Part shown: positions 1-64,000 of the stretch, in pieces | Layout: each line of letters opens with the position of its first letter | Position numbering within the stretch: position 1 is the first letter of the stretch | Source: a phage | Strand: one strand, 5' to 3' | DNA: 64,000 nucleotides | Sequence record: PX880103.1 | Translations under genes and position numbers: made by a program | Notes under the pieces: model-generated | What the model was told of the DNA's origin: nothing | The model's database searches: none | Seen by the model: only the letters and a program-made list of their open reading frames with translations

Positions 1-390
1 CATTGTATTCAAAACGATATTGGTGGGAGACTAAGAATTAATAATGGTGGAGCTATTGCAGGCGGCGGTGGCGGCGGTGGCGGCGGTAACAGGGGTAGAC
101 TATCATTTGGTGGTGGCGGTGGTCGCCCATTCGGTGCTGGCGGGTCTTCCTCTCATATGAGTTCCGGTGCAACTGCTGGCACCATTTCCGCTCCGGGTAA
201 AGGATCTGTTGGTGAGGGGTCTCTTAGTGCATATACAGGCGGTGCTGGCGGTAACGTTGGTGCTGCTGGAGGAAGATGTAATACTCAAGGTACCGGTACA
301 GAATATAACGGAGGAGCTGCTGGTTATGCCGTCATAGGGTCCGCTCCAACGTGGATAAATGTTGGAGCAATATATGGTCCAAGAGTATAA
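1..390 (+). CDS. 38: Distal tail-fibre adhesin gp38, C-terminal part (5' end outside window)
   Basis: Frame is open from nt 1 to the stop at 388-390. Translation has poly-Gly blocks (GGGGGGGGG, GGGGG, GGAGGN, GGAAG) separated by short variable segments, as in T2-type gp38 adhesins; lies directly upstream of holin t. Confidence 0.7.
   Translation, partial: HCIQNDIGGRLRINNGGAIAGGGGGGGGGNRGRLSFGGGGGRPFGAGGSSSHMSSGATAGTISAPGKGSVGEGSLSAYTGGAGGNVGAAGGRCNTQGTGTEYNGGAAGYAVIGSAPTWINVGAIYGPRV
61..87 (+). repeat. (GGC GGC GGT)x3 glycine-codon tract inside gene 38; a shorter tract follows at about 109-123
   Basis: Direct reading: ggcggcggtggcggcggtggcggcggt. Confidence 0.8.
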
Positions 391-394
391 TTTG

Positions 395-402
395 AATAAA
401 TA
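395..402 (+). promoter_or_regulatory. Late-promoter-like box AATAAATA upstream of t
   Basis: 7/8 match to T4 late consensus TATAAATA, about 19 nt before the ATG; AAAGGAGGG Shine-Dalgarno follows. Confidence 0.3.
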
Positions 403-420
403 TCCTTAAAAGGAGGGTCT

Positions 421-1077
421 ATGGCAGCACCTAGAATATCATTTTCGCCCTCTGATATTCTGTTTGGTGTTCTAGATCGCTTGTTCAAAGATAACGCTAC
501 CGGGAAAGTTCTTGCTTCCCGGGTAGCTGTCGTAATTCTTTTGTTTATAATGGCGATTGTTTGGTATAGGGGAGATAGTTTCTTTGAGTACTATAAGCAA
601 TCAAAGTATGAAACATACAGTGAAATTATTGAAAAGGAAAGAACTGCACGCTTTGAATCTGTCGCCCTGGAACAACTCCAGATAGTTCATATATCATCTG
701 AGGCAGACTTTAGTGCGGTGTATTCTTTCCGCCCTAAAAACTTAAACTATTTTGTTGATATTATAGCATACGAAGGAAAATTACCTTCAACAATAAGTGA
801 AAAATCACTTGGAGGATATCCTGTTGATAAAACTATGGATGAATATACAGTTCATTTAAATGGACGTCATTATTATTCCAACTCAAAATTTGCTTTTTTA
901 CCAACTAAAAAGCCTACTCCCGAAATAAACTACATGTACAGTTGTCCATATTTTAATTTGGATAATATCTATGCTGGAACGATAACCATGTACTGGTATA
1001 GAAATGATCATATAAGTAATGACCGCCTTGAATCAATATGTGCTCAGGCGGCCAGAATATTAGGAAGGGCTAAATAA
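421..1077 (+). CDS. t: Holin T
   Basis: 218 aa, the size of T4 holin; N-terminal TM segment (VAVVILLFIMAIVWY) then large periplasmic domain; ATG at 421 with strong SD. Confidence 0.9.
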   Translation: MAAPRISFSPSDILFGVLDRLFKDNATGKVLASRVAVVILLFIMAIVWYRGDSFFEYYKQSKYETYSEIIEKERTARFESVALEQLQIVHISSEADFSAVYSFRPKNLNYFVDIIAYEGKLPSTISEKSLGGYPVDKTMDEYTVHLNGRHYYSNSKFAFLPTKKPTPEINYMYSCPYFNLDNIYAGTITMYWYRNDHISNDRLESICAQAARILGRAK

Positions 1078-1350
1078 TTATTTGTTCGTATACATCTCTA
1101 GATATCGATATACACCCTCAAAACCCTCGTTGAATTCGTCGATGAGGGTTTTCTTATCTTCTTGGGTTAATTCAGAAACAATTTTACGGAATGAATTCTG
1201 ATTCAACTTTCTACCTTCATGCATTACTCCAATCTCATTTAGAAATGCAATAAAATTAGCACGATTCTCAACAATATCTTCTCTGGAAAATTTAATCAAA
1301 ATAGACGCAACAGTAATAATTTCACGAACTGTATCAATGTTTTTATTCAT
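1078..1350 (-). CDS. asiA: Anti-sigma70 factor AsiA
   Basis: 90 aa; sequence recognisable as AsiA (MNKNIDTVREIITVASILIKFSREDIVENRANFIAFLNEIG...); ATG confirmed at 1348-1350. Confidence 0.9.
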   Translation of the reverse strand: MNKNIDTVREIITVASILIKFSREDIVENRANFIAFLNEIGVMHEGRKLNQNSFRKIVSELTQEDKKTLIDEFNEGFEGVYRYLEMYTNK

Positions 1351-1362
1351 TAACTATACCAC

Positions 1363-1515
1363 TCAATTAGCTGACTTTGTTATAATATCATCAGACGCTT
1401 GATTTGTAAACTGGTCTGTGTTATTTTCTTCAAAAATTTTTTCTACGAATTCCTTGAACGATTCACGTTCCTGAGCTACATTATGCTCGATTACTTTTTC
1501 AAGATTATGACTCAT
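1363..1515 (-). CDS. Small hypothetical protein (50 aa, asiA.1 position)
   Basis: Below track cutoff; ATG overlaps arn stop (ATGA), ends before asiA; acidic protein MSHNLEKVIEHNVAQERESF... Confidence 0.35.
   Translation of the reverse strand: MSHNLEKVIEHNVAQERESFKEFVEKIFEENNTDQFTNQASDDIITKSAN
1382..1411 (-). promoter_or_regulatory. Early promoter (GTTTAC-N18-TATTAT) upstream of asiA
   Basis: Minus-strand GTTTAC at 1406-1411 and TATTAT at 1382-1387; approximate. Confidence 0.45.
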
Positions 1516-1790
1516 TCGAAATAATCTTCAATTTCATAATCAAGGACATAAATCATTATAGTTTTTAATACATCATCAATACTTTTTCCTGGAGCTGGAA
1601 TTACGTAAAAATATCCTGCTTTTGAGAGGTCTTTATAAGTTCCAATCAAGAAATCATTATTCTCAAGATGTAGTTCTTCAACTAATTCATTGACAATTGA
1701 ATGGTATAAATTTGGTAGAAACTTATATAGCTTTTCTAGAATATCAATTTTGATTGTGTATTGAACCACGGACTGAGAATCAATAATCAT
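1512..1790 (-). CDS. arn: Anti-restriction nuclease Arn (McrBC inhibitor)
   Basis: 92 aa, acidic, matches T4 Arn in size and position between asiA and motA; ATG with AAGGGGAAGG SD. Confidence 0.8.
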   Translation of the reverse strand: MIIDSQSVVQYTIKIDILEKLYKFLPNLYHSIVNELVEELHLENNDFLIGTYKDLSKAGYFYVIPAPGKSIDDVLKTIMIYVLDYEIEDYFE

Positions 1791-1873
1791 AGACCTTCCC
1801 CTTATGTTTCTGTTTGCGATTAGATTCTTTAAACGCTTTCTTCTTATCCTTATGAACAGAAGCTTTATTAAAA

Positions 1874-2092
1874 TTATGTTTTGCGACTAAATTGTTCATA
1901 GTGCTGAATTACCTCTCTTAAACATTTGCATGTGAATGAAAACTTTTTAGCTACACCACATTCAAATATATGTTCTCTTAAATCACGTGTATCGGTATAT
2001 CCCATCTCAACAATAAAATGCCGTATTAGATTTTTATCTTTATCATTGAGAGAATTAAAATAATCAGATTTTGAATTAATTTCCCTGGCCAA
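1874..2092 (-). CDS. Hypothetical protein (72 aa, arn.x position)
   Basis: ORF track; in the arn-motA accessory interval. Confidence 0.45.
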   Translation of the reverse strand: MAREINSKSDYFNSLNDKDKNLIRHFIVEMGYTDTRDLREHIFECGVAKKFSFTCKCLREVIQHYEQFSRKT

Positions 2093-2372
2093 ATTGAATC
2101 ACCTTCAGTTGACGTTTTAATTCTTTTATCATTTCTTCGTTCATCGCAATATAAAGATCGCGTAAAGCAGGTTTTAGCATTCCATTTACTGGAGAACTAA
2201 ATGGGCACACATAATCTTTTCCTACGAGCTTTTTAGTGAATTCCATATTACAGAACTGAAATGCCGGTTCATTGGCATAAATTCCCCATTTGGTTGACAT
2301 CATTTTATTAGCATATTCCAGCGCCTGGATTTGATTCATAATTCCATCAATTTGAAACTGTTTAATATTCAT
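2076..2372 (-). CDS. Hypothetical protein (98 aa)
   Basis: ORF track; tightly packed with neighbours. Confidence 0.5.
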   Translation of the reverse strand: MNIKQFQIDGIMNQIQALEYANKMMSTKWGIYANEPAFQFCNMEFTKKLVGKDYVCPFSSPVNGMLKPALRDLYIAMNEEMIKELKRQLKVIQFGQGN

Positions 2373-2833
2373 TAGTAAAGGTCCTCAGAGTAAAGTTCTT
2401 TTTCACTACCACCACGTTCAATACGTACTTGTCCAGCGTAAGTTGCAATAATCATTGCTTCTTCACGTGTCCAATAATTACTATATTGGTCAATAAACCC
2501 TTGGTCATCATCACAAACTTGCTGAGTAACTAATTGAGATTTAACTACATCTAAAACTTCTGCCATATCTTTAGAATAATGACGAGCACCTGGAATAATA
2601 AGAGTTCGTCCATCTTTTAATTTAAAACGGTTGGCTGCACAGACAATTCGTCGTTGATACTTTTGGTTTTCATCCCAGTACGCAGTCTGCCAACAAATTT
2701 CAGGAACTTCATCTAAAACATTTTGTTCTGTATATTCACCACCGTGAGAAGCTAATTTAGCAGCCAGACTTTCCGGAGTCTCACGCGACAAAGCTTTATC
2801 TAACAGAGCTAAACGTTCTTTAAAAGTTTTCAT
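2372..2833 (-). CDS. Hypothetical protein (153 aa)
   Basis: ORF track; stop/start overlap with flanking ORFs. Confidence 0.55.
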
Positions 2834-3159
2834 TTAAACCATCCTTTAATACGTTGCCACAAAGTTTTCTGTTGAGCTTTGTTAACACCAATTGAGCGAA
2901 TAACTGGTTGAGATTCCTGGAATTCTTTATAATCAGCAAGGTAAATTTCGTAAGCTGCATCCGTAAAGGAACTTATCGCTGCCATAAAATTATTGCGAAT
3001 ACCTACTGGAGCATCTTTACTTTCACGAATAATCATGTATTTACCAGTCTTAATCTTTACAATAGTTCCAAGATAAGCTCCATGGTACCAAATATCCCAA
3101 CCCTCTTGAGTAGGTTCTGCGCAACGACGAAGTTCATTAACAATTTCTAACTTGTTCAT
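2830..3159 (-). CDS. Hypothetical protein (109 aa, motA.1 position)
   Basis: ORF track; 4-nt overlap with upstream gene. Confidence 0.55.
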
Positions 3160-3169
3160 TATTTATTCC

Positions 3170-3805
3170 TCACAGTTCAGATGCTACAGTGATTACAGCT
3201 TCAATGTTTTCTGCCGAGCGTTTAATATCAAGATACACATTACCGTTTTTAGCGATTTTACATGACATTCCGATATCAGTAAATTTCTGAATATGATGTT
3301 CCATCATTTTGTATCCAAAAATTCGCATATTTCCATTATTGTTAATTTCAAAATTACGAATTCCGTGAGTGCGTTTTTCTAAAATAGCAAGATAGTTACT
3401 GCGATAAGTTTCAACCTTTTTAAGAACAAATCCATTTTCATCTAAAAGTTTTAACATGAGGTCTTTATCTTCTTCCATATCGGAAGTAATCTCACGAGCT
3501 TTACGAGTTGCTCGTTTTTTCAGCAGTTCCGGAGCATTTTCCTGTGCATATAAAGTTGCTGCATTTGAAATAATATCTTGAGCTTCACCAGTAATGATTA
3601 ATCCATCACCAGATTTCTCCACTAGGCCTTTTTTAATCAATACCCCAATATTACTATTAACTACCGCGTTACCTAAATCTGGATGCACCTCACGAACTTC
3701 TGCGGCTGTAATGAAATCTTTCTTAGCAATGGTAATTAAAATCGCAGCAGTTTTTTCATTCAGAACATCGTTAGAAGCTTTGATGATGTAAGTTACTTTA
3801 GACAT
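3170..3805 (-). CDS. motA: Middle-transcription activator MotA
   Basis: 211 aa, the size of T4 MotA; ATG confirmed at 3803-3805 behind a GGAG SD in the conserved leader. Confidence 0.9.
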   Translation of the reverse strand: MSKVTYIIKASNDVLNEKTAAILITIAKKDFITAAEVREVHPDLGNAVVNSNIGVLIKKGLVEKSGDGLIITGEAQDIISNAATLYAQENAPELLKKRATRKAREITSDMEEDKDLMLKLLDENGFVLKKVETYRSNYLAILEKRTHGIRNFEINNNGNMRIFGYKMMEHHIQKFTDIGMSCKIAKNGNVYLDIKRSAENIEAVITVASEL

Positions 3806-3846
3806 TTTCTAATCTCCGTAATTCTGTATCAGTAGTTGATAGTTGT

Positions 3847-3876
3847 ATAGTACCACAGTATGCTTTGGTTGTAAAC
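3847..3876 (-). promoter_or_regulatory. Early promoter for motA (GTTTAC-N18-TACTAT) with conserved leader
   Basis: Minus-strand GTTTAC at 3871-3876 and TGgTACTAT at 3847-3855, followed by leader ACAACTATCAACTACTGATACAG...GGAG. Confidence 0.7.
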
Positions 3877-3910
3877 CGTTTTGTGAAAAAAAAAATTTTA
3901 AAATAAAAAA

Positions 3911-3930
3911 GGGAGAGCCTCGGCTCTCCC
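3911..3930 (-). terminator. Hairpin plus T-run downstream of gene 52 operon
   Basis: gggagagcc..ggctctccc inverted repeat followed on the minus strand by TTTTTTATTTT. Confidence 0.65.
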
Positions 3931-3935
3931 TAAAA

Positions 3936-4085
3936 TTACTGCATGACTGTGATAACTGTCATGATAACACGTTGAATTCCAAACGCAAGAAGACCTCCTG
4001 CTACGGCTGGAACAACACCTAACCCTGCCAGTAAAATGCTACCAGATACTAATGCAGCGCTTGTAATACCAATGAATGGACTCAT
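3936..4085 (-). CDS. Small hydrophobic peptide (49 aa)
   Basis: Below track cutoff; ATG overlaps gene 52 stop; MSPFIGITSAALVSGSILLAGLGVVPAVAGGLLAFGIQRVIMTVITVMQ, one or two TM helices. Confidence 0.4.
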   Translation of the reverse strand: MSPFIGITSAALVSGSILLAGLGVVPAVAGGLLAFGIQRVIMTVITVMQ

Positions 4086-5410
4086 TTGATTTCCTCTAAA
4101 TCTTTGGTGTATTCAGTAACTACATCAGTAGTTTTCCAATATTCGTTTTCTTCTTTTTTAGCTTTAGCTTCTTCAGCAAGTTTCTTTGCTTCATCGGAAG
4201 TCATATGAAAAATATTCATTCCAACTAGTTTATCAACATAAGAAGAATACATATCGATTTTCGAAAGTTCTTCGGTCAGTTCTTTACGAGTTTTACCCTG
4301 TACAACAATTTCACCTGAAATTACTTTCTTAATGAAATGTGCCTTGGCAAAGGCTAAACGAAAAGCTGACTCAGTTTCTTTAATTTTGTTATCAATTCGT
4401 TTTTGGACATAAGTTTTACGAACTTCAACAAAGTCTTTAATTAAATCAACTACGTTATCGTAAACTTGTAGTTTTCCTTTCTCATTAATAACCGTAATAT
4501 TCTGAGAACGACGCTCAATCAACCCGAAGTCTTTCATAATTTTTGCATGGCGTTCTTCTTCGTTATCGCTCAAAGAGTATTCTTTGCGGAATTTAACTTT
4601 GAAGCCAAAACCATGCTCACCACAAGCATCATCCCATGTAATGAAGCCTTTATCTTCAAGTGGGTCTAAGATTTTACTCACATAAGTTTCACGATCATAC
4701 TTGTACGGAATCTCAGTGATATGCATTTGAGTTCGTGAAGTAAACTTATATGTTCCACGAATTTCATATTGCCCATCAATTTCAACGACTTCACCGCGAA
4801 ATTCTGGGAATTCTACCTTCGGTTTAGTTACTTTCTTTCCTTGAAGAGCTTGCAGTACAGCTTTCTTGACAGAAGAAACACTATGAGGAAGAATGTAAGT
4901 TGCATAACCAGTTGCAATACCGGAAACGCCATTAAGAAGAACAGTAGGAATAATAGGCAAATAGAAAGCAGGCGGAATGTGTTCTTTATCTTGATGTACC
5001 GGAGCATATTCAGTATCTTTATATACGTTATAGAAATTTTTACTTACACGAGCAAAAATATAACGACTTGCTGCTGCTTTTTGAACGGTACGAGAACCAA
5101 AGTTTCCTTGACCATCTAACAGAGGAAAGTTATTATTCCAGGTGTTAGCCATCAAAGCGCCCGCATCTTGTGCAGAGTTTTCGCCATGGTGATATCCAAG
5201 GTCCGCTACACCACCTGCGATAGAAGCGAGTTTGTGAAACTTATCTTTATTTCCTCGCGCCAAATCAAGAGCTCGAGCAATAACAAATCGTTGAACTGGC
5301 TTAAATCCATCAATCATATTTGGAATAGCACGATTTTCAACCGTGTACATAGCATAAGCCAATGCTTCATTATCAATGATACTTTTTAAATCGCGATTAT
5401 TCAGTTGCAT
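4082..5410 (-). CDS. 52: DNA topoisomerase II medium subunit gp52
   Basis: 442 aa as in T4 gp52; GyrA-like breakage-reunion sequence; ATG confirmed. Confidence 0.95.
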   Translation of the reverse strand: MQLNNRDLKSIIDNEALAYAMYTVENRAIPNMIDGFKPVQRFVIARALDLARGNKDKFHKLASIAGGVADLGYHHGENSAQDAGALMANTWNNNFPLLDGQGNFGSRTVQKAAASRYIFARVSKNFYNVYKDTEYAPVHQDKEHIPPAFYLPIIPTVLLNGVSGIATGYATYILPHSVSSVKKAVLQALQGKKVTKPKVEFPEFRGEVVEIDGQYEIRGTYKFTSRTQMHITEIPYKYDRETYVSKILDPLEDKGFITWDDACGEHGFGFKVKFRKEYSLSDNEEERHAKIMKDFGLIERRSQNITVINEKGKLQVYDNVVDLIKDFVEVRKTYVQKRIDNKIKETESAFRLAFAKAHFIKKVISGEIVVQGKTRKELTEELSKIDMYSSYVDKLVGMNIFHMTSDEAKKLAEEAKAKKEENEYWKTTDVVTEYTKDLEEIK

Positions 5411-5414
5411 AAAT

Positions 5415-5555
5415 TTACCATACTAGTGAATGTAGTGCCATAATAACATCAGAAATGAAAAGCACGACTTGAATTAATCCGAACATTACTCCATAATATA
5501 GTGCTACCAATAAAGTAGCAAGGGCTAATGAATAGCCCAAGATTTTCTTAATCAT
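5415..5555 (-). CDS. Small membrane peptide (46 aa, 52.1 position)
   Basis: Below track cutoff; MIKKILGYSLALATLLVALYYGVMFGLIQVVLFISDVIMALHSLVW; start overlaps upstream stop. Confidence 0.4.
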   Translation of the reverse strand: MIKKILGYSLALATLLVALYYGVMFGLIQVVLFISDVIMALHSLVW

Positions 5556-5706
5556 TAGTGGATAACAACACAAATGTTAAATATGCACACATACCCTGGG
5601 CTAAAGCTTGTGAAAACACACTGCTAGCATCGATACAGATAGTTAAAACACATGCTACTATCCAACAAATAAATGAAATAACTCCTAATAATTTTGCGAT
5701 ATTCAT
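5548..5706 (-). CDS. Small membrane protein (52 aa, ac-like by position)
   Basis: Below track cutoff; GAGGAAA SD; two hydrophobic segments; T4 ac (about 51 aa) sits between stp and 52.1. Confidence 0.45.
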   Translation of the reverse strand: MNIAKLLGVISFICWIVACVLTICIDASSVFSQALAQGMCAYLTFVLLSTND

Positions 5707-5713
5707 ATTTTCC

Positions 5714-5794
5714 TCACTGACGTCCGAATACGCCTTTGGTTTTAAGATTGTTACGATAGAACTGCATCACATGTTCGTTATGGAAATTACTCAT
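5714..5794 (-). CDS. stp: Stp peptide (26 aa; activator of host PrrC anticodon nuclease in T4)
   Basis: Translation [26 protein letters not shown]; ATG overlaps ndd stop (TAATG); matches the T4 order ndd-stp-ac. Confidence 0.6.
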
Positions 5795-6249
5795 TAATAT
5801 GCCTGTAAAACAAATTTAAAGTTATCAGCCAACATACGATTCATTTCTTCAAGTGTTTGATACTCAGAATGATGATTACGAGTAAACGCCAAAGCTAACT
5901 GACCTTTTCCAAATCCCGTCGTTAGAGGTTTCATCTTAGAAGCAGGCAAATAAAACACTGTGTATGGAACATTGTTATTTGCAATAGTACGCGCAAGTTG
6001 AGACCGGCGTTGACGAATATGACTTAAAACCGCACTGAATCCTTGCTTAGAACGCTGATTACCTACATAAAATCGTGCAGATACGCATGGATTACTAAAT
6101 GGACCACCGAGTTTACTCACTAAAAAGTAAAATCCAGGTTTAGACAAAATGTCTTTGTGCGGAGTTCCCAAAAACCACTCACCACCCTTGATTGTACCAA
6201 TAACAGTAGCGCCTGCATTATTCAGATCAATAACAGTCATATATTTCAT
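5794..6249 (-). CDS. ndd: Nucleoid disruption protein Ndd
   Basis: 151 aa from ATG at 6249 (track start at 6297 is GTG inside the upstream region); GAGGAAA SD. Confidence 0.85.
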
Positions 6250-6309
6250 ATTAATTTCCTCTAAATTATTTTCTACTCCAAGGCCGCATGAATACACACG
6301 GCCATTAAA

Positions 6310-6525
6310 TTAATCGTCGCAGTCGACGCTCAATTCCCAAAACTCTTCTACAGTATAAGTTTCAGTATCATTTTCAATACAGAAACGTTCATTACTATTG
6401 TTTGCTAAAGTAGCATTAACTGTCATTTTCTCGCTAGTGCTCTTAAGAGGTGAAATACGAATTAACTGATCACCGTTATCTAAACAGAAAATTTCACCAA
6501 CTTTTACATCTTTAAAGATTTTCAT
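6310..6525 (-). CDS. Hypothetical protein (71 aa, ndd.x position)
   Basis: ATG with GAGGTGA SD. Confidence 0.55.
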   Translation of the reverse strand: MKIFKDVKVGEIFCLDNGDQLIRISPLKSTSEKMTVNATLANNSNERFCIENDTETYTVEEFWELSVDCDD

Positions 6526-6533
6526 AATTCACC

Positions 6534-6644
6534 TCAAGGAGTATAAAATCCAAATGCAGTTGTTGACCATCCCATCCAATACGGAAAATTTGCACCGATG
6601 TAAAACACGAGAATATAAAACCAAATACCCAGTAAATTCATCAT
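6534..6644 (-). CDS. Small hydrophobic peptide (36 aa)
   Basis: Below track cutoff; MMNLLGIWFYILVFYIGANFPYWMGWSTTAFGFYTP; start overlaps upstream stop. Confidence 0.35.
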   Translation of the reverse strand: MMNLLGIWFYILVFYIGANFPYWMGWSTTAFGFYTP

Positions 6645-6838
6645 TTTACACCATTCCAAATTGTTTCAACTACTGATTTTAAACCATTTTGATGAATATC
6701 CATTCCGACTACTGCCATCAAATAGATTCCAACTACAACTGAACCTAGCGCAAAAATCAGCATGAAAATGAATAAAGCCGGAAAAATATTATCGAAAAAC
6801 CATTCCATAAATGTAAAAGCACTGCGTTTACGCTTCAT
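6641..6838 (-). CDS. Small membrane protein (65 aa)
   Basis: ATG at 6838 with GAGGAAA SD (track start at 6859 is TTG); hydrophobic core. Confidence 0.5.
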   Translation of the reverse strand: MKRKRSAFTFMEWFFDNIFPALFIFMLIFALGSVVVGIYLMAVVGMDIHQNGLKSVVETIWNGVK

Positions 6839-6845
6839 ATTTTCC

Positions 6846-6959
6846 TCACATAAATCCAAAGTAAACGTTTAACACATCAATCATTAAAACGATTGGGAAT
6901 ATACTCAAAACTATTAGTATTATAACTACATTCCATATAGCTTTAATAATCTTTTTCAT
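6846..6959 (-). CDS. Small membrane peptide (37 aa)
   Basis: True ATG follows the promoter cassette GGAGGAACAGAAA; MKKIIKAIWNVVIILIVLSIFPIVLMIDVLNVYFGFM. The track's 82-aa version is the cassette read in frame. Confidence 0.45.
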   Translation of the reverse strand: MKKIIKAIWNVVIILIVLSIFPIVLMIDVLNVYFGFM

Positions 6960-6987
6960 TTTCTGTTCCTCCGTAGTTGATAGGGTA

Positions 6988-7017
6988 ATAGTACCACGGA
7001 AGAACAGTCTTGTAAAC
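6988..7017 (-). promoter_or_regulatory. Early promoter cassette (GTTTAC-N18-TACTAT plus conserved leader)
   Basis: Minus-strand GTTTAC at 7012-7017 and TACTAT at 6988-6993. Confidence 0.6.
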
Positions 7018-7024
7018 AACTTTT

Positions 7025-7123
7025 TTAAAAATATTCGTAATAAATGTGAATACCAACTACTACCGCTGAAACCTGTGCAACCCACCACGCACAAGCAATA
7101 AGTACAGAATTCATAATTTTCAT
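7025..7123 (-). CDS. Small hydrophobic peptide (32 aa)
   Basis: Below track cutoff; SD TGAGG; MKIMNSVLIACAWWVAQVSAVVVGIHIYYEYF. Confidence 0.35.
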   Translation of the reverse strand: MKIMNSVLIACAWWVAQVSAVVVGIHIYYEYF

Positions 7124-7206
7124 AATAACCTCATTACAAAAGTAAATATTAAACAAATTACTGGAATACTAATTAACCAAACAAAACACCACCACAATGA
7201 ACTCAT
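7120..7206 (-). CDS. Small hydrophobic peptide (28 aa)
   Basis: Below track cutoff; MSSLWWCFVWLISIPVICLIFTFVMRLL; overlaps the next start. Confidence 0.3.
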   Translation of the reverse strand: MSSLWWCFVWLISIPVICLIFTFVMRLL

Positions 7207-7263
7207 AGCTCAATCTCAGCGATTTTCATTTCATTCTCCAAATCCGTATCAGTTGATAGTTGT

Positions 7264-7293
7264 ATAGTACCACGGTCCTTGTGGTATGTAAAC
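7264..7293 (-). promoter_or_regulatory. Early promoter cassette with duplicated imm.1 leader and first four codons
   Basis: Minus-strand GTTTAC at 7288-7293 and TACTAT at 7264-7269; leader ...GGAGAATGAAATGAAAATCGCT is identical to the imm.1 start region (33889-33903). Confidence 0.6.
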
Positions 7294-7308
7294 TGTTTTG
7301 TGAATTTT

Positions 7309-7866
7309 TTAAATGAAAAGATACCATCCATTGTAGTTGCTTTTTCTTACAACCTTACGAAGGTCTTCTCTGTCACCGATGAACTTCGGAGTGTACTGGA
7401 TGACACCTGGATGAATTTCTTTAGTGTTGAATATAATTATACAGTCAGCGACTTGATGATTTAGAATGGGCCCTAGATTTATTCCAGAACCGTATGGATA
7501 CTCTCCGCTGCATCCTGTTGTTACAGAAATCCAACGTGAGTCAGTTTGGTGTGTCTTAACTTCTACACGAAGCCCGCAGTATTTTGGATGTGCTAAAACA
7601 TCCCATGCATATGTGTACGGATCATCGACATCTTCTTGGCCTTTATTGACATACCCGCTTAGCCAATCTGCTACAAAAAATTCTGCGTACACAGCGATAC
7701 GGCATCTTTCGATAACTTCTGCCTTATCCTGATTTGGGTTTTGTTTTAAAGAGTATCTTGCAGTATCAGCAATTTTGGCCTTCATTTCACTAGTCAAGTC
7801 ACTGTTCGATAGGGTAAATGACGGAATCTGAAATAGTCTCTGCAAACCCGGATTCGTTTTCTGCAT
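7309..7866 (-). CDS. denB: Endonuclease IV DenB
   Basis: 185 aa as in T4 DenB, between ndd and rIIB; ATG confirmed. Confidence 0.8.
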   Translation of the reverse strand: MQKTNPGLQRLFQIPSFTLSNSDLTSEMKAKIADTARYSLKQNPNQDKAEVIERCRIAVYAEFFVADWLSGYVNKGQEDVDDPYTYAWDVLAHPKYCGLRVEVKTHQTDSRWISVTTGCSGEYPYGSGINLGPILNHQVADCIIIFNTKEIHPGVIQYTPKFIGDREDLRKVVRKSNYNGWYLFI

Positions 7867-7932
7867 TTAAACTTTCCTTTTATGTCGGAATCACTGGTAT
7901 TCATATAATAAATCATAATTTCTCTTAAAACA

Positions 7933-7950
7933 AAAGGGCCGAAGCCCTTT
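7933..7950 (-). terminator. GGGCCGAAGCCC-type hairpin
   Basis: aaagggc-cgaa-gcccttt; T-run on both strands. Confidence 0.55.
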
Positions 7951-7953
7951 ATT

Positions 7954-8148
7954 TTACTTGAATTGTGCAATTCTTTTCTCTAGACATTCAGCATAAGATT
8001 TCATTGAGATAAACTGCGAAAGCAGCAGTTCTTGCTCAACTGCACTAACTGTTAGAAACTTTGCGCTTTCTAAAAATTTACTCAGTGCATTAATTTTGAG
8101 CATTAATTGATCGTATTCTTCTTTTACTCGTGCTTGATAACCTAACAT
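7954..8148 (-). CDS. Hypothetical protein (64 aa) between rIIB and denB
   Basis: ATG with AAGGAAA SD; bracketed by two GGGCCGAAGCCC hairpins. Confidence 0.55.
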   Translation of the reverse strand: MLGYQARVKEEYDQLMLKINALSKFLESAKFLTVSAVEQELLLSQFISMKSYAECLEKRIAQFK

Positions 8149-8162
8149 AATTTTCCTTAGTT

Positions 8163-8178
8163 AAGGGCCGAAGCCCTT
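8163..8178 (-). terminator. GGGCCGAAGCCC-type hairpin overlapping rIIB stop
   Basis: aagggc-cgaa-gccctt; weak T-run, may be an RNA-stability stem rather than a terminator. Confidence 0.4.
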
Positions 8179-9115
8179 ATTTAAATTGTTCAGTAACGTC
8201 TTCAACTACTTCATATTGGCAGGTACGCATTTTAGCATCGTTGTAATCAATCGGAATTGATACTACATCGCGAGGATGAACTTTAACTTTTACAACTCGG
8301 CTGGTTGAACTACCAAAGTGACGAATATAAGATTTAGAACACACATGCAGACCACGAGAACAAGTCTGTGTATCATCGTCATTCACACGAGTACGCGGCA
8401 TTTTAACTACTTTACCCGGACTGTTATCAAAGGTATTTGAGTGACAGTCAAAGTAATTGCTACGAACTACTTTCCAAGCATAGAAGTAACCATCTTCTGT
8501 AATTTCAATATCGTTTGCTACCAAGAAATCAAAGAGTCGAGATACCGCTTTTTGGCTTGGGTTTTCCAACAGATTTTCCAAGAACGGAAAATAAAATTCA
8601 AAGTTTTCGCCTTTTTCCATCGAGTCAAGAATACGATCAACCAAACCAGACCGCAATTCAATATTTTGATAGAACAAGCTTCCACCTTCAATTCGAACAT
8701 CGCCGGAAATATATTTTTCAACAGCACGACGAACATTAATTTTTTGTGCCGCTTCTTCCAACTTATCCGCTACAAGCAGATTAAGAATTTCCTGGAAGTT
8801 TGAATGAGTATTAGGAGTTGCGTTATAAGTTACGCCATCAACAGTAATTGAAATGAATTTTTTAGATGCATTCCAAATAATGTCAGATTTAGCAACTGGA
8901 GCAATAACTGCATCGCTATTAACTTTAACTGTAATATCACCGCTAATAGTAACTTTAGGGTGTTTAGCTTCTTCAGCATTTTTCAAAACACGGCGGATTG
9001 TGTCAACCGATACACCTTGCCAATCAGCCAATTCCTGTTGGGTATAATTACCACTTGAATACAGCTTAACAATTTCAGCTTGTTCGTTTTTGGTCAGGCA
9101 TTTAATATTGTACAT
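8177..9115 (-). CDS. rIIB: rIIB protein
   Basis: 312 aa as in T4 rIIB; adjacent to rIIA; ATG confirmed. Confidence 0.9.
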   Translation of the reverse strand: MYNIKCLTKNEQAEIVKLYSSGNYTQQELADWQGVSVDTIRRVLKNAEEAKHPKVTISGDITVKVNSDAVIAPVAKSDIIWNASKKFISITVDGVTYNATPNTHSNFQEILNLLVADKLEEAAQKINVRRAVEKYISGDVRIEGGSLFYQNIELRSGLVDRILDSMEKGENFEFYFPFLENLLENPSQKAVSRLFDFLVANDIEITEDGYFYAWKVVRSNYFDCHSNTFDNSPGKVVKMPRTRVNDDDTQTCSRGLHVCSKSYIRHFGSSTSRVVKVKVHPRDVVSIPIDYNDAKMRTCQYEVVEDVTEQFK

Positions 9116-9126
9116 AATTTTCCTTA

Positions 9127-11304
9127 TTAGGCCGCAAGGGCCTTCATAGTTTTAGCGATTTGGGAAACTTCATCATCACTTAAAGAGTTGCGATAACCGA
9201 TGAAGTCGGAAACAATACGGAATTTCTTGGTAAACTCAGCAACCATTTTATCACTGTTTTTTGAAGCATTATTTGATAATACATCAAAAAGATTAGTTAC
9301 TGTCCAGATGTCATGACCGATGGTATCTTTTCCACCATTGAAATATACGCCACGTAATGAACTAACTATATTAGCGAGTCGTGTATATTCTTCAGAAACT
9401 TCATCTGTACTGAAGTACTTCATCATAAAATCTAGTTCAGGATACTTGATAATTTTATCAATATATCGTTGAGCTGAACTTGAATAACCTACATACTTAT
9501 CATAATCTACATCATCAAAAGCATCTACATATAAATCACGCAGAGTTTCAAAAATACATTGGCACTGACCGAGTTCTTTTACCTTTTTCTGTAAAAGCGG
9601 ACGAATAACATAAAATTCATTAATGCCAATAAGATTAGCCATACGAATCAAAATATTCATAGATGGATGACAAAGAGATGTAGTACCATCCATAGAGAAA
9701 ATATCAGAACGATGCATATACGCTACATAACCAGTAATTTCATCTGCTTCTGATGTGAGCGTAAATAATTCCTCTTTTTCCCAGCGCCCGTCTTTAATTT
9801 CAAACTTAAATGCTGTAGCAGCTTTAGGACGAGGAGCTTTACTTTTAACTACCTTTGGAATATAACTTTTTACTAAAGCTTCAATTTCTGACAAATAATG
9901 AATGTTAACTTCATCACTTTCAAACATCGCCATAATATCAGGAAGTAAATCAATCTGCGATTCTACTTCTGGATTAATAAACAGAAGGCGTTCGTTATGA
10001 TGAATATTCAAAGTGTTATTAAATTCACTATCATCTAACGCTCGTGCTAATCCACGAACAATATTAACACGATTTTTAATATTATCAATAACGATATTAA
10101 TTTTTGTTGTATTAATACCAAACAGACGATAACTTGATGCAACGGCTGAAGTTTCATGACTTTGCTTAATGCGCTTCAGTCGAGGGTCAAGATTTACTTC
10201 ATACACAACTCCTGCATTGCATAACTTACTGTCAGGTTCAAACATGCTCTGCATCTTTTTATATGACAGATTTTTAGTCGTGAATTTGACTGAATTACTA
10301 ATCATATAATCTCGAGCAGAATACCCCATCTTCATCAATTCACGATATGTGTGACGAGGAGATGTAGATTCTTTAAATCGTTTTACATCTTCATTAAATG
10401 CTTTCTCACTAAGTTCTTTAACTCGTTCAATAATATTTTTACGAGTACGATCATCCAGTGAAAGAGCCTCACGAGATGGAGCAATATCAAGTGAACCCAT
10501 TGGAAACTTAATGTAATTCACTTCATTGCGGATGCTTAACCAGTTACGATCTCTAATAACACCATCGATAGGATAAACAATACCGCCATAGATAGCATAT
10601 AATCCACCGCGATCAGGCCAGTATCTTTCTGGATTTACGCCGTAATAATCATCGAAATCCGGAAAATAATCAATTTCGCGGTCAAGACCATTAATGATAG
10701 CCAAATCTTTGAATGGTCGCATGATATAAGAAACTTCATAAGCAAAGTTTCTAAAGTCTTTTTCTTCAACTGGAACTACGATTTCAATACCAGTTTTATC
10801 ATCTGGACCCATTTCTTTTACGAATGTAGGTTTAATCTGTGGACCATCACCATCCATGTAAGCTACATAACCACGAATTTCACCTTTATGATACGAAGTA
10901 ATACTAAATGTATCAGTATAACTAAACGGAGATTTAGAACCTAAACCAAATCCGCCAATGAAATCGTTAGATTCAGCCTTAGATGAACTGAAGTATGAAT
11001 TATACAGTCCAGGAGAATTATCATCACCCTGAATATCAAAATCACTCATACCCGGACCAAAATCTCGACAAACAAATCGTGGATCTAAACGTCCAGGAAC
11101 TTGTATGATAAATTTTTCAGGATTTCCATTGAGAGCATGGGCATCAATCATGTTAGTAATCAATTCACGAACTACTGCGCGAATCTTGTTTGTATACAAA
11201 TCAGATGACAGAATTTTAAATACTTTAGGAGATGCTGTGATGCTAAATGCTTTTGATTTAGAACCATTACCAAGAATTGTTTCTTTTTCAGTGGTGATAA
11301 TCAT
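9127..11304 (-). CDS. rIIA: rIIA protein
   Basis: 725 aa as in T4 rIIA; ATG confirmed. Confidence 0.9.
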
Positions 11305-11314
11305 AATTTCCTCA

Positions 11315-11518
11315 TTAATTCATATTACGTTTAATAACTTCGGCAACTTCTAGTAGTTCATCTTTAGTTGCAGTGTCGGATTGAATTTTATCTCTAATAT
11401 CTTTAAAGCGGTTTTTAAATTCTTCGGCTTCTCCCATATCGAAAAAGCGTTGAATGATTCTATATTCTCGATGAACTGCTTTATCAAAAAGCTCTAAATT
11501 TACTTTATATGATTTCAT
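11315..11518 (-). CDS. rIIA.1: rIIA.1 small protein (67 aa)
   Basis: Position and size match T4 rIIA.1; ATG confirmed. Confidence 0.65.
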
Positions 11519-11543
11519 TTCAATATCCTCATTTGCCCAATTA

Positions 11544-11573
11544 ATTATACCACATCCTTGTGGTAAAGTAAAC
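11544..11573 (-). promoter_or_regulatory. Early promoter for rIIA.1/rIIA (GTTTAC-N18-TATAAT)
   Basis: Minus strand GTTTACtttaccacaaggatgtggTATAAT; -35 overlaps gene 39 stop. Confidence 0.65.
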
Positions 11574-13390
11574 TACTGGCTCATCCATTCTTTACGAAGG
11601 TCAGCATTATCTCCCATGAGCATTTCAAAAAGCTCTTTCCAGTTCTCAGGAAGTTTAACAACATCATATACTGGGTTTTGAATCATCTCACGATATTCAG
11701 ATTTTTCCAAAGAGCCAAGTCCTTTAATATAACGGATGCTATGTTTAGGTAGAGCATCTTTGGCACTCTCATATTCAGCGACTGTATAAAACCATTCTTG
11801 TTTTTTACCGACCTGAGCGATGATTACAGGAGTTTTGACAAAGCGAATTCTTCCTTGTTCAAACAGTTCTGGCCAATTACTAAAAAATCCGAGCAGAGAA
11901 GGATAAATGCTTCCTAGACCATCATGGTCAGCATCAGTCATAATAGCAATATTATGATAATTCAAGTTTTCAGCTTTTTCACCGAGAACTAATCCAGTGA
12001 TTGCGCAAATATCAAATAGTTCTTTGTTTTTAAGCATATCGGCATATGACATACCCCAGCTATTAAGAACTTTACCGCGTAATGGATAACCACCGTGAAG
12101 TTCTTTATCACGAACATCAATAAGATATCCGATAGCAGAATCACCCTCGGTTAAGAACAATGTAGTGTCAGCATCTTTACCGCAAAGATTCGCTTTAATA
12201 TGTTTATGAACCTTAGCTTTAGAAGCCTTTTTAGCTGCTTTAGTTTCTGCTGCTTTTTCTGCTGCCAATTTACGAGCTAATGCTGCTTCAATAATTGGCA
12301 TTAGAATTGCTTCATTATTTAGAATAGCGCGTGAAATCTTTTTAGCATCAAGTTGAATATGACTACGAATTTCACCAAATGGAGAAGTCAAACGCTCTTT
12401 AGTTTGAGAGTCAAATCGCATGTTTTTCATATCGCGAACAAACATAACGATAGTCAAACATTCTTTAACACGTGCTTTAGTCACATCAATTTTGAACTTA
12501 CGTTTGATTTGTGGAATAAGGTCTTCACAAATATCATCCATAACACAGTCAATGTGATGGCCACCATTCTTAGTATGAATGTTATTGACGTATGTTAATT
12601 GACGAAAACCATCCGGTGAACGACCAACCGCAATAGAACAATTTTCTTGTTCTTGAACGATAGCATGTTCATCATATTGGCGTGCGTATTTCTTAAAATT
12701 ACCCTGAACCTTTTTACCATTAAAGGTAAATTGAATATCAGGATAAACAACAGCAAGTGTTTGGAGACGATCTAGTGTAATGTCAAGATAAACTTGGGAC
12801 AGCTCATTAGTTTCAAATGACATAAAATCAGGAATGAAAGTAACACGGGTTCCTTTCCATTTTCCAGGAATATCTTCCCATGATTTATTTTCCATGCCGT
12901 TTGAACAACGAACTACAATATTATTTTGACCATCGCCAGTTTCACCAACAAACATCACAGAAAAAATGTTTGTCAAACTAGAACCAACACCATTCATACC
13001 GCCAGTGACGCGTTCTTTATCATCACCAAAGTTACCACCTGCTTTTGGAATAGTCCATGCAGCAACAGGACCAGGAATTTCTTCACCGGTAGGTGTTTTA
13101 ACCATTGCCTGCGGAATACCACGACCGTTATCTTCAACTGTTACTTGATTGTTTTTAATAGTAACATTAATTTTATTTGCGAATTTAAACTTAGTACGAA
13201 TACCTTCATCTACTGAGTTATCGATAATTTCATCAATAAGCTTAACAAGACCAGGTACATACTGAACACTTTCCCATTTACCAAACAGAAAGCGCTCATG
13301 CATTTCATTAGCAGAAGAGCCAATGTACATGCCGCTACGCTTTTTGATATGTTCAATATCGCTCAGAATTTTAATTTCATTCTTAATCAT
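11573..13390 (-). CDS. 39: DNA topoisomerase II large (ATPase) subunit, uninterrupted gene 39
   Basis: 605 aa from ATG at 13390 (track adds a GTG codon); N-terminus MIKNEIKILSDIEHIKKRSGMYIGS as in T4 gp39; continues through the region that is gene 60 in T4. Confidence 0.9.
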   Translation of the reverse strand: MIKNEIKILSDIEHIKKRSGMYIGSSANEMHERFLFGKWESVQYVPGLVKLIDEIIDNSVDEGIRTKFKFANKINVTIKNNQVTVEDNGRGIPQAMVKTPTGEEIPGPVAAWTIPKAGGNFGDDKERVTGGMNGVGSSLTNIFSVMFVGETGDGQNNIVVRCSNGMENKSWEDIPGKWKGTRVTFIPDFMSFETNELSQVYLDITLDRLQTLAVVYPDIQFTFNGKKVQGNFKKYARQYDEHAIVQEQENCSIAVGRSPDGFRQLTYVNNIHTKNGGHHIDCVMDDICEDLIPQIKRKFKIDVTKARVKECLTIVMFVRDMKNMRFDSQTKERLTSPFGEIRSHIQLDAKKISRAILNNEAILMPIIEAALARKLAAEKAAETKAAKKASKAKVHKHIKANLCGKDADTTLFLTEGDSAIGYLIDVRDKELHGGYPLRGKVLNSWGMSYADMLKNKELFDICAITGLVLGEKAENLNYHNIAIMTDADHDGLGSIYPSLLGFFSNWPELFEQGRIRFVKTPVIIAQVGKKQEWFYTVAEYESAKDALPKHSIRYIKGLGSLEKSEYREMIQNPVYDVVKLPENWKELFEMLMGDNADLRKEWMSQ

Positions 13391-13417
13391 CACTTATCCT
13401 CGTTTGGTTTCGGGAAT

Positions 13418-13443
13418 ATTATACTCCAGTAATCATAAAGCTA
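13418..13443 (-). promoter_or_regulatory. Middle-promoter-like element (MotA-box-like TAGCTTTA, 12 bp, TATAAT) upstream of gene 39
   Basis: Minus strand cctTTAGCTTTATgattactggagTATAAT directly after the 13443-13460 hairpin; one mismatch to the TGCTTtA core. Confidence 0.45.
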
Positions 13444-13460
13444 AAGGCCCGAAGGCCTTT
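13443..13460 (-). terminator. GGCCCGAAGGCC hairpin
   Basis: aaaggcc-cgaa-ggccttt; follows the stop of the lipoprotein gene. Confidence 0.5.
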
Positions 13461-13720
13461 TATTTAAAACGAATAGTCGAATCCTTGAAGAATAGTCCAG
13501 AACATACTGTTCCTTCTACTTTCTGCCCGGTAGGTCCAATAGCACGAAATCCAGTATGTTGGAAATCATTTTCAGAGCAACCGAACCAGTTATATCCAGT
13601 GATTTCAATATTAGTAAAACCACTTGAAGACAAAACTTTGGTTGCATTATCAGCATCAGTACATCCTACTAAAGACACTACTAATACTAATGCTGCGATA
13701 GAACGATTAATATATTTCAT
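13460..13720 (-). CDS. Putative lipoprotein (86 aa, 39.1 position)
   Basis: From ATG at 13720 (track start is GTG): MKYINRSIAALVLVVSLVGC, signal peptide with lipobox LVGC. Confidence 0.55.
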   Translation of the reverse strand: MKYINRSIAALVLVVSLVGCTDADNATKVLSSSGFTNIEITGYNWFGCSENDFQHTGFRAIGPTGQKVEGTVCSGLFFKDSTIRFK

Positions 13721-13725
13721 AATTT

Positions 13726-14097
13726 TCACTTAAATTTAATGGCTTGAAGAAGACTAATAACTCTCAAGCGGCTTCTTTCATCTTTAACTGTAAAGGAAAG
13801 AGGGTCACCAGATTTCATAGTGATAGTGCATCCAAAATCAAAATTTTCGGGAACTTCTTCGAAGAAGTCAAATTCTTCAGCATAAATTAGAACATTACTC
13901 TGCATACTGTGAAGAATTTTTCCATTATTTCCAGACGCTGTACTAATCATCGTAACATTATGACCTTTCATATCTTCAACGATAAATTCGCTTGTAGATA
14001 TTACAGCATTAATAGAACCATTCCTATAAATAGCAGACATTAGATATTTCTTTTCTTCGCCTTCGCGAATACGATATTTCTTACCGATTTTAAACAT
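13726..14097 (-). CDS. Hypothetical protein (123 aa, 39.2 position)
   Basis: ATG at 14097 (track start is GTG). Confidence 0.5.
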   Translation of the reverse strand: MFKIGKKYRIREGEEKKYLMSAIYRNGSINAVISTSEFIVEDMKGHNVTMISTASGNNGKILHSMQSNVLIYAEEFDFFEEVPENFDFGCTITMKSGDPLSFTVKDERSRLRVISLLQAIKFK

Positions 14098-14099
14098 AA

Positions 14100-14276
14100 T
14101 CACCCTTTAAGTAAGTCGTAAAAACCACCATTCACATGCTTAGGAGCAGAAGGCCGACGAGTAGACAAACGATGACATTTAGGGCAAACATCATTTTCTC
14201 GTTCAGAAATCTTTTTAATTTTTTCATATTCATGCCCGCAATCTTCGGATTGGCATTTATAATCATACATTGGCAT
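14100..14276 (-). CDS. Small zinc-ribbon protein (58 aa)
   Basis: Below track cutoff; MPMYDYKCQSEDCGHEYEKIKKISERENDVCPKCHRL..., CxxxxC...CxxC; fits exactly between flanking genes. Confidence 0.5.
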   Translation of the reverse strand: MPMYDYKCQSEDCGHEYEKIKKISERENDVCPKCHRLSTRRPSAPKHVNGGFYDLLKG

Positions 14277-14278
14277 AA

Positions 14279-14698
14279 TTATTCCTTAAAGTGAGCTTTC
14301 AACATCTGATACAAGGACCATGCTTGTTCATTATTTTCAATAGTAACTTTCATTACCGGGAATTCTGTGAAATCTTCTATTTGTTCTTGCTCTTCCTGCT
14401 CTTGTTCTTCAGCAGCCTGATATGGATTTTCAACTTCATCAAAGAACCCAGCTTCGTTAGTAGAGAGCCAGATAAAGTTTTCGTCAAGGATATCACCGCC
14501 GGCACAGCGTTTGAGTACACCTATGGATGTCATAATTTTAGTAGGACGCCCAAGATAATCAGCATCTAAAATTTTAAAAGGCTCCATACCTAAACGTCGT
14601 GCATAGATTCCGTTATCAGTATGGTCTTTAATAAAATTTTCTTGAGCTTGTTTATTTTTAAATTGATACCATTTATTAACTTCAAATTTAATAGCCAT
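14279..14698 (-). CDS. Hypothetical protein (139 aa; goF position)
   Basis: Size and position match T4 goF (about 141 aa) from memory only; acidic C-terminal tail. Confidence 0.5.
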
Positions 14699-14913
14699 TA
14701 ATAAATTTCCTTCCAGTAAGTTGTGCCGTCTTCAGTAATTTCACGAAATACACCGTAAATTGGCTGTTTATCACCGACTTTCTCATACACATAAACAGAA
14801 GTCAAGTGAGTAAACTTGCTAGTATGTTCCTTTTGAACTACTACCAAGTCTGGATCGAATAATACATCTTCAAATTCGTCATTAGTGCAGTTTTGAACAA
14901 TTTTACGTTTCAT
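14698..14913 (-). CDS. Hypothetical protein (71 aa; cef position)
   Basis: Size and position match T4 cef; GAGGAAA SD. Confidence 0.5.
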
Positions 14914-15012
14914 TACAATTTCCTCATTAATTGAACATTGGAGCGATGCGTTTCAGAAGAGTATCAACACCTTTAGCGAATTTTCCATTTTATTCTCCGA
15001 GTTGTTTTCTGT

Positions 15013-15055
15013 ATCAGTAGTTGATATTGATATAGTACCATAATCAACTACTGAT
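15013..15055 (-). promoter_or_regulatory. Atypical promoter inside a perfect 13-bp inverted repeat (atcagtagttgat / atcaactactgat)
   Basis: The loop carries TGGTACTAT (-10-like); followed by the conserved leader and GGAG; no canonical GTTTAC. Confidence 0.4.
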
Positions 15056-15085
15056 GTATATAGTTTTATGAAAAAATTTTAAACT

Positions 15086-15574
15086 TTATGCATAGAGAGC
15101 ATTGCTATAGTGTTTAATCCAACTTTCAGGAATGACTTTGTATGTTCCTAAAAATACCACGTTGTACAACTTAACGCCATCTTCTACCCATTGATCGGTA
15201 ATGTATCCACACATAGCGCGAGTATAAGCAGCCTTTCCATCATCTTTGATAAATTTAAATTCGCAAGGAGCAATGAACTTAATAGCTTGACCGAGTTTCC
15301 ACTTAAAGTCTACACCTACATGCGAAGTATCAATCGTTTCAATTCCTTTAGCGGGAACAGCTTTCAAAAACGCAGATTCAAGAAATTTCGCGCGAACATA
15401 ACCAAACTGGGGTTTAGACTTTCCATCTTTAGGAATGATACGAACTTTTACTTCAGAATCTTCATCTTTAACGCCATGCTTAAGCTGAATGCTTACAATT
15501 TCGACCAATTTTCCTGCTGCTTTAGAACGGGATTTATCAGATACACGAGCAATTTCACCAATATTAATAATCAT
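15086..15574 (-). CDS. motB: MotB-like DNA-binding protein (162 aa)
   Basis: Size and position (next after cef) match T4 motB; lysine-rich; ATG confirmed. Confidence 0.55.
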   Translation of the reverse strand: MIINIGEIARVSDKSRSKAAGKLVEIVSIQLKHGVKDEDSEVKVRIIPKDGKSKPQFGYVRAKFLESAFLKAVPAKGIETIDTSHVGVDFKWKLGQAIKFIAPCEFKFIKDDGKAAYTRAMCGYITDQWVEDGVKLYNVVFLGTYKVIPESWIKHYSNALYA

Positions 15575-15618
15575 AGTTATCTCTCACTTGTTAAAAAGAT
15601 TTTATACTCCACAGGACC

Positions 15619-15648
15619 ATTATACTCTGGTCCCAAGAGTTTGTAAAC
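15619..15648 (-). promoter_or_regulatory. Early promoter (GTTTAC-N18-TATAAT) for motB
   Basis: Minus-strand GTTTAC at 15643-15648 and TATAAT at 15619-15624; the -10 sits inside inverted repeat ggacca/tggtcc (15614-15633). Confidence 0.6.
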
Positions 15649-15650
15649 TA

Positions 15651-16190
15651 TTAATTCAAAATAGCTACCACTGCACTACGAGGTACTACGCTAAAATCAC
15701 CCGCATGAACAACGTTCAGAAGTTCAACACCATCTTCAATCCATTGGTCTGTTACCCAACCACAGACCGAAATAAATGGAGTCTTGATAGCTACCGCATG
15801 AGTTAGAAGGTCAGTAGGATCAACTTCTTTGAAGAGGATAAGCTCTGCTTCAAAGACTATAGTTTTAATTACTTCATCATTATCTAAGCGATGTACTCGA
15901 ATCACGTAAGCTTTATTCTTATCATGCCAGTTACTTTTTGAAAAACTTTTAACCACAAACTCGCCTTCACCAAAAGCATTAGTCAATGCTTTATAACCCA
16001 AATTTAGTTCAGTAGTTTTAATTTCAGTTTCAACCAGTTTGTAGGTTTTGCCGATTTCAATAGCGGTAGCCATAGTAGGTTCCTTAATTTCCAGTGGTTT
16101 AACAGGGCATACATAAGTGCTTACAACATCAAAATCAATCAGTTTAGCTACCGGATTTGGTATGTATTCAGGATTATAATTAAATTTCAT
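15651..16190 (-). CDS. Hypothetical protein (179 aa), MotB paralogue by C-terminal motif
   Basis: C-terminus CGWVTDQWIEDGVELLNVV parallels MCGYITDQWVEDGVKLYNVV in the 162-aa neighbour. Confidence 0.55.
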   Translation of the reverse strand: MKFNYNPEYIPNPVAKLIDFDVVSTYVCPVKPLEIKEPTMATAIEIGKTYKLVETEIKTTELNLGYKALTNAFGEGEFVVKSFSKSNWHDKNKAYVIRVHRLDNDEVIKTIVFEAELILFKEVDPTDLLTHAVAIKTPFISVCGWVTDQWIEDGVELLNVVHAGDFSVVPRSAVVAILN

Positions 16191-16192
16191 AA

Positions 16193-16693
16193 TTATCTCA
16201 TTTCAATAAAATCTACGAGTTCAGCATGCGATTTGCGGAACATTACTTGATGCCCACCAATGATAACTTCATCTTCAGGAACTTCGTATACAGCGAGATA
16301 AAATCCTTTAGAAGATAATTCTTCCCGCTCTTCTCGTGTGAACCATCTCATCATATCATATTCGCTAGCGAAAGCAAAATGATAAAGAGCTATAAACCAT
16401 CCTGGAATATGATATTCTACTCCAACATAATCTTTCTTGAACTTAGTATTAATTACTATATTAGCGTTTTTAACTAATAGTTTATCTTCGTGTGGTAAAG
16501 GAATTCTTTTATTATTATCGCTATGATGCATAAAATTAGGTCTGTCATAACCTACGTGTAATAGCCACTCTTCGCTCCATGAATCTATTATACTCCTGTA
16601 TGGCGTTATTTGAACACAAAGATTTCGACGTATTGTTATAGCATCTTCACAATTAAGAATACTAAACGATGATTCAACACGATAAATTTTCAT
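16193..16693 (-). CDS. Hypothetical protein (166 aa)
   Basis: ATG at 16693 with GAGGA SD, downstream of the 16721-16750 promoter (track start at 16732 is TTG inside the promoter). Confidence 0.55.
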   Translation of the reverse strand: MKIYRVESSFSILNCEDAITIRRNLCVQITPYRSIIDSWSEEWLLHVGYDRPNFMHHSDNNKRIPLPHEDKLLVKNANIVINTKFKKDYVGVEYHIPGWFIALYHFAFASEYDMMRWFTREEREELSSKGFYLAVYEVPEDEVIIGGHQVMFRKSHAELVDFIEMR

Positions 16694-16720
16694 TTTATTA
16701 TCCTCAGTAGCTATGGTGTT

Positions 16721-16750
16721 ATAATACCACAACTAACCGAGGAAGTAAAC
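16721..16750 (-). promoter_or_regulatory. Early promoter (GTTTAC-N18-TATTAT)
   Basis: Minus-strand GTTTACttcctcggttagttgtggTATTAT, just downstream of dexA. Confidence 0.6.
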
Positions 16751-16756
16751 AACTTT

Positions 16757-17440
16757 TTATCGTTTTGTTGGAAGAGATAGAGGATCGCATTCTTCCTCTG
16801 ATGGAGCATCTTCGAGACCCATAGCATATCGCAAAGCATACTTCATCATCAGAATATCTTTCGCACAGTCATGAATAGAATCATGCGCAACAAATCCATC
16901 TAAGGTTCCTTTTGGAAGAGGGCACGTGGTCATATCACGAACAAGCAGAAGTGCTTCAATTCTGGTACGAATATCACGCTGATTCCAGAATTTACATGGT
17001 TCTAACTTAAATGTGTCAAGCTCATTCTCAGAAACGCCGTTAAGACGTTGAATATCGCGAATGAGATCGACTAAAATTGGAAAATCAAACGACATTCCAC
17101 GGCACCAACCTTGAGATTTCCAAGGATCGATATTATGCGCATTGATGTAATCATTAAATTTTGCAATACCATCGATAGTACTTACATCTTCATCGGATGG
17201 TGCAATATTTTTTCGAGCTTCAGGAGATTGATTTTTCCACCATTCGATAGTGCTTTTAGTAAAAAGACGATGTCCTTTTTGGCTTTTTAAATCAAATTTG
17301 ATTTTAATGCCACGTGAAACTAATTCATCGAATGTTTCAACGACTTCTGGATTAGGGTCAAAAGCAATTACAGCCAAATCAATAACAGCTGCTTTTTCAC
17401 CACTTCCCATTGTTTCAAAATCTATAATAAAATCAAACAT
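16757..17440 (-). CDS. dexA: Exonuclease A (DnaQ-like 3'-5' exonuclease)
   Basis: 227 aa as in T4 DexA; N-terminal DxE motif (DFETMG); ATG confirmed. Confidence 0.85.
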   Translation of the reverse strand: MFDFIIDFETMGSGEKAAVIDLAVIAFDPNPEVVETFDELVSRGIKIKFDLKSQKGHRLFTKSTIEWWKNQSPEARKNIAPSDEDVSTIDGIAKFNDYINAHNIDPWKSQGWCRGMSFDFPILVDLIRDIQRLNGVSENELDTFKLEPCKFWNQRDIRTRIEALLLVRDMTTCPLPKGTLDGFVAHDSIHDCAKDILMMKYALRYAMGLEDAPSEEECDPLSLPTKR

Positions 17441-17682
17441 TAAACTTTCCTCGCTAAATCGCGAATTTGACCTACAGTATAGTCTTGAATATAAACTTTA
17501 TTAATAGGTTCATCAATAAATTTTGCCATAGATTCAATATCTTTTTGCATCTCTTCAAGACTGTATATTATCTTTAAAGCTTTTTCGCGAATAGTAATAT
17601 TTTCAGGACCAGAATTTTTCTCAATGACAGCTTTAACATTTGTCATAAGAGATTTAAACTGACACCAACTTAATTCAATCAT
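17440..17682 (-). CDS. Hypothetical small protein (about 80 aa), member of a tandem trio
   Basis: ATG at 17682 chosen (track start at 17715 overlaps upstream gene by 41 nt); C-terminus IQDYTVGQIRDLARKV resembles the neighbour. Confidence 0.45.
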   Translation of the reverse strand: MIELSWCQFKSLMTNVKAVIEKNSGPENITIREKALKIIYSLEEMQKDIESMAKFIDEPINKVYIQDYTVGQIRDLARKV

Positions 17683-17920
17683 TAATAACCGCCTTATAAA
17701 GATGGCTAATTTCACCTAAAACATAATCACTGATTGTAACAGTTTTTACTTCACCACAAAAGAATTCTAACGCAATTAAATCTCGTTCAATTTCTTCTAA
17801 TTGAAGCATTAACTTGCCTGATTCAGTTTTCACGTTTTTGCGATTTTTACTATAAGCTAATTCATAAATTTCATTTACTTTATCTTGAAGAAGATAAAAC
17901 TGATCTTTAGTTATTTCCAC
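17675..17920 (-). CDS. Hypothetical small protein (about 81 aa), member of a tandem trio
   Basis: GTG at 17920 with GAGGAAG SD (track start is TTG); C-terminus TISDYVLGEISHLYKAVIND. Confidence 0.45.
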   Translation of the reverse strand: MEITKDQFYLLQDKVNEIYELAYSKNRKNVKTESGKLMLQLEEIERDLIALEFFCGEVKTVTISDYVLGEISHLYKAVIND

Positions 17921-18167
17921 GAATAGCTTCCTCAAATTTAATTAGTAATTTACAGACACTTTCATCTAGTGTAATTACCGTATCTGTATTACTGTGATAT
18001 GATTGTTTTTCAATTCGTTTAATTGCTAATATAGTATCACTTATAAGATAAAGCTTATGAAGGAGCTCAGCTCCTGTTACCATAACATCGAGATTATCTT
18101 GCTTATTAGTATGCTTCCTTATACCATCTATTAGACGATTTAAATATTTTGAATTGATGTTAATCAT
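17907..18167 (-). CDS. Hypothetical small protein (86 aa), member of a tandem trio
   Basis: ORF track; similar length and charge pattern to the two downstream ORFs. Confidence 0.5.
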   Translation of the reverse strand: MININSKYLNRLIDGIRKHTNKQDNLDVMVTGAELLHKLYLISDTILAIKRIEKQSYHSNTDTVITLDESVCKLLIKFEEAIRGNN

Positions 18168-18173
18168 ATAGCC

Positions 18174-19493
18174 TCACACATAAAACACATCATAACGACC
18201 ACGGGTAACACCAACATAAAGAAGTTGTTGAGCTAATTCAGCATCTGCATAATGAATACAAGGCGTATAAATGAAAGCACGGTCTACAGACATACCCTGA
18301 GCTTTATGGAATGTTGATGCAGGAAGTGCTTTCACTTTACTAAACTGTGATTTAGCATCCCAAAAATCACTCCACGGAGCTTTTCCGCCTTTGTTCCAAT
18401 TTTTATAAGTTTCTGCCGTTTTACCTAAAAATAAGTTAAACTTATACAGCTCTTCATCAGATGAAATTATTTTAATCTTTTCACGATAATATTCATCATC
18501 GCCGTAAGTTTCTACTGTTAAATCCCAATGACGAATTAAGTATTCTCCAGAAACACCACGAGCTTTAACAAAGGTTGATGTATACTCTGCTTCTATAATA
18601 CGAACTAATTGTCCGTTATTAAAAATAATTTCTGACACAGGCTTTCCATCAATTTTATATGTTTTAATTAATGGTTCCTGCATTACAATAATTTCACCGA
18701 CAATAAAATCTTTATCAGTTTCAAAAATCTTTTTACGAATAATGCTATTTAACTTATCAACAGATTTATTCGTAAATGCCATTACACGATTTTCAAACAA
18801 ATCATCTAGTGATTTTACGATTGAAAAATAATTTACCATAAAATCACGTAAAGCGGTATCACCAGTAAATCCACGTACTCCATGCCCGTCAACAACTTTA
18901 TCATAAATCCACTTACCGTTGCGAACATCAGTAGCTACATCAATAATAGGAGCATTACTGCGTTTAACTTCAGTGAGTTCACACTGATAAAAATCTTTAT
19001 GTGTAAAGAATGGACTGATATAAGCAGTGTTTTCTCCTGGGTCAACAGGTCTGATTTGCTTATTATCACCTATTCCAATTATAGTACACCACGGCGGGAT
19101 AGTTGAAAGCAGAATTTTAAATAGCTTTCTATCATACATTGACACTTCATCGCAGATTAATACCCTGCATTTAGCTAAATCTGGTACTTCCTTCTGCTCA
19201 AAGAGGACATTTTCTTCATATGTTACCGGGTTAATTTTAAGAATACTATGAATAGTACTTGCTTCTTTCCCTGATAGTTTTGAAAGAATCTTTTTAGCCG
19301 CATGAGTAGGAGCTGCTAAAATAATACCAGTTTCACCCGTAGATATTAAAGCTTCAATGATGAACTTAGTAAGAGTAGTCTTACCAGTACCAGCAGGTCC
19401 ATTAATAGTTACATGATGTTTCTTTTCTTTAATAGCCTTCATAACAATGTTAAAGGCATTTTTCTGGCCTTCGGTCAAATCATCAAATGTCAT
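18174..19493 (-). CDS. dda: Dda DNA helicase (SF1B)
   Basis: 439 aa as in T4 Dda; Walker A GPAGTGKTT near N-terminus; ATG confirmed. Confidence 0.9.
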   Translation of the reverse strand: MTFDDLTEGQKNAFNIVMKAIKEKKHHVTINGPAGTGKTTLTKFIIEALISTGETGIILAAPTHAAKKILSKLSGKEASTIHSILKINPVTYEENVLFEQKEVPDLAKCRVLICDEVSMYDRKLFKILLSTIPPWCTIIGIGDNKQIRPVDPGENTAYISPFFTHKDFYQCELTEVKRSNAPIIDVATDVRNGKWIYDKVVDGHGVRGFTGDTALRDFMVNYFSIVKSLDDLFENRVMAFTNKSVDKLNSIIRKKIFETDKDFIVGEIIVMQEPLIKTYKIDGKPVSEIIFNNGQLVRIIEAEYTSTFVKARGVSGEYLIRHWDLTVETYGDDEYYREKIKIISSDEELYKFNLFLGKTAETYKNWNKGGKAPWSDFWDAKSQFSKVKALPASTFHKAQGMSVDRAFIYTPCIHYADAELAQQLLYVGVTRGRYDVFYV

Positions 19494-19801
19494 CGTAAAT
19501 TCCCTGCAATTGGTATACTAACAATACGCCCAGTATCTAAAATTCGCTGATATAATCTTTGTGTGTCTACGTCAGGCTTAACATGTTTAACTTCTATTTT
19601 ATTAAACCAAAACTTGCGTGGAGTCTCAACTAATCTTGGAATTCCCTTACCTAAAGCTAATTGATACTGCTCTTTAAGAGTGGTAAATACTTTATCAGCA
19701 ATCTTCCATTCAAAAAATACAGCAGGACGATGTTCATCAAGCGGAACTGGCGCTGTAAATCCGTCTTTGTCTCGGTAAACTATCGCATATACATAAACCA
19801 T
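19490..19801 (-). CDS. Hypothetical protein (103 aa, dda.1 position)
   Basis: ORF track; ATG confirmed; overlaps dda start by 4 nt. Confidence 0.55.
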   Translation of the reverse strand: MVYVYAIVYRDKDGFTAPVPLDEHRPAVFFEWKIADKVFTTLKEQYQLALGKGIPRLVETPRKFWFNKIEVKHVKPDVDTQRLYQRILDTGRIVSIPIAGNLR

Positions 19802-19802
19802 A

Positions 19803-20549
19803 TTATCCTCGGATAAGTTTAAAAATTGAACAATTTAGCGGGTATCCTCTTTTCAGTTTAAGTTTATCAATAAAAGACAAATTTTGATACCGCTCTACAC
19901 CTTGAATAATTTTATCACACATATCATATTGCATTTCTGCTTCTGACAACTTTTTCACAATTTTCCAATCCGAGCCTTTAAGAAGAACGTTCAATTTAAC
20001 AACTTCAGCACCTTCAGCTATGCGAGAACCATCAATACGTGCTTTAAGTGCTATAATTCTTAGCTTAATGTCAGAGGTCTGTTTTGATTTAGAAAGCTGA
20101 GAAATGTGCTCAATTCGGTTTTCACGTTTTTTCTGTATAGCTTTAATTTGATTATAAGTCTTTTTGATTTTAGCCCATTTCTTTTCATCTAAATTTAGTT
20201 TATGAACTTTTTTCGCAGATGAACGACCAATTCGCAAAGCAAACAAATCACGCTTTTCGATCAACTCTTCTAAAGTATAATCAGAACGAAATGTATTATA
20301 CTTTTTCTTTACTGCAATAACATTCCCTTTAATGTATCCAACGTTATTATCAAAACGTTCTAATGATAATTTCTCTCCTTCAATACGATTATCAAAAGGT
20401 TCTCCTGAATAGGCACAAACTTTTTGATCTAAAATGTTCTTAATGTAATTGAAGTCTAAGTTAAAATCTTTAGAACGTCTTTTTGCAGATGCCTGAGTAT
20501 GCTCTAAACGACGTTTAATTTTACGAATTTGATTATTAGACAGCTTCAT
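19803..20549 (-). CDS. srd: Srd-like basic protein (248 aa)
   Basis: Position between dda.1 and modA and size fit T4 srd (from memory, unverified); very lysine/arginine rich. Confidence 0.45.
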   Translation of the reverse strand: MKLSNNQIRKIKRRLEHTQASAKRRSKDFNLDFNYIKNILDQKVCAYSGEPFDNRIEGEKLSLERFDNNVGYIKGNVIAVKKKYNTFRSDYTLEELIEKRDLFALRIGRSSAKKVHKLNLDEKKWAKIKKTYNQIKAIQKKRENRIEHISQLSKSKQTSDIKLRIIALKARIDGSRIAEGAEVVKLNVLLKGSDWKIVKKLSEAEMQYDMCDKIIQGVERYQNLSFIDKLKLKRGYPLNCSIFKLIRG

Positions 20550-20585
20550 ATTTTTCTCACATCTTACGGACGGTTAACTACTTAT

Positions 20586-20615
20586 ACTATAACATTTTTA
20601 CTTTAACTTGTAAAC
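20586..20615 (-). promoter_or_regulatory. Early promoter (GTTTAC-N18-TATAGT) for srd
   Basis: Minus-strand GTTTAC at 20610-20615 and TATAGT at 20586-20591. Confidence 0.6.
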
Positions 20616-20629
20616 AACTTTATGAAAAA

Positions 20630-20654
20630 TGCTTTAAAACTTTCATGGTATAAT
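20630..20654 (+). promoter_or_regulatory. Plus-strand middle-promoter-like element (TGCTTTA, 12 bp, TATAAT), antisense to modA
   Basis: aTGCTTTAaaactttcatggTATAAT read on the plus strand; points into the 3' end of modA. Confidence 0.35.
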
Positions 20655-20671
20655 GAATCTAAGTCCTTCCA

Positions 20672-21274
20672 TTATAGATTAAATCCTTCAAAATCAAGAG
20701 TATAGATAGTGTATGTTGAATACTTTTTGTACTCATATCTGTCTGCAATTCTAAATACACTTCCAGCTGGTATCATTACTTCTTGTTCATCTGAAACTAA
20801 TTCCATATTACGATAACGATGGCTATCCGGAAACTTAAAGTTTGGATTGTATTCTTTACAGCGTAGAGCTTTTATAGCATACTCCTGGAAATTGAATACC
20901 ATAGGAGCTTTGAATTCAAAAATAACTTGTGTGTTATACTCTAAACCGGAAGCAAAATGTAGAGCTATATTTTTATCATATGAAGCTGATACTACTTTAT
21001 CAAATGTAATAATATCAATTCCTTGATTTAATACTTGTTTAGTCTCAGCTGGAACACCTCTCCAAAGAGGTTTATCGTTTGGAACCAAACGAGATTTGAT
21101 TATTTCATTTAACCAAGAATGATCGTCTGGTTTATTAGTAATACAATGAATTAAAAGTTCAATTTCAGATAAATTAAACCCTTCAGAAAGTAATTCTTCA
21201 CGAATAGAAGCACGCACCGATGCATCCATTGATTTTATTTTAAAATCTTTTAGTTGCATTACTGAGTATTTCAT
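20672..21274 (-). CDS. modA: ADP-ribosyltransferase ModA
   Basis: 200 aa as in T4 ModA; adjacent paralogue modB; ATG confirmed. Confidence 0.8.
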   Translation of the reverse strand: MKYSVMQLKDFKIKSMDASVRASIREELLSEGFNLSEIELLIHCITNKPDDHSWLNEIIKSRLVPNDKPLWRGVPAETKQVLNQGIDIITFDKVVSASYDKNIALHFASGLEYNTQVIFEFKAPMVFNFQEYAIKALRCKEYNPNFKFPDSHRYRNMELVSDEQEVMIPAGSVFRIADRYEYKKYSTYTIYTLDFEGFNL

Positions 21275-21894
21275 TCAACTACCTCAATATCATAAACTTT
21301 AAATGTTCCAAATGAATCGTGTAATTTTTCTTTTGAAATAGAAGTTATTCTATACTTTCCAATTGGAATCATCCATTCTTGTTCACGCACAATCATCATT
21401 AAGTTATCAGTACGCTCTGAATCTAGCCCATCAGTATCTTCATATGTGTACTTAAACTCAGTATTAGGAGAAGAAAGTATAATATCGCTGATATGGTCAG
21501 AATAATTAAAAGCTTTATTAGTTTTTAAGCGAAGTATTATTTTAGTAAAATATTCAGCATAAGAAAAAGAACATGCTGTGAGCAAACTAGTAGTAAATGA
21601 ATCTACTCTATTCGTTGAAAACACTTCTCCAACTTGTAAATCTTTAATAAGTTCTTCTGTTGATTTTGATATACCACGATATAACTGATAAGGCGATTTA
21701 GTTAAATGCTTTTTAATGATTTTATTCAACTGCCTATGAAGAGCTTCATTCTTTTTGGCTTCCATACATTGCCAAAGAATGGATTGTTCAAAGTCGGTAA
21801 ATTTTTCACAGACCTTTTTATACATATCATATTGAAAATCGACGCTTTCAGCTTTTATAGATAACTGTTCAACATCTGTAAGATTAATAATCAT
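21271..21894 (-). CDS. modB: ADP-ribosyltransferase ModB
   Basis: 207 aa as in T4 ModB; GGAGG SD; ATG confirmed. Confidence 0.8.
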   Translation of the reverse strand: MIINLTDVEQLSIKAESVDFQYDMYKKVCEKFTDFEQSILWQCMEAKKNEALHRQLNKIIKKHLTKSPYQLYRGISKSTEELIKDLQVGEVFSTNRVDSFTTSLLTACSFSYAEYFTKIILRLKTNKAFNYSDHISDIILSSPNTEFKYTYEDTDGLDSERTDNLMMIVREQEWMIPIGKYRITSISKEKLHDSFGTFKVYDIEVVE

Positions 21895-21920
21895 GATAGC
21901 CTCCGTATACTTCAGAAGCT

Positions 21921-21950
21921 ATCATATCATCGTTAGAAAGGAAAGTAAAC
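21921..21950 (-). promoter_or_regulatory. Early promoter (GTTTAC-N18-TATGAT) for modB
   Basis: Minus-strand GTTTAC at 21945-21950 and TATGAT at 21921-21926. Confidence 0.55.
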
Positions 21951-21961
21951 AACTTTTTGAA

Positions 21962-22144
21962 TTATTTTGCCCAGGGAGCCCAGGGCGGAGGGTCAAGATG
22001 GTATGAAGCTAGTTCTTCTAGAAGAGCATCTGGGGCTTCAATTCCATAATTCTGTAATACTATACGGTACTCTTTCTTATAATCACTAGAATCATTCTGG
22101 ATATTCGTAGTATGATTATCTTCTAACATCTCAAATAAATCCAT
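21962..22144 (-). CDS. Hypothetical protein (60 aa)
   Basis: ORF track; ATG confirmed; proline/tryptophan-rich C-terminus (PPPWAPWAK). Confidence 0.45.
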   Translation of the reverse strand: MDLFEMLEDNHTTNIQNDSSDYKKEYRIVLQNYGIEAPDALLEELASYHLDPPPWAPWAK

Positions 22145-22152
22145 ATTAATTC

Positions 22153-22623
22153 CTAGCGATAAAAACCAAAATGACGATTAGCTTCAATAATCTTTCTTTC
22201 TTCTTCGGACATTCTCCAGCGTAGTCCAACATCAAAATGAGCCCAGACCATCTTAACAAATGCGTGTATGTCTTTAATATCTTCAATAATGAATGTTTTA
22301 CTTTTCGAAGGTTGACTCGCTAATTTAACTTTATCATCTTCAAACAGGTCAAAAAGACCATATTCATGAGCTCTTTTATAGCCTTTAATAATTAAAGCTT
22401 CAGAAGAAGAAAACGGTGAATCAGTATTCTGCAAAATATCTTCAGTATGCTTTATAATTAGAATAACATTTTCTGGATATTTTCTTTCTTTTATATCTTT
22501 AATTAAAATATCCGGATTTTCTGCTAAAGGAATAATTAATGAACAATTTTTATCAAGCGTATTTACTGATTTACCTTCTTTAGACATAAATTCTATTGAA
22601 TAATGTTTTGCTACTTCAATCAT
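22153..22623 (-). CDS. Hypothetical protein (156 aa)
   Basis: ORF track; ATG confirmed. Confidence 0.5.
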
Positions 22624-22768
22624 GTGATTTCCTTTTGCCTACTAATGGACCGTCAGGAATTTTGTTTTCCTGGATATATTTCTCATTTTCTTCCATCATT
22701 TTACTGCCAATTTTAAGAAGCAAATCCATTGCTTCATTTGCTTTAGCTTTAGCCTCTTCTAACGTCAT
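22616..22768 (-). CDS. Hypothetical small protein (50 aa)
   Basis: Below track cutoff; [33 protein letters not shown]...; overlaps next start by 8 nt; weak SD. Confidence 0.3.
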
Positions 22769-22776
22769 ATCTCTGT

Positions 22777-22980
22777 TCACGATTTATCCCCATAGATGTC
22801 TCTCATTAATTTAAGCGCTGAGCGTTCTAATTTCTTTTCTTTCTCAGCACTAATCATTGATTTCATCCATTCTTCTGATTCGTTCTGCATTTCTTTATTT
22901 GCTTGTTCAATCCAACCATCATCAATATACATTGAGTTTGGTCTATTGAACCATTCAAGAATCTTCTTGAGAGCTTTCAT
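22777..22980 (-). CDS. Hypothetical protein (67 aa)
   Basis: ORF track; ATG confirmed. Confidence 0.5.
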
Positions 22981-23440
22981 TTGTTTTACCTAAAACGATA
23001 GTATGGACACCGTCAAATTCATGAATTTTTAGCAAATTTGGATTTAAATTATTCCATAAAGAGGTAATAAAATATGATAGCGCACTTTCGTCCGTAATTA
23101 TAAATTTATTTCCTTTATCTATTTTCCAATCATATATTGAATCGTATGAATAGAAGGATAACGGTTTATTATTATAGTATGCTTCAGCAACATCAATATA
23201 GTTAGATTTAGTAAATGCTTGAATTGCCATAAATGGAGAATTTTGTACAGTTTCAATAATTCCGATCTTTTTAAGTTTTATTTCAACATCTTCTGGAACT
23301 GGCATTGAAATAAAATCTTCTACTAGATACATGTCATTGTCATATCTTTTATCAATCATTACTGCTACTGTAATTGGAACATCCTTGACAAACGCCATAC
23401 TAATACTATTGATAGACATTTCAAACAAAATCGCTTCCAT
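22955..23440 (-). CDS. Hypothetical protein (161 aa)
   Basis: ATG at 23440 with GAGGAAA SD (track start at 23473 overlaps upstream ORF). Confidence 0.5.
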
Positions 23441-23448
23441 AATTTTCC

Positions 23449-23787
23449 TCAATCGCAAGATGTAGATGAACAACTAGAATCACAAGAACTTCCACATGAA
23501 TCGCCCGTCCATACATGAACAGGAACATTAGTATCATATGAATCAGAACTAGACTGTGTATTCTGCGTATTAGATGATGTAGGTGTTGACCAGCGCCAAG
23601 GATTTTTATAATATTCTTGGGCTTCTTCATAAGTCATAGTAACTGCTTCTACTGTTCCATCTCCCATATAAACATATTCAACTACAGTTAAAGGAAGATA
23701 GTCATTTGAAATAGGAACTACACCTTCCCCAGGAGTCGTAGAGAAAAAATCCGTAAAGAAACTTTTAAACCAATTAAAGATAAACAT
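23449..23787 (-). CDS. Hypothetical protein (112 aa) with Ser/Cys-rich C-terminus
   Basis: C-terminus ...[20 protein letters not shown] preceded by a Ser/Thr/Gln-rich linker; ATG confirmed. Confidence 0.5.
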
Positions 23788-23993
23788 TACAAAAAGCCTC
23801 TTTTGAATTCGACTTGCTTCTCACCATAATCATACCGAATCTCTGCATTAAACTCAACAGAACCATCTGCGTACATCATAAATGAATGCACGACAACTTC
23901 TGTAGACCATGGTTGCAATTCATATTTCTTCATTACATGCCGTGAAATGATAATATCTAAATCTTCATTTGGTTTAATCCAACGATTTAACAT
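23787..23993 (-). CDS. Hypothetical protein (68 aa)
   Basis: ATG with GAGGAGAG SD, downstream of the 24020-24049 promoter. Confidence 0.5.
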   Translation of the reverse strand: MLNRWIKPNEDLDIIISRHVMKKYELQPWSTEVVVHSFMMYADGSVEFNAEIRYDYGEKQVEFKRGFL

Positions 23994-24019
23994 AGTGCTC
24001 TCCTCTATAAGATAATTCT

Positions 24020-24049
24020 ATTATACCATACTCATTTTGGAAAGTAAAC
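24020..24049 (-). promoter_or_regulatory. Early promoter (GTTTAC-N18-TATAAT)
   Basis: Minus strand GTTTACtttccaaaatgagtatggTATAAT. Confidence 0.65.
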
Positions 24050-24065
24050 CAGTAAAATGAAAAAA

Positions 24066-24083
24066 GGACTCCCGAAGGAGTCC
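24066..24083 (-). terminator. Hairpin plus T-run after soc
   Basis: ggactcc-cgaa-ggagtcc followed on the minus strand by TTTTTTCATTTT. Confidence 0.65.
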
Positions 24084-24091
24084 TTAAATTA

Positions 24092-24328
24092 TTAACCACC
24101 TATTTCTGTAGGGGTAAACATTGCAGCATTCTTAGTTTTCCAATCAGCTGCATCAGAAACTACGGTAGAATATGCTGCCTTTTCAGAAGGAAAGATCTGA
24201 TAATGAGAATCTGCGATACGATGCTCGTTAGAATAAATTTCAAACGGAACAGAAACTTCCATACCTTTAACTTCTTTGCCTTCACCTGCTGGATGAGTAA
24301 AGGTCTTGATGTTAACGAAACCACCCAT
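24092..24328 (-). CDS. soc: Small outer capsid protein Soc
   Basis: 78 aa; resembles T4 Soc (GFVNIKTF...EGKE..AHYQIFPSEKAAYSTV). Confidence 0.8.
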   Translation of the reverse strand: MGGFVNIKTFTHPAGEGKEVKGMEVSVPFEIYSNEHRIADSHYQIFPSEKAAYSTVVSDAADWKTKNAAMFTPTEIGG

Positions 24329-24370
24329 AATAAACTCCTTTATTGTTTAATTACAGGTGTATTTATATCA

Positions 24371-24889
24371 TCAATAACCTCGGTCTTGACGAGCGAAGTT
24401 TTCAGCATTTTTCAGATAATAAAGTTTAAAGATTTCTTCAGCCGTAAGACCGAGACCTTGGAACATGTTCAGAACGAAATGAAGAATATCAATCATTTCG
24501 AATTTAATTTCCAACTGGTCTTGTGGAGATAAGTCAGTAATCAGAGTTTCACGACGTTCACCGTGTTGCGACTTCCAAGGCTTCCATACAGCAGATGCAT
24601 CTTTTTCGCCATTGCTCATACCACCAAGAGAAGTCAGAAGTTCGCGGAATTCATCATCAATATAATCTTTCTGATTACGCAGCCAATCAACAACTTCACC
24701 TGCAGTAGCCAAATCATCAGGATGACGGTTATATTCAGGTTTATCTTTAGCTAAACGAACCTGCAGAGATTTCTGCATATCAAGCATAACTTGCAACGGA
24801 TCTTTTTCATCACCGAGAATATCCCAGTATTCATTTTGAGCTTTATCAGCGCCTTCGATCAGTTGACTACATTCGTTGAAATGTGGCAT
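24371..24889 (-). CDS. 56: dCTP pyrophosphatase (dCTPase/dUTPase) gp56
   Basis: 172 aa as in T4 gp56; MazG-like acidic motifs; ATG confirmed. Confidence 0.85.
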   Translation of the reverse strand: MPHFNECSQLIEGADKAQNEYWDILGDEKDPLQVMLDMQKSLQVRLAKDKPEYNRHPDDLATAGEVVDWLRNQKDYIDDEFRELLTSLGGMSNGEKDASAVWKPWKSQHGERRETLITDLSPQDQLEIKFEMIDILHFVLNMFQGLGLTAEEIFKLYYLKNAENFARQDRGY

Positions 24890-24890
24890 G

Positions 24891-25541
24891 TTATTTTTCC
24901 TTTCTTATGAAGTTTTCTATCATATGTCTATAGCAGATATTAGGATAACCTGCCTTGACAGCTATTTTATTAAATTTTGTGCGCTTAGGTCTATTATTAT
25001 AAACCCATAATTCATAAAGCGCATCATAACTATTCCATATTTCTCCTCGCCTAGGATTTGGTAAACCATATCGAGGTGAATTTTTACCGCTAAATCTTCC
25101 TTTTCGGGCTTTACTCATATTAGCCTTGGCTTCATCGGATATAATTTTACCTTTATGAGCTAGACGCATTTTGGCTTTAGTTTCTTCTGGGGTCTTTTTG
25201 CCTTTAATCCATGACGGCTTGCCATATCTAGGATTATTTTCACCCGAGAAAAGAACAGAGTTTTGGATTTTAAGGGTTTCTATTAATCTACTTGTTAATT
25301 TAACACCTTTATTATATCGCATTAAATTTACAGCATAATGCAATCCTCTCACATCTGGATATATTTTAGTTAATAATCTATGAGCTATAAAATGCTCACG
25401 CGCAGTTAACTCAACAAGATTGTTTTTGTCATCTGCTCCTCCTATACATCTAGGAATTATATGATGGCGTTCTTTATATCCGCCAAGATGCCGGCATTTA
25501 GCTTTTGTAATTAAAGCCGAGTAAATTTTTTGGTAATTCAC
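24891..25541 (-). CDS. Free-standing HNH homing endonuclease with NUMOD-like repeats
   Basis: GTG start with AAAGGA SD; HNH core GGYKERHHIIPRCIGGADDKNNLVELTAREHFIAH; repeated GxNxPxYGK / K(A/G)K motifs; C-terminus paralogous to 41877..42731. Confidence 0.75.
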   Translation of the reverse strand: MNYQKIYSALITKAKCRHLGGYKERHHIIPRCIGGADDKNNLVELTAREHFIAHRLLTKIYPDVRGLHYAVNLMRYNKGVKLTSRLIETLKIQNSVLFSGENNPRYGKPSWIKGKKTPEETKAKMRLAHKGKIISDEAKANMSKARKGRFSGKNSPRYGLPNPRRGEIWNSYDALYELWVYNNRPKRTKFNKIAVKAGYPNICYRHMIENFIRKEK

Positions 25542-25574
25542 ATATATCCTTTCAATTCATGGGTTAGTAGATTA

Positions 25575-25598
25575 ATTATACAATAAATATATAAAGCA
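25575..25598 (-). promoter_or_regulatory. Middle-promoter-like element (TGCTTTA, 11 bp, TATAAT) upstream of the HNH gene
   Basis: Minus strand tTGCTTTAtatatttattgTATAAT; overlaps the plus-strand AATAAATA box of the divergent small ORF. Confidence 0.45.
25582..25589 (+). promoter_or_regulatory. Late-promoter-like AATAAATA box upstream of plus-strand ORF 25612..25812
   Basis: 7/8 match to TATAAATA, about 22 nt before the ATG; strong AAGGAGGA SD follows. Confidence 0.3.
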
Positions 25599-25611
25599 AT
25601 AAGGAGGACAT

Positions 25612-25812
25612 ATGGTACAAAAATTAATGGCACTTGTTAATGCCATCAAAGGTAATAAGAAACGTATAGCTTTTACTATTTCTGCTATGGTAGGAATTTT
25701 ACTCTGGAATTTTGTTTTATCGCCAATTGCTATTGCTCATGGCGTTAATATTCCAGTAATTACTCTTGATACATTCGTAGATTTAGCATTTGCTTTAGTT
25801 GGGTTAATTTAA
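25612..25812 (+). CDS. Small membrane protein (66 aa), plus-strand
   Basis: Strong SD AAGGAGGA 6 nt before ATG; two hydrophobic segments; the only plus-strand ORF inside the minus-strand early block. Confidence 0.5.
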   Translation: MVQKLMALVNAIKGNKKRIAFTISAMVGILLWNFVLSPIAIAHGVNIPVITLDTFVDLAFALVGLI

Positions 25813-26837
25813 ATCTTAGCATATTTAGATAGCCGCATTTTAGCCATCAACCCTTGAGCAATATTATTTTTCATATATTCCATAATTTGTTCAGGGGTTG
25901 CACCTTCCTTTCTAATCATATCATTAACATCTTTTGATTTCCAGGGAGATTTGTCCCAAAACATAACCCTTTCTCCTGCATCAACTAATTTAGTCATTCG
26001 TTTAATAGTGTCAGGGTGACGAGGTTCATTATCTAAAACCCATACACGTCTATCTTTAAATGGAACAATTTCTAGGTCTAATTGACCACCCGTAATAGCT
26101 ATACCATTTTCAATAAAAAGTGAATCTATAGGTCCTTCTAGAACATATACATCACCATCTTTAACTCGTTCGACTCCATATATTTTTGTTGCCTCAGGAT
26201 AAGCTTTAATGGTGATATATTTTTGGGGAGCATCTTTCTTTAATGCACGTCCTTGAAAAGACTCAGCTTTTCCATTAGCATTATAAATTGGAATAACAAG
26301 ACGAGGCTCAGAAATTTCCTTTTTATATGTTCCCGGTGCTATGCTATTAACCAATTTAGGCCATTCGGTTGTAAACCAAAGATATTTCCATTTATCCTTT
26401 GGAATACAACGAGCTTTTACATATTTTATAATTGGATGGTCTTCCGTCAGTTTATCTAATCTAACACATGACGGAAGAGATTTAATTATTTTCTTCTCAG
26501 GTTGTTTAGGAAGTTCTTTAGGTTTTTCTACTGGACGACTTTTACCTTTTTCTTTTCTTATTTCAAAGATATACTCACGATATAAATCAGGTTCAAACTC
26601 CTTTAAATATATTCCGATTGGTGCATGATAGTTGCAGTTATAACAATGAATATTTCCTTCATTATTATCACCATAATACCATCCACGAGCTTTATTCTGG
26701 TCGGTTTTTGAATCTCCACAAACAGGGCATCTAAACCGTAATTTAAAAGTTGAACTATTATTTACTTGTGTGAATTTAGGTAAATGAGCTAATGCACGAT
26801 ACGCAAACTCATTATCAATCCAAGGTATTGATGACAT
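25809..26837 (-). CDS. 61: DNA primase gp61
   Basis: 342 aa as in T4 gp61; N-terminal zinc ribbon CPVCGDSK...CYNCNYH; ATG confirmed. Confidence 0.9.
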   Translation of the reverse strand: MSSIPWIDNEFAYRALAHLPKFTQVNNSSTFKLRFRCPVCGDSKTDQNKARGWYYGDNNEGNIHCYNCNYHAPIGIYLKEFEPDLYREYIFEIRKEKGKSRPVEKPKELPKQPEKKIIKSLPSCVRLDKLTEDHPIIKYVKARCIPKDKWKYLWFTTEWPKLVNSIAPGTYKKEISEPRLVIPIYNANGKAESFQGRALKKDAPQKYITIKAYPEATKIYGVERVKDGDVYVLEGPIDSLFIENGIAITGGQLDLEIVPFKDRRVWVLDNEPRHPDTIKRMTKLVDAGERVMFWDKSPWKSKDVNDMIRKEGATPEQIMEYMKNNIAQGLMAKMRLSKYAKI

Positions 26838-26839
26838 TT

Positions 26840-27004
26840 TTACTCTTCTTTTTCTTTAGATTCCTCTTTTTTCTTTTTAGGAATCTGTTCAGGACCTTTA
26901 TTTACTACAGCGCCTGATGTTGTTCCAGTAGAGATATTTTCAGGATTACCACCTGAATCTCCAGCGACCATATCTTCTTTGATAAATTCTTTATATGTTT
27001 TCAT
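26840..27004 (-). CDS. Small protein (54 aa, 61.1 position)
   Basis: Below track cutoff; SD AGAGG; fits exactly between 61.2 stop and primase start; lysine/glutamate-rich tail. Confidence 0.45.
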   Translation of the reverse strand: MKTYKEFIKEDMVAGDSGGNPENISTGTTSGAVVNKGPEQIPKKKKEESKEKEE

Positions 27005-27005
27005 A

Positions 27006-27632
27006 TTAACCTCTATTCATAAAAGCATTAAAAATTTGGTCATCAATAGAAACATTTACTTTAGACTGTTTTTCTGATGGTAATTCATATCCACATATTA
27101 CAATTTTGTGATCAATATCAAAATACACAGAAGCAATATGATTAATGATGTTTTCAGTAAAGTCTAAATCAACATCAATATCTTTTTGACCACAGCCCAA
27201 AGGATAAATAATGCGAGTAATTCGATTATCTTTAACAAAGATTCCACCGACATACTCTGTGCTGCGTTTAAAGTCTACACGCCGACGAAATGAAAAATAT
27301 TCAGGCTCTTTATGAGCTCGGCTCATAGGGCACAACGAATAACTAGAATAAGAGATGTCAAATCCTACGCCTTCAATATGAACTAAATTGTCATGATTAA
27401 ACCAATTATAATCATATGCCAAGTCCATTAGATTGTCATATGTGAAAGGCACCGGATTAACATCATTGGTCACAAGCATATAATTAGCAACTGCTATAAT
27501 TTCATTATTTTTAACGAATACAAACCGTGATTGATGCGAATGACCTGGACCTGCGTTTTCACGATTAATGATATAACACTGGGCACCTTTATATTTGTAC
27601 GTGTCTTTACACTTGTGCATTTGATAAAGCAT
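27006..27632 (-). CDS. Hypothetical protein (208 aa, 61.2 position)
   Basis: ORF track; ATG confirmed. Confidence 0.6.
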   Translation of the reverse strand: MLYQMHKCKDTYKYKGAQCYIINRENAGPGHSHQSRFVFVKNNEIIAVANYMLVTNDVNPVPFTYDNLMDLAYDYNWFNHDNLVHIEGVGFDISYSSYSLCPMSRAHKEPEYFSFRRRVDFKRSTEYVGGIFVKDNRITRIIYPLGCGQKDIDVDLDFTENIINHIASVYFDIDHKIVICGYELPSEKQSKVNVSIDDQIFNAFMNRG

Positions 27633-27925
27633 TATTCACCTACCACTTCAGCGATGATATTTTTATTATTAAAGTTTTTATCGCAATACAGAACATAATT
27701 ATACTGCATTACACCACCAGACTTAAGCTGTTTTTGCACTTCAGCTTTCATTTCAGGACGATCGCGCTCAACGATATTCATAATATCTGCTTCAATTTGG
27801 GTTTCAACTTCAATCTGATCTGCAGACATAGACCATTCACACAAATCTTTATCATAACCTGCCATAGCAGGCTGAGCAGCACAAGAAGCTAAAGCAAAAA
27901 TTGTAGCAAAGATAAATTTTTTCAT
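27632..27925 (-). CDS. sp: Spackle periplasmic protein (superinfection exclusion/lysozyme inhibitor in T4)
   Basis: 97 aa with signal peptide MKKFIFATIFALASCAAQPAMA; size and position match T4 sp (61.3). Confidence 0.7.
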   Translation of the reverse strand: MKKFIFATIFALASCAAQPAMAGYDKDLCEWSMSADQIEVETQIEADIMNIVERDRPEMKAEVQKQLKSGGVMQYNYVLYCDKNFNNKNIIAEVVGE

Positions 27926-27985
27926 GATAATCTCCTCAGTAGTTTATGTTTATATAGTATCTCAATTTCCAACAAAAGTAAACAG

Positions 27986-28243
27986 TTATTTTAAAACTTC
28001 TGCGTAATCACATGTTACAAACTGTTTCTCTAGCTTGACGATTTTACGAAAGTATCTTTTGCATTGACGAATCTGTCGCTTCGTAGGGCGAACAGCAAAC
28101 TTAATAAATTCCACTCGACCAAATGGAGGACTTTCTTCTGCTGGAATATCTAGCACCAATTCCCACGTATCTGCAATAAGTGCTTTGAATTGCGTATTTT
28201 TCCTGACGTTATACGGAGTAGGTTTAAATAAAACAATATGCAT
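27986..28243 (-). CDS. Hypothetical protein (85 aa, 61.4 position)
   Basis: ATG at 28243 with GAGGA SD, one nt after dmd stop (track start is TTG and overlaps dmd). Confidence 0.5.
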   Translation of the reverse strand: MHIVLFKPTPYNVRKNTQFKALIADTWELVLDIPAEESPPFGRVEFIKFAVRPTKRQIRQCKRYFRKIVKLEKQFVTCDYAEVLK

Positions 28244-28244
28244 A

Positions 28245-28427
28245 TTATCCTCGGCAATCCACTTCACACACTTTCTTGTCATCAATGAAAGCTTTAACTA
28301 ATGCTTTATTAACTTCAGCATATTGAGTAGTAGCCCATTGAACGTCATCTTTCATCATTGTGGTTTCTTTAGTAAACATACTTTCATTCTTAAACCACCC
28401 CATAAAAACTACCTTTACCAATTCCAT
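28245..28427 (-). CDS. dmd: Dmd antitoxin (inhibitor of host RnlA/LsoA RNase toxins)
   Basis: 60 aa; sequence MELVKVVFMGWFKNESMFTKE...KKVCEVDCRG recognisable as T4 Dmd; GAGGAG SD. Confidence 0.8.
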   Translation of the reverse strand: MELVKVVFMGWFKNESMFTKETTMMKDDVQWATTQYAEVNKALVKAFIDDKKVCEVDCRG

Positions 28428-28456
28428 AACAATCTCCTCATTTAACCAACAAGACT

Positions 28457-28486
28457 ACTATACCATAGTCTTGTCAGCTTGTAAAC
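28457..28486 (-). promoter_or_regulatory. Early promoter (GTTTAC-N18-TATAGT) for dmd
   Basis: Minus-strand GTTTAC at 28481-28486; the -10 lies in the loop of inverted repeat acaagact/agtcttgt (28449-28474). Confidence 0.6.
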
Positions 28487-29913
28487 TAAAATTTTAATTC
28501 ATTTGCCAAAGCATCTAACTGAGCTCGAGCTGATTCGTTTCTTTGATAGCGATTCTGCTCAGCCTGAATCTGCTGTGAACCTGCTACCTCACTCACTTCA
28601 GTTGGAGTAGAATCTTGTTCAATTTCTACCCATTTCTGATTTCCTTTTTGAACACCCATCAAAAACTTATTCCATTTGTTCTTATCGCCATATCGTGATT
28701 TGATTTGCTTAATGAGTTGTTGCTCAGCAGCTGCCAACTCCTCGGTTTCAATGACCGCAAGCATAAAATCGGCTGTTGCTGGAAGACCGGCAGATTCTGC
28801 AATATCGCTCATGTTAACATCAGAAGAGTCCCAAGCTTGCTTACCAACCTGTGCTGCAGTCCAAAGAACAGTTTCGGTTTCAACAGCAAGAGCACGCAAT
28901 TCCTCTGCAATAGCTTTAACAGTTGTGTAACTATTTTCTGAATAAACTCTGATGCGGCAAGATTTACAAATACCTAGATAGTCGACAATAATGATTGTTG
29001 GAACAAAATTCTTTTTGAGCTTCAATTCGTTTAAAAGTGATCGAAATGTATTAGCATCTGCTCCGCCAGTAGGATACTGTTTAACGATTAAACGACCGAG
29101 AGTAGATTTCTCACGCCATTTTTCCATTTTTCCTTTATACTCAGCGTAAGAAATATGCCCATCATCAATGTCATCAAGAGAAACATCAAGCATATTAGCA
29201 TCAATACGTTTAGCACAGACTTCTTCTGCCATTTCCATGGAAATGTAAAGAACATTATGTCCGAGCTGCAAATAATCTGCTGCCAATGAACACAGACCTA
29301 ATGACTTACCAACGTTAACGCCAGCCATTAAAACGTTCAGTGTTCCAGTCTCAGCTCCGCCTTTAGTAATTTTGTTTAGAATTCTGAGTTTAAATGGAAC
29401 CTTACGAGCTTTATTCATATAAGATAGCCAACGTGCTTCGTAGTCATCCATCCAATCATGACCAACGTAGCTATCAAATGAAATAGATAATGCTTGGCGC
29501 ATGATGTCAGGAATAGCACCAACGTCCGGCATTTTCTTATTTCGTTTTTCCGGAGGAAGCTCAGCATTAGTTTGAATTTCGATTATTTTAGACGTAGCAT
29601 TAAACATCGCCCTTTGCTGAACATATTTTTCTGTTTCTTTTATTAACCAGCTGTGGTCTTCCGGAGAATCAGCTAGTTTTGAAATAAGTGTTTTTACACC
29701 AGAATATTCTGTTTCAGTAAATGAACTATTTTCTAATGCAACATTTAACGCATTAATAGATGGAACGCTATGATACTCATTGACATGAGATTTAATTAAT
29801 TTGAATGTATTTTTAGCTGGACCACTTTCAAAATATTCTGAATCCATATATGGCCAAACTTTTGAAAAATAAGCTTGATCAAATATGAGATGAGAAAGAA
29901 TAATTTCTACCAC
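28486..29913 (-). CDS. 41: Replicative DNA helicase gp41 (DnaB-like)
   Basis: 475 aa as in T4 gp41; Walker A GVNVGKS; GTG start per track. Confidence 0.9.
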   Translation of the reverse strand: MVEIILSHLIFDQAYFSKVWPYMDSEYFESGPAKNTFKLIKSHVNEYHSVPSINALNVALENSSFTETEYSGVKTLISKLADSPEDHSWLIKETEKYVQQRAMFNATSKIIEIQTNAELPPEKRNKKMPDVGAIPDIMRQALSISFDSYVGHDWMDDYEARWLSYMNKARKVPFKLRILNKITKGGAETGTLNVLMAGVNVGKSLGLCSLAADYLQLGHNVLYISMEMAEEVCAKRIDANMLDVSLDDIDDGHISYAEYKGKMEKWREKSTLGRLIVKQYPTGGADANTFRSLLNELKLKKNFVPTIIIVDYLGICKSCRIRVYSENSYTTVKAIAEELRALAVETETVLWTAAQVGKQAWDSSDVNMSDIAESAGLPATADFMLAVIETEELAAAEQQLIKQIKSRYGDKNKWNKFLMGVQKGNQKWVEIEQDSTPTEVSEVAGSQQIQAEQNRYQRNESARAQLDALANELKF

Positions 29914-29922
29914 ACTTACTCC

Positions 29923-30267
29923 TTAAAAGAATTTAAATTTTTTCTTTGACCTTTTATTAAATGCATCTTGCAGTTGCATTGTAATACATTTTTCTACATG
30001 AGGAGCTAACTCAGCTTTTCTTTCTTGGTCAAGAACAGCAAAGTCCATTACAACCTTTCCATCAACCCAATCCAGTTTAGTTACATACACTATATGTGTA
30101 GAACCATCTTCTAGTTTAATGACAATCTCCTGGATAACATTTTCCATAGCGGATTTAATTATCTTAAGAGACTCATTAAAAAGACGTTCTTTTCTTTCTT
30201 CTTCCCCCTCCGAAGAGGGGGATTCATCGATAATTTCTAGATCTAAATCTAAATCATCTTTATTCAT
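29923..30267 (-). CDS. 40: gp40-like head vertex assembly protein (114 aa from ATG)
   Basis: Position between 41 and uvsX; ATG at 30267 preferred over the GTG track start at 30285; acidic N-terminus. Confidence 0.5.
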   Translation of the reverse strand: MNKDDLDLDLEIIDESPSSEGEEERKERLFNESLKIIKSAMENVIQEIVIKLEDGSTHIVYVTKLDWVDGKVVMDFAVLDQERKAELAPHVEKCITMQLQDAFNKRSKKKFKFF

Positions 30268-31441
30268 TAAATTCTTCCATATCACTTAACTGTTCGAGGT
30301 CAGTTTCTAAATCAGCTGCTGATTTACTTTTACTTTCTGGAGATTTAAATTTTTCAACCTTTGAGTTAATCAATTCATCAACTTCAGCTTCAACAATTTC
30401 ATTACTATCAATAGCACCTAACTGATAAGCACGTTTAATAGCATCTCGGAATGGTTGATGTTTAAATAAAGGACCCCAGAATGTAGTGCAGTTGGTATCT
30501 TTTGCACGCCAAGATTTTTCTTCACGAATCATCTCGCCGGTTTCTTCATCAAGAAATTCACGAGCATACCAACCGTTCTTAGGTTTTACCACAAATCCTA
30601 ATTCTAGAGCCATATCTAACAATCCAGAATAAGGATCGATACCACCGTCAAATTTAACATCAATAAAGAATTTACTTTTTTCTTTAACGGTACGAGATTT
30701 TTCTACATTTAGAACAAATTGATACCCTTGAAGATCGGAACCATCTTTAATCTGGCGCTTACCGATAATGAATACAGTATCAGCCGAATACATTACGCCT
30801 GTACCACCTGTCATCACGGTTTTACTAAACATTTCAATTGTTTCAATTGTATGGTTAACCGCAACACATGGAATATTTTTAATGCTAAAATAAGGAGTAA
30901 CAATACGGAATAATGACTTCAGTGATTTAGCACGAGTCATATCTGCCACAGATTTTTCATTCAAGGCATCTTCCGTTTCTTTCTTAGAAGCCATATTACC
31001 GATTGAGTCGATGAATACAATAACCTTTTCACCACGCTCAATAGCTTCAAGCTGGTTCACCATATCAATTTTCAGCTGTTCAACTGACTGGATTGGCGTA
31101 TGAATTACTCGTTCCGGGTCAACTCCCATGGATCGCAAATAAGCTGGAGTAATACCAAATTCGCTATCATAGAATAGACAAACCGCGTCAGGATATTTGT
31201 TCAAATATGCCGCAACCATAGTCAAAGACATATTTGATTTAAAGTGTTTAGAAGGTCCTGCGAAAATAGTTAAACCAGACTGCATACCGCCATCAATCGC
31301 GCCAGAAATAGCGATATTAAGCATTGGGATTTTTGTACGGATTACATCCTTTTCATTAAAGAATTTAGACGTAGTCAGTTCAGCAGTCATTTTAGAAGTG
31401 GAAGCTTTAATCAAACGGGATTTTAAATCTGCAATAGACAT
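30260..31441 (-). CDS. uvsX: RecA-like recombinase UvsX
   Basis: 393 aa; RecA fold with Walker A GPSKHFKS; size as T4 UvsX; ATG confirmed. Confidence 0.9.
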   Translation of the reverse strand: MSIADLKSRLIKASTSKMTAELTTSKFFNEKDVIRTKIPMLNIAISGAIDGGMQSGLTIFAGPSKHFKSNMSLTMVAAYLNKYPDAVCLFYDSEFGITPAYLRSMGVDPERVIHTPIQSVEQLKIDMVNQLEAIERGEKVIVFIDSIGNMASKKETEDALNEKSVADMTRAKSLKSLFRIVTPYFSIKNIPCVAVNHTIETIEMFSKTVMTGGTGVMYSADTVFIIGKRQIKDGSDLQGYQFVLNVEKSRTVKEKSKFFIDVKFDGGIDPYSGLLDMALELGFVVKPKNGWYAREFLDEETGEMIREEKSWRAKDTNCTTFWGPLFKHQPFRDAIKRAYQLGAIDSNEIVEAEVDELINSKVEKFKSPESKSKSAADLETDLEQLSDMEEFNE

Positions 31442-31518
31442 TCATTTTTTCCATAGGCATCATTATATTTTCCTCACTGGTTAAAGATAGAGTAATTATA
31501 ACACAATAAATTTAGGCA

Positions 31519-32361
31519 TTAATCAACTGCTATTGGATGAATAGCATTAAACTTATGAAATGCTTCTGATTTTTCTTTACGCGAAACACACATGCGAAGA
31601 ACCTTTAGTGGTTCATCTTCTTCACCCAACGATTTTCGTTTTTCAATATTCGATGTTTTCCAACGAGCTTGCTCTGGAAACTCTCTATTGATTTGCTCAA
31701 GCGCTCTATTATGTTTAGAATTACTACGAATTGAACTGCACCCGCCAGGAGCTTGTGCTTTTCCAGATACAACCAGATATTTGAACAAGGCCAAATGCGG
31801 ATAACCTTGATTAATTAAATTGAGAAATGCATACATATCTTCGCATAAATCAATTTTTCCATACCCAATTTGTTCTGTCGTAAGTTTTCCGAGGTCATAC
31901 CATGTATTCGTGAATCCATATGAATTTTCACGATAATTACCCCAAGATGAAGTAATTTTAAAAATTGGTAAACGAGCATGACCATGATAATACCCGCAAT
32001 CCATGGCATCTTCAACGTATTGAATCAATTCATAGAACTGTTCACGAGTTAATTGATTAACTTTATCCACACAACGACGATCATCTCGTTTTCGCATTGA
32101 ACTCATACGAATAGTAGTATCATCGTCAATCATCCAGATTCGTTGACCTGCATACATATCAGTAATTGCTTTACGAGTACCGGCAATTCCGTTTACATCA
32201 TCAGGAATAGTTATAATTTTAGCTCTAGACCCATAGGCATCATAATAAGCTTTTTCTTCATGTTCACGCACTACAATATGCGGTTCATAATCAGTCGGAA
32301 ACATATCAAGGGCAGAAACTGCCCCTACGCGCTGATAACTTGGAATTACAAATTGAATCAT
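31519..32361 (-). CDS. Putative DNA glycosyltransferase, GT-A fold (DxD), in the beta-gt position
   Basis: About 280 aa from ATG at 32361 (overlaps gene 42 stop); N-terminal VIPSYQR and WMIDDDTTI motifs typical of family-2 glycosyltransferases; does not resemble T4 beta-gt. Confidence 0.5.
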   Translation of the reverse strand: MIQFVIPSYQRVGAVSALDMFPTDYEPHIVVREHEEKAYYDAYGSRAKIITIPDDVNGIAGTRKAITDMYAGQRIWMIDDDTTIRMSSMRKRDDRRCVDKVNQLTREQFYELIQYVEDAMDCGYYHGHARLPIFKITSSWGNYRENSYGFTNTWYDLGKLTTEQIGYGKIDLCEDMYAFLNLINQGYPHLALFKYLVVSGKAQAPGGCSSIRSNSKHNRALEQINREFPEQARWKTSNIEKRKSLGEEDEPLKVLRMCVSRKEKSEAFHKFNAIHPIAVD

Positions 32362-33098
32362 TTCCACTCACCGTTATAATCTTTTTTCACAATATGAGTT
32401 TCGCCAGTATTCCACCAATGATCAACCAAGTAAAAATGACGAGAATATACATGAAGACTTCCAACATTCCATATAATAGAACCTGCTTTATACTGACGAG
32501 TTGAATCGCCTGCATTCAAATCAGATACTAATTTATCTAATACGTATTTTTGCCATGCATAATCATTACGGAATCCGAAGACTACGTCATTTGAACGCAT
32601 GCTTACTACTGCATTGACTTTCTTATCACGAATCAGGTACTGTACTGTATTCGTACACATGAAATCTGACATACCATCTTTATTGTAGTCAAACTGCATG
32701 GATGGACGAGTATAAATCATGATACCGCGTCGAGAATCAGGATTTTGACCAAGTTCAGCTAAACACATATCATACTGGGCATAGTTATCTTCTGACCAGA
32801 TAGCCCAACCATAATTCGAGTTAATTTCACCTTTAGAAGATGCTACTTGTTGCCAAATCTTCGGTGTTTCACCCGGAATATCTTTAACGAACAAGCTCTT
32901 AGATTTATACCATTCAAGTTCACGCTGAATGTATTCATCATTAAGAGCGCCAAAAATAAACGGTTCATCTGCTATAAATGATGCGCCAATAATTTCAATA
33001 GTTTTAACACCAGTTTTATCAACTACGAAATCTTTTTCTTTTAATGCAAGCCCCAAATGAAGACGGATTTCTTCAACTGTCATAGAGTCACTAATCAT
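32358..33098 (-). CDS. 42: dCMP hydroxymethylase gp42
   Basis: 246 aa as in T4 gp42; thymidylate-synthase-like; ATG confirmed. Confidence 0.9.
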   Translation of the reverse strand: MISDSMTVEEIRLHLGLALKEKDFVVDKTGVKTIEIIGASFIADEPFIFGALNDEYIQRELEWYKSKSLFVKDIPGETPKIWQQVASSKGEINSNYGWAIWSEDNYAQYDMCLAELGQNPDSRRGIMIYTRPSMQFDYNKDGMSDFMCTNTVQYLIRDKKVNAVVSMRSNDVVFGFRNDYAWQKYVLDKLVSDLNAGDSTRQYKAGSIIWNVGSLHVYSRHFYLVDHWWNTGETHIVKKDYNGEWK

Positions 33099-33251
33099 TT
33101 AAACCTCAATTGATACATTCATATTTAACTTGTAACAGTAATAAACTCCAACCTAAAATAATAGTTGGAATCATAAGAGGAACCGTTACACTATAGTATA
33201 TACTTATTATAACCATCAAGATTAAAAGCAACACTGCTATAATTTTGCTTT

Positions 33252-33503
33252 TCATTCCTTCTCTCTGATGATAATTACTTGATTTGGCTGTGCAGACTTT
33301 TTAGTTTCACCCGCAATTGACCAAATAAATGTAATAAACCAACCAATAATTGACCAGTTAAACAGTAAAGACGTGAAAAAGATTCCTACTGTCGATTTTG
33401 ACCCACGCATCAAGGCGATAAACCACGGAAGCATGTATATAATAATAGCCAACACACCTGAAACTAAAACCATAAAAATTGAACCTGCTATTAAAGTTTC
33501 CAT
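33252..33503 (-). CDS. imm: Immunity protein Imm (superinfection exclusion)
   Basis: 83 aa, two TM helices; size as T4 Imm; ATG confirmed. Confidence 0.8.
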   Translation of the reverse strand: METLIAGSIFMVLVSGVLAIIIYMLPWFIALMRGSKSTVGIFFTSLLFNWSIIGWFITFIWSIAGETKKSAQPNQVIIIREKE

Positions 33504-33510
33504 GTTTTCC

Positions 33511-33891
33511 TCACTTAATCAAATTTTTTACACATGAATTATAAGAATTCACTACATACTCCATCGGAGCATTTTTACCAGTACGCCACTGGTAATTATT
33601 AGCCCAATTTGCCCAAAGTTCTGCGCAGTAGTTTTCAATTTTTTCTTCGCGTGTAATTACATCAGAATTACGATATGCTTGAGCAGATTCATCTGGACGA
33701 ATAGCTTCGTCAAAATTCGCCTGCATTTGTTCTACTGTCTGTTTTGGAGCTTCTTTATAACACTTGACATTAGGATTATAAAATTTGCTTGAACAGTTTA
33801 CAATTTTTCCTACATCAGACTGATTTATTACCGGTCCTTGAGCTACACAACCAGTAAGACCTAATGCAATAACCAAAATAGCGATTTTCAT
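33511..33891 (-). CDS. Putative lipoprotein (126 aa, imm.1 position)
   Basis: ATG at 33891 after leader GGAG (track start at 33903 is TTG in the leader); signal peptide MKIAILVIALGLTGC with lipobox. Confidence 0.6.
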   Translation of the reverse strand: MKIAILVIALGLTGCVAQGPVINQSDVGKIVNCSSKFYNPNVKCYKEAPKQTVEQMQANFDEAIRPDESAQAYRNSDVITREEKIENYCAELWANWANNYQWRTGKNAPMEYVVNSYNSCVKNLIK

Positions 33892-33925
33892 TTCATTCTC
33901 CAAATCCGTATCAGTTGATAGTTAT

Positions 33926-33955
33926 ATAGTACCATAGAAGAACAGTCTTGTAAAC
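33926..33955 (-). promoter_or_regulatory. Early promoter cassette (GTTTAC-N18-TACTAT plus conserved leader) for imm.1
   Basis: Minus-strand GTTTAC at 33950-33955 and TACTAT at 33926-33931. Confidence 0.65.
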
Positions 33956-34044
33956 AGTTTTGTGAAAAAATTTTTTAGGGAATTCTAAAGGTCCAGAATC
34001 ATCTGTTTTTCATAAGTATAGATTTATATTACTTGTATGAAAAA

Positions 34045-34060
34045 GGGACCCGGAGGTCCC
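34045..34060 (-). terminator. Hairpin plus T-run after gene 43
   Basis: gggacc-cgga-ggtccc followed on the minus strand by TTTTTCAT. Confidence 0.65.
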
Positions 34061-34073
34061 TAGATTTATTCTA

Positions 34074-36770
34074 TCAGCCAAACAGGAAGTCTAACGAAGC
34101 TTTTTCCTCATAGTCCATACCCGCCGATTCACACATACCCGCAAGCGGTTTAACAAACGATTTTTGGAACAAAGTTGAGTAGTCAATCCAAGACAGTACG
34201 TCAGAACGAATTTCCTTTGGAAGTTCTGTACCCGACGGCCAAGCAATACACTTGTCACCAAATGGATTTCCTTCACGTAATGGAAGAACCATTACTTTAT
34301 TTCCATCCAAAATTGGAGCTACACCTAAACCACTAACAGCTCGACGATAAGTTAGCACACCACGAATATGGAACGGGCATTTAAATCCTGGCCAACCTTT
34401 ATCATCATATTTCGCTATATCGTTCGCAGTTTTTACTTCAGCAATAACTTTATAGTCAAGTTGACGATATTCTTTCTCGAAGTTCTTGTAATATTCTTGG
34501 ACAGACTCTTCACCTTCCTGAAGAATACGACGAATACTTTCTTCGAGAGCTTCTTGCACTGCCTTTGGTGTTGAACTCTGCTGAGTTTCCATACCCATGA
34601 TTTTTAGATGCGGTTCAGCAAATCGCTTATCTTCCATATCATAAACGTTCAGAGCATAACGCTTTTTCGCTTTCCAAAATCCACCAACACCCTTTGAACC
34701 AAGTGGAGGGCAAGAAATAGCTTCACGGTCCATATGCATCAGATGCTCGCGGTTATTCATATAATCACATAACTCACGATATGCAACATCAATCATAGGT
34801 TCCATCTTTTTCTTACCGAACTGATTCATGAATTCAACCAAATCGTTCTGCTCTTTGAATCGGTCAAGACCTACTTTTTCAATAACTTTATCTACGCAAA
34901 CATATACCGAATCAGTATCACCTGCTGCAATGAAATCTTCACCATTAGTTCCGCATACTTTATTCAGATATTCATTAATTTTACGAGCAATCCACTGAAT
35001 ACCAACTTGGCCGAAAATTGTGATAGCAGTAGCATTTCGCAAATCATAGTAACGGAAATGAATATTACCAAGAGCACCATAAAGACTGTTAATAAGAATT
35101 TTACGGTTCAGCTGATTTGTGTTAGCAAGTGTAGCTGCTTTTTCACATTCCTCAATCAGACTATTGAGAACAGATTCAGTATAATTCGATAGCTCATTTA
35201 AGAAATCATCACTGAACTTAACATATCGTTCAACTTCTGGTTTAGTTGAACAGGACCCTGCGCCTTTCATAATAATCTTTTTAATAGCTTCGGCATTCAT
35301 TTCTTCAGCGAACATTTTCTTTTTCCAATCTTTACGCTGGAAAAATACTTTAGCAATTTCCTTTGGAATGATACCTTCTTGATGCTTATCATACATCCAT
35401 CCATTCGGAGAACAAGAATATTCATCACTCGGTTTAGGAGCTGTTCCTGCGATATATTCATGAATTGGATGAACTTTAAACTGCCCACGAATAGTCTCAG
35501 GACTAATGTTAACCTGACGAATAATGCTCGGATACAGAGACGTCAAGTCAAAACTCATAATATATCGACGAGCAATTGGTTTAGGTTCAAATACAAATGC
35601 ACCCGGAAAACTTTGTTTAACGTGCGAACCTTGTTGAGGAATAACCTTATGTTCACCTTTCAATGAGTTAAAAATAATAGCATCCCAAGTTTTAATAGGA
35701 CTCATTACACCAGAAAAAGGCATTTTAGCATAATAAGACATACTTAAAACTAGATCGATAAACCCGCGAATTTTATCAATTGCTTGAACTGATTCTACGT
35801 CAATGATGTTATAACTAATGTATCGTTGATGATTAGTCTCACGAAGTTTATTAATAGGGCCATCATATGGTAATTTACCTTTTTTGGTTTCATGTTGAGC
35901 AACTGATTCCAAAGAGAATGACGGCAAATTAGTAAAAGCGAATTTCTTGTATAAATCTAAATAATCAAGAATAGATACGCCATCAATAGAATAAATTTCT
36001 TTGCTACCGTACATATTTTGAATTAGTTTAGATTTTACTCGACCGATTGGAGAGAAGCGTTTCATACTGCGTTCACCTAGAATCATTTTAACACGATTCA
36101 TGATATATGGAACGTCAAATCCCTCAATATTCCAACCAGTAAAAATAGCAGGTCGTTTCTGTTCCCAGAGATTGATATATTCCATGAGCATATCACGCTC
36201 ATTATCGAATGGCATATAAATTACTCGGTCAAGAATTTCTTGAGGAACTTCATCACCACCTTCACAGTCAAGCTTAGCAGCTAACTTTGCATCCCATTTT
36301 GATACTGAGCCGTACATTGAATTCAAAAGGTCGAAAACATAAAAACGGTCGTCAATTGAATCATAATGAGTGATAGCATCAATTTCATATTCTGCTTTCA
36401 TTGGGTCAGGAAATTTATCACCAGTAACCTCAATGTCACAGTTAGCTACACGAACAAATTTTCGGTCATAAACAATTTCTGAACCATATGTATCACTGAT
36501 ATAAGCGAGTTTAAAATCGTTCATACCGAGAGCTTCGAGACCGATGTCTTCCATTCGCTTCATCCAATCTCGAGCATCTTTCATTGATGGAAATTTTTGA
36601 GGAGCGCAGTTTTTACCATAGATGTCTTTGTATTTTGACTCTTCCTTACAATGCCTAAACATAGTTGGAAGATATTCTACTTCACGAGTACGTTCCTTTC
36701 CATTTTCATCAATATAGCGTTCAACAATATTATTTCCGACTGTTTCGATAGAGATATAAAATTCTTTCAT
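34074..36770 (-). CDS. 43: DNA polymerase gp43 (family B)
   Basis: 898 aa as in T4 gp43; exonuclease and polymerase motifs (e.g. YGDTDS); ATG confirmed. Confidence 0.95.
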   Translation of the reverse strand: MKEFYISIETVGNNIVERYIDENGKERTREVEYLPTMFRHCKEESKYKDIYGKNCAPQKFPSMKDARDWMKRMEDIGLEALGMNDFKLAYISDTYGSEIVYDRKFVRVANCDIEVTGDKFPDPMKAEYEIDAITHYDSIDDRFYVFDLLNSMYGSVSKWDAKLAAKLDCEGGDEVPQEILDRVIYMPFDNERDMLMEYINLWEQKRPAIFTGWNIEGFDVPYIMNRVKMILGERSMKRFSPIGRVKSKLIQNMYGSKEIYSIDGVSILDYLDLYKKFAFTNLPSFSLESVAQHETKKGKLPYDGPINKLRETNHQRYISYNIIDVESVQAIDKIRGFIDLVLSMSYYAKMPFSGVMSPIKTWDAIIFNSLKGEHKVIPQQGSHVKQSFPGAFVFEPKPIARRYIMSFDLTSLYPSIIRQVNISPETIRGQFKVHPIHEYIAGTAPKPSDEYSCSPNGWMYDKHQEGIIPKEIAKVFFQRKDWKKKMFAEEMNAEAIKKIIMKGAGSCSTKPEVERYVKFSDDFLNELSNYTESVLNSLIEECEKAATLANTNQLNRKILINSLYGALGNIHFRYYDLRNATAITIFGQVGIQWIARKINEYLNKVCGTNGEDFIAAGDTDSVYVCVDKVIEKVGLDRFKEQNDLVEFMNQFGKKKMEPMIDVAYRELCDYMNNREHLMHMDREAISCPPLGSKGVGGFWKAKKRYALNVYDMEDKRFAEPHLKIMGMETQQSSTPKAVQEALEESIRRILQEGEESVQEYYKNFEKEYRQLDYKVIAEVKTANDIAKYDDKGWPGFKCPFHIRGVLTYRRAVSGLGVAPILDGNKVMVLPLREGNPFGDKCIAWPSGTELPKEIRSDVLSWIDYSTLFQKSFVKPLAGMCESAGMDYEEKASLDFLFG

Positions 36771-36788
36771 AGATATTCCTTAGTTTAT

Positions 36789-36806
36789 AGCCCGAGTTAT
36801 TAGGCT
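36789..36806 (-). promoter_or_regulatory. Gene 43 translational operator hairpin (autogenous repression site)
   Basis: Minus strand AGCC-UAAUAACUC-GGCU hairpin just 5' of the AAGGAA SD, matching the T4 gp43 operator arrangement. Confidence 0.5.
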
Positions 36807-36829
36807 TTGATATATTATACTCCAAATAA

Positions 36830-36843
36830 GGGGCCGAAGCCCC
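36830..36843 (-). terminator. GGGGCCGAAGCCCC hairpin between regA and gene 43
   Basis: ggggc-cgaa-gcccc. Confidence 0.5.
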
Positions 36844-36847
36844 TTGC

Positions 36848-37216
36848 TTAATTACCAATCGTATATTTAGGAACAAGTTTCCATTCATGTTTTTGTTTAA
36901 AAGAAATAACTCGGAAGTTATTAGTTAAATCTTTCATAAAAGTTCTTTGACCAGGAACGATTTCAATCAGTCCCCAATCTTCTAATAGCCATGCAATCGA
37001 ATCACGACGAACTTCATCTTCTTCTGTCATTTCAACTTGGCGACCATCCATACGAAGCATTTCTTTAAAATGAACGATATAGTATAGTCCTTTTTTCTGA
37101 AGAATATGACAGGACTGATACAGAACTTTATCTTTATTATTAGCAATTCCCATACGAGTCAAAGTTTCTTTTACTTTCAGAAAATCTTCAGGTTTTTTAA
37201 GAGTAATTTCAATCAT
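36848..37216 (-). CDS. regA: Translational repressor RegA
   Basis: 122 aa as in T4 RegA; ATG confirmed. Confidence 0.85.
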   Translation of the reverse strand: MIEITLKKPEDFLKVKETLTRMGIANNKDKVLYQSCHILQKKGLYYIVHFKEMLRMDGRQVEMTEEDEVRRDSIAWLLEDWGLIEIVPGQRTFMKDLTNNFRVISFKQKHEWKLVPKYTIGN

Positions 37217-37217
37217 T

Positions 37218-37781
37218 TTACCATTCCAATGCTAGTTTTTTGAGTTGTTTCTGTTCTTTTACGTTCTTAGTCACTTCTTTCAAAAAATCATCCGTGACTA
37301 AACCTTTTAGTTCTTTTAATACTAAAGGTAGTTTTCCGTTTTTAGTAAGAATTGATTTATAGTTAATTGCATCATTTGTATTAACTTGATACCGCTTAGC
37401 AAGTAACTTAATAATCAATACTTCGGTGGAATCTTCAACCAGTTTTGCCCATTTACCATATCTTTTACCACGAGGAACTGCAGCCATTAGATAATTAAAA
37501 TGAGCTTCATCACTTAAGCCTGATCCAATTAAATTCATAGCATATACAGCTGGCATGCACTCTGGAAATTGTGATAATGCATTTTCAACCATGAATTTTG
37601 AATAATCCTTTTGAGCAATAGAGCATTTAGTTTTATTATTGATAGCTCCAATTATTTCAAAAAATTCATTTTCAGCTTTTTCTTTAAAAGAATCAGCAGC
37701 GGATTGGACAGCTGTCCAATCTTTTGAATACCAAGCAACTTGATGCTCGTTTAATTGAATATCATCTTCAAATAAGCTCAT
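37218..37781 (-). CDS. 62: Clamp-loader subunit gp62
   Basis: 187 aa from ATG at 37781 ([14 protein letters not shown]...), one nt after gene 44 stop; track start is further upstream. Confidence 0.85.
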
Positions 37782-37782
37782 A

Positions 37783-38742
37783 TCACTTCCACTGCATTTC
37801 ACATGCTAATTGAATGAAAAGATAAACTAAATGCAATTCAGTATTAGCTGCAATACCATGATACTGATTATTTTCGCCAACAATTTCGTACATACGAATA
37901 ATACTCTGTGGAGTTACACGTGAATAGATTTCTTCGGCAAGTTTACCCACGAACCACGAATAATCAGCCGCATATTTTGGTGCTAAAGCTCTGAGTTGTT
38001 TAACATCTTTATTTTTGAGAGACTCAAGAACATCATCAATAGCACCACGATCGTTAGTAACCAGTGATAAAATACCAGCATCCAAAACACCTTTAGATGA
38101 ATAACTATCGAGCTCGCCAATAGTTTTACGAAAATCAGGAAAATTCTTTTTAACCAAAGCTGCTACAACTTTCATATCAGCTATAGCAATTCCTTCATGC
38201 TTACAGATTTCAGTCAATCGACGAATCATCTGCTTCATCATTTCAATTTTATCTTCATCGGTCGGTTGACCGAATGTAATAACTCGACAGCGTGACTGAA
38301 GTGGTTTAATAATACCATCAATATTGTTAGCAGTAATAATAATACTACAGTTTGAACTATAAGCTTCCATAAAGGAACGAAGATGTCGCTGAGACTCTGC
38401 TAACCCTGAGCGGTCAAATTCATCAATAACGATTACTTTTTGACGACCATCAAATGAAGCGGCGCTGGCAAAATTAGTCAAAGGACCACGAACGAAATCA
38501 ATTTTACAATCTGATCCATTCACAAACATCATATCAGCATTTACATCATGACACAATGCTTTTGCTACAGTTGTTTTACCTGTTCCTGGAGAAGGAGAAT
38601 GAAGAATAATATGTGGAATCTTACCTTTACTTGTAATAGATTTAAAGGTTTCTTTATCAAAGGCGGGAAGAATACATTCATCGATAGTAGATGGACGATA
38701 TTTCTGTTCAAGAATGTGTTCTTTTTCATTTACGGTAATCAT
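37783..38742 (-). CDS. 44: Clamp-loader ATPase gp44
   Basis: 319 aa from ATG at 38742 with GAGGAAA SD ([13 protein letters not shown]...); Walker A GTGKTT. Confidence 0.9.
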
Positions 38743-38774
38743 AATTTCCTCATTCAAGTTTTAGTGTAAATTAT

Positions 38775-38792
38775 AAAGGGCCGAAGCCCTTT
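38775..38792 (-). terminator. GGGCCGAAGCCC hairpin between genes 45 and 44
   Basis: aaagggc-cgaa-gcccttt. Confidence 0.5.
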
Positions 38793-38793
38793 A

Positions 38794-39480
38794 TTAAAAA
38801 TCGTGGGTAGAATCAGCTTCAAGAGCTACTACATAATTCGCGTGTTCACCTTCAAATTTAGCAGCACCTTGTTTACCTTTTGCCCAGAGCAGAAGTTTAT
38901 AATTTCCTGGTTGCATTTTCATATTTGCCATATTGATAATGAAATTAAATGTATTTTCACCATCATAATCACCAAGAGTCAAAGAATATTTAACACGGGT
39001 CAGAGCAGAATCTTCTACTTTATTAAAACCGTTAATTACGATTTTACCTTCTTTTACCGTGATAGCAATTGTATCAATTTGCAGACCACGAGATACACGC
39101 AACAGTTGTTGAAGGTCTTCAGCTTTAATTTCAGTAACAACAGATGCTACTGGGAATGGAATTGGTTTATTAGGAGCAACTACTGTACTCGGATCGGCTG
39201 CTGGCCAAAAAATTGTTGAGCGGGCATCAGCAATTTTAATATTTCCATCTTCTGACTGGGAAATTTCTGCATCATCATTAACTAGAGACAGAATACCGAG
39301 AAAACCGTTCAAATCGTAAATTGCTACATCAAAATCAATAACGTCAGAAATATTTGCTTCCGCGTAAGTTGTACCATTAACTGCGCGAGTCATAATAAAT
39401 TGACCGGATTTAAGCATAATGCCAGAGTTAATAGTAGCGAAATTTTTAAGCAGAGCAGTAGTATCTTTAGACAGTTTCAT
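38794..39480 (-). CDS. 45: Sliding clamp gp45
   Basis: 228 aa as in T4 gp45; ATG confirmed. Confidence 0.9.
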   Translation of the reverse strand: MKLSKDTTALLKNFATINSGIMLKSGQFIMTRAVNGTTYAEANISDVIDFDVAIYDLNGFLGILSLVNDDAEISQSEDGNIKIADARSTIFWPAADPSTVVAPNKPIPFPVASVVTEIKAEDLQQLLRVSRGLQIDTIAITVKEGKIVINGFNKVEDSALTRVKYSLTLGDYDGENTFNFIINMANMKMQPGNYKLLLWAKGKQGAAKFEGEHANYVVALEADSTHDF

Positions 39481-39535
39481 GTAATTTCCTTCAATTCAAA
39501 TGAGATTTAATTTTATAACTAATTTAATAAAGCAA

Positions 39536-39925
39536 TTAACGATTAAAATCAGCCGCAATTGTTTCCGCAACAATTTGAGCAGCAACAATTAGACGTTCAT
39601 CTGCATTACCGCAATAATCATCTTCAAGGCGTTCACCACATGAAGTCATAATAAATTTAGCACCGGCGTTTAGGGATTCTGCAGTATGTTTGCGCATTAG
39701 TTCAATCCATTTATTACTTACTTCACGATCGATAGCTTCATAATACGCATGACGAGCAGGTGCAGATTTAATTTTGTTCTGAATAACTTCCATCGCGTTA
39801 TCAGAAAGAGACAAAACCCACGCTCGACGAATTTTATTTTGGTTTTGTGGATTTGATTCAGAACGCACGTGTTTTGGCTGAATATCTTTTACATCAACAG
39901 TATAATTCACAGTAATTTTAGTCAT
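39536..39925 (-). CDS. rpbA: RNA polymerase-binding protein RpbA
   Basis: 129 aa; position between 45 and 46 as T4 rpbA; ATG confirmed. Confidence 0.65.
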
Positions 39926-39934
39926 AATACACCT

Positions 39935-40123
39935 TTAGTCATAATAATCAGTAACAGTCCAAGCTTCATTTCTATTGGACATTATTTTTGTATATTCTGC
40001 TTTAAATGCATTCCTAAGCATAGATTCAGTAACTATATGCTCTTCATTAGAAAAATTATTTCTCAGAATATATCGTTTTATTTCAGGAATAGTTAATAGA
40101 TGCTGTCCAGTTGAATATTCCAT
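39935..40123 (-). CDS. Hypothetical protein (62 aa, 45.2 position)
   Basis: ORF track; ATG confirmed. Confidence 0.5.
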   Translation of the reverse strand: MEYSTGQHLLTIPEIKRYILRNNFSNEEHIVTESMLRNAFKAEYTKIMSNRNEAWTVTDYYD

Positions 40124-40178
40124 GTTTTTCCTCCATAGAGATTATACTCTAATAAATTAAAGCATAATCTCTTATAAA

Positions 40179-41861
40179 TTAAACCATTACAGTAAATCGA
40201 CCAACTTTCTTCATTTGAAGATGCTGACCGTATGCTTGCGGGTCATGGTCTCTATGCGAAATAACAAAAACGTTAGTATTTTTTAAACTATCTAAAATAG
40301 TTGAAATAGCTTTTACACCTTCAACGTCGGTCGCTGAATCAAAAACTTCGTCAAGAATTAGCGTGTTTATTTTAACACCTGAAACTTTTTCAGCAATATC
40401 ACGCCAAGTAAATAAAAGAGCAATATCAATTCGTGCTTTTTCACCTTGACTGAATGAAGCATAACTAAAATCTTCACGACCACGGGATTTAATTGTCTCA
40501 TTAAATTCTTCATCTAATGTAAACACATAATCCGCTTCCATTATTTTAAGATAATGGTTAATCTGCTTATTAAATAATGGAATGTACTTTTTAATAATAG
40601 CACCTTTAATACCAGAATCTTTGAGCATATCAGTCAAAATTCCTCGGTGGTATTTTTCCATTACTAAATTAGTTTTTGTCTTAACAATTTTATCAAGTTC
40701 TTCTTGAAGCAGTGCTATTTCATCAGCATGGTCAATAAACTCAGAAGATGCTTTTTCTATAGCCGCTTTAACTTTTTTAGCTTTATCTACCGTCGTGATT
40801 AGAGATTGCTTTTTATTGCGAATATCATTTGCCAACGACTGTTGGGTTTTAATATTATCTCGGTATTCATCAACAAGAACTTTTAAATTATCACGGTGTG
40901 TTGAAAGCTGTTCAAACGAATACGTACATTCAGAAACTTTATCTTTAATTTTGGAAACAACTTTATCACCGGAACTCAATTGCGACAAACAGGTTGGACA
41001 TAATCCACCTTCGTGATACATATTAATGACTTTATTATACGAGTCAATTTTTGATTTAATTAAAACTGCTTCTTGACCGATTTTATTAAATGCATCAGTC
41101 GGGTCTTCATCTAAAACAATATTAACTAATCTTTCATTAGCTTCTTCTATTTCCGATTTTAGCGTTCTAGCTTCTTTTGCCAAATCATCATACATATTTT
41201 GCAGACGAGTAAGGTTGTCACCAGTTAATTTTTTCTGGCGTTCAACATTATCATTATATATTTTAATTTGTTGGATAATACTATCTTTTTTAACATCAAG
41301 CACTTGGTTCTGTGAATTTAATTCACGTATTAGTGCTTTGTTAAGCTTATCCATTTCAGCTAATGTTCCTACCTCAAGCAGGTCTTCCACAAGCTTTCTT
41401 CGCACAGGGGTCGACAAACCCATGAAAGGGGTATACCCTGCTGTACCAAGGACAACAATCTGCTTGAAACTGGCATATGACATTCCGATAAGCTGTTCAA
41501 ATTCTGCTTGGAAATCTTTACTGCTGGCAGATTCATTAAGACGTGTACCGTTAACGGTGATTTCGAAAACGTTTGGTTTTTGTCCTCTTTTGATATAGTA
41601 CTTTTTCTCATCATATTCCATCCACAGTTCAACTAAAAGTTCTTTCTTATTTGTGCTGTTTATTAATTGACCTTTCTTTACATCACGAAATGGCTTGCCA
41701 AAAAGCCCAAATGTGATGGCTTCTAACATAGTAGACTTACCACCGCCATTTCGTCCAGTAATAAGAGTTTTTTGAACCTTATCTAATTGAATGTCAACTC
41801 CATTTTGACCAACTGACATTATATTTTTATATTTTACTCTATTAAGTTTAAATGATTTCAT
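40179..41861 (-). CDS. 46: Recombination nuclease subunit gp46 (SbcC/Rad50-like)
   Basis: 560 aa as in T4 gp46; Walker A GRNGGGKST, coiled-coil middle, CPTC zinc hook; ATG confirmed. Confidence 0.9.
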   Translation of the reverse strand: MKSFKLNRVKYKNIMSVGQNGVDIQLDKVQKTLITGRNGGGKSTMLEAITFGLFGKPFRDVKKGQLINSTNKKELLVELWMEYDEKKYYIKRGQKPNVFEITVNGTRLNESASSKDFQAEFEQLIGMSYASFKQIVVLGTAGYTPFMGLSTPVRRKLVEDLLEVGTLAEMDKLNKALIRELNSQNQVLDVKKDSIIQQIKIYNDNVERQKKLTGDNLTRLQNMYDDLAKEARTLKSEIEEANERLVNIVLDEDPTDAFNKIGQEAVLIKSKIDSYNKVINMYHEGGLCPTCLSQLSSGDKVVSKIKDKVSECTYSFEQLSTHRDNLKVLVDEYRDNIKTQQSLANDIRNKKQSLITTVDKAKKVKAAIEKASSEFIDHADEIALLQEELDKIVKTKTNLVMEKYHRGILTDMLKDSGIKGAIIKKYIPLFNKQINHYLKIMEADYVFTLDEEFNETIKSRGREDFSYASFSQGEKARIDIALLFTWRDIAEKVSGVKINTLILDEVFDSATDVEGVKAISTILDSLKNTNVFVISHRDHDPQAYGQHLQMKKVGRFTVMV

Positions 41862-41876
41862 TTTGTATCCAATTGT

Positions 41877-42731
41877 TCACAATGAAGAAAATTCTTTAAC
41901 TAAAGCCTGTAATGAAGCCTCTATTGGATATCCATTCTTAACTAACATTTTTCTAAACATCACATGTTTAGGACGATTATATGATATCCACAATTCATAC
42001 AATTTATCTTTATTATCCCAATGATAGCCTTTTCGTCGAGACGCTATATGAGCTTTTCTAATCTCCGGATTTTTCCAACTAGCAGCTACTGAATTTGATA
42101 TAGCTATTTTATATTCAGGTTTTGATAAAGCAGCACGAACAGCCTTTTGGTGTTTAATTTTATTTTCTTCGTTATTAAACCATTCCCTTGAAGCCATTGA
42201 AATTTTTTGTTTTGTTTTAAAATTATTTAATCTTTCTTTGTTATCTTTCCTATTTTTTGCTACTGAAAAATATTTTAATGCCCTTTCTCTAGCAGCATTT
42301 CTATTTTGTGGATTTGAATAATACTGTTGAAGCCTTTTTGATATTGTGTCACTTACATCCTGTCTTATAAAACTATATTCAGCAGCTATTAAATCAACTT
42401 CGGCTAAAGATAAATTTTTATATGTTTTTCCTGACATCATTCTATTTAAAGCATTTAGCATTTTTCCATTTTTACCTTTTGCTAATAAGAAATGTGCTTT
42501 GAAATGATTAAAATGACTTAAATTAACTAAATTCCATGTAGATTTTAAATATTCAGGAAATATTGATTTAGGAAGCACGTGGTGTGCTTCCGTTTTACCT
42601 GGAGTTTTAACAGTTGAATTCATAGAAATAAAATTAATGTAAGACTTGGCGTCTTCTTCACTCAACGCTAATTTTTCAACTAATTCCTTTATTAAAAATT
42701 CATCATTAATATCAAGTTTAAAATTCTTCAC
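41877..42731 (-). CDS. Free-standing HNH homing endonuclease (second copy)
   Basis: 284 aa, GTG start with AAAGGA SD; HHVLPKS...HFNHFKAH core; C-terminus KDKLYELWISYNRPKHVMFRKMLVKNGYP parallels the 24891..25541 protein. Confidence 0.7.
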   Translation of the reverse strand: MKNFKLDINDEFLIKELVEKLALSEEDAKSYINFISMNSTVKTPGKTEAHHVLPKSIFPEYLKSTWNLVNLSHFNHFKAHFLLAKGKNGKMLNALNRMMSGKTYKNLSLAEVDLIAAEYSFIRQDVSDTISKRLQQYYSNPQNRNAARERALKYFSVAKNRKDNKERLNNFKTKQKISMASREWFNNEENKIKHQKAVRAALSKPEYKIAISNSVAASWKNPEIRKAHIASRRKGYHWDNKDKLYELWISYNRPKHVMFRKMLVKNGYPIEASLQALVKEFSSL

Positions 42732-42943
42732 AAAAGATTCCTTTTAATGTATCTTTTAGACCATTCTATCATATCATCATAATCTAAAAAGTATTCATCA
42801 AATTCAGCCATGCAAACAACGCCTTGTGCTGTTTTTGATGTAATATAAATTATTCCAACATATCTAGAATCTTCTTCGGTATAATCAATGTTTGCTATGA
42901 ATTCATCATTAATGTCAAATGTCGAAAACTTCACAGTATGCAT
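42728..42943 (-). CDS. Hypothetical protein (about 71 aa, 46.1 position)
   Basis: ATG at 42943 chosen to reduce overlap with the upstream ORF (track start at 42991); start uncertain. Confidence 0.4.
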   Translation of the reverse strand: MHTVKFSTFDINDEFIANIDYTEEDSRYVGIIYITSKTAQGVVCMAEFDEYFLDYDDMIEWSKRYIKRNLL

Positions 42944-43178
42944 CCTTAATACAAGATACAGCCATATCTCGCAATGATTTAGGTGTGTCATTATCTAAAA
43001 TGTTGAAGTTAAAGGATACAGCCCAGTCAGTGCAGACCGTAACTTTTTTAATACAATTATCTTCAACTTCTAGTGGTTCAAACCAGTATTCAATAATTTC
43101 TTTATGACCAATATCATCTTTTACTTCACATTCAAAATGCTGACTCATCATAACATTTTTAAATTCATCAAAAGTCAT
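42915..43178 (-). CDS. Hypothetical protein (87 aa, 46.2 position)
   Basis: ORF track; overlaps gene 47 stop by 4 nt. Confidence 0.5.
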   Translation of the reverse strand: MTFDEFKNVMMSQHFECEVKDDIGHKEIIEYWFEPLEVEDNCIKKVTVCTDWAVSFNFNILDNDTPKSLRDMAVSCIKDAYCEVFDI

Positions 43179-44194
43179 TGTGTTGCCTCTACATATAACT
43201 GATTTGCATATTGAATAAGTGCTTCACGGTCAGAATCAGTGATGTCTGGAATTGCATTAATGTATTCTTCCATCAATGTCTGAAGCGATTGAACTTCAAC
43301 TTCTTCACTGTCATCTGACTCGACAGAGTTATCAATCTTTGACACAACTCGTAATGAATGCACAACTTTCTCTAGTTCAGATTCGAACTTCGTCAGATTT
43401 TTGTCTACTTCAGTTACTATAACACGTACTGATAGATTTGTAAAATCTTTATAGTCAATTTTTCCTTTAAATGGATAATGAATTCTACGATGCCAAGTAG
43501 TATTGTTTGGAATAAATTCCATTCGTTCTGTTTCTGTATCAAACATCCAGAACCCGCGGGGGTCATTCTCGTCACCTGCAGTTAGTGTCCATGGTGTCCC
43601 AATATATCTGACGTTAGCAGCCTCAGAGATAGTATGGAAGTGACCAGACCACACTTCTTTGTAAGTCTTAAGGAAATCAGGTTCAAGACCGTGAGATTTC
43701 ATTCCTTTATAAAAATAAAATCCATTCAGTTCCCAGTGACCGACACAATAAGAAGCAGATGAAGTTTTGATATGCTCAAGAATTTCACCAGTATTTTCTT
43801 CGCACATCCAAGGAATCAAATCAATCAAACATCCGTCAAAATCTACTGTAGTAGGCTTATCATATACTTTAACATTAGGATATTTAGCCAAAAGCTCAGT
43901 AGAGGCATTTGGAGTTAAAGTATTTTTAAAGTGCATATCATGGTTTCCTACAACAGTATGTAGGGTAATACCAGCATCATCAAGCATTTGAACTATTTCA
44001 CGGGCGAACTCCATAGTTTTATGCGTGATTGCTTTTCGCACATCAAAAATATCGCCGTATTGAATCCAGGTAGTAATTCCATTTTTCTTAGAATATTCTA
44101 TCGCTTGCTTAATTCCATCCAACTGAATGGATTGAACCCACTCGTCATCGGCTTTAACGCCTAAATGCCAATCACCTAAATTTAAAATTTTCAT
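43175..44194 (-). CDS. 47: Recombination nuclease subunit gp47 (SbcD/Mre11-like)
   Basis: 339 aa as in T4 gp47; phosphoesterase motifs (GDWH, GNHD); ATG confirmed. Confidence 0.9.
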   Translation of the reverse strand: MKILNLGDWHLGVKADDEWVQSIQLDGIKQAIEYSKKNGITTWIQYGDIFDVRKAITHKTMEFAREIVQMLDDAGITLHTVVGNHDMHFKNTLTPNASTELLAKYPNVKVYDKPTTVDFDGCLIDLIPWMCEENTGEILEHIKTSSASYCVGHWELNGFYFYKGMKSHGLEPDFLKTYKEVWSGHFHTISEAANVRYIGTPWTLTAGDENDPRGFWMFDTETERMEFIPNNTTWHRRIHYPFKGKIDYKDFTNLSVRVIVTEVDKNLTKFESELEKVVHSLRVVSKIDNSVESDDSEEVEVQSLQTLMEEYINAIPDITDSDREALIQYANQLYVEATQ

Positions 44195-44329
44195 ATATCA
44201 AGAACCGTCATTGAAATGCAAAATAAAATTATTGAAATAAATCCATCTGGAGTGCTAAAGAACCCAATCCAACATGCTCTAGTGAATAGATAAAATGCAA
44301 GAAAAAGTATCACATATCCAAGAAATATC

Positions 44330-44355
44330 ATTATATCAAACTCTGTATAAAGCTA
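44330..44355 (-). promoter_or_regulatory. Middle-promoter-like element (TAGCTTTA, 12 bp, TATAAT) upstream of gene 47
   Basis: Minus strand cccTTTAGCTTTATacagagtttgaTATAAT directly after the 44355-44372 hairpin; same arrangement as 13418-13460. Confidence 0.45.
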
Positions 44356-44372
44356 AAGGGCCGAAGCCCTTT
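44355..44372 (-). terminator. GGGCCGAAGCCC hairpin overlapping alpha-gt stop
   Basis: aaagggc-cgaa-gcccttt. Confidence 0.5.
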
Positions 44373-45573
44373 ATTTTGTAATAATGTCAAACTGTTCTTT
44401 AAAGCAGAAGCTTGAATCTTGATGCTGATACAAAAATTCATATGCTTTTTCTCGCTCACGGTCATAAAGAGCTCGGTCAGATGACAGTTCTTTAATACGT
44501 TCAAATGTTGATTCCATATCATTTTCATCAAACCAAATGATACCGCTATCATGCGAGGTCAAAGGAGTATTATCAACACGGAATTTTAAATTTTCGCCAG
44601 TAGATTTCCAAAATACTGGAATTGTTCCACATGCACCAAGCTCGAGGTGAGTATATTCTAAAGAACGTTGTAGATATTTTTTATCCAACTTACTCAACTG
44701 ATAACCAAATCCGGATTTACTCATGCGTTCAAGCATTTCGCTATTTACATAGCGATCGAGAATTTGCGTTGGCAAATTAGGAGCAATTTTAATTTGGTCT
44801 ACTTGATGAAGACGATAATACTCGTATGGAATTCCTTTTTCTTTAATAGGAATGAACGCTGGAGAACGTTCCAGACCTTCCATAATAGTACTTAGTCCTG
44901 CAGGTTTAAGATGTTTTTCGTGAAAATCAAACATCTGATAAAAACCTTTCCATGTAGTCGTACGACCAATCCAACGGTTGACATTCATGTTAATTTCAGA
45001 AACATCTTTCCAGTAGGTTGACCGAACCTTCGCAATATCCATAGGAGGCTGAAAGTTATATACTGTCGGCGCTTCTTCAATATCATCAAACAAAGAAACT
45101 GTTTCAGGATACCATTCTTTCATCAGAACTTTATTAAAATCACCATTATCAGAATGGCTAAAAATAACATCAGCTCGACGAACAGTTTCTTCTAATCCCA
45201 AATTTCGGCGCAAAGAAAGAGAAGAATGGTCATGCTGATAAACTACAACACGAACAGAAGGTTTAATGTTATCAATAATTTTTTTATAGTTATTAATAGT
45301 GTCTTCTTCAACTGAAGTAGCAGGAACTGAATTGATAATTAGAATATCACAATCATTTACCAGCTTAAGTGTTTTATCGTATTCTTTTGCCAATAAAACC
45401 GGAATTGAAAATGATTTATAATCATGCGCACAGTTACGAGTAAATGATTTATCTTTGGCATAAACCAAAGTTACTTCATGACCATTTTTAATAAACCAAT
45501 CACGTTGCTCAAGAGAAAATTTAGTTACACCACAACCTTCAAGACCTCGAGCCATAAAAATACATACTTTCAT
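44371..45573 (-). CDS. a-gt: DNA alpha-glucosyltransferase
   Basis: 400 aa; long stretches match T4 alpha-gt (CIFMARGLEGCGVTKFSLEQRDWFIKNGHEVTLVYAKDKSF...); ATG confirmed. Confidence 0.9.
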   Translation of the reverse strand: MKVCIFMARGLEGCGVTKFSLEQRDWFIKNGHEVTLVYAKDKSFTRNCAHDYKSFSIPVLLAKEYDKTLKLVNDCDILIINSVPATSVEEDTINNYKKIIDNIKPSVRVVVYQHDHSSLSLRRNLGLEETVRRADVIFSHSDNGDFNKVLMKEWYPETVSLFDDIEEAPTVYNFQPPMDIAKVRSTYWKDVSEINMNVNRWIGRTTTWKGFYQMFDFHEKHLKPAGLSTIMEGLERSPAFIPIKEKGIPYEYYRLHQVDQIKIAPNLPTQILDRYVNSEMLERMSKSGFGYQLSKLDKKYLQRSLEYTHLELGACGTIPVFWKSTGENLKFRVDNTPLTSHDSGIIWFDENDMESTFERIKELSSDRALYDREREKAYEFLYQHQDSSFCFKEQFDIITK

Positions 45574-45626
45574 TTAATATCCTCATTGTTTTGGTTTATT
45601 TTACCAAAAATTTATAAAGCAATATA

Positions 45627-45640
45627 GGAGCCGAAGCTCC
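45627..45640 (-). terminator. GGAGCCGAAGCTCC hairpin
   Basis: ggagc-cgaa-gctcc; no clear T-run, possibly an RNA-stability stem. Confidence 0.35.
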
Positions 45641-45816
45641 TATCCGCATAATACGCCATACAAAGGCTCATTAGAGCTTCTAAATTTTATGCGCTTATAT
45701 GTTATAGTTCCTTCTGCTTTAGCTTTATCATGAGACTCTTTAAAGCGTCTCATCATTTCCTCTTTAGAGGAACGAATTTTATTATAATCTATTTCAGAAG
45801 TCTGGGTGTTCATCTT

Positions 45817-46020
45817 TCATAACTGCCACCATTTTTTAACTTGATAAGAATCAACCCACACTTTCATATTAGGGTCTGCTCTTACAATAGGAGGATTAAC
45901 TTCTTTAATTGAACTATCATGGTATTCTTTTTCAGAAATTTTCACACAAAGATGACCATTCAAAGATTCAGTAAATCCTGCATTAATTTTAAGACGCTTG
46001 AATTTTACGTGTGTAAGCAT
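45817..46020 (-). CDS. Hypothetical protein (67 aa)
   Basis: ATG at 46020 (track start is TTG); overlaps upstream ORF; doubtful. Confidence 0.35.
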   Translation of the reverse strand: MLTHVKFKRLKINAGFTESLNGHLCVKISEKEYHDSSIKEVNPPIVRADPNMKVWVDSYQVKKWWQL

Positions 46021-46306
46021 CAATCATATCCTCAATCTGCGATCTAGTAGTCTTCCAAAGAATACTGATGAGTTCATCGTTATATGGCTGTTTTAGAATA
46101 TCCCGACTTTTCTTGATAGCATATTCGTATTGAGCAAAATTATTGTTTTCAGCTGCAATCTGAGCGTGCTTATAAAGACGGTTCAGTTCGCGTTTGTTTT
46201 TAGATAATAACTTATTTGCTTTTCTTTCTGCTTCAAGACGGTTCTTTTCTTCAATAGAAGAAATAAGCTTTTCCACTTCATCATTAATTTCGGGTTTATC
46301 AGTCAT
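45989..46306 (-). CDS. Hypothetical protein (105 aa)
   Basis: ORF track; helical, charged. Confidence 0.5.
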   Translation of the reverse strand: MTDKPEINDEVEKLISSIEEKNRLEAERKANKLLSKNKRELNRLYKHAQIAAENNNFAQYEYAIKKSRDILKQPYNDELISILWKTTRSQIEDMIDAYTRKIQAS

Positions 46307-46307
46307 A

Positions 46308-46526
46308 TTATTTCTCTAATATAAAATAAAAATCATCATCTGTTAAATGATACCGATAGTTTAATTCTACACCATTAGATTTAAAAGCGGTATCATACGG
46401 ATTTTCTGGATCAATATCAATGTCAAGAGCTAAAACTTCCCTGAGATACATTTTAAGTAAATAGGGAATAGCTTCAACTTCAGGTATTTCTTCCAAGAAT
46501 CCGGAGAGGTTAATCGTTAGCCTCAT
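46308..46526 (-). CDS. Hypothetical protein (72 aa)
   Basis: ORF track; ATG confirmed. Confidence 0.5.
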
Positions 46527-47067
46527 ATAAAAAATCCAAACTAGGAGAATCGTCTACAACACTTTTCTTTTCAGCCCCCGGTGTTCTATAGGTTGATTCT
46601 TCGTAATGCGTCATTTTATCGTAGATGTCTTGAATAAAAGTTTCATCTACTAACGCAACCATATCGTCGTCACGGCTGTCATAGACATTGTGAACGAAGT
46701 AACTATATTTCTTTGCAACTTCCTTACGTTCTTTTTTAATACGTTGGACGAATGCATTAAAACAAGCTTGAGTTATATACGCATGTGGGTTTTTATATTT
46801 CGTTTCATCAAAATTGTGAAGCCCCTTAATAGAAGCTTCTATACCATCTGCAATCATTTCTTGTTTCCAAGACTGGGTGTATCCTGAAAAGTTGAAACGT
46901 TTAGATAAGCCTTCTGCAATAAGCATAATGGCTAATCCGATAGTATCATTCTGACGAACTACTTTATTTGGGTCTTTATTATTTGCTAATTCTGTTTTCC
47001 AATCAATAATAGCTTGTAAAAGCTCTTTATTGTTTACGTAATTATATTTAGGCTTAGTTTCTGACAT
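46510..47067 (-). CDS. 55: Late-transcription sigma factor gp55
   Basis: 185 aa from ATG at 47067 ([23 protein letters not shown]...), as T4 gp55; track start is GTG two codons upstream. Confidence 0.9.
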
Positions 47068-47149
47068 TTTCACCTCTTAGCTCAATTCATAGATCTATTA
47101 TATCATAATATTTGAAGATCTATCTTAAAGCACAGAGGATGAATCAATT

Positions 47150-47365
47150 TCAAGCATTCATCAGCTTAGCTGCTCCAAGAGCTGCATCTAGTGAATCAAA
47201 TTGGTCAACATATTCAATCAATTCGCCGTAATTAGCATATAACCACCATTGGCTAAATTCATACTCAAGGATGAATCCGTTTCCTTCAATTTGAGTTAAA
47301 CCAATGCCATTTGTATTTACTTCATATCCAGCAAGACGTAAATCGTTAATAAGAGCTTCGTTCAT
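47150..47365 (-). CDS. Hypothetical protein (71 aa, 55.x position)
   Basis: ORF track. Confidence 0.5.
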   Translation of the reverse strand: MNEALINDLRLAGYEVNTNGIGLTQIEGNGFILEYEFSQWWLYANYGELIEYVDQFDSLDAALGAAKLMNA

Positions 47366-47367
47366 AA

Positions 47368-47694
47368 TTATACCTTAGTAATTTTCAGGTCTGCAAATTT
47401 TTTCTTGCGTTGATTTTTCATGCGACGAATAGTTTTATCGGAAATTTCATGCTTTTGATAAGCTTTAGATTCTACACCAAAAGCTTTAACATCAAATTCT
47501 GACAAGATATATTGAACCAGCAATTCACGGACAGTATTGCGTCCAATCTTCTGATCATTCTGTTTCATCATCTGATGAAGCTCTTTTTCCCATTTATCCA
47601 AAATTTGAGGAGTTACAATATCGCCTTTTTCTAACAAAGAAACTACTTTATCATATGCGTAAGAATTGATGGCGTTTTTAATTTGAATAGTCAT
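47368..47694 (-). CDS. Hypothetical protein (108 aa)
   Basis: ORF track; GAGGA SD; basic C-terminus. Confidence 0.5.
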   Translation of the reverse strand: MTIQIKNAINSYAYDKVVSLLEKGDIVTPQILDKWEKELHQMMKQNDQKIGRNTVRELLVQYILSEFDVKAFGVESKAYQKHEISDKTIRRMKNQRKKKFADLKITKV

Positions 47695-47732
47695 ACATTA
47701 TCCTCAATTACGTTAAAATTTTATTATCCAAA

Positions 47733-47748
47733 AAGGGCCGAAGCCCTT
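47733..47748 (-). terminator. GGGCCGAAGCCC hairpin plus T-run
   Basis: aagggc-cgaa-gccctt followed on the minus strand by TTTTTGGATAAT. Confidence 0.55.
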
Positions 47749-47947
47749 AGCTAAACTTTTTGGCACCCTTCCAGCCTTCATACATCATTGCGGCTGATAT
47801 TAATATTGCTCCTGAGCAACTTGAATATTTGTGATTCCAAAACCAGTTCAGAAAAACTTCGTCATCAATACCTTGGGCTATCATATTTTCAAAGAACTGA
47901 CGACGAGCTTCAGCAATTCGCTGCGATAATTTAGATTCAGGATTCAT
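47747..47947 (-). CDS. Hypothetical protein (66 aa)
   Basis: ORF track. Confidence 0.45.
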   Translation of the reverse strand: MNPESKLSQRIAEARRQFFENMIAQGIDDEVFLNWFWNHKYSSCSGAILISAAMMYEGWKGAKKFS

Positions 47948-48082
47948 TTAAATTTCCCACCAATTGCCATTTTCATCAATAAATTTAATCCAGTCATTTA
48001 CTGACCACTTAGTTGTATCGCCTTTTGGAGTAACATTTAAAGTGTATAACCCTTGTTTAAAAAGCATTCGTTTAATATTCAT
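47948..48082 (-). CDS. Hypothetical small protein (44 aa)
   Basis: ATG at 48082 with GAGGAAA SD; the track's longer version overlaps the upstream ORF. Confidence 0.35.
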   Translation of the reverse strand: MNIKRMLFKQGLYTLNVTPKGDTTKWSVNDWIKFIDENGNWWEI

Positions 48083-48089
48083 ATTTTCC

Positions 48090-48383
48090 TCAGCTGTAAC
48101 GATAACACTCGTTTGATTTACGTTTAGCAACTCGTTGAGAAGTATTATAATCAAAATCATCGTCAATGTAAACTGATTTTTTCAACTTTCTTACTTCACC
48201 GCGTAATTGACGATTTAGCTCATCTTTAACTTCTGAATCAATGCCTTTCATTCTACGCCATTTATCTGAGCGAAAAATGTTTTCAACCATATCTTTATGA
48301 CTTACCCCATCAGGAGCTTTACGCTTTCCGAAATAGTCATAATCACGCACTTTTAAGTCTTTACGACGATACGTTTTACCCAT
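48090..48383 (-). CDS. Highly basic hypothetical protein (97 aa)
   Basis: ATG at 48383 (MGKTYRRKDLKVRDYDYFGKRK...); the track N-terminus is upstream read-through. Confidence 0.45.
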   Translation of the reverse strand: MGKTYRRKDLKVRDYDYFGKRKAPDGVSHKDMVENIFRSDKWRRMKGIDSEVKDELNRQLRGEVRKLKKSVYIDDDFDYNTSQRVAKRKSNECYRYS

Positions 48384-48552
48384 GGAGTTTAATTTCCTTA
48401 GCAACTGAACTAAATACAGCACGATCACAAATCATACGTTTGTTCCATTTAATCACAGTATAATGAACATCTAGATCATCGACTGCTGTAACAATAACGA
48501 TATGTCCGTTAACACGATAATACTGGTCAATTTTAATCTCTTTATCAACCAT
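48376..48552 (-). CDS. Hypothetical small protein (58 aa)
   Basis: Below track cutoff; first ORF after the 48583-48612 promoter; SD GAGGAA. Confidence 0.4.
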   Translation of the reverse strand: MVDKEIKIDQYYRVNGHIVIVTAVDDLDVHYTVIKWNKRMICDRAVFSSVAKEIKLHG

Positions 48553-48582
48553 ATCAATTCCTCAAAGGTAATTCATATGTTA

Positions 48583-48612
48583 ATAATACCATAGTTTGAA
48601 CTTGTTGTAAAC
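48583..48612 (-). promoter_or_regulatory. Early promoter (GTTTAC-N18-TATTAT)
   Basis: Minus strand GTTTACaacaagttcaaactatggTATTAT. Confidence 0.6.
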
Positions 48613-48693
48613 AACTTTGTGAAAAATATTTTAGGGAATGATAAGAAAGGAACGATAGCTTAGAATGGTAATATACAGAATGCGAGAAAGAAA

Positions 48694-48706
48694 GGCCCAG
48701 AGGGCC
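48694..48706 (-). terminator. GGCCC/GGGCC hairpin plus T-rich tail after nrdH
   Basis: ggccc-aga-gggcc followed on the minus strand by TTTCTTTCTC. Confidence 0.5.
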
Positions 48707-48710
48707 CGTC

Positions 48711-49019
48711 TTAATCTTCTATGATATCTCTATCATATCCAAGTGAAATGAGAGTTTCTTTGAAGTGTTTAATGTTCTTTTGTCTAGAATCATTAATGAA
48801 AATGACTGGATAACGAATGTTAAGAGATGTGAATCCAGCGCGTTTAGCAAGAGATACAATCAGCGGACGATCATACTCAATCTTACCATTATTTGTAAGA
48901 ACTTTATAGAAAGTAAAAGGAGCATTGAGCTCCTTTAGAAGTTTTGTAACTGATTGACATCCAGGACAACGACCTACTTCATCTGGAATTCCATAGACTT
49001 CAATCTTATTTTGTTTCAC
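48711..49019 (-). CDS. nrdH: Glutaredoxin-like protein NrdH
   Basis: 102 aa; redox motif CPGC near N-terminus; position upstream of nrdG/nrdD. Confidence 0.75.
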   Translation of the reverse strand: MKQNKIEVYGIPDEVGRCPGCQSVTKLLKELNAPFTFYKVLTNNGKIEYDRPLIVSLAKRAGFTSLNIRYPVIFINDSRQKNIKHFKETLISLGYDRDIIED

Positions 49020-49021
49020 AA

Positions 49022-49234
49022 CTATTCCTTACTAAGAGCAGCATTCAACTTGTTAGTAATTTTATCCAGACGCTCATTGAACTCGCTAGAAGATAAACCC
49101 TTTTCTGGAGAAATCAAACTAATCACGAAAAATATAGCAATAAAAGGAATAAGGAAAATAGCTCCAACTGCCATAAACAGAAAGAATGTTACAGTTGTAA
49201 GAAAATCAGCTAAACCTTTACGAAATTTATACAT
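49022..49234 (-). CDS. Small membrane protein (70 aa)
   Basis: ORF track; long hydrophobic stretch. Confidence 0.5.
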   Translation of the reverse strand: MYKFRKGLADFLTTVTFFLFMAVGAIFLIPFIAIFFVISLISPEKGLSSSEFNERLDKITNKLNAALSKE

Positions 49235-49352
49235 TTACATTTACCCTTAATTGATTAACCAAGCATTGATAAGCACTAAACTATACTGTGAATAAAATTC
49301 TGGACCAAAATGAAAAATCATATCATTTATAGTATCCATAATATAATTCAAT

Positions 49353-49823
49353 TTAATCATGTTTCCACACCCCATCGGTATTTGACCAAAGTCGCTGATT
49401 ATCTGATCCTCGCCACAGCTTTTTAGTCGGAAGATTTTTCTCATACTTCCCATCAATAATAACATCAACATATTTAAGCATTTCTAGTTGTTTAATATCT
49501 TCAAACTTATATCCTGTCCACAACCAAATGCTTTTATTGGGATAAAGATTTTTTACTGTTTGAACAATGCAATGAATAACATCTCGGTTATCAGGATAGA
49601 GAGGGTCTCCTCCAGTTATAGTTAATCCTTCTATATAATCATTATCCAAACATTCAATTAATTGTTCTAGTGTTTCACCGGTGAATGGAATACCATTTCT
49701 AGCATTCCATGTTGATTTATTATAACACCCTTCGCATTTATGCAAACAACCTGTAACGAAAAGAACGACCCTGCAACCAGGGCCATTCACAAAATCGCAA
49801 GGATAAAATCTATCATAATTCAT
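49353..49823 (-). CDS. nrdG: Anaerobic ribonucleotide reductase activase NrdG (radical SAM)
   Basis: 156 aa as in T4 NrdG; CLHKCEGC cluster motif. Confidence 0.9.
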   Translation of the reverse strand: MNYDRFYPCDFVNGPGCRVVLFVTGCLHKCEGCYNKSTWNARNGIPFTGETLEQLIECLDNDYIEGLTITGGDPLYPDNRDVIHCIVQTVKNLYPNKSIWLWTGYKFEDIKQLEMLKYVDVIIDGKYEKNLPTKKLWRGSDNQRLWSNTDGVWKHD

Positions 49824-51637
49824 TGGTGTTTAACCCTATGCATGATTTCTTTATTTTTACCGAGATTAAATCCGCGCTCGTTCGGATTTCCCAAATAACC
49901 ACATGTTCTTCTTATGGTATTCATCTTTTTAGGATCAGTTTCTCCACAAATAGAACAAACAAATCCATTTTCAGTAGGAGTCATTTCATGGGTACTTCCA
50001 CATGTAAAACATTTATCTACTGGCATATTAACACCAAAATAATCTAAATGTTGTGCAGCATAATCCCATACGGCCTCAAGACCTTTTAAGTTATTTTTCA
50101 TATCAGGAAGTTCAACATAAGAAATGTGACCACCTGTCGCAATGAAATGATACGGCGCTTCACGAGAAATCTTTTCAAACGGAGTAATATTTTCTTCTAC
50201 TGAAACATGGAAACTGTTAGTGTACCAGCCTTTATCGGTAACATCTTTTACACTTCCATATTTTTCTGTATCAAGTTTACAGAAGCGATAACAAAGGTTT
50301 TCAGCAGGAGTCGAATATAAACTAAAAGCAAATCCGGTTCTTTCAGTCCACTGTTTAAGATGAGCATTCATTTTAGTTAAAATTTCTCGTCCAATATCAC
50401 GACCGACAAGAATATTCAATTCGTGAATACCAATGTATCCTAAAGACACTGAACTTCTACCGTTTTTAAATAACTCAATTATGTCGTCATCAGGTTTAAG
50501 ACGAACCCCGAATGCACCTTCTTGGTAAAGAATAGGAGCAACAGTTGCTTTAACTCCTTTTAAGGAACTAATTCTACACATCAAAGCTTCAAAACACAAA
50601 TCCATTCGTTCATTGAATAATTCAACAAATTTCTGTTCATTGAACTGTGTTCCAATATAAGAATCTAACGCAATGCGAGGAAGATTCAGTGTTACAACAC
50701 CAAGATTATTACGTCCATCAAGAATTTCATTGCCAGTCGAATCTTTCCATACGCTCAAAAAACTACGGCAACCCATTGGAGAAACAGGAACAGATGAACC
50801 AGTGATAGCTTTATTGTTCTTAGCTGAAATAATATCAGGATACATCCTTTTGCTTGCACACTCTAGAGCAAGCTGCTTAATATCATAGTTCGGATCGTCT
50901 TTATAAAGATTAACACCTTCTTCAACGAACATAACAAGCTTAGGGAAAATAGGAGTTATTCCATCACGACCAAGACCTTTAATACGATTTTTCAGAATTG
51001 CTTTCTGAATCATTCGTTCAGTCCAGTCAGTTCCCGTACCAAATGTAATTGTTACAAAAGGAGTCTGTCCGTTTGAACTAAAGAGAGTATTTACTTCATA
51101 TTCATAAGCTTGGAATGCATCGTATACGTCTTTTTCTGTTTTAGATTGAGCATAATTCAACGCATCAGCGATTTGCCATTTTTCTGCATCCTCAATATGT
51201 TTTGCATAGGTGCGTTTAACATAAGGAGAAAGTACTTTATCTACATTCGCAAAAGTCGTTCCGCCATATTGGTGAGAAGCAACTTGTGCAGTAATTTGTG
51301 CCATAATTGCAGTAGCAACGCCAATTGATTTAGGAGTTTCAATCTGTGCATTACCTAGCTTAAATCCGTTCTCAAGCATTCCTTTTAAATCTACTAAACA
51401 GCAATTAGTAAATGGAAGAGCAGGGGAATAATCAATATCATGGAAATGAATAATTCCGCTTTCATGCGCTTTCATAATAAAAGACGGGACCATATTTTTG
51501 GCAATGTGTTTAGACACAATACCAGCCATAAGGTCCCGTTGAGTTGGAAAAACACGAGAATCTTTATTAGCATTCTCGTTTAAAAGGTCTTTATTAGTTT
51601 TATGAATCAATCCTTCAATTTCTTTTTCAATTGTCAT
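49820..51637 (-). CDS. nrdD: Anaerobic ribonucleotide reductase NrdD, uninterrupted
   Basis: 605 aa; C-terminal glycyl-radical motif RRTCGYLG and zinc ribbon CFTCGS...CSICG; no intron interruption. Confidence 0.95.
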   Translation of the reverse strand: MTIEKEIEGLIHKTNKDLLNENANKDSRVFPTQRDLMAGIVSKHIAKNMVPSFIMKAHESGIIHFHDIDYSPALPFTNCCLVDLKGMLENGFKLGNAQIETPKSIGVATAIMAQITAQVASHQYGGTTFANVDKVLSPYVKRTYAKHIEDAEKWQIADALNYAQSKTEKDVYDAFQAYEYEVNTLFSSNGQTPFVTITFGTGTDWTERMIQKAILKNRIKGLGRDGITPIFPKLVMFVEEGVNLYKDDPNYDIKQLALECASKRMYPDIISAKNNKAITGSSVPVSPMGCRSFLSVWKDSTGNEILDGRNNLGVVTLNLPRIALDSYIGTQFNEQKFVELFNERMDLCFEALMCRISSLKGVKATVAPILYQEGAFGVRLKPDDDIIELFKNGRSSVSLGYIGIHELNILVGRDIGREILTKMNAHLKQWTERTGFAFSLYSTPAENLCYRFCKLDTEKYGSVKDVTDKGWYTNSFHVSVEENITPFEKISREAPYHFIATGGHISYVELPDMKNNLKGLEAVWDYAAQHLDYFGVNMPVDKCFTCGSTHEMTPTENGFVCSICGETDPKKMNTIRRTCGYLGNPNERGFNLGKNKEIMHRVKHQ

Positions 51638-52107
51638 TTTAAACTCTTTCTAAGCTGCTTCTTAAATGAAGCTATTAACTGTGTTTTGGTGTCAGATTCA
51701 TTATATTCAAATCCTCTTTGAAGCATCTCGGCCATCATTTCCTCTTTTCCTAAACGAGAAAATTCCTTTGATTTATCTCCAACAAAGTTAGGGTGAATAT
51801 TATTTTGGGTGTAATCGGATTTTAAATAAGTAAGTAAATTTTCTAACCATTCAAGATAATCAACACCTTGTCCCTTTAAGCCAGAACGATTAAATTTGTG
51901 CTTCATTTGACCTTCTGCAGCATTGCAGAGATTACAAAGCAATCCACGCACCTTTCCTGCTTTTGGTCCATTTAATTCATGGTCATGGTCGAGGTGATTA
52001 GCTTGAACATCAGGATTTAGTTCTCGTTGGCAAATTAAGCATTTACCGTTTTGTGCATCATAAAATTTCTGTTTTTCTTCTTTATATAATTTGCCAGTCA
52101 ATAACAT
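51634..52107 (-). CDS. 49: Endonuclease VII (Holliday junction resolvase) gp49
   Basis: 157 aa as in T4 endo VII; zinc/His-Cys region CLICQRELNPDVQANHLDHDHELNGPK...CNLCN. Confidence 0.85.
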   Translation of the reverse strand: MLLTGKLYKEEKQKFYDAQNGKCLICQRELNPDVQANHLDHDHELNGPKAGKVRGLLCNLCNAAEGQMKHKFNRSGLKGQGVDYLEWLENLLTYLKSDYTQNNIHPNFVGDKSKEFSRLGKEEMMAEMLQRGFEYNESDTKTQLIASFKKQLRKSLK

Positions 52108-52148
52108 AATAAACCCTTACCTTAAATAGATAAGGGTATTTATTATTT

Positions 52149-52634
52149 TCAAGTATTGTAAAACATTTGATGCAATCGCTTATATTGCCGAATCTTTTGG
52201 TCAGAAAAAGAAATTTGAGTTTCAAGCCATTCAATGTACTCTGCGGCAGCTTGCATCAGGTTACCTTCATAGCCATCGTTATTTTCTTGTGCAGCTAATT
52301 TAGCTAATGCGTATGAAATGCGTTCACCTTGAAAATCGGCTTTAGGCTTCTGAACAACTTGATTAGTTCGCTCTACAACTTCTTCAATTTCGCCATTTTC
52401 GACTGATTCAGTATTCCACAAACACCAGTACGTAATTGGCTTATCGTAGATGTTAATAATCTTTCCGTCGGAAAGTTCAATTTCAATAATTCCAGTGTCA
52501 GGCTCTATATCATCTTCGCATTCTTTTGCAAGTTCACGAACTTTAAAGACAGTACCTGCACTAAGTTCTGGCCAGTAATTACACAGCCCTGTATCAACAC
52601 GATTAATTCTAAACCACTTATCTACTGTAATCAT
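52149..52634 (-). CDS. pin: Pin-like protein (inhibitor of host Lon protease in T4)
   Basis: 161 aa from ATG at 52634, the size and position of T4 pin; identity rests on synteny and size only. Confidence 0.55.
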   Translation of the reverse strand: MITVDKWFRINRVDTGLCNYWPELSAGTVFKVRELAKECEDDIEPDTGIIEIELSDGKIINIYDKPITYWCLWNTESVENGEIEEVVERTNQVVQKPKADFQGERISYALAKLAAQENNDGYEGNLMQAAAEYIEWLETQISFSDQKIRQYKRLHQMFYNT

Positions 52635-52757
52635 GTCCCATCTCCATATCAATTAAGTCATTTATCGTTGGTTCATTATATACTGTTTCTTCATCAGTGT
52701 AAACCGGTTCTTCCGGCTCTGGCTCTACAGTTTCCCATCTAGCCGCCCACCAAGGTT

Positions 52758-53078
52758 TTATAGCGTAATCCATTCTCGTACTGTCTGAGTTACTACACGT
52801 TCTCGAAGCTCAACCAGTTCAACGGTAGGAACTGCATAATACCAGTCAGAATGATAAGAACCTGAGCGAGATTCATTTACAGCCACATGTACATTATGTT
52901 TTGGACTAAAATAAACACACTGACGATATTGGCATTTACCATCTTGCACCCAGTCTTCTATTTCGATAGGTTTAAGATAATCGGAAAAATCGAAATCATA
53001 GTTTTCTGAAAATGCATCGTGGTCTTCGATGATTTCGCTCAGAACTGCATCAACATCTAATTTATTTTCAATAGTCAT
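52758..53078 (-). CDS. Hypothetical protein (106 aa)
   Basis: ORF track; acidic. Confidence 0.5.
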   Translation of the reverse strand: MTIENKLDVDAVLSEIIEDHDAFSENYDFDFSDYLKPIEIEDWVQDGKCQYRQCVYFSPKHNVHVAVNESRSGSYHSDWYYAVPTVELVELRERVVTQTVREWITL

Positions 53079-53089
53079 TTTTTCACCAA

Positions 53090-53299
53090 TTAATTTCGCA
53101 ATTTATTAAGTTCTTCATAATCAATCCAGGATTCTAATCCTGATGGCAAATCAGATTCAATTTCCCAAAGAAGTTCTTCAATTTTATGAAGACGATCTAG
53201 TTCTTCAGCTGGAATAGTAACCATTGATGGAGTTCTTGATACACTAATATCGTAAATCATATTTACCCCAGTTTGACCATACAATCGCCGTATTTCCAC
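53090..53299 (-). CDS. Hypothetical protein (69 aa)
   Basis: ORF track. Confidence 0.45.
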   Translation of the reverse strand: MEIRRLYGQTGVNMIYDISVSRTPSMVTIPAEELDRLHKIEELLWEIESDLPSGLESWIDYEELNKLRN

Positions 53300-53478
53300 T
53301 TAGAAATAGACTTTTCGCCATTAGAATAATAAACTTCAAGTTTAGCACGGTTATTTTTAATTTGAATAACCTTTGCTGTCATCAAAGTTCCATACCCATA
53401 ATAAACTGCAACTTCATCACCTACATATACCGCGCTTCCGCGGTAGTCATGGATATAATCAGTTCCTTCGAGCATCAT
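53263..53478 (-). CDS. Hypothetical protein (71 aa)
   Basis: ORF track; overlaps neighbours. Confidence 0.45.
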   Translation of the reverse strand: MMLEGTDYIHDYRGSAVYVGDEVAVYYGYGTLMTAKVIQIKNNRAKLEVYYSNGEKSISKWKYGDCMVKLG

Positions 53479-53738
53479 TTAAAGTATTCCCGCAATTGGT
53501 CAAATCCACCAATATGACTTCCATCAGGAGCAAATACCTGAGGCATTGTCAAGCCGATTTGAGTATCACGACCTAGTTTAGTCAGAAGCTCAGCGATTTT
53601 TTCATCATCAAAAACACCTTTTTCCGGCATAATGTTGATAAATTCAAACGGCTGTTTCTTCACGGTCAAAAGACGTTTTGCATTATCACAATACACACAT
53701 TTATGGATGTTGCTATCATAACCATATACTTTAAACAT
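53475..53738 (-). CDS. nrdC: Thioredoxin/glutaredoxin NrdC
   Basis: 87 aa as in T4 NrdC; active site CVYC. Confidence 0.85.
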   Translation of the reverse strand: MFKVYGYDSNIHKCVYCDNAKRLLTVKKQPFEFINIMPEKGVFDDEKIAELLTKLGRDTQIGLTMPQVFAPDGSHIGGFDQLREYFK

Positions 53739-53739
53739 A

Positions 53740-53982
53740 TTATTCCTTAATTCCTAGTACTTGTTTAAAAGTCTCATCGTAATCAAGACTTTGGCCCGTC
53801 TGTTCTTTATGTTTGTATATAATATCACTTACTTCTGATAGCATATTTTTATATGAACGAGTTAAAGCAGATTTAAGCACGCTGTATCTATCAGGAAATT
53901 TACCATGTTCATTATAATACGCTATTGCTAATTCACGGACTGCCTTTTCAGCAGTCTCCATATATTCTTTACGCTTTGTCAT
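53740..53982 (-). CDS. Hypothetical protein (about 80 aa, nrdC.1 position)
   Basis: Internal ATG at 53982 preferred; the track's 127-aa version overlaps the upstream zinc-ribbon ORF; start uncertain (alternative ATG at 53961). Confidence 0.4.
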
Positions 53983-54283
53983 TTTCTTCTCGGTCAAATC
54001 GGTGTTTACAATGGCGGCATTTATAACGAAGATTACTAGTCTGCCAATGGACCAATTGCACCTGTTCAGTTCCACATTCAGGGCAATTAGGAACGTTTTT
54101 AGAAGCACGTTCGCGACGTTCAACCATAACCATTACAGAATCCCAATTAACAGGAGGGCTATAATCATCACAACCATGAATCTTTCCACGCATTTCCAGA
54201 TCGTCTTCTTCACCAGCCATAATAATTTTAATTAGACTAGAATTACTTGAAGCTGCAATGTCTTCTAATAAACGCTTTTTCAT
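53969..54283 (-). CDS. Zinc-ribbon protein (104 aa)
   Basis: CPECGTEQ...17 aa...CRHCKH, TFIIS-like C4 ribbon; ATG confirmed. Confidence 0.55.
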
Positions 54284-55206
54284 TTCAATACCTCAATAGC
54301 ATTACGTAAACCATTTGCTTTGGCGGTTAAAGCCTTGAGAACTTTAGTATGCTCTTCAATTTGTTTTTCAACTTCAACCAAACGAGCATTGAGATATTCG
54401 CGTTCTTCTTTCATAGTATCATTCCCATGATTGGATTTTGGCGTAGGTTTAAATTCACTAGGGTCCTTTAACTTAATAACAAATTTAGTTTCAAACAGTG
54501 AAAGACCATAATTCGTATTATCATCAAAGGATTTGACTACATCCATATCAGATAATAACACGCGCAAATTATAAGCCAAAGAACTAATAGTTTCATTGTG
54601 TTTATTAGCTTCGCGGGGTTTCATATACGGAAGATTTTTATATATCTCGTGCGGAGCGCAAATTATAATTGACAATTCAAATTGCCCATTCTGGGACGAT
54701 GGAGTGAATTTAGCTGTAACCCAGTCTTTTACATTCACATTAATAGTACGGTTATCACCATGACAAAACAGTCTACGAGAATGCTTAAAAAGCATATTCA
54801 CGTTATTATTGAATTCGTGTGAAAATTCACTAGCAAATTTTTCTTTACTATCTTTAGAAAACCATTCTTCTAAATAAGTTCTTTTCACGTCGTTAATAAT
54901 ATTAAATGTAACAACACTAGCATTTGATACATTAGTCTCAATGTAGCTTGGATACATAAATTTTTTAACATTATTAACAGCTATCACAGAAGATAGTAAT
55001 CGGGAACGTTTGAACCACTCGAGCAAAGAACCAAGAGAATGTGAATACGCATTTTGTGTATCTTTACAAATATGGTTTTCCCATCCAATATAGTCTAAAA
55101 AATCACGAAGAATATTATTGATTACTGCTCTGTGTCCTATCTGATAATTACGATGTTTAGTAATAAGACTGTCAAAATAATCAATATAATGTTTACGAGT
55201 TTTCAT
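54280..55206 (-). CDS. Paralogue family member A (308 aa), C-terminal coiled coil
   Basis: N-terminus MKTRKHY...; C-terminus [41 protein letters not shown]; see finding. Confidence 0.6.
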   Translation of the reverse strand: MKTRKHYIDYFDSLITKHRNYQIGHRAVINNILRDFLDYIGWENHICKDTQNAYSHSLGSLLEWFKRSRLLSSVIAVNNVKKFMYPSYIETNVSNASVVTFNIINDVKRTYLEEWFSKDSKEKFASEFSHEFNNNVNMLFKHSRRLFCHGDNRTINVNVKDWVTAKFTPSSQNGQFELSIIICAPHEIYKNLPYMKPREANKHNETISSLAYNLRVLLSDMDVVKSFDDNTNYGLSLFETKFVIKLKDPSEFKPTPKSNHGNDTMKEEREYLNARLVEVEKQIEEHTKVLKALTAKANGLRNAIEVLK

Positions 55207-55257
55207 GTTCTTCTCACTTGTTAATGATTTATACTCCGAGCCATCCTTGGCTTTAAA

Positions 55258-56259
55258 TTACTTAATTAACTGTAAAGCTTGTTCAAGACGATCCAAGCGA
55301 TTAACAGATTCTTCCCAAATCCTTTTAGCCTGCTCATATTCTTTCTGCGCTTTATTAGAAATTTCTAGAACTTCTTTATAAGCTTTTTCTAGTGCAATAA
55401 CTTCTGGACGAATTTCTACCGATTCAGGTGAATCGTCAAGACATTCCATTAGTTCCTCAAGGGTAGTTTCTTCTTTAGGAGTATTCACAATTTCATCACA
55501 TTTTTGTTGATAAATTTCTTTATCAGTAGGTGAGTACGCGCACTTTACTTCACGAAGACTAATTACAATTTTATATCCTTCCCAACCGCATATATTCTTA
55601 AAAGGATATGTATGAATATTTTCTACTGTTTCCATACAAAGTAATGCGGTCTCTAATTGACGAGTTATAGTGCTAGCAATTGAGAAAAATTTATTAATAT
55701 TCTTTTGGTTAGTTTCTGGTGTAAAAAATCCATAATTCACAAAAATAGCTACTTTATTTTTATCAAGCTCATATTCTTTTATGATAATCATATCAGAAGC
55801 CAAAGGATGAATTTGACGATAATCGCCATAACATAATTTAGAAGCTGATTTTAGAATTTGCTTCTTAAAAAGTCTGAAATTACTAATCCAACGACGAGTA
55901 AAAATATTCTCAGGGTCTTCTTTGACATTAAGATGATAAGAATTAACATCACCGAACCAATTATATCCTACTACATCTTTGGTTCGTTTAATTTCTTTCC
56001 CAAAATTACCAAGAATATCCCGATTAACCAAATATGAAAGAAGACGAGACTCTTTAAAGGTTTTCTTGATATTATCTTTATCTACACGGCTAGAAATTTT
56101 ACGAATTTCATGAATAAATTTAGCAGAAGAAACAATACCTGCATCAACACTATTGAGCCATTGATTGATAATAGAAAGAACGCTATTTTGGCCAAACATC
56201 GGTATAGCTTTATCATCAATAACGCTATTGAATGATTTGATATATTCGTTACGAGTCAT
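55258..56259 (-). CDS. Paralogue family member B (333 aa), C-terminal coiled coil
   Basis: ATG at 56259 with GAGGAG SD after the 56288-56317 promoter (track N-terminus is the promoter translated); contains FRLFKKQILKSASKL. Confidence 0.6.
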   Translation of the reverse strand: MTRNEYIKSFNSVIDDKAIPMFGQNSVLSIINQWLNSVDAGIVSSAKFIHEIRKISSRVDKDNIKKTFKESRLLSYLVNRDILGNFGKEIKRTKDVVGYNWFGDVNSYHLNVKEDPENIFTRRWISNFRLFKKQILKSASKLCYGDYRQIHPLASDMIIIKEYELDKNKVAIFVNYGFFTPETNQKNINKFFSIASTITRQLETALLCMETVENIHTYPFKNICGWEGYKIVISLREVKCAYSPTDKEIYQQKCDEIVNTPKEETTLEELMECLDDSPESVEIRPEVIALEKAYKEVLEISNKAQKEYEQAKRIWEESVNRLDRLEQALQLIK

Positions 56260-56287
56260 AATAATCTCCTCAGTAGAAAGTAAGAAC

Positions 56288-56317
56288 ATTATACCACATC
56301 CTTGTGGCAAAGTAAAC
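56288..56317 (-). promoter_or_regulatory. Early promoter (GTTTAC-N18-TATAAT) for paralogue B
   Basis: Minus strand GTTTACtttgccacaaggatgtggTATAAT; nearly identical to the rIIA.1 promoter. Confidence 0.65.
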
Positions 56318-57336
56318 TAGTTCAGTGCATTTAGTGCATTGTTCAGTTTAGAACGTTGCTTTGTCAGATTTTGAACCCTTGACTGAGCTTGTTCTAACAC
56401 CTTTTCAGCTTCTAGCACTTCATTGGTCGCTTTAATGAGTTCAGCATCTACTGCCTTAAGAGACTTCTCAATCGCGTCAGCGTGCCATTTTTCTACAGGT
56501 TTAAAATTTGAATTTTCAGTAGGAAGAAAACTCACTTTATTAAGTTTACATGCATCTATATTGCTTGAGCTATACATCCAAAATTTAGGATCGTTTGATG
56601 AGTAATTGGATAAATTTAAGATATCTTGCACTTCCTGCTTTTTCTCTCGCGGGACTTCGTCCTTTCTCAAAAAATCGTATTTAAATGAAACGATCATATC
56701 AAGTTCATATGTTGTTGTGTCTAATTTAAATCGCTCAAAACGAGGTAAAATCTTAGACTGAACAGCGGCAACAACATCCATATACTTAAATGCTTCTGTC
56801 AACTGCGATTTAAGGCATTCGCAAATTGAAAGAGAATTTTTTGTATTAGGTTTAAAGCTAATTCGTGCAGTTCTGTTATTTTCTTTTAATGGTCTTACTT
56901 CCATCTGAAGAGTATAACCATCAAATTTCAGATTCTTTAAGTTAATATCAGAACCTTTTAATCGACTAGCCGTCGACAAAATTTGCTTTAATTGTTTACG
57001 GAATAGAGCAATAAATCTCCATTCAATACGATAATGATTTGGATTGAAAAATCCAGATGATAAATCGACCTTACTCTGACCAACACCTTGAACAAATAGA
57101 GGATTTTTATAATCAATAGTTTTACAGAAATCAACGAGCTGCTCACGAGCCGTCATTTGTGTAATATACCCTGCTTCGTTAAAATGACGTAACCATTCAC
57201 TGCTATTCATATACTTAAAGTGAATGGAACTATTAACTCTATCAGGGTCTAAATTATTTTCACACAAAAATGTCATAACATCACGAGTATAACTGGCATT
57301 ACGAACCATATCTTCAATTTGAGAACGAGTTTTCAT
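56317..57336 (-). CDS. Paralogue family member C (339 aa), C-terminal coiled coil
   Basis: N-terminus MKTRSQ...; contains FRKQLKQILSTASRLKG; C-terminus LEAEKVLEQAQSRVQNLTKQRSKLNNALNALN. Confidence 0.6.
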   Translation of the reverse strand: MKTRSQIEDMVRNASYTRDVMTFLCENNLDPDRVNSSIHFKYMNSSEWLRHFNEAGYITQMTAREQLVDFCKTIDYKNPLFVQGVGQSKVDLSSGFFNPNHYRIEWRFIALFRKQLKQILSTASRLKGSDINLKNLKFDGYTLQMEVRPLKENNRTARISFKPNTKNSLSICECLKSQLTEAFKYMDVVAAVQSKILPRFERFKLDTTTYELDMIVSFKYDFLRKDEVPREKKQEVQDILNLSNYSSNDPKFWMYSSSNIDACKLNKVSFLPTENSNFKPVEKWHADAIEKSLKAVDAELIKATNEVLEAEKVLEQAQSRVQNLTKQRSKLNNALNALN

Positions 57337-57344
57337 GGTGTTCC

Positions 57345-58259
57345 TTAAGATTTAAGTAAATCAACAATTTTAATTAACTTTTCACGCTCAGATTTAGCTT
57401 TACTACTCAGTCCAGATAGTCTGAAAATTTCATCATCATATTGCTGAATAGAAATATTCAGCTCTTCAATCTGCTTATTAAAATAATCAATTTGTTCAGA
57501 ATGTTTTTCGTTACTACGAAATGGTACAGGTTTTGTAGGCAATTTAGTTAAACTGGATTCATCCGGGCGATAAATTAAAATACAATTTGAACCAATCGGG
57601 CATTTTGCCCCAGATGAATATTCTAATGTTCCAGCTTCTTTTAAAATTTCAAAAGCTAAACAGAGATGATGCCCCATATTAACATAATCTGTAGAGTGAG
57701 CTCTGACGTAATAATCATCTCCACGAGTGCTAAATTTAAAGCATTTAAGGTCTTCTGTATTATTGGTCTTAAAAATCATTTGTTTATCTAGACCTTTAGC
57801 TAATCGAGCGCCTAATGCTAATAATCGTCGTTGATTTTCCCACAAATCCGCAATCATTTGATCGAATGATAATTTCGGCATTAGTCGACCATAAAGGTCA
57901 TATCCTTTATTATAATTGCGAAGGATTTCACTCGCATTAATACGAGACAACGCTCCAATTTTATTAAGGGCTTTCATGATGCGATTAGATAAACTCATTC
58001 CAGACCCATTTGTTCGCTGTAAATGTTTTTCTAATCCAAATCCAATATCAACTTTAAATTTATCTAAAATTTTGGCATGAACATCTCTGTCAATAACATT
58101 CAAATCCAAAGTTGGGTTAAATCTATGAAAAAATTTATCTGGCTCTCCACGACGAAGTACAGTCCATTCATTCATCATTTTTTTATTAACTAAGGATTTA
58201 ATTACTGCATTGACATTATTAATTACTACTGACATATTTTCCTCACTCAATTTTACCAA
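57345..58259 (-). CDS. Paralogue family member D (304 aa), C-terminal coiled coil
   Basis: Contains LALGARLAKGLDKQ; C-terminus QIEELNISIQQYDDEIFRLSGLSSKAKSEREKLIKIVDLLKS. Confidence 0.6.
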   Translation of the reverse strand: MVKLSEENMSVVINNVNAVIKSLVNKKMMNEWTVLRRGEPDKFFHRFNPTLDLNVIDRDVHAKILDKFKVDIGFGLEKHLQRTNGSGMSLSNRIMKALNKIGALSRINASEILRNYNKGYDLYGRLMPKLSFDQMIADLWENQRRLLALGARLAKGLDKQMIFKTNNTEDLKCFKFSTRGDDYYVRAHSTDYVNMGHHLCLAFEILKEAGTLEYSSGAKCPIGSNCILIYRPDESSLTKLPTKPVPFRSNEKHSEQIDYFNKQIEELNISIQQYDDEIFRLSGLSSKAKSEREKLIKIVDLLKS

Positions 58260-58644
58260 TTACGCGGAATAAGATTGAACAAACTATATAAGTACCACAT
58301 ATAGATTGAACTAATGCCATTCCAAAGAACCAAACAATATTATCAAACCATGTCTGTTTTACGTCGAAAGGACGTAAACTTACAGTAATATTATCGCCTT
58401 TTTCTATTGAAGAATACATCTCCGGTGAAATATATTCGCTAAATCTATAACCGTCTTTGAGTTCATATACAGCAATAAACGATAAACTAGACCCCTTTCC
58501 TTGAGTTCCTGTAAGGGTATTAACTACAGTAACATCATAATCTTTATAATGCATATAATCATTAATAGCATAATAACCATATGCAACTACTATACATAAA
58601 CAACATATCAATAAATTCAATCTTTTAATTATCAACTGTTTCAT
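58243..58644 (-). CDS. Membrane protein (133 aa)
   Basis: N-terminal TM LLICCLCIVVAYGYYAI and C-terminal TM VWFFGMALVQSICGTYIVCSILF. Confidence 0.5.
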   Translation of the reverse strand: MKQLIIKRLNLLICCLCIVVAYGYYAINDYMHYKDYDVTVVNTLTGTQGKGSSLSFIAVYELKDGYRFSEYISPEMYSSIEKGDNITVSLRPFDVKQTWFDNIVWFFGMALVQSICGTYIVCSILFRVIGKIE

Positions 58645-58699
58645 AATAATCTCAATTAAAAGGGCTTAGAACCATTATACCATCCTTGGTATAAAGCGG

Positions 58700-59227
58700 T
58701 TATGCGAGTACCGTCTTTAACCGTTCTTCAAACTTCCGAAGAGTATTCTGGCGTTCAGCTCTTTGCTTTTTGTAAGTTTCAATACGCTCTGAAATGAGAG
58801 TGTATCGTTCATTTACTGATTCTTTCATAAAATCAGGAATTTCACGAGAAGCTTTAATCTCATCAAATTTATCAATAACAGCTTGCTCTTCAGCAATTAA
58901 GTTATCATACATCAAAATATCTTTCTTGATGAACTCAATATCTTCTTGAGTTACACGAGATAATTTAGATGCTTTATCCTTTTTGTACTGTTCGTTAGTA
59001 TCACGAGACCAGTGTAATGTACGATTTTTATTCGTATTCTTGTAAATTTCTACAATACCAATCTCATCAATAATAACGATCCAATTCCAACGGGATTTGT
59101 AAATTTGTCCTCCATCAACCGTGATTTCACCTCCGATTGAGATGTCATTAAAGAACTTGCTTTGTGCTTCTGATTTAAATTTACCATCGTTGTAATTTAC
59201 CAGGTTGAAAATATCTTTAGCGTTCAT
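58700..59227 (-). CDS. Hypothetical protein (175 aa)
   Basis: ATG at 59227 after leader GGAGGAACACAAA (MNAKDIFNLV...); the track N-terminus is the translated cassette. Confidence 0.55.
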   Translation of the reverse strand: MNAKDIFNLVNYNDGKFKSEAQSKFFNDISIGGEITVDGGQIYKSRWNWIVIIDEIGIVEIYKNTNKNRTLHWSRDTNEQYKKDKASKLSRVTQEDIEFIKKDILMYDNLIAEEQAVIDKFDEIKASREIPDFMKESVNERYTLISERIETYKKQRAERQNTLRKFEERLKTVLA

Positions 59228-59255
59228 TTTGTGTTCCTCCGTAGTTGATAGTTGT

Positions 59256-59285
59256 ATAGTACCACAGAGGAACGGTCTTGTAAAC
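59256..59285 (-). promoter_or_regulatory. Early promoter cassette (GTTTAC-N18-TACTAT plus conserved leader)
   Basis: Minus-strand GTTTAC at 59280-59285 and TACTAT at 59256-59261. Confidence 0.65.
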
Positions 59286-59287
59286 AA

Positions 59288-59602
59288 CTAAAAGAAACTT
59301 CTTTCACAATTTTTTCCACTGAACCACGCGCTCACTGCTTTCTTAGTCTCAGGAGCAGTGTTATCCATAAACCATTCAAAAGCAGCCTTTTTATGATTCT
59401 GGAGGGCTTCTCGGGCTTTAATCTGCTCACGGTCTATTAACACTAACATATGAGCCTTTCTTGTCACCAGGGGCTTCTTATGATTTTTTGAATACTCCCA
59501 ATCATTTGTCCATCGCATCGTTGTTGCGAATTGAAGTACAGCTTCTTTAATCTTAGTTTCGTAAATTTCACGAGCCTTTGAGTATAACATCATTACCTCC
59601 AT
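59288..59602 (-). CDS. Hypothetical protein (104 aa)
   Basis: ORF track; its 3' end runs into the promoter cassette. Confidence 0.45.
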   Translation of the reverse strand: MEVMMLYSKAREIYETKIKEAVLQFATTMRWTNDWEYSKNHKKPLVTRKAHMLVLIDREQIKAREALQNHKKAAFEWFMDNTAPETKKAVSAWFSGKNCERSFF

Positions 59603-59691
59603 TTACCAGTTTAATTTTAGTCATCTTTTTGATGGCAGTCCATATAATCTATTTCTGAACTGCCTTTTTGTCATAGAAGTCCTCTTATGAA

Positions 59692-60660
59692 TTATTTCAG
59701 AAGAGTAACCTCAGCAATTTCTTCCCAACCGTTTTTGTCGGTCATAATAAAGTCAGCAAGATAAAGAGCGGTACGCAGTGAAACATTGCGTAAACGGTTA
59801 ACATTGACTTTCATCCATGATAATGCTTTATAAGTTTCTTCATCAGAAAGACCGCGCTTTTGCATCATGTCGGTTGAAAGAATAACATCTTCAACCCTGA
59901 CCATAATTTCTTCATTAGTGTGAACACCCAAATCTAAATAAACTGAGCGGGACACTAATGCTTGTAAATGTGGAGCAAGTTTAGTACCACGGTCTAATTC
60001 GCGGTCAATATCAACGTTTGTGATAAAAACAATTGTTCCTTTAAATTCAAACTCACGATCAATGCCTTTTTCTTCTAAGTAAGAAGATGCAGTGCTCCAG
60101 CAGACTTTACGGGTCTCTCCAGTGTCCAGAGCAGCTTTCAGAAGATTAAGAATGTCCATATCAGAAAAAACATCCACATCATCAATCAAAAGGACAGAAT
60201 TCTCTTCACGATTATTCCAAAGCTGCTCATAAAGACCGATACCAGAGATTTTACCATTAATGCTTTTATACTCAATGTATCCAATATCATTTGCTTTATT
60301 CAAAGCTTTATCTAAAGAATACGTTTTACCAATACCCGCCGCACCAGAGATAATTAATGAACGAATATTTCCGTTAATAATACCATTCGTCATCATTCCC
60401 ATAACATTAAATCTTTTATTAATGCGGGTTTTCATATCTTCATATGATTCTTTAACTTCTTCAACTTTTACACCATCATATGAAATGTCTGATTTATAAA
60501 CCCAAACACCGCGACGTTTACCATCAATTTCAACAAAAACTTTACCGTCTCCTTGTGCATCTACCGGAGCATTATCTGGGAACCATTCGCCTAAGAGTTC
60601 AAAGGTTCCAGAGATTTCTTTACCGAAGTAGATACCCTTATTGATAGTTACAGTTTTCAT
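59692..60660 (-). CDS. P-loop ATPase (322 aa; Walker A GAAGIGKT, Walker B LLIDDVD)
   Basis: ATG at 60660 after leader GGAGAATAAA (MKTVTINKG...); the track N-terminus is the translated cassette. Confidence 0.6.
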   Translation of the reverse strand: MKTVTINKGIYFGKEISGTFELLGEWFPDNAPVDAQGDGKVFVEIDGKRRGVWVYKSDISYDGVKVEEVKESYEDMKTRINKRFNVMGMMTNGIINGNIRSLIISGAAGIGKTYSLDKALNKANDIGYIEYKSINGKISGIGLYEQLWNNREENSVLLIDDVDVFSDMDILNLLKAALDTGETRKVCWSTASSYLEEKGIDREFEFKGTIVFITNVDIDRELDRGTKLAPHLQALVSRSVYLDLGVHTNEEIMVRVEDVILSTDMMQKRGLSDEETYKALSWMKVNVNRLRNVSLRTALYLADFIMTDKNGWEEIAEVTLLK

Positions 60661-60694
60661 TTTATTCTCCAAATCCGTATCAGTTGATAGTTGT

Positions 60695-60724
60695 ATAGTA
60701 CCATAAAGCTTTATGCTTGTAAAC
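60695..60724 (-). promoter_or_regulatory. Early promoter cassette (GTTTAC-N18-TACTAT plus conserved leader) for the ATPase gene
   Basis: Minus-strand GTTTAC at 60719-60724 and TACTAT at 60695-60700. Confidence 0.65.
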
Positions 60725-60754
60725 AACTTTGTGAAAAATTTTTGAAATAAAAAA

Positions 60755-60772
60755 GGGAGCCCGAAGGCTCCC
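60755..60772 (-). terminator. Hairpin plus T-run after the nucleotidyltransferase gene
   Basis: gggagcc-cgaa-ggctccc followed on the minus strand by TTTTTTATTT. Confidence 0.65.
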
Positions 60773-60774
60773 TA

Positions 60775-61788
60775 TCATTTATAATAACTTCGATGGTTTT
60801 CAAGATAGACCTTCTCAAGGAAGTCATCCCAGAAACTCATGTCTACTTTTTGCTGCATACCGTTCTTAGAAGCTTCAGTAGATGCTGCTTCTACTTGATC
60901 GACCACATCTTCCAAAAACTCTTGAACCGTTTTAAATGGATGTTTACCCAACTTCACGTCGAGAATAAATGGAGCATCTTGGAGTGGATAAATCAAGTCG
61001 CCAGTTTTGTAAATTTCCAATAGTTGGAGTCCACCACGACAAGCATGGCTCAGAGCTTTCCAGTCAATACCTTCGTTGGCTTCGGCCTTACGAGCACGTT
61101 CACCATATTCAGCATCTAATTTGTTCAGTGACTGCTTAAGCTCAATAAGAGAAAGCGTTGTCTGATATTTACGACCCAACACAGTGTAGAACGTTTGTGG
61201 GCCTGTTTTCTCATGATTATGGAACACCCATTCACAGAATTCGTTTTCTGGAAGACGATGCTTAATATCTTCAACTTTAGTGCGACGCTGCTTAATAGAA
61301 CCATCTTCTTGGTAATCAACCCATTGCTCAGGGATTTGATTAACTACTTTCAATACATCACGTAATGCAGCCAAACGAGAACCCTTGACACCGTATTTAG
61401 AAGCTTGCTTGCGGACATATCCTAAATATGATTTCATGTTAGTCGTATAAAAACGAGAACGGTTGTCTTGAATAAACTTCCACACATCAGGCAAATCAGA
61501 TTTAACCACTAGTTCAGGTGGAGTGTGAAGCATATCTAATGCTACGGTTTCACCATCTGCTGCTAATTTAAAGAAATATTTAAGACTGTATAGTTCATGG
61601 TCAATATCATCTTTAGTGTTTTTAGATGATGTGTTGTTAGTGTTTTTACTCATGTGCTCTTTGACATTTCCGATAAGAATATCACGAGCAGGAGGAACAA
61701 AAATTTCTTTAAAATCTACATCAGATTCTGGGGTAGAAGTTCCATAAAGATGACTACCAAAATAGCTTTTCATTACTGTTTTCATCAT
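60775..61788 (-). CDS. Nucleotidyltransferase-fold protein (337 aa)
   Basis: N-terminal FGSHLYGTSTPESDVDF fits the GS-x(9-13)-DxD signature of the Pol-beta nucleotidyltransferase superfamily. Confidence 0.55.
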   Translation of the reverse strand: MMKTVMKSYFGSHLYGTSTPESDVDFKEIFVPPARDILIGNVKEHMSKNTNNTSSKNTKDDIDHELYSLKYFFKLAADGETVALDMLHTPPELVVKSDLPDVWKFIQDNRSRFYTTNMKSYLGYVRKQASKYGVKGSRLAALRDVLKVVNQIPEQWVDYQEDGSIKQRRTKVEDIKHRLPENEFCEWVFHNHEKTGPQTFYTVLGRKYQTTLSLIELKQSLNKLDAEYGERARKAEANEGIDWKALSHACRGGLQLLEIYKTGDLIYPLQDAPFILDVKLGKHPFKTVQEFLEDVVDQVEAASTEASKNGMQQKVDMSFWDDFLEKVYLENHRSYYK

Positions 61789-62246
61789 TCAGCCTTATAT
61801 TCAATAACAGGACATACTTTAGCTTTACGAGCTTTTAAAAATTCGACGATAATCGATTTCTTGGGTTGAATAGGAGGTAAACCTTTATACGCTCTATCAA
61901 TATTTTCTACGTGTAAAGCATAATCCTTTTTCCATTTATAATCTTTATATTTTTCATGCAAATGTGCAGGAATAACAAATGAACCGATAATAAGTAAAAC
62001 AACCAAAAGCGCAAGTATAAATGCCGATGGAAGAAGAGTCCATAAACTACCGAAAATAAGCCAACGTTGTAGGCTTTCTGCACAAATAATTGTTAGCCCT
62101 ACGAGTATAGCACATCCAAAAATAGAAACGAAAAATGTAGGAATGGCAATAGACCAAAAATATGCGCATAGTGTCTTAGGTCGTTGCCATTCATCGTTAA
62201 ACAATTTGAATAATTTATAATGCCAAGAGTTTTCATTAATAATCAT
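61785..62246 (-). CDS. Membrane protein (153 aa)
   Basis: At least three hydrophobic helices. Confidence 0.5.
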   Translation of the reverse strand: MIINENSWHYKLFKLFNDEWQRPKTLCAYFWSIAIPTFFVSIFGCAILVGLTIICAESLQRWLIFGSLWTLLPSAFILALLVVLLIIGSFVIPAHLHEKYKDYKWKKDYALHVENIDRAYKGLPPIQPKKSIIVEFLKARKAKVCPVIEYKAE

Positions 62247-62248
62247 AA

Positions 62249-62770
62249 TTATCCTTTCATTGAAGGCGTAACGGTTGTTAAATACTTAATCATAGCTTCA
62301 GCTTCTGATTTTGATAATGAAATTTCTCCATTGTTTTGACGAATAGAAATAAAATCCGGATGACGGTCACCACCAGCTTTTAAAACACACATATAAGTAT
62401 CAGTTTCACCTTCAATATTTGAAATGATTGAAGCAGTTCCACATGAATGCGGTTTTTGATAAATCAATGCAGCTTTTCTTCCGCCATTTGACTGCTCATA
62501 GGCTTTTAATACATCAAGCAAATCAGTTCTTTTATCAATAGCTAAAATGTTATTTTCATCTTCAATGTTAAATCCTTCGGATACTTCATAAAGTGTTACC
62601 CATAAATCACTAATGTCAATAACAGCATTTACTTTTCCACGGCTTTCAAGAGTATGACAAATTTTCTTGATTTCGTCATAACTCATTTTAATAATATCAT
62701 CTCCTTGACTAAGGAAGATGTCATTTTTAAATTCAACACGAATTAAACCGCTTCCACTTGAAATAAACAT
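62249..62770 (-). CDS. Hypothetical protein (173 aa), paralogue of 62777..63322
   Basis: Shared motifs EGFNIEDE / PGFNIESE and C-terminus EAEAMIKYLTTVTPSMKG / DEAIALKTYLDSVIPTMISK. Confidence 0.5.
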   Translation of the reverse strand: MFISSGSGLIRVEFKNDIFLSQGDDIIKMSYDEIKKICHTLESRGKVNAVIDISDLWVTLYEVSEGFNIEDENNILAIDKRTDLLDVLKAYEQSNGGRKAALIYQKPHSCGTASIISNIEGETDTYMCVLKAGGDRHPDFISIRQNNGEISLSKSEAEAMIKYLTTVTPSMKG

Positions 62771-62776
62771 ATTTCC

Positions 62777-63322
62777 TCACTTTGAAATCATAGTTGGAAT
62801 AACAGAATCAAGATAAGTTTTTAGTGCAATAGCTTCGTCTTTGGTAAATGTGACAATATGTGCTCGAAAATCGTCAATTTGACGAATAGTTAAGACATCT
62901 CCATCTTCATAACATTTTGATACGTTTAAAACAGTTTCATCATTCTGATTGCAAGCGTTAGTAATAATAGCATTGCAATTTTTAAACCATTTTAAACTAT
63001 GTTTTCTTTCATTAGAATAATAAAAATATTTAATCTTATCTATAAAACTATCCCAATGGATAACTGATAAGCATATTGACTCGCTTTCAATATTAAATCC
63101 TGGGCATGAAGAATAAAAATGAATTTTATGCTCATCATTAATGCTTACAATTTTATCAGTATAAGGATTTTCAATTTTGGTTAAATGAATGATTTCACTA
63201 GGCGTAAAATACAGCATATCGTCTTCTTGTGTCAAACGATACATATTATTTACTTTTTCTATAGCCAATTCACCAAAAAGTGAACTAACTTCTAATACTA
63301 ATCGTTTCGCCGCTACCGTCAT
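62777..63322 (-). CDS. Hypothetical protein (181 aa), paralogue of 62249..62770
   Basis: See neighbour; ATG with GAGGAG SD. Confidence 0.5.
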   Translation of the reverse strand: MTVAAKRLVLEVSSLFGELAIEKVNNMYRLTQEDDMLYFTPSEIIHLTKIENPYTDKIVSINDEHKIHFYSSCPGFNIESESICLSVIHWDSFIDKIKYFYYSNERKHSLKWFKNCNAIITNACNQNDETVLNVSKCYEDGDVLTIRQIDDFRAHIVTFTKDEAIALKTYLDSVIPTMISK

Positions 63323-63426
63323 TACATACTCCTCTGAATCATATCAATAATGTTGTTCACCAAATTATAAGTAAACATTGGGTAATTATATTGAATCATC
63401 ACATACACAACAAACAAAACTTTCAT
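63322..63426 (-). CDS. Small peptide (34 aa)
   Basis: Below track cutoff; first ORF after the 63455-63484 promoter, GGAG SD; may be a leader peptide. Confidence 0.3.
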   Translation of the reverse strand: MKVLFVVYVMIQYNYPMFTYNLVNNIIDMIQRSM

Positions 63427-63454
63427 TCTCTTCTCCTTGGCAGTTGACAAGATT

Positions 63455-63484
63455 ACTATATCATAACCTTGCCAACTTGTAAAC
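63455..63484 (-). promoter_or_regulatory. Early promoter (GTTTAC-N18-TATAGT)
   Basis: Minus strand GTTTACaagttggcaaggttatgaTATAGT. Confidence 0.6.
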
Positions 63485-63649
63485 CATTAAATGACGTTTT
63501 CAATAAAATTCTGAAGCTTTGTGTGAGCATCAACCATGATTTTCATTTCTTCTTTGGCGAAAGCTGTACCTCTTTCCCGAGAAGAACATTCATAGTCAGA
63601 AACTGCGTTAGCATATTCTTCAATTAGTTTCATTAAAAACATCTGCTTT

Positions 63650-63844
63650 TCAGTTTTCATTATTCCACCTAATCATTTCAAGATATTGAACTAACTTAGC
63701 TTTAGATTTATCCAAATCCTTTTTAGCTGCTTCTATACCGTCGTATGAATATCCTTCACAATGCTCAACTGCTAATTGATATGAATCTATTTCAATATCA
63801 CGTGCTAATTTAATGATTTTTTCAAACTGTTCGCGTGTTAGCAT
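63650..63844 (-). CDS. Hypothetical protein (64 aa)
   Basis: ORF track; ATG confirmed. Confidence 0.4.
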   Translation of the reverse strand: MLTREQFEKIIKLARDIEIDSYQLAVEHCEGYSYDGIEAAKKDLDKSKAKLVQYLEMIRWNNEN

Positions 63845-63846
63845 AC

Positions 63847-64000
63847 TTAAACTCTCGTATTATGATCGATAATTTCATCAAGAAACATATCTAACGCTTC
63901 TAAAGCATTATCAACTTTAGCTTCAAATTCTTCAATACCTGATAAGGCAAAGTTAATGCGCTCCTCATCTGCTTTACGAATTAAAGCTACCAATTCCTTA
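63847..64000 (-). CDS. Hypothetical protein, C-terminal part (5' end outside window)
   Basis: Minus-strand frame open from the window edge to TAA at 63847-63849 (...ALEALDMFLDEIIDHNTRV). Confidence 0.4.
   Translation of the reverse strand, partial: KELVALIRKADEERINFALSGIEEFEAKVDNALEALDMFLDEIIDHNTRV

Follow-up and report, generated by a model that had tools for sequence, protein, structure and literature searches.

A free-standing gene located immediately upstream of gene 46 in a T-even phage genome very probably encodes a homing endonuclease of the T4 Mob family. The window in which it lies, a stretch of 64,000 nucleotides from sequence record PX880103.1, is a segment of a Tequatrovirus (T-even) genome that shows 95–99% identity to T2, T6, ECML-134 and their relatives, and the reading frame occupies its minus strand, a detail that the initial annotation left out. 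Taken together, the comparative data suggest, at slightly less than even confidence, that one Mob-type lineage has tracked the start of gene 46 through at least three genera of the Tevenvirinae, accompanied by a protective immunity patch in gp46, that it took over the gene 46 start in Tequatrovirus, and that T4 and about 74 other phages carry resistant footprints of it. A generic annotation of the gene is already public, to which the present work adds a specific prediction of its target, the replicated signature of a putative immunity patch, and the finding that the endonuclease captured the start of gene 46. Our literature search, the coverage of which was incomplete, found no papers describing an endonuclease at the 46.1/46 junction. 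The features on which the analysis draws are the following.

24891..25541, minus strand: paralogous Mob-type HNH endonuclease, 216 aa (phrog_655, E 1.3e-59; NUMOD3, E 8e-07; HNH, E 0.0019).
40179..41861, minus strand: gene 46, Rad50/SbcC-like recombination nuclease subunit and predicted target (Pfam AAA_23, SMC_N and Rad50 zinc hook; T4 annotation).
41798..41844, minus strand: polymorphic patch in gene 46, codons 6-22, K12/Q19 carrier-type allele, with 14 substitutions relative to the RB32 type.
41844..41861, minus strand: right repeat copy ATGAAATCATTTAAACTT, the present start of gene 46 (MKSFKL), from the alignment of 11 carriers and 9 non-carriers.
41862..41876, minus strand: spacer ACAATTGGATACAAA, 15 nt, with a replacement GGA ribosome-binding site for gene 46, read directly and absent in T4.
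41877..42731, minus strand: probable Mob-type HNH homing endonuclease gene, free-standing and intact, 284 aa, GTG start (ORF list; phrog_655 match).
41922..42035, minus strand: C-terminal module, residues 233-270, W..LYELW...RPK..F......GYP, 54% identical to the paralogue over 37 aa.
42480..42593, minus strand: HNH core, residues 47-84, composed of a strand (EAHHV), a strand (WNLVNL) and a helix (SHFNHFKAH), from the invariant residues and the AF2 model.
42714..42731, minus strand: left copy of an 18-nt degenerate direct repeat, GTGAAGAATTTTAAACTT, the original gene 46 start (MKNFKL), identical to T4.
42728..42934, minus strand: gene 46.1 (DUF5487; Pfam DUF5487, E 4.4e-49), with its extent as in the T4 and ECML-134 annotations.

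The reading frame proved to be as initially described, since its 284 codons, GTG start, Shine-Dalgarno sequence and end 15 nt before the gene 46 ATG can all be read in the sequence. The GTG at 42731 is preceded by AAAAGGAATCTTTT, which holds an AAGGA Shine-Dalgarno motif with a spacer of 7 nt, and it overlaps the TGA stop of 46.1 as GTGA. At the other end, 41877 is the last position of the stop codon, and gene 46 follows directly downstream with its ATG at 41861. With regard to the identity of the product, the protein matched phrog_655, described in PHROG as 'homing endonuclease' (E 3.5e-45), as well as phrog_12434, and tblastn retrieved T4 mobD (E 6e-12) and VR5 mobE (E 6e-8). The gene is labelled 'homing endonuclease' in the RefSeq records of T2, T6, ECML-134, Lutter and others. 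The motif that had been quoted as evidence of an HNH enzyme (HHVLPKS...HFNHFKAH) was found, and in an alignment with 92 homologues the residues Y31, H50, H51, P54, N67, H76 and H80 are invariant. The assignment to the Mob-type HNH homing endonucleases is thus borne out by the phrog_655 match, the homology to mobD and mobE, and the invariant HH..P..N..H...H pattern.

The AlphaFold (AF2) model of the protein has a pLDDT of 95.1 over its full length and of 93.4 over residues 1-135. Its elements E47-51, E68-72 and H73-84, modelled at pLDDT above 95, bear the conserved His and Asn residues, and the remainder is all helical; the arrangement that defines the HNH superfamily, a His general base, an Asn and His/Asn metal ligands on a strand-strand-helix unit, is found both in the sequence and in the model. 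Pfam returned no HNH match at E ≤ 1 for the 284-aa protein, no NUMOD match and nothing significant, sequence and profile searches of the PDB were negative, the fold searches did not retrieve I-HmuI, and a scan of IMG/VR found no relatives of the endonuclease. A first homologue search gave 6 sequences, and the total of 990 comes from an exhaustive HMMER search of representatives. Among its relatives, Pfam detected NUMOD3 in 12 of 41, HNH in 7 of 41 and an I-HmuI_NUMOD-like domain in 5 of 41; one relative, P0023, exceeds the gathering score for Pfam HNH (23.4 bits vs 21.4), and the match of the paralogue to HNH Pfam (PF01844 and relatives, E 0.0019) is under the cut-off. The middle region of the 284-aa protein, residues ~135-232 (42035-42330), contains four degenerate W/Y-x-N-P-E/Q helical repeats (YYSNPQNR.., WFNNEENK.., LSKPEYK.. 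and WKNPEIRK..), which AF2 renders as a series of short helices. Pfam NUMOD3 misses these repeats, yet it detects the middle region of the paralogue.

The paralogue ends with its stop codon 1 nt before the ATG of gene 56 (dCTPase) and hence has the same layout, directly upstream of an essential gene. Compared with the gene 46-linked copy it is the rarer of the two, with full coverage of the locus in only 30 of 791 related records. The initial annotation had proposed that the two endonucleases share a C-terminal DNA-binding module and differ in their catalytic or recognition N-termini. Alignment confirmed the C-terminal likeness, with 54% identity over the last 37 aa and a Smith-Waterman score of 114, against 23.7 ± 4.9 for shuffled sequences and with none of 2,000 shuffles reaching 114. 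The proposed difference between the N-termini did not hold, as both proteins have the HNH domain, 37% identical over 57 aa (E 1e-6), and it is the helical middle that differs. The idea that only the C-terminal module is common to the two proteins thus seems very improbable: the C-terminus is the best-conserved segment, at 54% against 37% for the HNH core, and the module is joined to another N-terminus in a metagenomic protein, but the N-terminal HNH domains are homologous, their invariant residues are identical and the match to phrog_655 runs from end to end in both proteins. BLASTP aligns the two across nearly their full length (E 9e-13), and the paralogy extends along the whole protein, beyond the C-terminus.

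The final ~40 aa, as far as sequence comparison goes, fit a portable module, which presumably binds DNA. It is confined to a subset of the family, and other members end with a different module. In the metagenomic protein, P0069 (269 aa), the module is present twice in tandem behind an N-terminus without the HH..N..H motif. P0069 was assigned to phrog_314, 'homing endonuclease' (E 1.7e-12), and Pfam returned nothing for it; a GIY-YIG reading of its N-terminus was dropped because it lacked Pfam support, and only membership of phrog_314 is claimed.

The position of the gene in the genome is that of a precise insertion. Comparison of the interval among relatives agreed with the earlier view of the gene as an insert, since T4 lacks it and the insert, 870 bp relative to T4, falls exactly between 46.1 and 46. 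In T4, the stop codon of 46.1 overlaps the GTG start of gene 46, a start that GenBank M10160 records for this gene. The endonuclease opens with the codons GTG AAG AAT TTT AAA CTT, and these six and the ribosome-binding site that precedes them are this T4 gene 46 start, so that the endonuclease uses the ribosome-binding site, the GTG and the six codons that serve gene 46 in insert-less phages. Gene 46 of this phage begins instead with ATG AAA TCA TTT AAA CTT, and RB69 gene 46 likewise begins with ATG AAA TCA TTT AAA. The right copy of the repeat matches the left one at 14 of 18 nt, including an exact stretch of 9 nt (TTTAAACTT), and because the spacer and the right-copy start are part of the insert, the latter is flanked by an 18-nt degenerate direct repeat. 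Thus, the ribosome-binding site and ATG that gene 46 now uses come from the 3' end of the insert, and the translation start that was taken over was one coupled to 46.1. The locus is an example in which a selfish gene has captured an essential gene's translation start and given it a substitute.

With regard to expression, no late promoter (TATAAATA) was found near the endonuclease gene, and the sigma-70-like matches were not above chance (13 vs 13.4 expected from shuffles), which is consistent with a promoter-less cassette that would be expressed by upstream transcription, as mobE, mobA, mobC and mobD are. An internal intrinsic terminator of the mobE kind was not found on the sense strand of the gene. 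A GC-rich 8-bp hairpin, GGAAGCAC-ACCAC-GTGCTTCC (42571-42591, -13.6 kcal/mol), lies exactly on the codons for the catalytic EAHHVLP; it was rejected as a common regulatory feature because it has no T-run on the sense strand and is not kept in Melville, F2 or the paralogue. The MotA-box-like string TGCTTTA occurs inside the gene on the minus strand at 42132 and at 42453, and the former is followed by TATAAA 12 nt on. The string at 42132 could act as a weak middle promoter for gene 46, with an imperfect -10; neither string is claimed as a promoter, given that the -10 elements or the spacing are imperfect.

The endonuclease gene is sporadic among close relatives. It is present in about 71 (71-72) of ~520 Tequatrovirus records and the 46.1/46 junction is uninterrupted in 446 of 519 related records, and such presence/absence polymorphism among close relatives, in a free-standing reading frame between conserved genes, is one of the marks of a Mob gene. 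Frameshifts, at differing positions, are found in 3 of the 11 aligned carriers, all T2 records included, and these are independent.

42122-42123: T2 frameshift, -2 nt.
42208: RB51 frameshift, -1 nt.
42464: G2133 frameshift, +7 nt.

Among the eight intact copies, the variable codons comprise 15 synonymous and 5 non-synonymous ones, which, with 165 sites counted as synonymous and 687 as non-synonymous, gives a crude dN/dS of ~0.08. A mobile endonuclease gene that is functional in some genomes and decaying in others would be expected to show such a pattern.

The nearest homologues, with 44% amino acid identity, are also found directly upstream of gene 46, in other genera. In Salmonella phage Melville (Gelderlandvirus), the endonuclease lies between genes 47 and 46, and in the Escherichia phages F2 and PNJ-9 (Mosigvirus-like), which count as one lineage, it lies between 46.2 and 46 and replaces 46.1 altogether, as is seen when F2 (L005 2200-3304) is set against RB69 (L023 1312-1795). 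Given that the left flank varies between genera, the 5' end of gene 46 is the only element that the insertions have in common. The Melville and F2/PNJ-9 endonucleases overlap the gene 46 start by 14 nt, and MKNFKL is absent from their N-termini, which indicates that only the Tequatrovirus insertion captured the six codons. Melville and STML-198 have neither 46.1 nor 46.2, and the Melville endonuclease comes directly after gene 47. Lutter has an additional 'HNH endonuclease' reading frame directly upstream of gene 47, overlapping its start (L018 4273-4896), so that in this phage endonuclease genes precede the genes of both subunits of the gp46/47 nuclease.

The carriers also differ from the non-carriers at the beginning of gene 46 itself. 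In an alignment of 11 carriers and 9 non-carriers, the flanks show a background of 0-2 substitutions per 60 nt between the two groups, with the exception of the first ~70 nt of gene 46, and there 14 positions distinguish all 11 carriers from the RB32-type non-carriers (Sf21, RB32, HY03, KK4, EcNP1 and KNP5). Counted per 30 nt along gene 46, the differences between the window and RB32 are 11, 4, 4, 0 and 0, and similar counts were obtained in the other genera, with 8, 15, 1, 1, 0, 0 and so on for Melville and STML-198, and 2, 9, 3, 3, 0, 0 and so on for F2 and RB69. At the protein level, non-carriers of the three genera have Y-Q-N-I-M-S-V-G-G-(N/S)-P, and carriers of the same three have Y-(K/S)-N-I-M-S-V-G-Q-(N/V)-(G/P/F), a parallel replacement of Q12 by K or S and of G19 by Q. 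Every one of the 71 carrier records has the K12/Q19 patch, at 97.8% identity or more over 181 nt, and the patch is also found in 74 records without the endonuclease, including T4, fPS-65, PE37 and RB55; the RB32-type patch is found in ~370 records, none of which is a carrier.

In analogy to MobE, we read the patch as an immunity allele that may mark the target site, and the carrier-type patch is predicted to overlie the target of the endonuclease. It could also be a co-conversion tract that travels with the gene and is not a determinant of immunity. The replication of the patch concerns three lineages only, with F2 and PNJ-9 taken as one. Moreover, the patches of Melville and the window are ~90% identical and the endonucleases only 44%, a disparity that calls for strong constraint or for convergence.

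Two further variable blocks were noted in the neighbourhood. At the 3' end of gene 46 (40251-40431) there is a second hypervariable block, in which the window and T2 have one allele (0-2 differences per 60 nt), from which T4, T6, RB32, HY03 and KNP5 differ by 9-23 per 60 nt, and T4 and RB32 differ from each other by 9-16 per 60 nt. This block abuts the 46/45.2 spacer, which in RB32, RB51, YenP8 and F2 holds a mobB-like homing endonuclease on the opposite strand (RB32ORF054w). The 5' part of gene 47 (43954-44134) is mosaic, with one allele in the window, T6 and RB32 and another in T4, T2 and HY03, at 8-14 differences per 60 nt and with no link to carriage of the endonuclease.

Such T-even mosaicism is among the grounds for supposing that the gene has stopped homing and is a remnant, decaying or domesticated, in which case the patch and the sporadic distribution would reflect ordinary mosaic recombination. 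Unrelated allele blocks do occur nearby, where gene 47 begins and where gene 46 ends, and 3 of 11 sampled copies are frameshifted, with all T2 records among them. The change in the intact copies is, however, mainly synonymous (15 vs 5), the site is shared by orthologues in three genera, and the patch exactly adjoins the insert and is associated with it in all 71 carriers, so that we regard a remnant of this kind as improbable.

A stronger alternative concerns the place of the cut and centres on the T4 junction, which corresponds to the carrier sequence minus the insert between the two TTTAAACTT copies. T4 retains the left-copy start (GTG AAG AAT) followed by the carrier-type patch to codon 21 (L003 1920-1985), and this junction is either the footprint of a lost element, and thus a resistant allele, or an ancestral target. 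By the same token, the carrier-type allele of the 74 endonuclease-less phages could equally be an uncut target. If the enzyme recognised the uninterrupted T4-type junction (..GTGAAGAATTTTAAACTT followed directly by AATAGAGTAAAATAT..), the insert would protect its host by splitting the site, T4-type phages would be sensitive recipients and the RB32-type patch would be a resistant or an unrelated allele. The carrier flanks are identical to T4 on both sides of the insert, exactly this junction is present in 74 endonuclease-less records, and the right repeat differs at 4 of 18 positions and has a wholly different upstream context, which would break a site that spanned the junction. On the other hand, the left flank is 46.1, 47 or 46.2 depending on the genus and the position of the endonuclease is constant, the allele of non-carriers in the other two genera is Q12/G19 and not the T4 type, and a dense, partly non-synonymous patch would be superfluous if insertion sufficed, yet it recurs in three genera. 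We consider recognition of the junction unlikely, albeit the most serious competitor to a site within gene 46. The internal site is favoured because an insert that splits its own site needs no patch and because the patch alters amino acids in a highly conserved segment, and a patch that changes amino acids is what an enzyme tolerating wobble changes would lead one to expect.

[quoted passage not shown] The homing model that we consider probable, by analogy with known systems, consists of attack on the 5' end of gene 46, repair by copying and immunity through the patch. In a mixed infection, the enzyme would bind the 5' end of gene 46 of endonuclease-less relatives with the Q12/G19 allele, at the sequence TAT CAA AAY ATH ATG TCR GTR GGY GGN that encodes YQNIMSVGG, and would nick or cut it through its HNH site, with H51 as the general base along with N67, H76 and H80, much as MobE acts in the 5' end of nrdB. 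Recombinational repair off the carrier genome would then copy the endonuclease gene across along with codons 1 to ~22 of gene 46, and the carrier itself would be protected by the substitutions in codons 6-22, Q12 to K/S and G19 to Q among them. The gene might later decay by frameshift, as in T2, RB51 and G2133; a deletion between the TTTAAACTT repeats could also remove it and leave only the resistant patch, as in T4.

Should this reading be true, most T4-like phages, namely those of the RB32 type, would be susceptible, and T4 and the ~74 phages with the footprint of a lost element would be naturally immune. The predicted target window measures ~50 bp, and a natural test set is at hand, with intact copies in T6, ECML-134 and this phage, frameshift nulls in T2, RB51 and G2133, RB32-type alleles predicted to be susceptible and T4 predicted to be resistant without the gene, all of them phages long established in the laboratory. 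The gp46/47 nuclease processes the DNA breaks on which homing depends, and the predicted target would thus encode part of the very nuclease that handles the breaks homing needs.

Among known systems, the closest parallel is MobE, whose gene is located upstream of nrdB, between nrdA and nrdB, and whose HNH-dependent nick falls at nt 122-126 of T2 nrdB (PMC2790892). Genomes that carry mobE differ at nt 114-131 of nrdB, beside a conserved block to which the C-terminal domain is believed to bind (PMC2790892). The 46-linked endonuclease is of one family with MobE, in which an N-terminal HH..N..H domain is combined with a variable C-terminus, and resembles it in its position directly upstream of an essential gene, in perhaps being a promoter-less cassette that would rely on upstream expression, and in the short polymorphic block that separates carriers from non-carriers in the 5' end of the downstream gene, which is where MobE nicks. 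In contrast, the similarity between the two is only ~28% (measured with the VR5 mobE homologue), the locus is 46.1/46 and the presumed target gene 46, the sense-strand internal intrinsic terminator was not found in the 46-linked gene, and the latter took over the start codon and first six codons of the downstream gene.

The nearest paralogue encoded by T4 is MobD, with 30.5% identity over 83% of the query (E 6e-12), and some annotators have named the gene 46-linked copies 'mobD' or 'MobD-like'; since MobD is found at a different locus (nrdC.11/mobD.1), it is a paralogue and not an orthologue. In a review of T4 mobile elements, MobD is uncharacterised, functional data among the five T4 mob genes are limited to MobE and, by personal communication only, MobA, and the Mob enzymes are described as nicking, with the route to recombination called an open question (PMC2988022).

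A further likeness is to I-HmuI and I-BasI, the intron-encoded nicking enzymes of Bacillus phages, in which an N-terminal HNH domain is followed by an extended helical region that tracks the DNA, an organisation expected here as well. Unlike these, the 46-linked gene is free-standing and not in an intron, and the I-HmuI-like NUMOD architecture is not detected by Pfam in the 284-aa protein, NUMOD3 being found in the paralogue and in 12 of 41 relatives. Lastly, SegF and SegG of T4, beside genes 56 and 32, are likewise products of free-standing endonuclease genes that adjoin essential genes of DNA metabolism. They cut the neighbouring T2 gene, causing marker exclusion with co-conversion. They differ from the 46-linked enzyme in their GIY-YIG catalytic fold and in making double-strand cuts hundreds of bp off the insertion site.

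Follow-up and report, generated by a model that had tools for sequence, protein, structure and literature searches.

What do four large, consecutive genes of a T4-like phage do, and did they arise from one another? The question is raised by a minus-strand array in the window studied here, the whole stretch of 64,000 nucleotides of phage DNA from sequence record PX880103.1. The source phage is a Tequatrovirus with nucleotide identity of 96% to T2 and 95% to T4. A preliminary description of the sequence took the array for four divergent paralogues with coiled-coil tails, guessed at an anti-defence role under diversifying selection, and called it the least explained large block of the window. This last view is partly outdated, since named genes, the Pfam families PF23882, PF26897 and PF26899 and one published function already exist.

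Judged from their sequences, the four genes, here members A, B, C and D, are nrdC.3, nrdC.4, nrdC.5 and nrdC.6, and these names agree with the T2 and T4 records:

54280..55206, minus strand: member A, nrdC.3, an ORF of 308 aa, so named in the T2 and T4 records
55258..56259, minus strand: member B, nrdC.4, an ORF of 333 aa counted from the MTRNEY ATG
56317..57336, minus strand: member C, nrdC.5, 339 aa, orthologous to the Dsr1-overcoming T4 protein
57345..58235, minus strand: member D, nrdC.6, 296 aa, with the ATG at 58235 as start

The ORF scan reproduced the head-to-tail arrangement with gaps of 51, 57 and 8 bp, and the first three of the sizes originally given (308, 333, 339 and 304 codons) hold, whereas the fourth had to be corrected. 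The 304-codon reading of member D (57345-58259) uses a TTG inside the overlap with nrdC.7; the ATG at 58235 is taken from the sequence as the true start because a GAGG ribosome-binding site lies upstream of it, the homologues are 296 aa long, and the match to phrog_2257 begins at residue 9. Comparison with the T4 nrdC.x ORFs gave 92% identity to T4 NrdC.3 for member A and 97% to T4 NrdC.4 for member B, both of which match phrog_1435 (E 3e-101 and 7e-168, respectively), and PF26897 is present in homologues of B. Member C is 92% identical to T4 NrdC.5 (AAD42636), so that 8% of residues differ, and has nrdC.4 and nrdC.6 on either side, as in T4 and T2. It matches Pfam DUF7235/PF23882 over its full length with 375.3 bits (E 3.5e-112), the gathering score being 30 bits. 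This threshold is passed by C only, as A reaches 13.9 bits in the tail alone and B and D give no match; A, B and D belong instead to PF26897/phrog_1435 and PF26899/phrog_2257, the latter Pfam family being carried by the homologues of D. Each of the four genes has hundreds of orthologues, and gene-wide dN/dS is 0.10-0.33, which is net purifying selection, so on sequence grounds all four ORFs are real genes. These values are three to ten times those of the flanking genes. Although the genes thus evolve faster than their neighbours, a gene-wide dN/dS below 1 means that an arms race or the diversifying selection first proposed is not demonstrated.

Two promoter-like sequences lie within the array, at the spacing originally described:

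56288..56317, minus strand: T4 early-type promoter GTTTAC-N18-(TG)TATAAT upstream of nrdC.4, from the sequence and a promoter scan
55227..55257, minus strand: weaker promoter-like site TTTAAA-N18-TATAAAT upstream of nrdC.3, from the sequence

The site of nrdC.4, which carries a TG extension, presumably functions as a promoter in view of the known consensus. The site of nrdC.3, in which the CCA(C)AAGGATG spacer is arranged alike, was absent from the output of the consensus scan. Promoter-like sites are overall no commoner than in shuffled sequence (42 observed, 37.9 expected), and therefore the support for these two is their sequence and position.

Are the four genes related? In pairwise BLASTP only A and B reached E 0.001, and since this method is too insensitive here, profile comparison was used instead. 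With shallow profiles hhalign linked B and C alone (P 0.004); after the profiles were deepened with diverged homologues from other genera, similarity was significant among all three of A, B and C, with E 2e-13 for A-B, 2e-5 for B-C over 230 colinear columns, and 3e-8 for A-C in the tail, whereas adjoining unrelated ORFs used as controls gave P 0.05-0.7. The HMM of the B family also detects member A (E 1e-15), and a single-copy homologue from Klebsiella phages (Jiaodavirus) aligns to C (E 4e-7) and to A+B combined (E 2e-7). It is thus well supported by sequence comparison that nrdC.3, nrdC.4 and nrdC.5 are homologous, with the Klebsiella phage gene bridging them. The C HMM also picked up a variant of nrdC.3 (E 2e-8), an artefact of gapped and non-colinear alignment that was dropped. 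An exhaustive search with A yielded 4 cluster representatives only, which made a deep alignment of A impossible. No DNA-level repeats were found among the four genes, indicating that the duplications are old. The claim of four divergent paralogues therefore stands for A, B and C, while for D the sequence evidence is marginal (P 1e-3 to 3e-3).

The internal motif that had been noticed in all four proteins is aligned by profile methods in each of them (FSHEFNNNVNMLFKHSRRLFCHGDNRT in A, WISNFRLFKKQILKSASKLCYGDYRQ in B, WRFIALFRKQLKQILSTASRLKGSDINL in C and MIADLWENQRRLLALGARLAKGLDKQ in D) and is almost invariant across Tequatrovirus. A second common motif, F(K)xSRLLS...A..IL.NF, lies upstream of it. 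Together with the predicted secondary structure, the shared elements are as follows:

57121..57183, minus strand: shared motif 1 of C, FNEAGYITQMTAREQLVDFCK, aa 52-72, from hhalign alignments
54952-55014 (A), 55996-56058 (B) and 57906-57968 (D), minus strand: equivalents of shared motif 1, from hhalign alignments
56938..57021, minus strand: shared motif 2 (the internal motif) of C, aa 106-133, from hhalign of B-C, of the merged family with D, and of C-D
54745-54825 (A), 55813-55890 (B) and 57780-57857 (D), minus strand: equivalents of shared motif 2, from hhalign alignments
56683..56910, minus strand: predicted β-β-α-β-β domain of C, aa 143-218, from AlphaFold2 secondary structure (pLDDT 60-80)
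57570-57740, minus strand: predicted ββαββ domain of D, aa 166-222, from AlphaFold2 secondary structure (pLDDT 65-91)
56320..56499, minus strand: C-terminal heptad helix of C, aa 280-339, from the AlphaFold2 helix at 280-338 and the heptad test
54283-54429, minus strand: C-terminal heptad helix of A, from the heptad test and the A-C tail alignment
55261-55407, minus strand: C-terminal heptad helix of B, equivalent of the C helix
57348-57509, minus strand: C-terminal helical hairpin in the D model, AlphaFold2 helices 243-272 and 278-295

The common N-terminus was confirmed in part, in that A, B and C share M(K)TRxxYI..F and D lacks it. Similarly, when the last 49 aa of each protein were compared with 2000 shuffles, the heptad-like tails held for A and C (p<0.0005) and for D (p=0.0065), but periodicity was weak in B (p=0.17). 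The a/d positions are filled by L, I, V or M at 0.64-0.71 in A, C and D and at 0.50 in B; A, C and D have the four or more hydrophobic heptads expected of a coiled coil, B being weaker, and all four tails terminate in [AI][LIV]xxL[KN]. The domain order runs from a helical N-terminal region with the two motifs through the ββαββ domain and a variable linker to the C-terminal heptad helix. Of the two members modelled with AlphaFold2, D gave a good model (pLDDT 76.8) and C a poor one (pLDDT 50.7), with the secondary-structure elements in the same order in both. A shared fold is predicted from the D model and this order, and the four proteins appear to combine a conserved core of two helical motifs and the putative ββαββ domain with patches that vary and a heptad helix conserved at the C-terminus.

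Whether nrdC.6 belongs to the family deserves separate consideration, for it may be an unrelated gene whose similar size and coiled-coil tail arose by chance. It forms a separate family in Pfam and PHROGs, has neither the MDVV motif nor the M(K)TR of the N-terminus, and when its profile is compared singly with those of A, B, C and the Jiaodavirus family reaches P 0.006-0.25 only. Against the merged family profile, however, D gives P 1.3e-3 to 3.2e-3, a score reached by 0/100 shuffles, and both shared motifs align in order, the reversed control giving P 0.4. In a Foldseek search of a viral structure library the model of D finds a protein of Klebsiella phage Mineola that is homologous to B and C (E 1.5e-3, probability 1.0, 344 columns), and also other Straboviridae proteins of 304-335 aa. 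The top, family-specific fold match of the C model is this same Mineola homologue, and the list for C was used for that match only because the model is poor; C-model matches to tail-completion and tail-terminator proteins (E 2e-3 to 2e-2) were judged unreliable for the same reason. The secondary-structure order shared with C and the constant place of D at the head of the array also speak against chance resemblance, which we regard as doubtful. Homology of D to the others is marginal by sequence, accompanied by the same motifs, domain order and structural match. Relative to T4 NrdC.5, member C is the orthologue in the same genome position, A and B are remote profile homologues, and D probably is one too.

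What the family does is indicated by one of its members. Dsr1 of E. coli is a SIR2 NADase, and T4 nrdC.5 overcomes this sirtuin defence, its expression allowing a T4 deletion clone to plate again on MG1655 with the ECOR17 dsr1 (Srikant et al., 2022, PMC9391042). In-trans neutralisation of Dsr1 has been shown for the T4 protein, and the nrdC.5 of the window is its orthologue. Our literature search found a function for any of the four genes in this study alone. The earlier anti-defence guess is therefore borne out for NrdC.5, through T4, and for the other three members we infer such a role: as NrdC.5 counters Dsr1, nrdC.3, nrdC.4 and nrdC.6 are promising candidates for comparable activities. Neighbouring genes also inhibit host defence, 49.2 acting on OLD and nrdC.1 on Septu. 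Together with tifA, dmd, adfA and ipI-III, these T4 counter-defence genes lie in accessory regions and, like nrdC.3-6, are dispensable on laboratory hosts, early expressed, fast evolving and clustered, and are lost or amplified through short-repeat recombination. Most other T4 counter-defence proteins are small and single-copy, whereas nrdC.3-6 are three or four large tandem paralogues of ~300-340 aa that share a scaffold and coil. No catalytic motif had been recognised from the sequence, and Pfam, NCBIfam and PADLOC gave no significant enzyme signature for the four proteins. PDB sequence searches gave no relative, and no solved structure or known fold was found for the family.

We consider it fairly probable that nrdC.3-6 form a single family in rapid divergence, whose dispensable products of ~300-340 aa are not enzymes but inhibit host immune proteins stoichiometrically. 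Alternatively, counter-defence would be confined to NrdC.5, and the remaining members would be diverged duplicates with other roles (e.g., host takeover) or decaying function. This alternative draws on the Dsr1 rescue, reported for nrdC.5 alone (PMC9391042), on frameshifts of nrdC.4 and nrdC.6 in some deposited genomes, and on transposon data, in which nrdC.3, nrdC.4 and nrdC.6 show no significant change in the rows of one comparison in the HIDEN-SEQ supplement. We nevertheless find this alternative somewhat unlikely, because all four genes are intact in hundreds of genomes at the dN/dS given above, a three-member array is also retained in Mosigvirus and Dhakavirus-like phages, and the frameshifts may be sequencing errors, given that nrdC.6 is complete, with 891 nt, in another annotation of T4. 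The accessory character supposed in the main reading agrees with several observations: nrdC.1-6 can be deleted from T4, insertions in these genes are tolerated on a laboratory host, frameshifted copies occur, dN/dS is raised relative to the flanking genes, family copy number differs among genera (one, three or four), and nrdC.3 exists in two deep allele classes. No member was found within 10 kb downstream of nrdC.11 in Slopekvirus and Pseudotevenvirus loci.

If the family consists of inhibitors, the paralogues would each bind a host defence sensor of their own, or separate alleles of one sensor. According to a preprint, the major capsid protein triggers a TPR sensor common to E. coli Dsr1 and Avs7 (PMC12803255), and the likeliest target of NrdC.5 would be this sensor domain of Dsr1; early binding, ahead of the late capsid trigger, could keep the NADase off. 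DSAD1, the inhibitor of DSR2 from SPbeta-type phages, offers a working model, since both are phage proteins countering a sirtuin NADase of host defence that detects a virion protein through a C-terminal sensor, though similarity to DSAD1 in sequence or fold was not found. Specificity may come from the variable N-terminal and linker regions, and the C-terminal coil may form dimers that provide avidity against oligomeric defence proteins; this oligomerisation and the split into specificity and constant modules are what we infer. Copy number would follow the host defence repertoire. A bolder version is speculative and in our view rather unlikely: a modular inhibitor cassette, with variable surfaces on a constant scaffold and dimerising coil, in which the paralogues block separate clades of immune receptors that sense capsid or virion (e.g., Dsr1/Avs7-type TPR sensors), and tandem duplication, inter-genus allele exchange and gene loss track the host sensor repertoire. 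It is quite improbable that NrdC.5 counters Dsr1 indirectly, by NAD+ restoration, masking or delay of the capsid trigger, or host physiology: although the searchable literature holds no NrdC.5-Dsr1 binding data or other published mode of action, and other phages escape NAD+-depleting systems, DSR1 included, via NAD+ reconstitution pathways, no enzyme family, nucleotide and NAD-metabolism domains included, was matched, no NARP1/2-type domains were found in Pfam or NCBIfam, and a conserved coil with variable surface patches is more in keeping with a protein that binds than with an enzyme.

No virulent phage has been studied better than T4, yet for the approximately 4 kb considered here there is a single functional data point. 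If NrdC.3, NrdC.4 and NrdC.6 belong in one family with NrdC.5, which counters Dsr1, these large ORFans of T4 turn into specific and directly testable candidates. In that case the array would be a natural inhibitor series for learning how specificity towards immune sensors is encoded, and copy number (one, three or four) together with the nrdC.3 allele classes could mark host-range differences among therapeutic T4-like phages.

The source phage of the window is a Tequatrovirus, and the 3,980-bp block carrying the four genes is 96% identical to T2 and 95% to T4; at least 80% of the block is covered in 462 of 507 matching phage records. The preliminary description had proposed a comparison with the nrdC.x ORFs of T4 and T2, and this identifies the block as nrdC.3, nrdC.4, nrdC.5 and nrdC.6, the names used in the T2 and T4 records, with amino acid identities to the T4 proteins of 92% (A), 97% (B), 92% (C) and 97% (D). 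The four minus-strand genes are confirmed, except that D had been read as 304 codons from a TTG start overlapping nrdC.7. Since the ATG at 58235 is preceded by a GAGG ribosome-binding site and the database homologues of D are 296 aa long, D is corrected to 296 aa.

Genes of the array
54280-55206, minus strand: A (nrdC.3), ORF of 308 aa
55258-56259, minus strand: B (nrdC.4), ORF of 333 aa
56317-57336, minus strand: C (nrdC.5), ORF of 339 aa
57345-58235, minus strand: D (nrdC.6), ORF of 296 aa from the ATG at 58235

The spacers between the four ORFs are 51, 57 and 8 bp. The start of the array overlaps by 4 bp with nrdC.2 (53969-54283), a 104-aa ORF with zinc-ribbon-like CPEC...CRHC cysteine pairs.

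Pairwise BLASTP among the four proteins detects A-B alone (E 0.001), and the databases keep the members apart: A and B both belong to phrog_1435, C to phrog_2351 and D to phrog_2257 in PHROGs, and Pfam has three separate families (B, PF26897; C, PF23882/DUF7235; D, PF26899). Family alignments were built from database homologues together with diverged copies from other genera, and were then subjected to profile-profile comparison.

Profile-profile comparison of A, B and C
A-B: E 2e-13, 209-230 columns
B-C: E 2e-5, 230 colinear columns, nearly full length
A-C: E 3e-8, C-terminal 63 columns only

Negative controls with unrelated neighbouring ORFs gave P 0.05-0.7. A single-copy homologue occupies the same genomic position as the array in the Klebsiella phages JD18 and Mineola (Jiaodavirus; Mineola gp080 and JD18 gp070 are 43% identical). 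Its profile matches C at E 4e-7, B at 2.5e-5 and A plus B at 2.4e-7, and at the profile level it is a bridge between the A/B and C families. The paralogy first proposed for all four genes is therefore well supported for A, B and C (E 2e-13 to 2e-5) but is marginal for D, which reaches P 0.006-0.25 in pairwise profile comparisons with other members and, over 82 columns, P 1.3e-3 to 3.2e-3 when set against a merged profile of A, B, C and the Jiaodavirus homologue. D is the outlier of the array as judged by sequence homology, and these values leave some room for NrdC.6 being unrelated to the other three, which we nevertheless consider unlikely: the alignment to the merged profile brings two conserved helical motifs of the N-terminal region (motifs 1 and 2) into register, and its score of 29.0 was attained by none of 100 window-restricted column shuffles (14.7 ± 2.9), with P 0.4 for the reversed control. 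What is new here is the profile evidence uniting families that Pfam (three) and PHROGs (several) keep separate into one putative superfamily with NrdC.5. Two further proteins may have arisen by fusion of, or recombination between, array members, namely an extended NrdC.6 homologue of Shigella phage Sf25 (P0121; 378 aa vs 296 aa) and a 299-aa protein (P0056) that carries PF26897 yet has 92% identity to 37% of NrdC.5.

The AlphaFold2 model of D is usable (pLDDT 76.8, pTM 0.65) and that of C is poor because its alignment is shallow. The two models, with C at a pLDDT of only 50.7, show a common predicted succession of elements: the N-terminal region is helical and is followed by a β-β-α-β-β unit, a low-confidence linker and a long C-terminal helix.

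Elements in the AlphaFold2 models
β-β-α-β-β unit: C residues 143-218; D residues 166-222
C-terminal long helix: C residues 280-338; D residues 243-295 (helical hairpin)

Foldseek comparison of the D model with predicted viral structures gave full-length matches to uncharacterised Straboviridae proteins (304-335 aa; E 1e-6 to 3e-3, 11-17% identity), including those from phages of Pectobacterium, Enterobacter, Acinetobacter, Yersinia, Klebsiella and Citrobacter. One of them, the Mineola homologue A0A2Z4QAR2, is also the top match of the C model (E 1.5e-4, at the pLDDT of 50.7). Motif 1, F(K)xSRLLS...A..IL.NF, is present in all four members, as are the tail terminus [AI][LIV]xxL[KN] and motif 2, the internal motif already noticed from the sequence, while LxxM(D/E)VV in the β-domain helix occurs in A, B, C and the Jiaodavirus homologue. 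The charged N-terminus, at first taken as common to the array, reads M(K)TRxxYIxxF in A, B and C but is absent from D. Heptad periodicity over the last 49 residues, compared with 2000 shuffles, bears out the proposed coiled tails in A and C (p<0.0005) and D (p=0.0065) but is unclear in B (p=0.17). Within Tequatrovirus the motif region and the first half of the β domain are almost invariant, and the variable blocks of C are mainly residues 20-60 and 180-280. No significant enzyme or domain match was obtained in Pfam, NCBIfam or PADLOC, in agreement with the preliminary description, which saw no catalytic motif, and PDB sequence searches found no related chain; therefore the N-terminal and β-domain fold has no detectable solved counterpart.

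A predicted promoter of T4 early type, GTTTAC-N18-TATAAT with a TG extension, lies directly upstream of nrdC.4, and nrdC.3 is preceded by a weaker variant whose spacer is laid out in the same way, both as initially reported. Counted overall, promoter-like sites do not outnumber those in shuffled sequence, so that only sequence and position speak for these two assignments. The distance from the preceding gene is 7-8 bp for both nrdC.5 and nrdC.6, which presumably share a transcript with nrdC.7. The intergenic regions 55207-55257 and 56260-56316 have a common layout (-35-like hexamer, CCA(C)AAGGATG, -10 element), suggesting that gene and promoter were copied as one unit; TATAAAT, the -10 of nrdC.3, is also similar to the T4 late-promoter core. 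Farther along, a direct repeat of about 62 bp (59243-59304 and 60682-60743; 27 nt at 93% plus 28 nt at 75%) has its copies 1439 bp apart, upstream of nrdC.8 and nrdC.10, each with a TTTACA-17-TACTAT promoter-like site and TG extension. T4 gains segmental amplifications via recombination, with compensatory deletions (Srikant et al., PMC9391042), and short repeats such as this pair could plausibly be recombination substrates.

The copy number of the family varies among genera.

Array composition
Tequatrovirus: D-C-B-A, four members
Dhakavirus-like and related contigs: D-C'-B, three members
Mosigvirus LF82-35: D'-C'-A-type, three members
Jiaodavirus and Gelderlandvirus: one member, adjoining an nrdC.2-like gene

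No member was found in the 10 kb downstream of nrdC.11 in Slopekvirus and Pseudotevenvirus. Directly upstream of the single-copy member lies an ORF of about 260 aa (JD18 gp071, L001 15140-15928; CGG4-1 gp079, L017 14418-15200), conserved in Jiaodavirus and Gelderlandvirus and unrelated to the array family (profile comparison P 0.2-0.5). Identity between genera goes down to 21-27% for C and is 42-50% for B and D, and nrdC.11 (60775-61788), which matches the RlaP nucleotidyltransferase family of an RNA-repair pathway, is much better conserved across Straboviridae (76-85%), together with nrdC.10 (59692-60726), whose matches to AAA/STAND-type ATPase families are weak and below threshold. Pairwise dN/dS within Tequatrovirus is 0.10-0.33 for the four genes vs 0.00-0.08 for nrdC.11, nrdC.10, nrdC.8, nrdC and gene 49. 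The array thus evolves faster than the comparison genes yet under net purifying selection, and the diversifying selection suggested earlier is not demonstrated by these gene-wide values. nrdC.3 has two deep allele classes, with 138 records at least 90% identical to the type in the window and 322 at 60-80%, separated by a dS of about 0.9; because the commoner type is similar to the Mosigvirus gene, exchange of nrdC.3 between genera is suggested. Frameshifts affect nrdC.4 in one IMG/VR genome (L006 9929-10982), nrdC.4 and nrdC.6 in T2 record LC348380 (L021 2482-3421 and 4569-5402), and nrdC.6 in T4 reference AF158101.6 (L022 3267-4094), where the coil is lost and 275 aa are annotated. Such copies are pseudogenes or sequencing errors, and sequencing error may account for some of them, since nrdC.6 is complete (891 nt) in another T4 annotation.

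Dsr1, an E. coli defence protein carried by strain ECOR17, is a SIR2 NADase. T4 evolved on toxIN cells yielded a clone with compensatory deletions that had lost infection of ECOR17; infection was regained on ECOR17 without dsr1, plasmid-borne dsr1 protected MG1655 from the clone, and expression of nrdC.5, called an early gene by these authors, restored its infectivity (Srikant et al., eLife 2022, PMC9391042). The TPR sensor domain of Dsr1, common with Avs7, is reported to be triggered by the phage major capsid protein (2026 preprint, PMC12803255). In the same neighbourhood, gene 49.2 inhibits OLD (PMC13096335) and nrdC.1 inhibits Septu (bioRxiv 2025.11.20.689424). Orthologues of both are present in the window (52149-52652 region, 49.1-49.3; 53740-54123, nrdC.1), and therefore the gene 49-nrdC.11 stretch as a whole has the appearance of a counter-defence island. 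None of the four genes is needed on laboratory hosts: nrdC.1-6 can be deleted (PMC9825161), and insertions in the four genes of T4 are tolerated at 96-100% of sites.

The anti-defence reading put forward earlier thus stands for NrdC.5, which overcomes Dsr1, and is a reasonable, testable prediction for nrdC.3, nrdC.4 and nrdC.6. Our literature search found no paper giving these three a function or treating nrdC.3-nrdC.6 as one family. The case for a counter-immunity role of the three is drawn from their homology and common architecture, their dispensability and fast divergence, the varying copy number and the genomic neighbourhood. A role confined to NrdC.5 we hold to be rather improbable. That the restored infectivity reflects an indirect effect of NrdC.5 on Dsr1 seems less probable still. 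In the most likely mechanism, each step of which we infer, NrdC.5 would bind the Dsr1 sensor early and stoichiometrically and block its recognition of the late capsid trigger, much as DSAD1 acts against DSR2; the C-terminal coil would serve dimerisation and the variable patches specificity. On the best explanation, the proteins of the block form one family, accessory and non-catalytic, that would act by binding and is directed against host immunity; action against a defence protein is shown for NrdC.5 with Dsr1 and may hold for the other three.

Follow-up and report, generated by a model that had tools for sequence, protein, structure and literature searches.

Two adjacent and similar ORFs on the minus strand of a T4-like phage raise the question of whether they are a true tandem duplication, whether the 34-codon ORF ahead of them serves as their leader, and what their products might do. 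The window, meaning the whole 64,000-nucleotide stretch of DNA that was analysed, belongs to a Tequatrovirus (T4-like phage), and its bases 61700-64000 share 98% identity with Escherichia phage DalCa and matched 508 phage records. All genes of this region are encoded on the minus strand. The explanation that is modestly favoured overall is an early duplicated pair of PUR-like proteins which would act through repeat-III dimers and a link to a membrane protein on a target other than nucleic acid. The features on which the argument is built are as follows.

63455..63484, minus strand: early promoter (sigma-70 type), equivalent of T4 Pe57954, GTTTACA-17-TG-TATAGT
63322..63426, minus strand: mobD.2 micro-ORF, 34 aa, hydrophobic N-terminus, first cistron, reading MKVLFVVYVMIQYNYPMFTYNLVNNIIDMIQRSM
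62777..63322, minus strand: MobD.1 orthologue, 181 aa, predicted three-repeat PUR-like protein
63011..63301, minus strand: MobD.1 residues 8-104, T4_y05I_N, repeats I and II, predicted intramolecular PUR-type domain
62789..62998, minus strand: MobD.1 residues 109-178, T4_y05I_C, repeat III, candidate dimerisation repeat (E 8.5e-21)
62249..62770, minus strand: MobD.1 paralogue, 173 aa, predicted three-repeat PUR-like protein, absent from T4
62486..62767, minus strand: paralogue residues 2-95, T4_y05I_N, repeats I and II (E 4.1e-33)
62258..62467, minus strand: paralogue residues 102-171, T4_y05I_C, repeat III (E 2.1e-23)
61785..62246, minus strand: membrane protein, 153 aa, two long hydrophobic stretches and a basic 55-residue C-terminal tail (phrog_944, E 1.5e-50)
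60775..61788, minus strand: NrdC.11, RlaP-family nucleotidyltransferase, last cistron (PF10127, 44.7 bits, E 1.7e-11)
60754..60773, minus strand: intrinsic terminator closing the operon, 8-bp GC-rich stem followed by TTTTTATTT

A tandem duplication in a five-cistron early operon

The first-pass annotation had described a tandem paralogue pair, and the pair is real. Both ORFs exist on the minus strand at 62249..62770 and 62777..63322, separated by 6 nt, and pairwise alignment, which might have found no similarity, instead joined the 181-aa and 173-aa proteins over their full length (BLASTP, 46.6 bits, E 1e-11, 30% identity). The shared motifs EGFNIEDE and PGFNIESE are present, as are the similar C-termini SKSEAEAMIKYLTTVTPSMKG and TKDEAIALKTYLDSVIPTMISK. 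Each protein carries two Pfam domains in N-then-C order, T4_y05I_N (PF24449; 130.1 bits, E 5e-38 in the 181-aa protein and 114.4 bits, E 4e-33 in the 173-aa protein) and T4_y05I_C (PF24448; 74.5 bits, E 8.5e-21 and 82.9 bits, E 2e-23), all above the gathering cut-offs of 24.9 and 27. Both proteins also match PHROG 1502 (E 7e-81 and 8.5e-67), and both genes occupy the position between mobD.2 and nrdC.11 that is typical of the family in the T4-like mobD cluster. It is virtually certain from these alignments that the two are full-length paralogues, and, as judged by sequence comparison, the pair goes back to an old tandem duplication of the gene known in T4 as mobD.1 (Pfam y05I family). A search with the family profile found no third y05I copy in the 64-kb window. 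Across orthologues, dN/dS lies between 0.09 and 0.36 for MobD.1 and the paralogue, so both are maintained as coding genes under purifying selection.

Comparison with annotated T4 located the pair in the T4 mobD cluster, between rI and nrdC.11. It had earlier been placed downstream of nrdC, which is incorrect, as along the direction of transcription the pair lies upstream of nrdC.11 and the nrdC.x genes. The module is also larger than the pair first described: the tandem copies are cistrons 2 and 3 of a five-cistron early operon in the order promoter, mobD.2, MobD.1, paralogue, membrane protein, NrdC.11 (RlaP) and terminator. At successive junctions its genes overlap by 1 nt, are separated by 6 nt and then by 2 nt, and overlap by 4 nt, the last one between the membrane gene stop and the nrdC.11 start.

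The early promoter proposed for the pair proved genuine. TTTACA-17-TATAGT (63483..63455) with an extended -10 TG matches the consensus at 10 of 12 positions, scores highest in the region and is nearly invariant across 8 related phages. The predicted transcription start lies 22 nt before the mobD.2 ATG, a distance identical to that between T4 position 57954 and T4 mobD.2 once the offset is worked out from the window-to-T4 DNA alignment. In T4, Pe57954 is recognised as an early promoter, and the genes downstream of it are up in a dksA mutant (PMC6024815). From this promoter to nrdC.11 no terminator-like sites were found, and late (TATAAATA) and MotA-type middle promoter patterns were absent inside the module. 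A strong hairpin with a T-run follows the nrdC.11 stop (60773..60754), and terminators are annotated at the equivalent place in DalCa, NR1 and G4507. Considering the hairpin and the lack of internal terminators or promoters, the transcription unit extends from the promoter to the nrdC.11 terminator.

The second copy has no counterpart in T4. Homology between the window and T4 DNA runs in two blocks, 64000..62752 (93%) and 61789..59242 (97%), and the 962 bp between them in the window (62751..61790) correspond to the paralogue and the membrane gene. At the same place T4 has 808 bp, the HNH homing-endonuclease gene mobD (57257..56450), in a clean cassette swap; the mobD insertion site has been given as nrdC.11/mobD.1 (PMC2988022). 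The 181-aa ORF is thus the counterpart of T4 MobD.1, with a DNA segment 93% identical and the same slot after mobD.2, and the 173-aa ORF is a member of the y05I family with both domains, whereas T4 lacks the second copy and the membrane gene and carries mobD instead. The paralogue was found at 80% identity or more in 434 phage records and the MobD.1 family in 729, while T4-type mobD at 95% identity or more occurred in only 47, so T4 is the exception. T4 is therefore the wrong model for this module: the full set of MobD.1, paralogue and membrane protein is present in most Tequatroviruses, including those of RB14 type, and T4 and its closest relatives have two of the three genes swapped for a homing endonuclease.

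mobD.2 and the proposed leader role

The 34-codon ORF had been taken for a leader whose stop overlaps the start of the next gene. The overlap stands, since the final A of the mobD.2 TAA is also the first base of the ATG that opens the 181-aa ORF (TAATG, 1 nt). If the ORF were a leader, its translation would control expression of the paralogue pair, and several features suit such a role: mobD.2 is promoter-proximal, has a good GGAG Shine-Dalgarno 7 nt upstream, and contains the MobD.1 Shine-Dalgarno within its 3' end, which together with the TAATG overlap makes translational coupling plausible.

The dedicated leader role did not hold up as well. The micro-ORF is the orthologue of the catalogued T4 gene mobD.2 and belongs to a PHROG of its own (phrog_3515, E 2.8e-22). 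Its peptide is conserved in amino acids across genera: Citrobacter phage Merlin encodes the mobD.2 peptide MKSLVVVAYLYVQYNNPLFTRNVIDFIWSQL behind its own GTTTAC-type promoter, and the Merlin and window genes differ by third-position synonymous changes. Moreover, in L010, G4507 and Merlin the mobD.2 stop overlaps the start of a gene other than MobD.1. Folding of the 5' RNA against shuffled sequences disclosed no extra structure (z +1.06) and no stable or alternative structure, and neither an Rfam element nor a terminator lies between mobD.2 and the next gene. Control of the pair by this ORF is consequently improbable.

An attenuator or riboregulator reading of mobD.2 was rejected on the missing terminator, RNA structure and Rfam match. 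Considering the conserved peptide, the different followers and the absence of these RNA features, mobD.2 is a small gene that is at most translationally coupled. It is read here, from its sequence and settings, as the gene of a small hydrophobic protein, always the first cistron and not a dedicated leader of the pair, which may be translationally coupled to whichever gene comes next.

Predicted fold and surface charge of the y05I proteins

MobD.1 is one of many T4 early genes with no assigned role. The name 'mobD.1' was found in one review table only, the literature search gave nothing on y05I or its Pfam accessions, and no experimental or structural work on the family was found there. Pfam labels the family 'putative transcription factor', and an NCBIfam search of the pair returned nothing informative. 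An exhaustive profile search of 1.8 billion representatives recovered just 22 proteins, which come essentially only from T4-like phages, and several of them, 69-83 aa long, comprise the C-domain alone. Two long proteins that this search matched repeatedly over short stretches look spurious.

AlphaFold, run on two different alignments, gave confident models of both paralogues, with pLDDT values of 84.1 and 84.6. Both models consist of three units, each with four to five beta-strands followed by a helix, and the Pfam N-domain would thus comprise repeats I and II and the C-domain repeat III. This topology, with at least four antiparallel strands before the helix and two repeats per domain, agrees in the predicted monomers with that of the PUR / PC4-like fold class. 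Comparison of the repeats by hhalign showed a weak relationship between repeats I and III (E 1.8e-4) with a shared Q-x-D...E-hydrophobic helix motif, and no signal between repeat II and either of the others. The best structural matches of the models are the nucleic-acid binders Pur-alpha, Whirly, MRP1/2 and PC4. A Foldseek search of the PDB gave no significant match (best E 0.03). Sequence searches of the PDB with each protein and with the family profile gave chance matches only (E 0.5 or higher), and no sequence-level link to PUR, Whirly or any solved structure was found. The Pfam Whirly model matched neither protein, and the lack of a PurA match at E up to 1 places both outside the Pur-alpha family proper (Pfam PurA / SMART PUR).

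Based on the models, both proteins very probably adopt a PUR/Whirly-like fold. Repeats I and II are predicted to pack as an intramolecular PUR/Whirly-like ('PC4-like type I') domain, and repeat III is predicted to be a lone 'type II' repeat. The function, earlier called unknown, can still only be inferred, but it is sharpened by this predicted three-repeat fold, which would give the first testable idea for MobD.1. Experiments are also suggested by an architecture reported so far only for eukaryotic Pur-alpha, by the unexpectedly acidic surface and by the strict adjacency of repeat III to the membrane gene.

The charge of the family bears directly on its ligand. The y05I proteins are acidic overall and in each domain, with pI values of 4.2-5.8 and net charges of -3 to -20 for the full-length forms. 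Only 2 conserved positions are basic, both in helices, versus 11 acidic ones, among them the E-x-E that is invariant in the GFNIE-E motif. On the beta-strands of the family Lys and Arg are nowhere conserved, conserved Asp and Glu are present there, and the net strand charge is +1 or lower, so that the family does not show the combination of conserved basic and aromatic sheet residues and basic domain charge of a nucleic-acid binder. In the phage Whirly-fold protein ChmC, which binds RNA, mutation of strand lysines or arginines abolishes binding (PMC11077065). An acidic family without conserved basic strand residues makes classical RNA or DNA binding doubtful. Proteins of the SsgA type share the fold and are not known to bind nucleic acids. 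That the ligand of the phage pair is something other than a nucleic acid stands at even probability.

The classical function of the fold nevertheless offers a rival explanation, in which the pair would bind single-stranded RNA or DNA such as damaged tRNA or mRNA ends, either as RNA-handling cofactors of NrdC.11 or as regulators acting early on transcription or translation. Members of this fold class are known above all for binding RNA and ssDNA, the top structural matches and ChmC (PMC11077065) all being nucleic-acid binders, and the last gene of the operon encodes a predicted RNA-repair enzyme; both points count for this rival and against the preferred reading. NrdC.11 passes the RlaP Pfam test (PF10127) with 44.7 bits against a cut-off of 23, and its DNA is 97% identical to T4 nrdC.11. 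The T4 protein has been named as RlaP and placed in RlaP cluster 5 (PMC12776372), and the family adds 1-2 nucleotides onto damaged RNA 3' ends (PMC12776372; PMC7824862). By family, NrdC.11 is thus predicted to be an RlaP RNA-repair nucleotidyltransferase. The y05I, membrane and RlaP genes are kept together in several T4-like genera, and the regulator version would fit the Pfam label. Contrarily, the acidity of the family, the acidic residues on strands where ChmC needs lysines and arginines, and the unmatched PurA and Whirly models speak against nucleic-acid binding, and in several lineages genes are inserted between the membrane gene and nrdC.11, which points to a looser RlaP link. Taken together, this explanation is unlikely, if less so than control by mobD.2.

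Repeat III, the membrane protein and known systems

The membrane gene directly downstream of the pair is conserved at a dN/dS of 0.04-0.46. The 55-residue tail of its product has a pI of 9.6, and by the positive-inside rule both termini, the tail included, are predicted to be cytoplasmic. At all non-T4 loci examined, a y05I_C-bearing gene lies directly upstream of the membrane gene with a gap of at most 10 nt or an overlap, and where mobD or other ORFs have been inserted, they lie solely on the far side of the membrane gene, ahead of nrdC.11. For instance, JK45 and the Dhakaviruses JS10 and AnYang have a single y05I gene followed by the membrane gene and nrdC.11, and in contig L011 an inserted mobD follows the membrane gene. 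The length of the PHROG 944 profile prompted a search for fused y05I_C-membrane proteins among the homologues of the membrane protein, and none was found.

Repeat III also occurs on its own. Stand-alone C-domain proteins of 69-83 aa exist, located in the equivalent slot in Klebsiella T4-like phages and Citrobacter phage Merlin, and present in Moon as well. Recombinants point in the same direction: G4507 carries a diverged allele of the first ~137 MobD.1 codons between flanks of 96-97% identity, and in some metagenomic phages a single chimera of MobD.1 residues ~1-130 and paralogue residues ~121-173 replaces the pair. Considering the stand-alone forms, the adjacency to the membrane gene and the recombinants that swap the N-terminal part while keeping repeat III, this repeat would be the core of the system.

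These observations suggest how the proteins may work. Repeat III would pair with a second repeat III to give homodimers or MobD.1/paralogue heterodimers. Pur-alpha dimerises via its repeat III, and a Pur-alpha/Pur-beta heterodimer through the same repeat has been proposed (PMC7549692); by this analogy, dimerisation through repeat III is slightly better than an even prospect for the phage proteins. The repeat-III unit could then cooperate with the membrane protein encoded directly downstream, possibly via the basic cytoplasmic tail, and such a functional link is tentative, falling somewhat short of even probability. The more variable N-terminal PUR domain would hold the target, for which a host or phage protein or some other basic ligand is a likelier candidate than free RNA or ssDNA. 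A MobD.1-family protein might accordingly act like the SsgA proteins, as a scaffold or a mimic of nucleic acid, with the tail of the membrane protein as the obvious candidate partner. What favours the scaffold or mimic reading is the strong acidity of the family together with the absence of conserved basic residues from its strands.

Several points weigh against this preferred reading. All its structural claims rest on predicted monomers. MobD.1 persists in T4, which lacks both the paralogue and the membrane gene, so it can do without either partner. Since T4-like phages broadly inherit their gene order, adjacency says less about a functional link than it does in bacteria. The whole nrdC.11-mobD.3 block can moreover be deleted from T4 in the laboratory (PMC9825161).

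That dispensability also suits another explanation, namely that these genes are incidental neighbours: the pair would be a redundant duplication within a hyperplastic region, functionally unconnected with mobD.2, the membrane protein and NrdC.11, and the fold similarity would be as uninformative about mechanism as with SsgA. The locus is indeed highly mosaic, with allele swaps, chimeras, insertions and replacement by a homing endonuclease; copies are frameshifted or fragmented in some deposited genomes (NR1, SV76 and TadeuszReichstein); and, alongside the uninformative NCBIfam search, PADLOC models of anti-phage defence and counter-defence matched none of six operon-region proteins. Purifying selection on both copies, the intact pair in more than 430 phage records and the adjacency of y05I_C to the membrane gene, which persists in lineages that lost or never had the N-domain, make a purely incidental grouping improbable.

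The pair consists of ordinary, dispensable accessory genes of a hyperplastic region, with a function that we infer. Since only T4-like phages carry the block and it is not needed in the laboratory, its impact is limited unless a host target or a defence phenotype is found. A bolder and highly improbable extension would make the MobD.1 family the first prokaryotic-virus family with the full Pur-alpha architecture, turned into an acidic decoy or mimic of nucleic acid. Docked as a repeat-III dimer on the small inner-membrane protein, it would use its variable N-terminal PUR domain to capture a host factor that targets RNA or DNA, e.g. an anticodon nuclease or another defence sensor, alongside the RlaP enzyme. 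If this were true, the loss of half of the module to mobD in T4 would explain why classic T4 genetics overlooked it.

Among known systems, y05I is filed here as an already catalogued yet unstudied family that the models now place in the PC4-like/PUR fold class. Pur-alpha (PDB 3K44 for repeats I-II; 5FGO and 8CHW for repeat III) is the nearest in predicted architecture, with three repeats arranged as type I plus type II, and is the only protein known to contain both PC4-like domain types (PMC7549692). The phage pair differs from it in failing the sequence and surface-charge features of that family. The SsgA/SsgB-like proteins of actinomycetes (PDB 3CM1) have no sequence relationship to the phage proteins and lack a third repeat, and nothing ties the phage proteins to cell division. 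The single-repeat PC4-like proteins (Borrelia Pur-alpha 3N8B, PC4 and YdbC) and ChmC, the phage Whirly protein, are basic and bind RNA or ssDNA, whereas y05I is acidic; ChmC is furthermore a homotetramer of two-repeat domains, and the y05I genes are instead paired with a membrane-protein gene. What would set y05I apart from these relatives in fold is therefore the combination of the full predicted three-repeat architecture, the acidity and the pairing with a membrane-protein gene.

GGAG motifs and the upstream DUF7438 genes

The core motif for cleavage of early mRNAs by the T4 endoribonuclease RegB, GGAG, is present in the Shine-Dalgarno sequences of both the micro-ORF mobD.2 and MobD.1, and GGAG alone does not predict RegB sensitivity (PMC1702504). 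The Shine-Dalgarno sequence of the paralogue is GAGGAA and lacks GGAG.

63437..63434, minus strand: Shine-Dalgarno GGAG of mobD.2
63335..63332, minus strand: Shine-Dalgarno GGAG of MobD.1

Three small ORFs lie directly upstream of this region and all match Pfam DUF7438, constituting a second tandem paralogue array. Further DUF7438 copies were found near tk in related contigs.

63487..63660, minus strand: mobD.2a equivalent, DUF7438 (E 4e-15)
63650..63844, minus strand: mobD.3 equivalent, DUF7438 (E 1.5e-17)
63847..63993, minus strand: mobD.4 equivalent, DUF7438 (E 7e-7)

The start of nrdC.10

59692..60726, minus strand: nrdC.10 ORF call, 344 aa, TTG start
60723..60695, minus strand: early-type promoter TTTACA-17-TACTAT with TG, located after the nrdC.11 terminator

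The 344-aa call overlaps this early-type promoter, and the actual start of nrdC.10 must be located further downstream than the TTG. NrdC.10 of T4 comprises 325 aa.

Recombinant, fragmented and apparently misnamed copies

A natural chimera of 179 aa, P0011, was observed in four Logan contigs (L019-L022; gene at L019 3001..3540), in which residues ~1-130 of MobD.1 are fused to residues ~121-173 of the paralogue. The chimera replaces the tandem pair in these contigs and is followed by a divergent membrane-protein allele of 157 aa. An allele swap was also observed in phage G4507 (L018 2315..2905 versus 63318..62912 of the window), where the diverged allele, with ~48% protein identity, comprises an additional gene of 61 aa together with the initial ~137 MobD.1 codons. 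The flanks on both sides of the swap are 96-97% identical to the window, and the final ~45 MobD.1 codons are common to both phages.

In phage NR1 (L002 4252..4774), a frameshift splits the paralogue, and in the SV76 record (L005 1940..3019) both paralogues are broken into several small CDS; these copies may be pseudogenes or sequencing errors. In RefSeq, the name 'molybdopterin-guanine dinucleotide biosynthesis protein MobD' is given to MobD.1 or MobD.4 (e.g., NC_054908, at L004 3200..3745; mobD.4 of NC_000866), and a 59-aa ORF of phage JK45 is called 'helicase loader'; these look like name-propagation errors stemming from the T4 gene symbol mobD.

The mobD endonuclease and T4 MobD.1

T4 MobD.1 displays a dN of 0.073-0.084 versus 0.034-0.043 in other Tequatrovirus orthologues, about twofold higher with similar dS and in a single lineage, which could reflect relaxed constraint following the loss of the paralogue and the membrane gene, or merely a different allele. 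A clean cassette swap separates 62751..61790 of the window from 57257..56450 of T4 (NC_000866), the place of the paralogue and membrane-protein gene being taken in T4 by the HNH homing-endonuclease gene mobD. In an IMG/VR contig (L011), a mobD homologue has instead been inserted downstream of the membrane gene, ahead of nrdC.11, and no gene is lost there.
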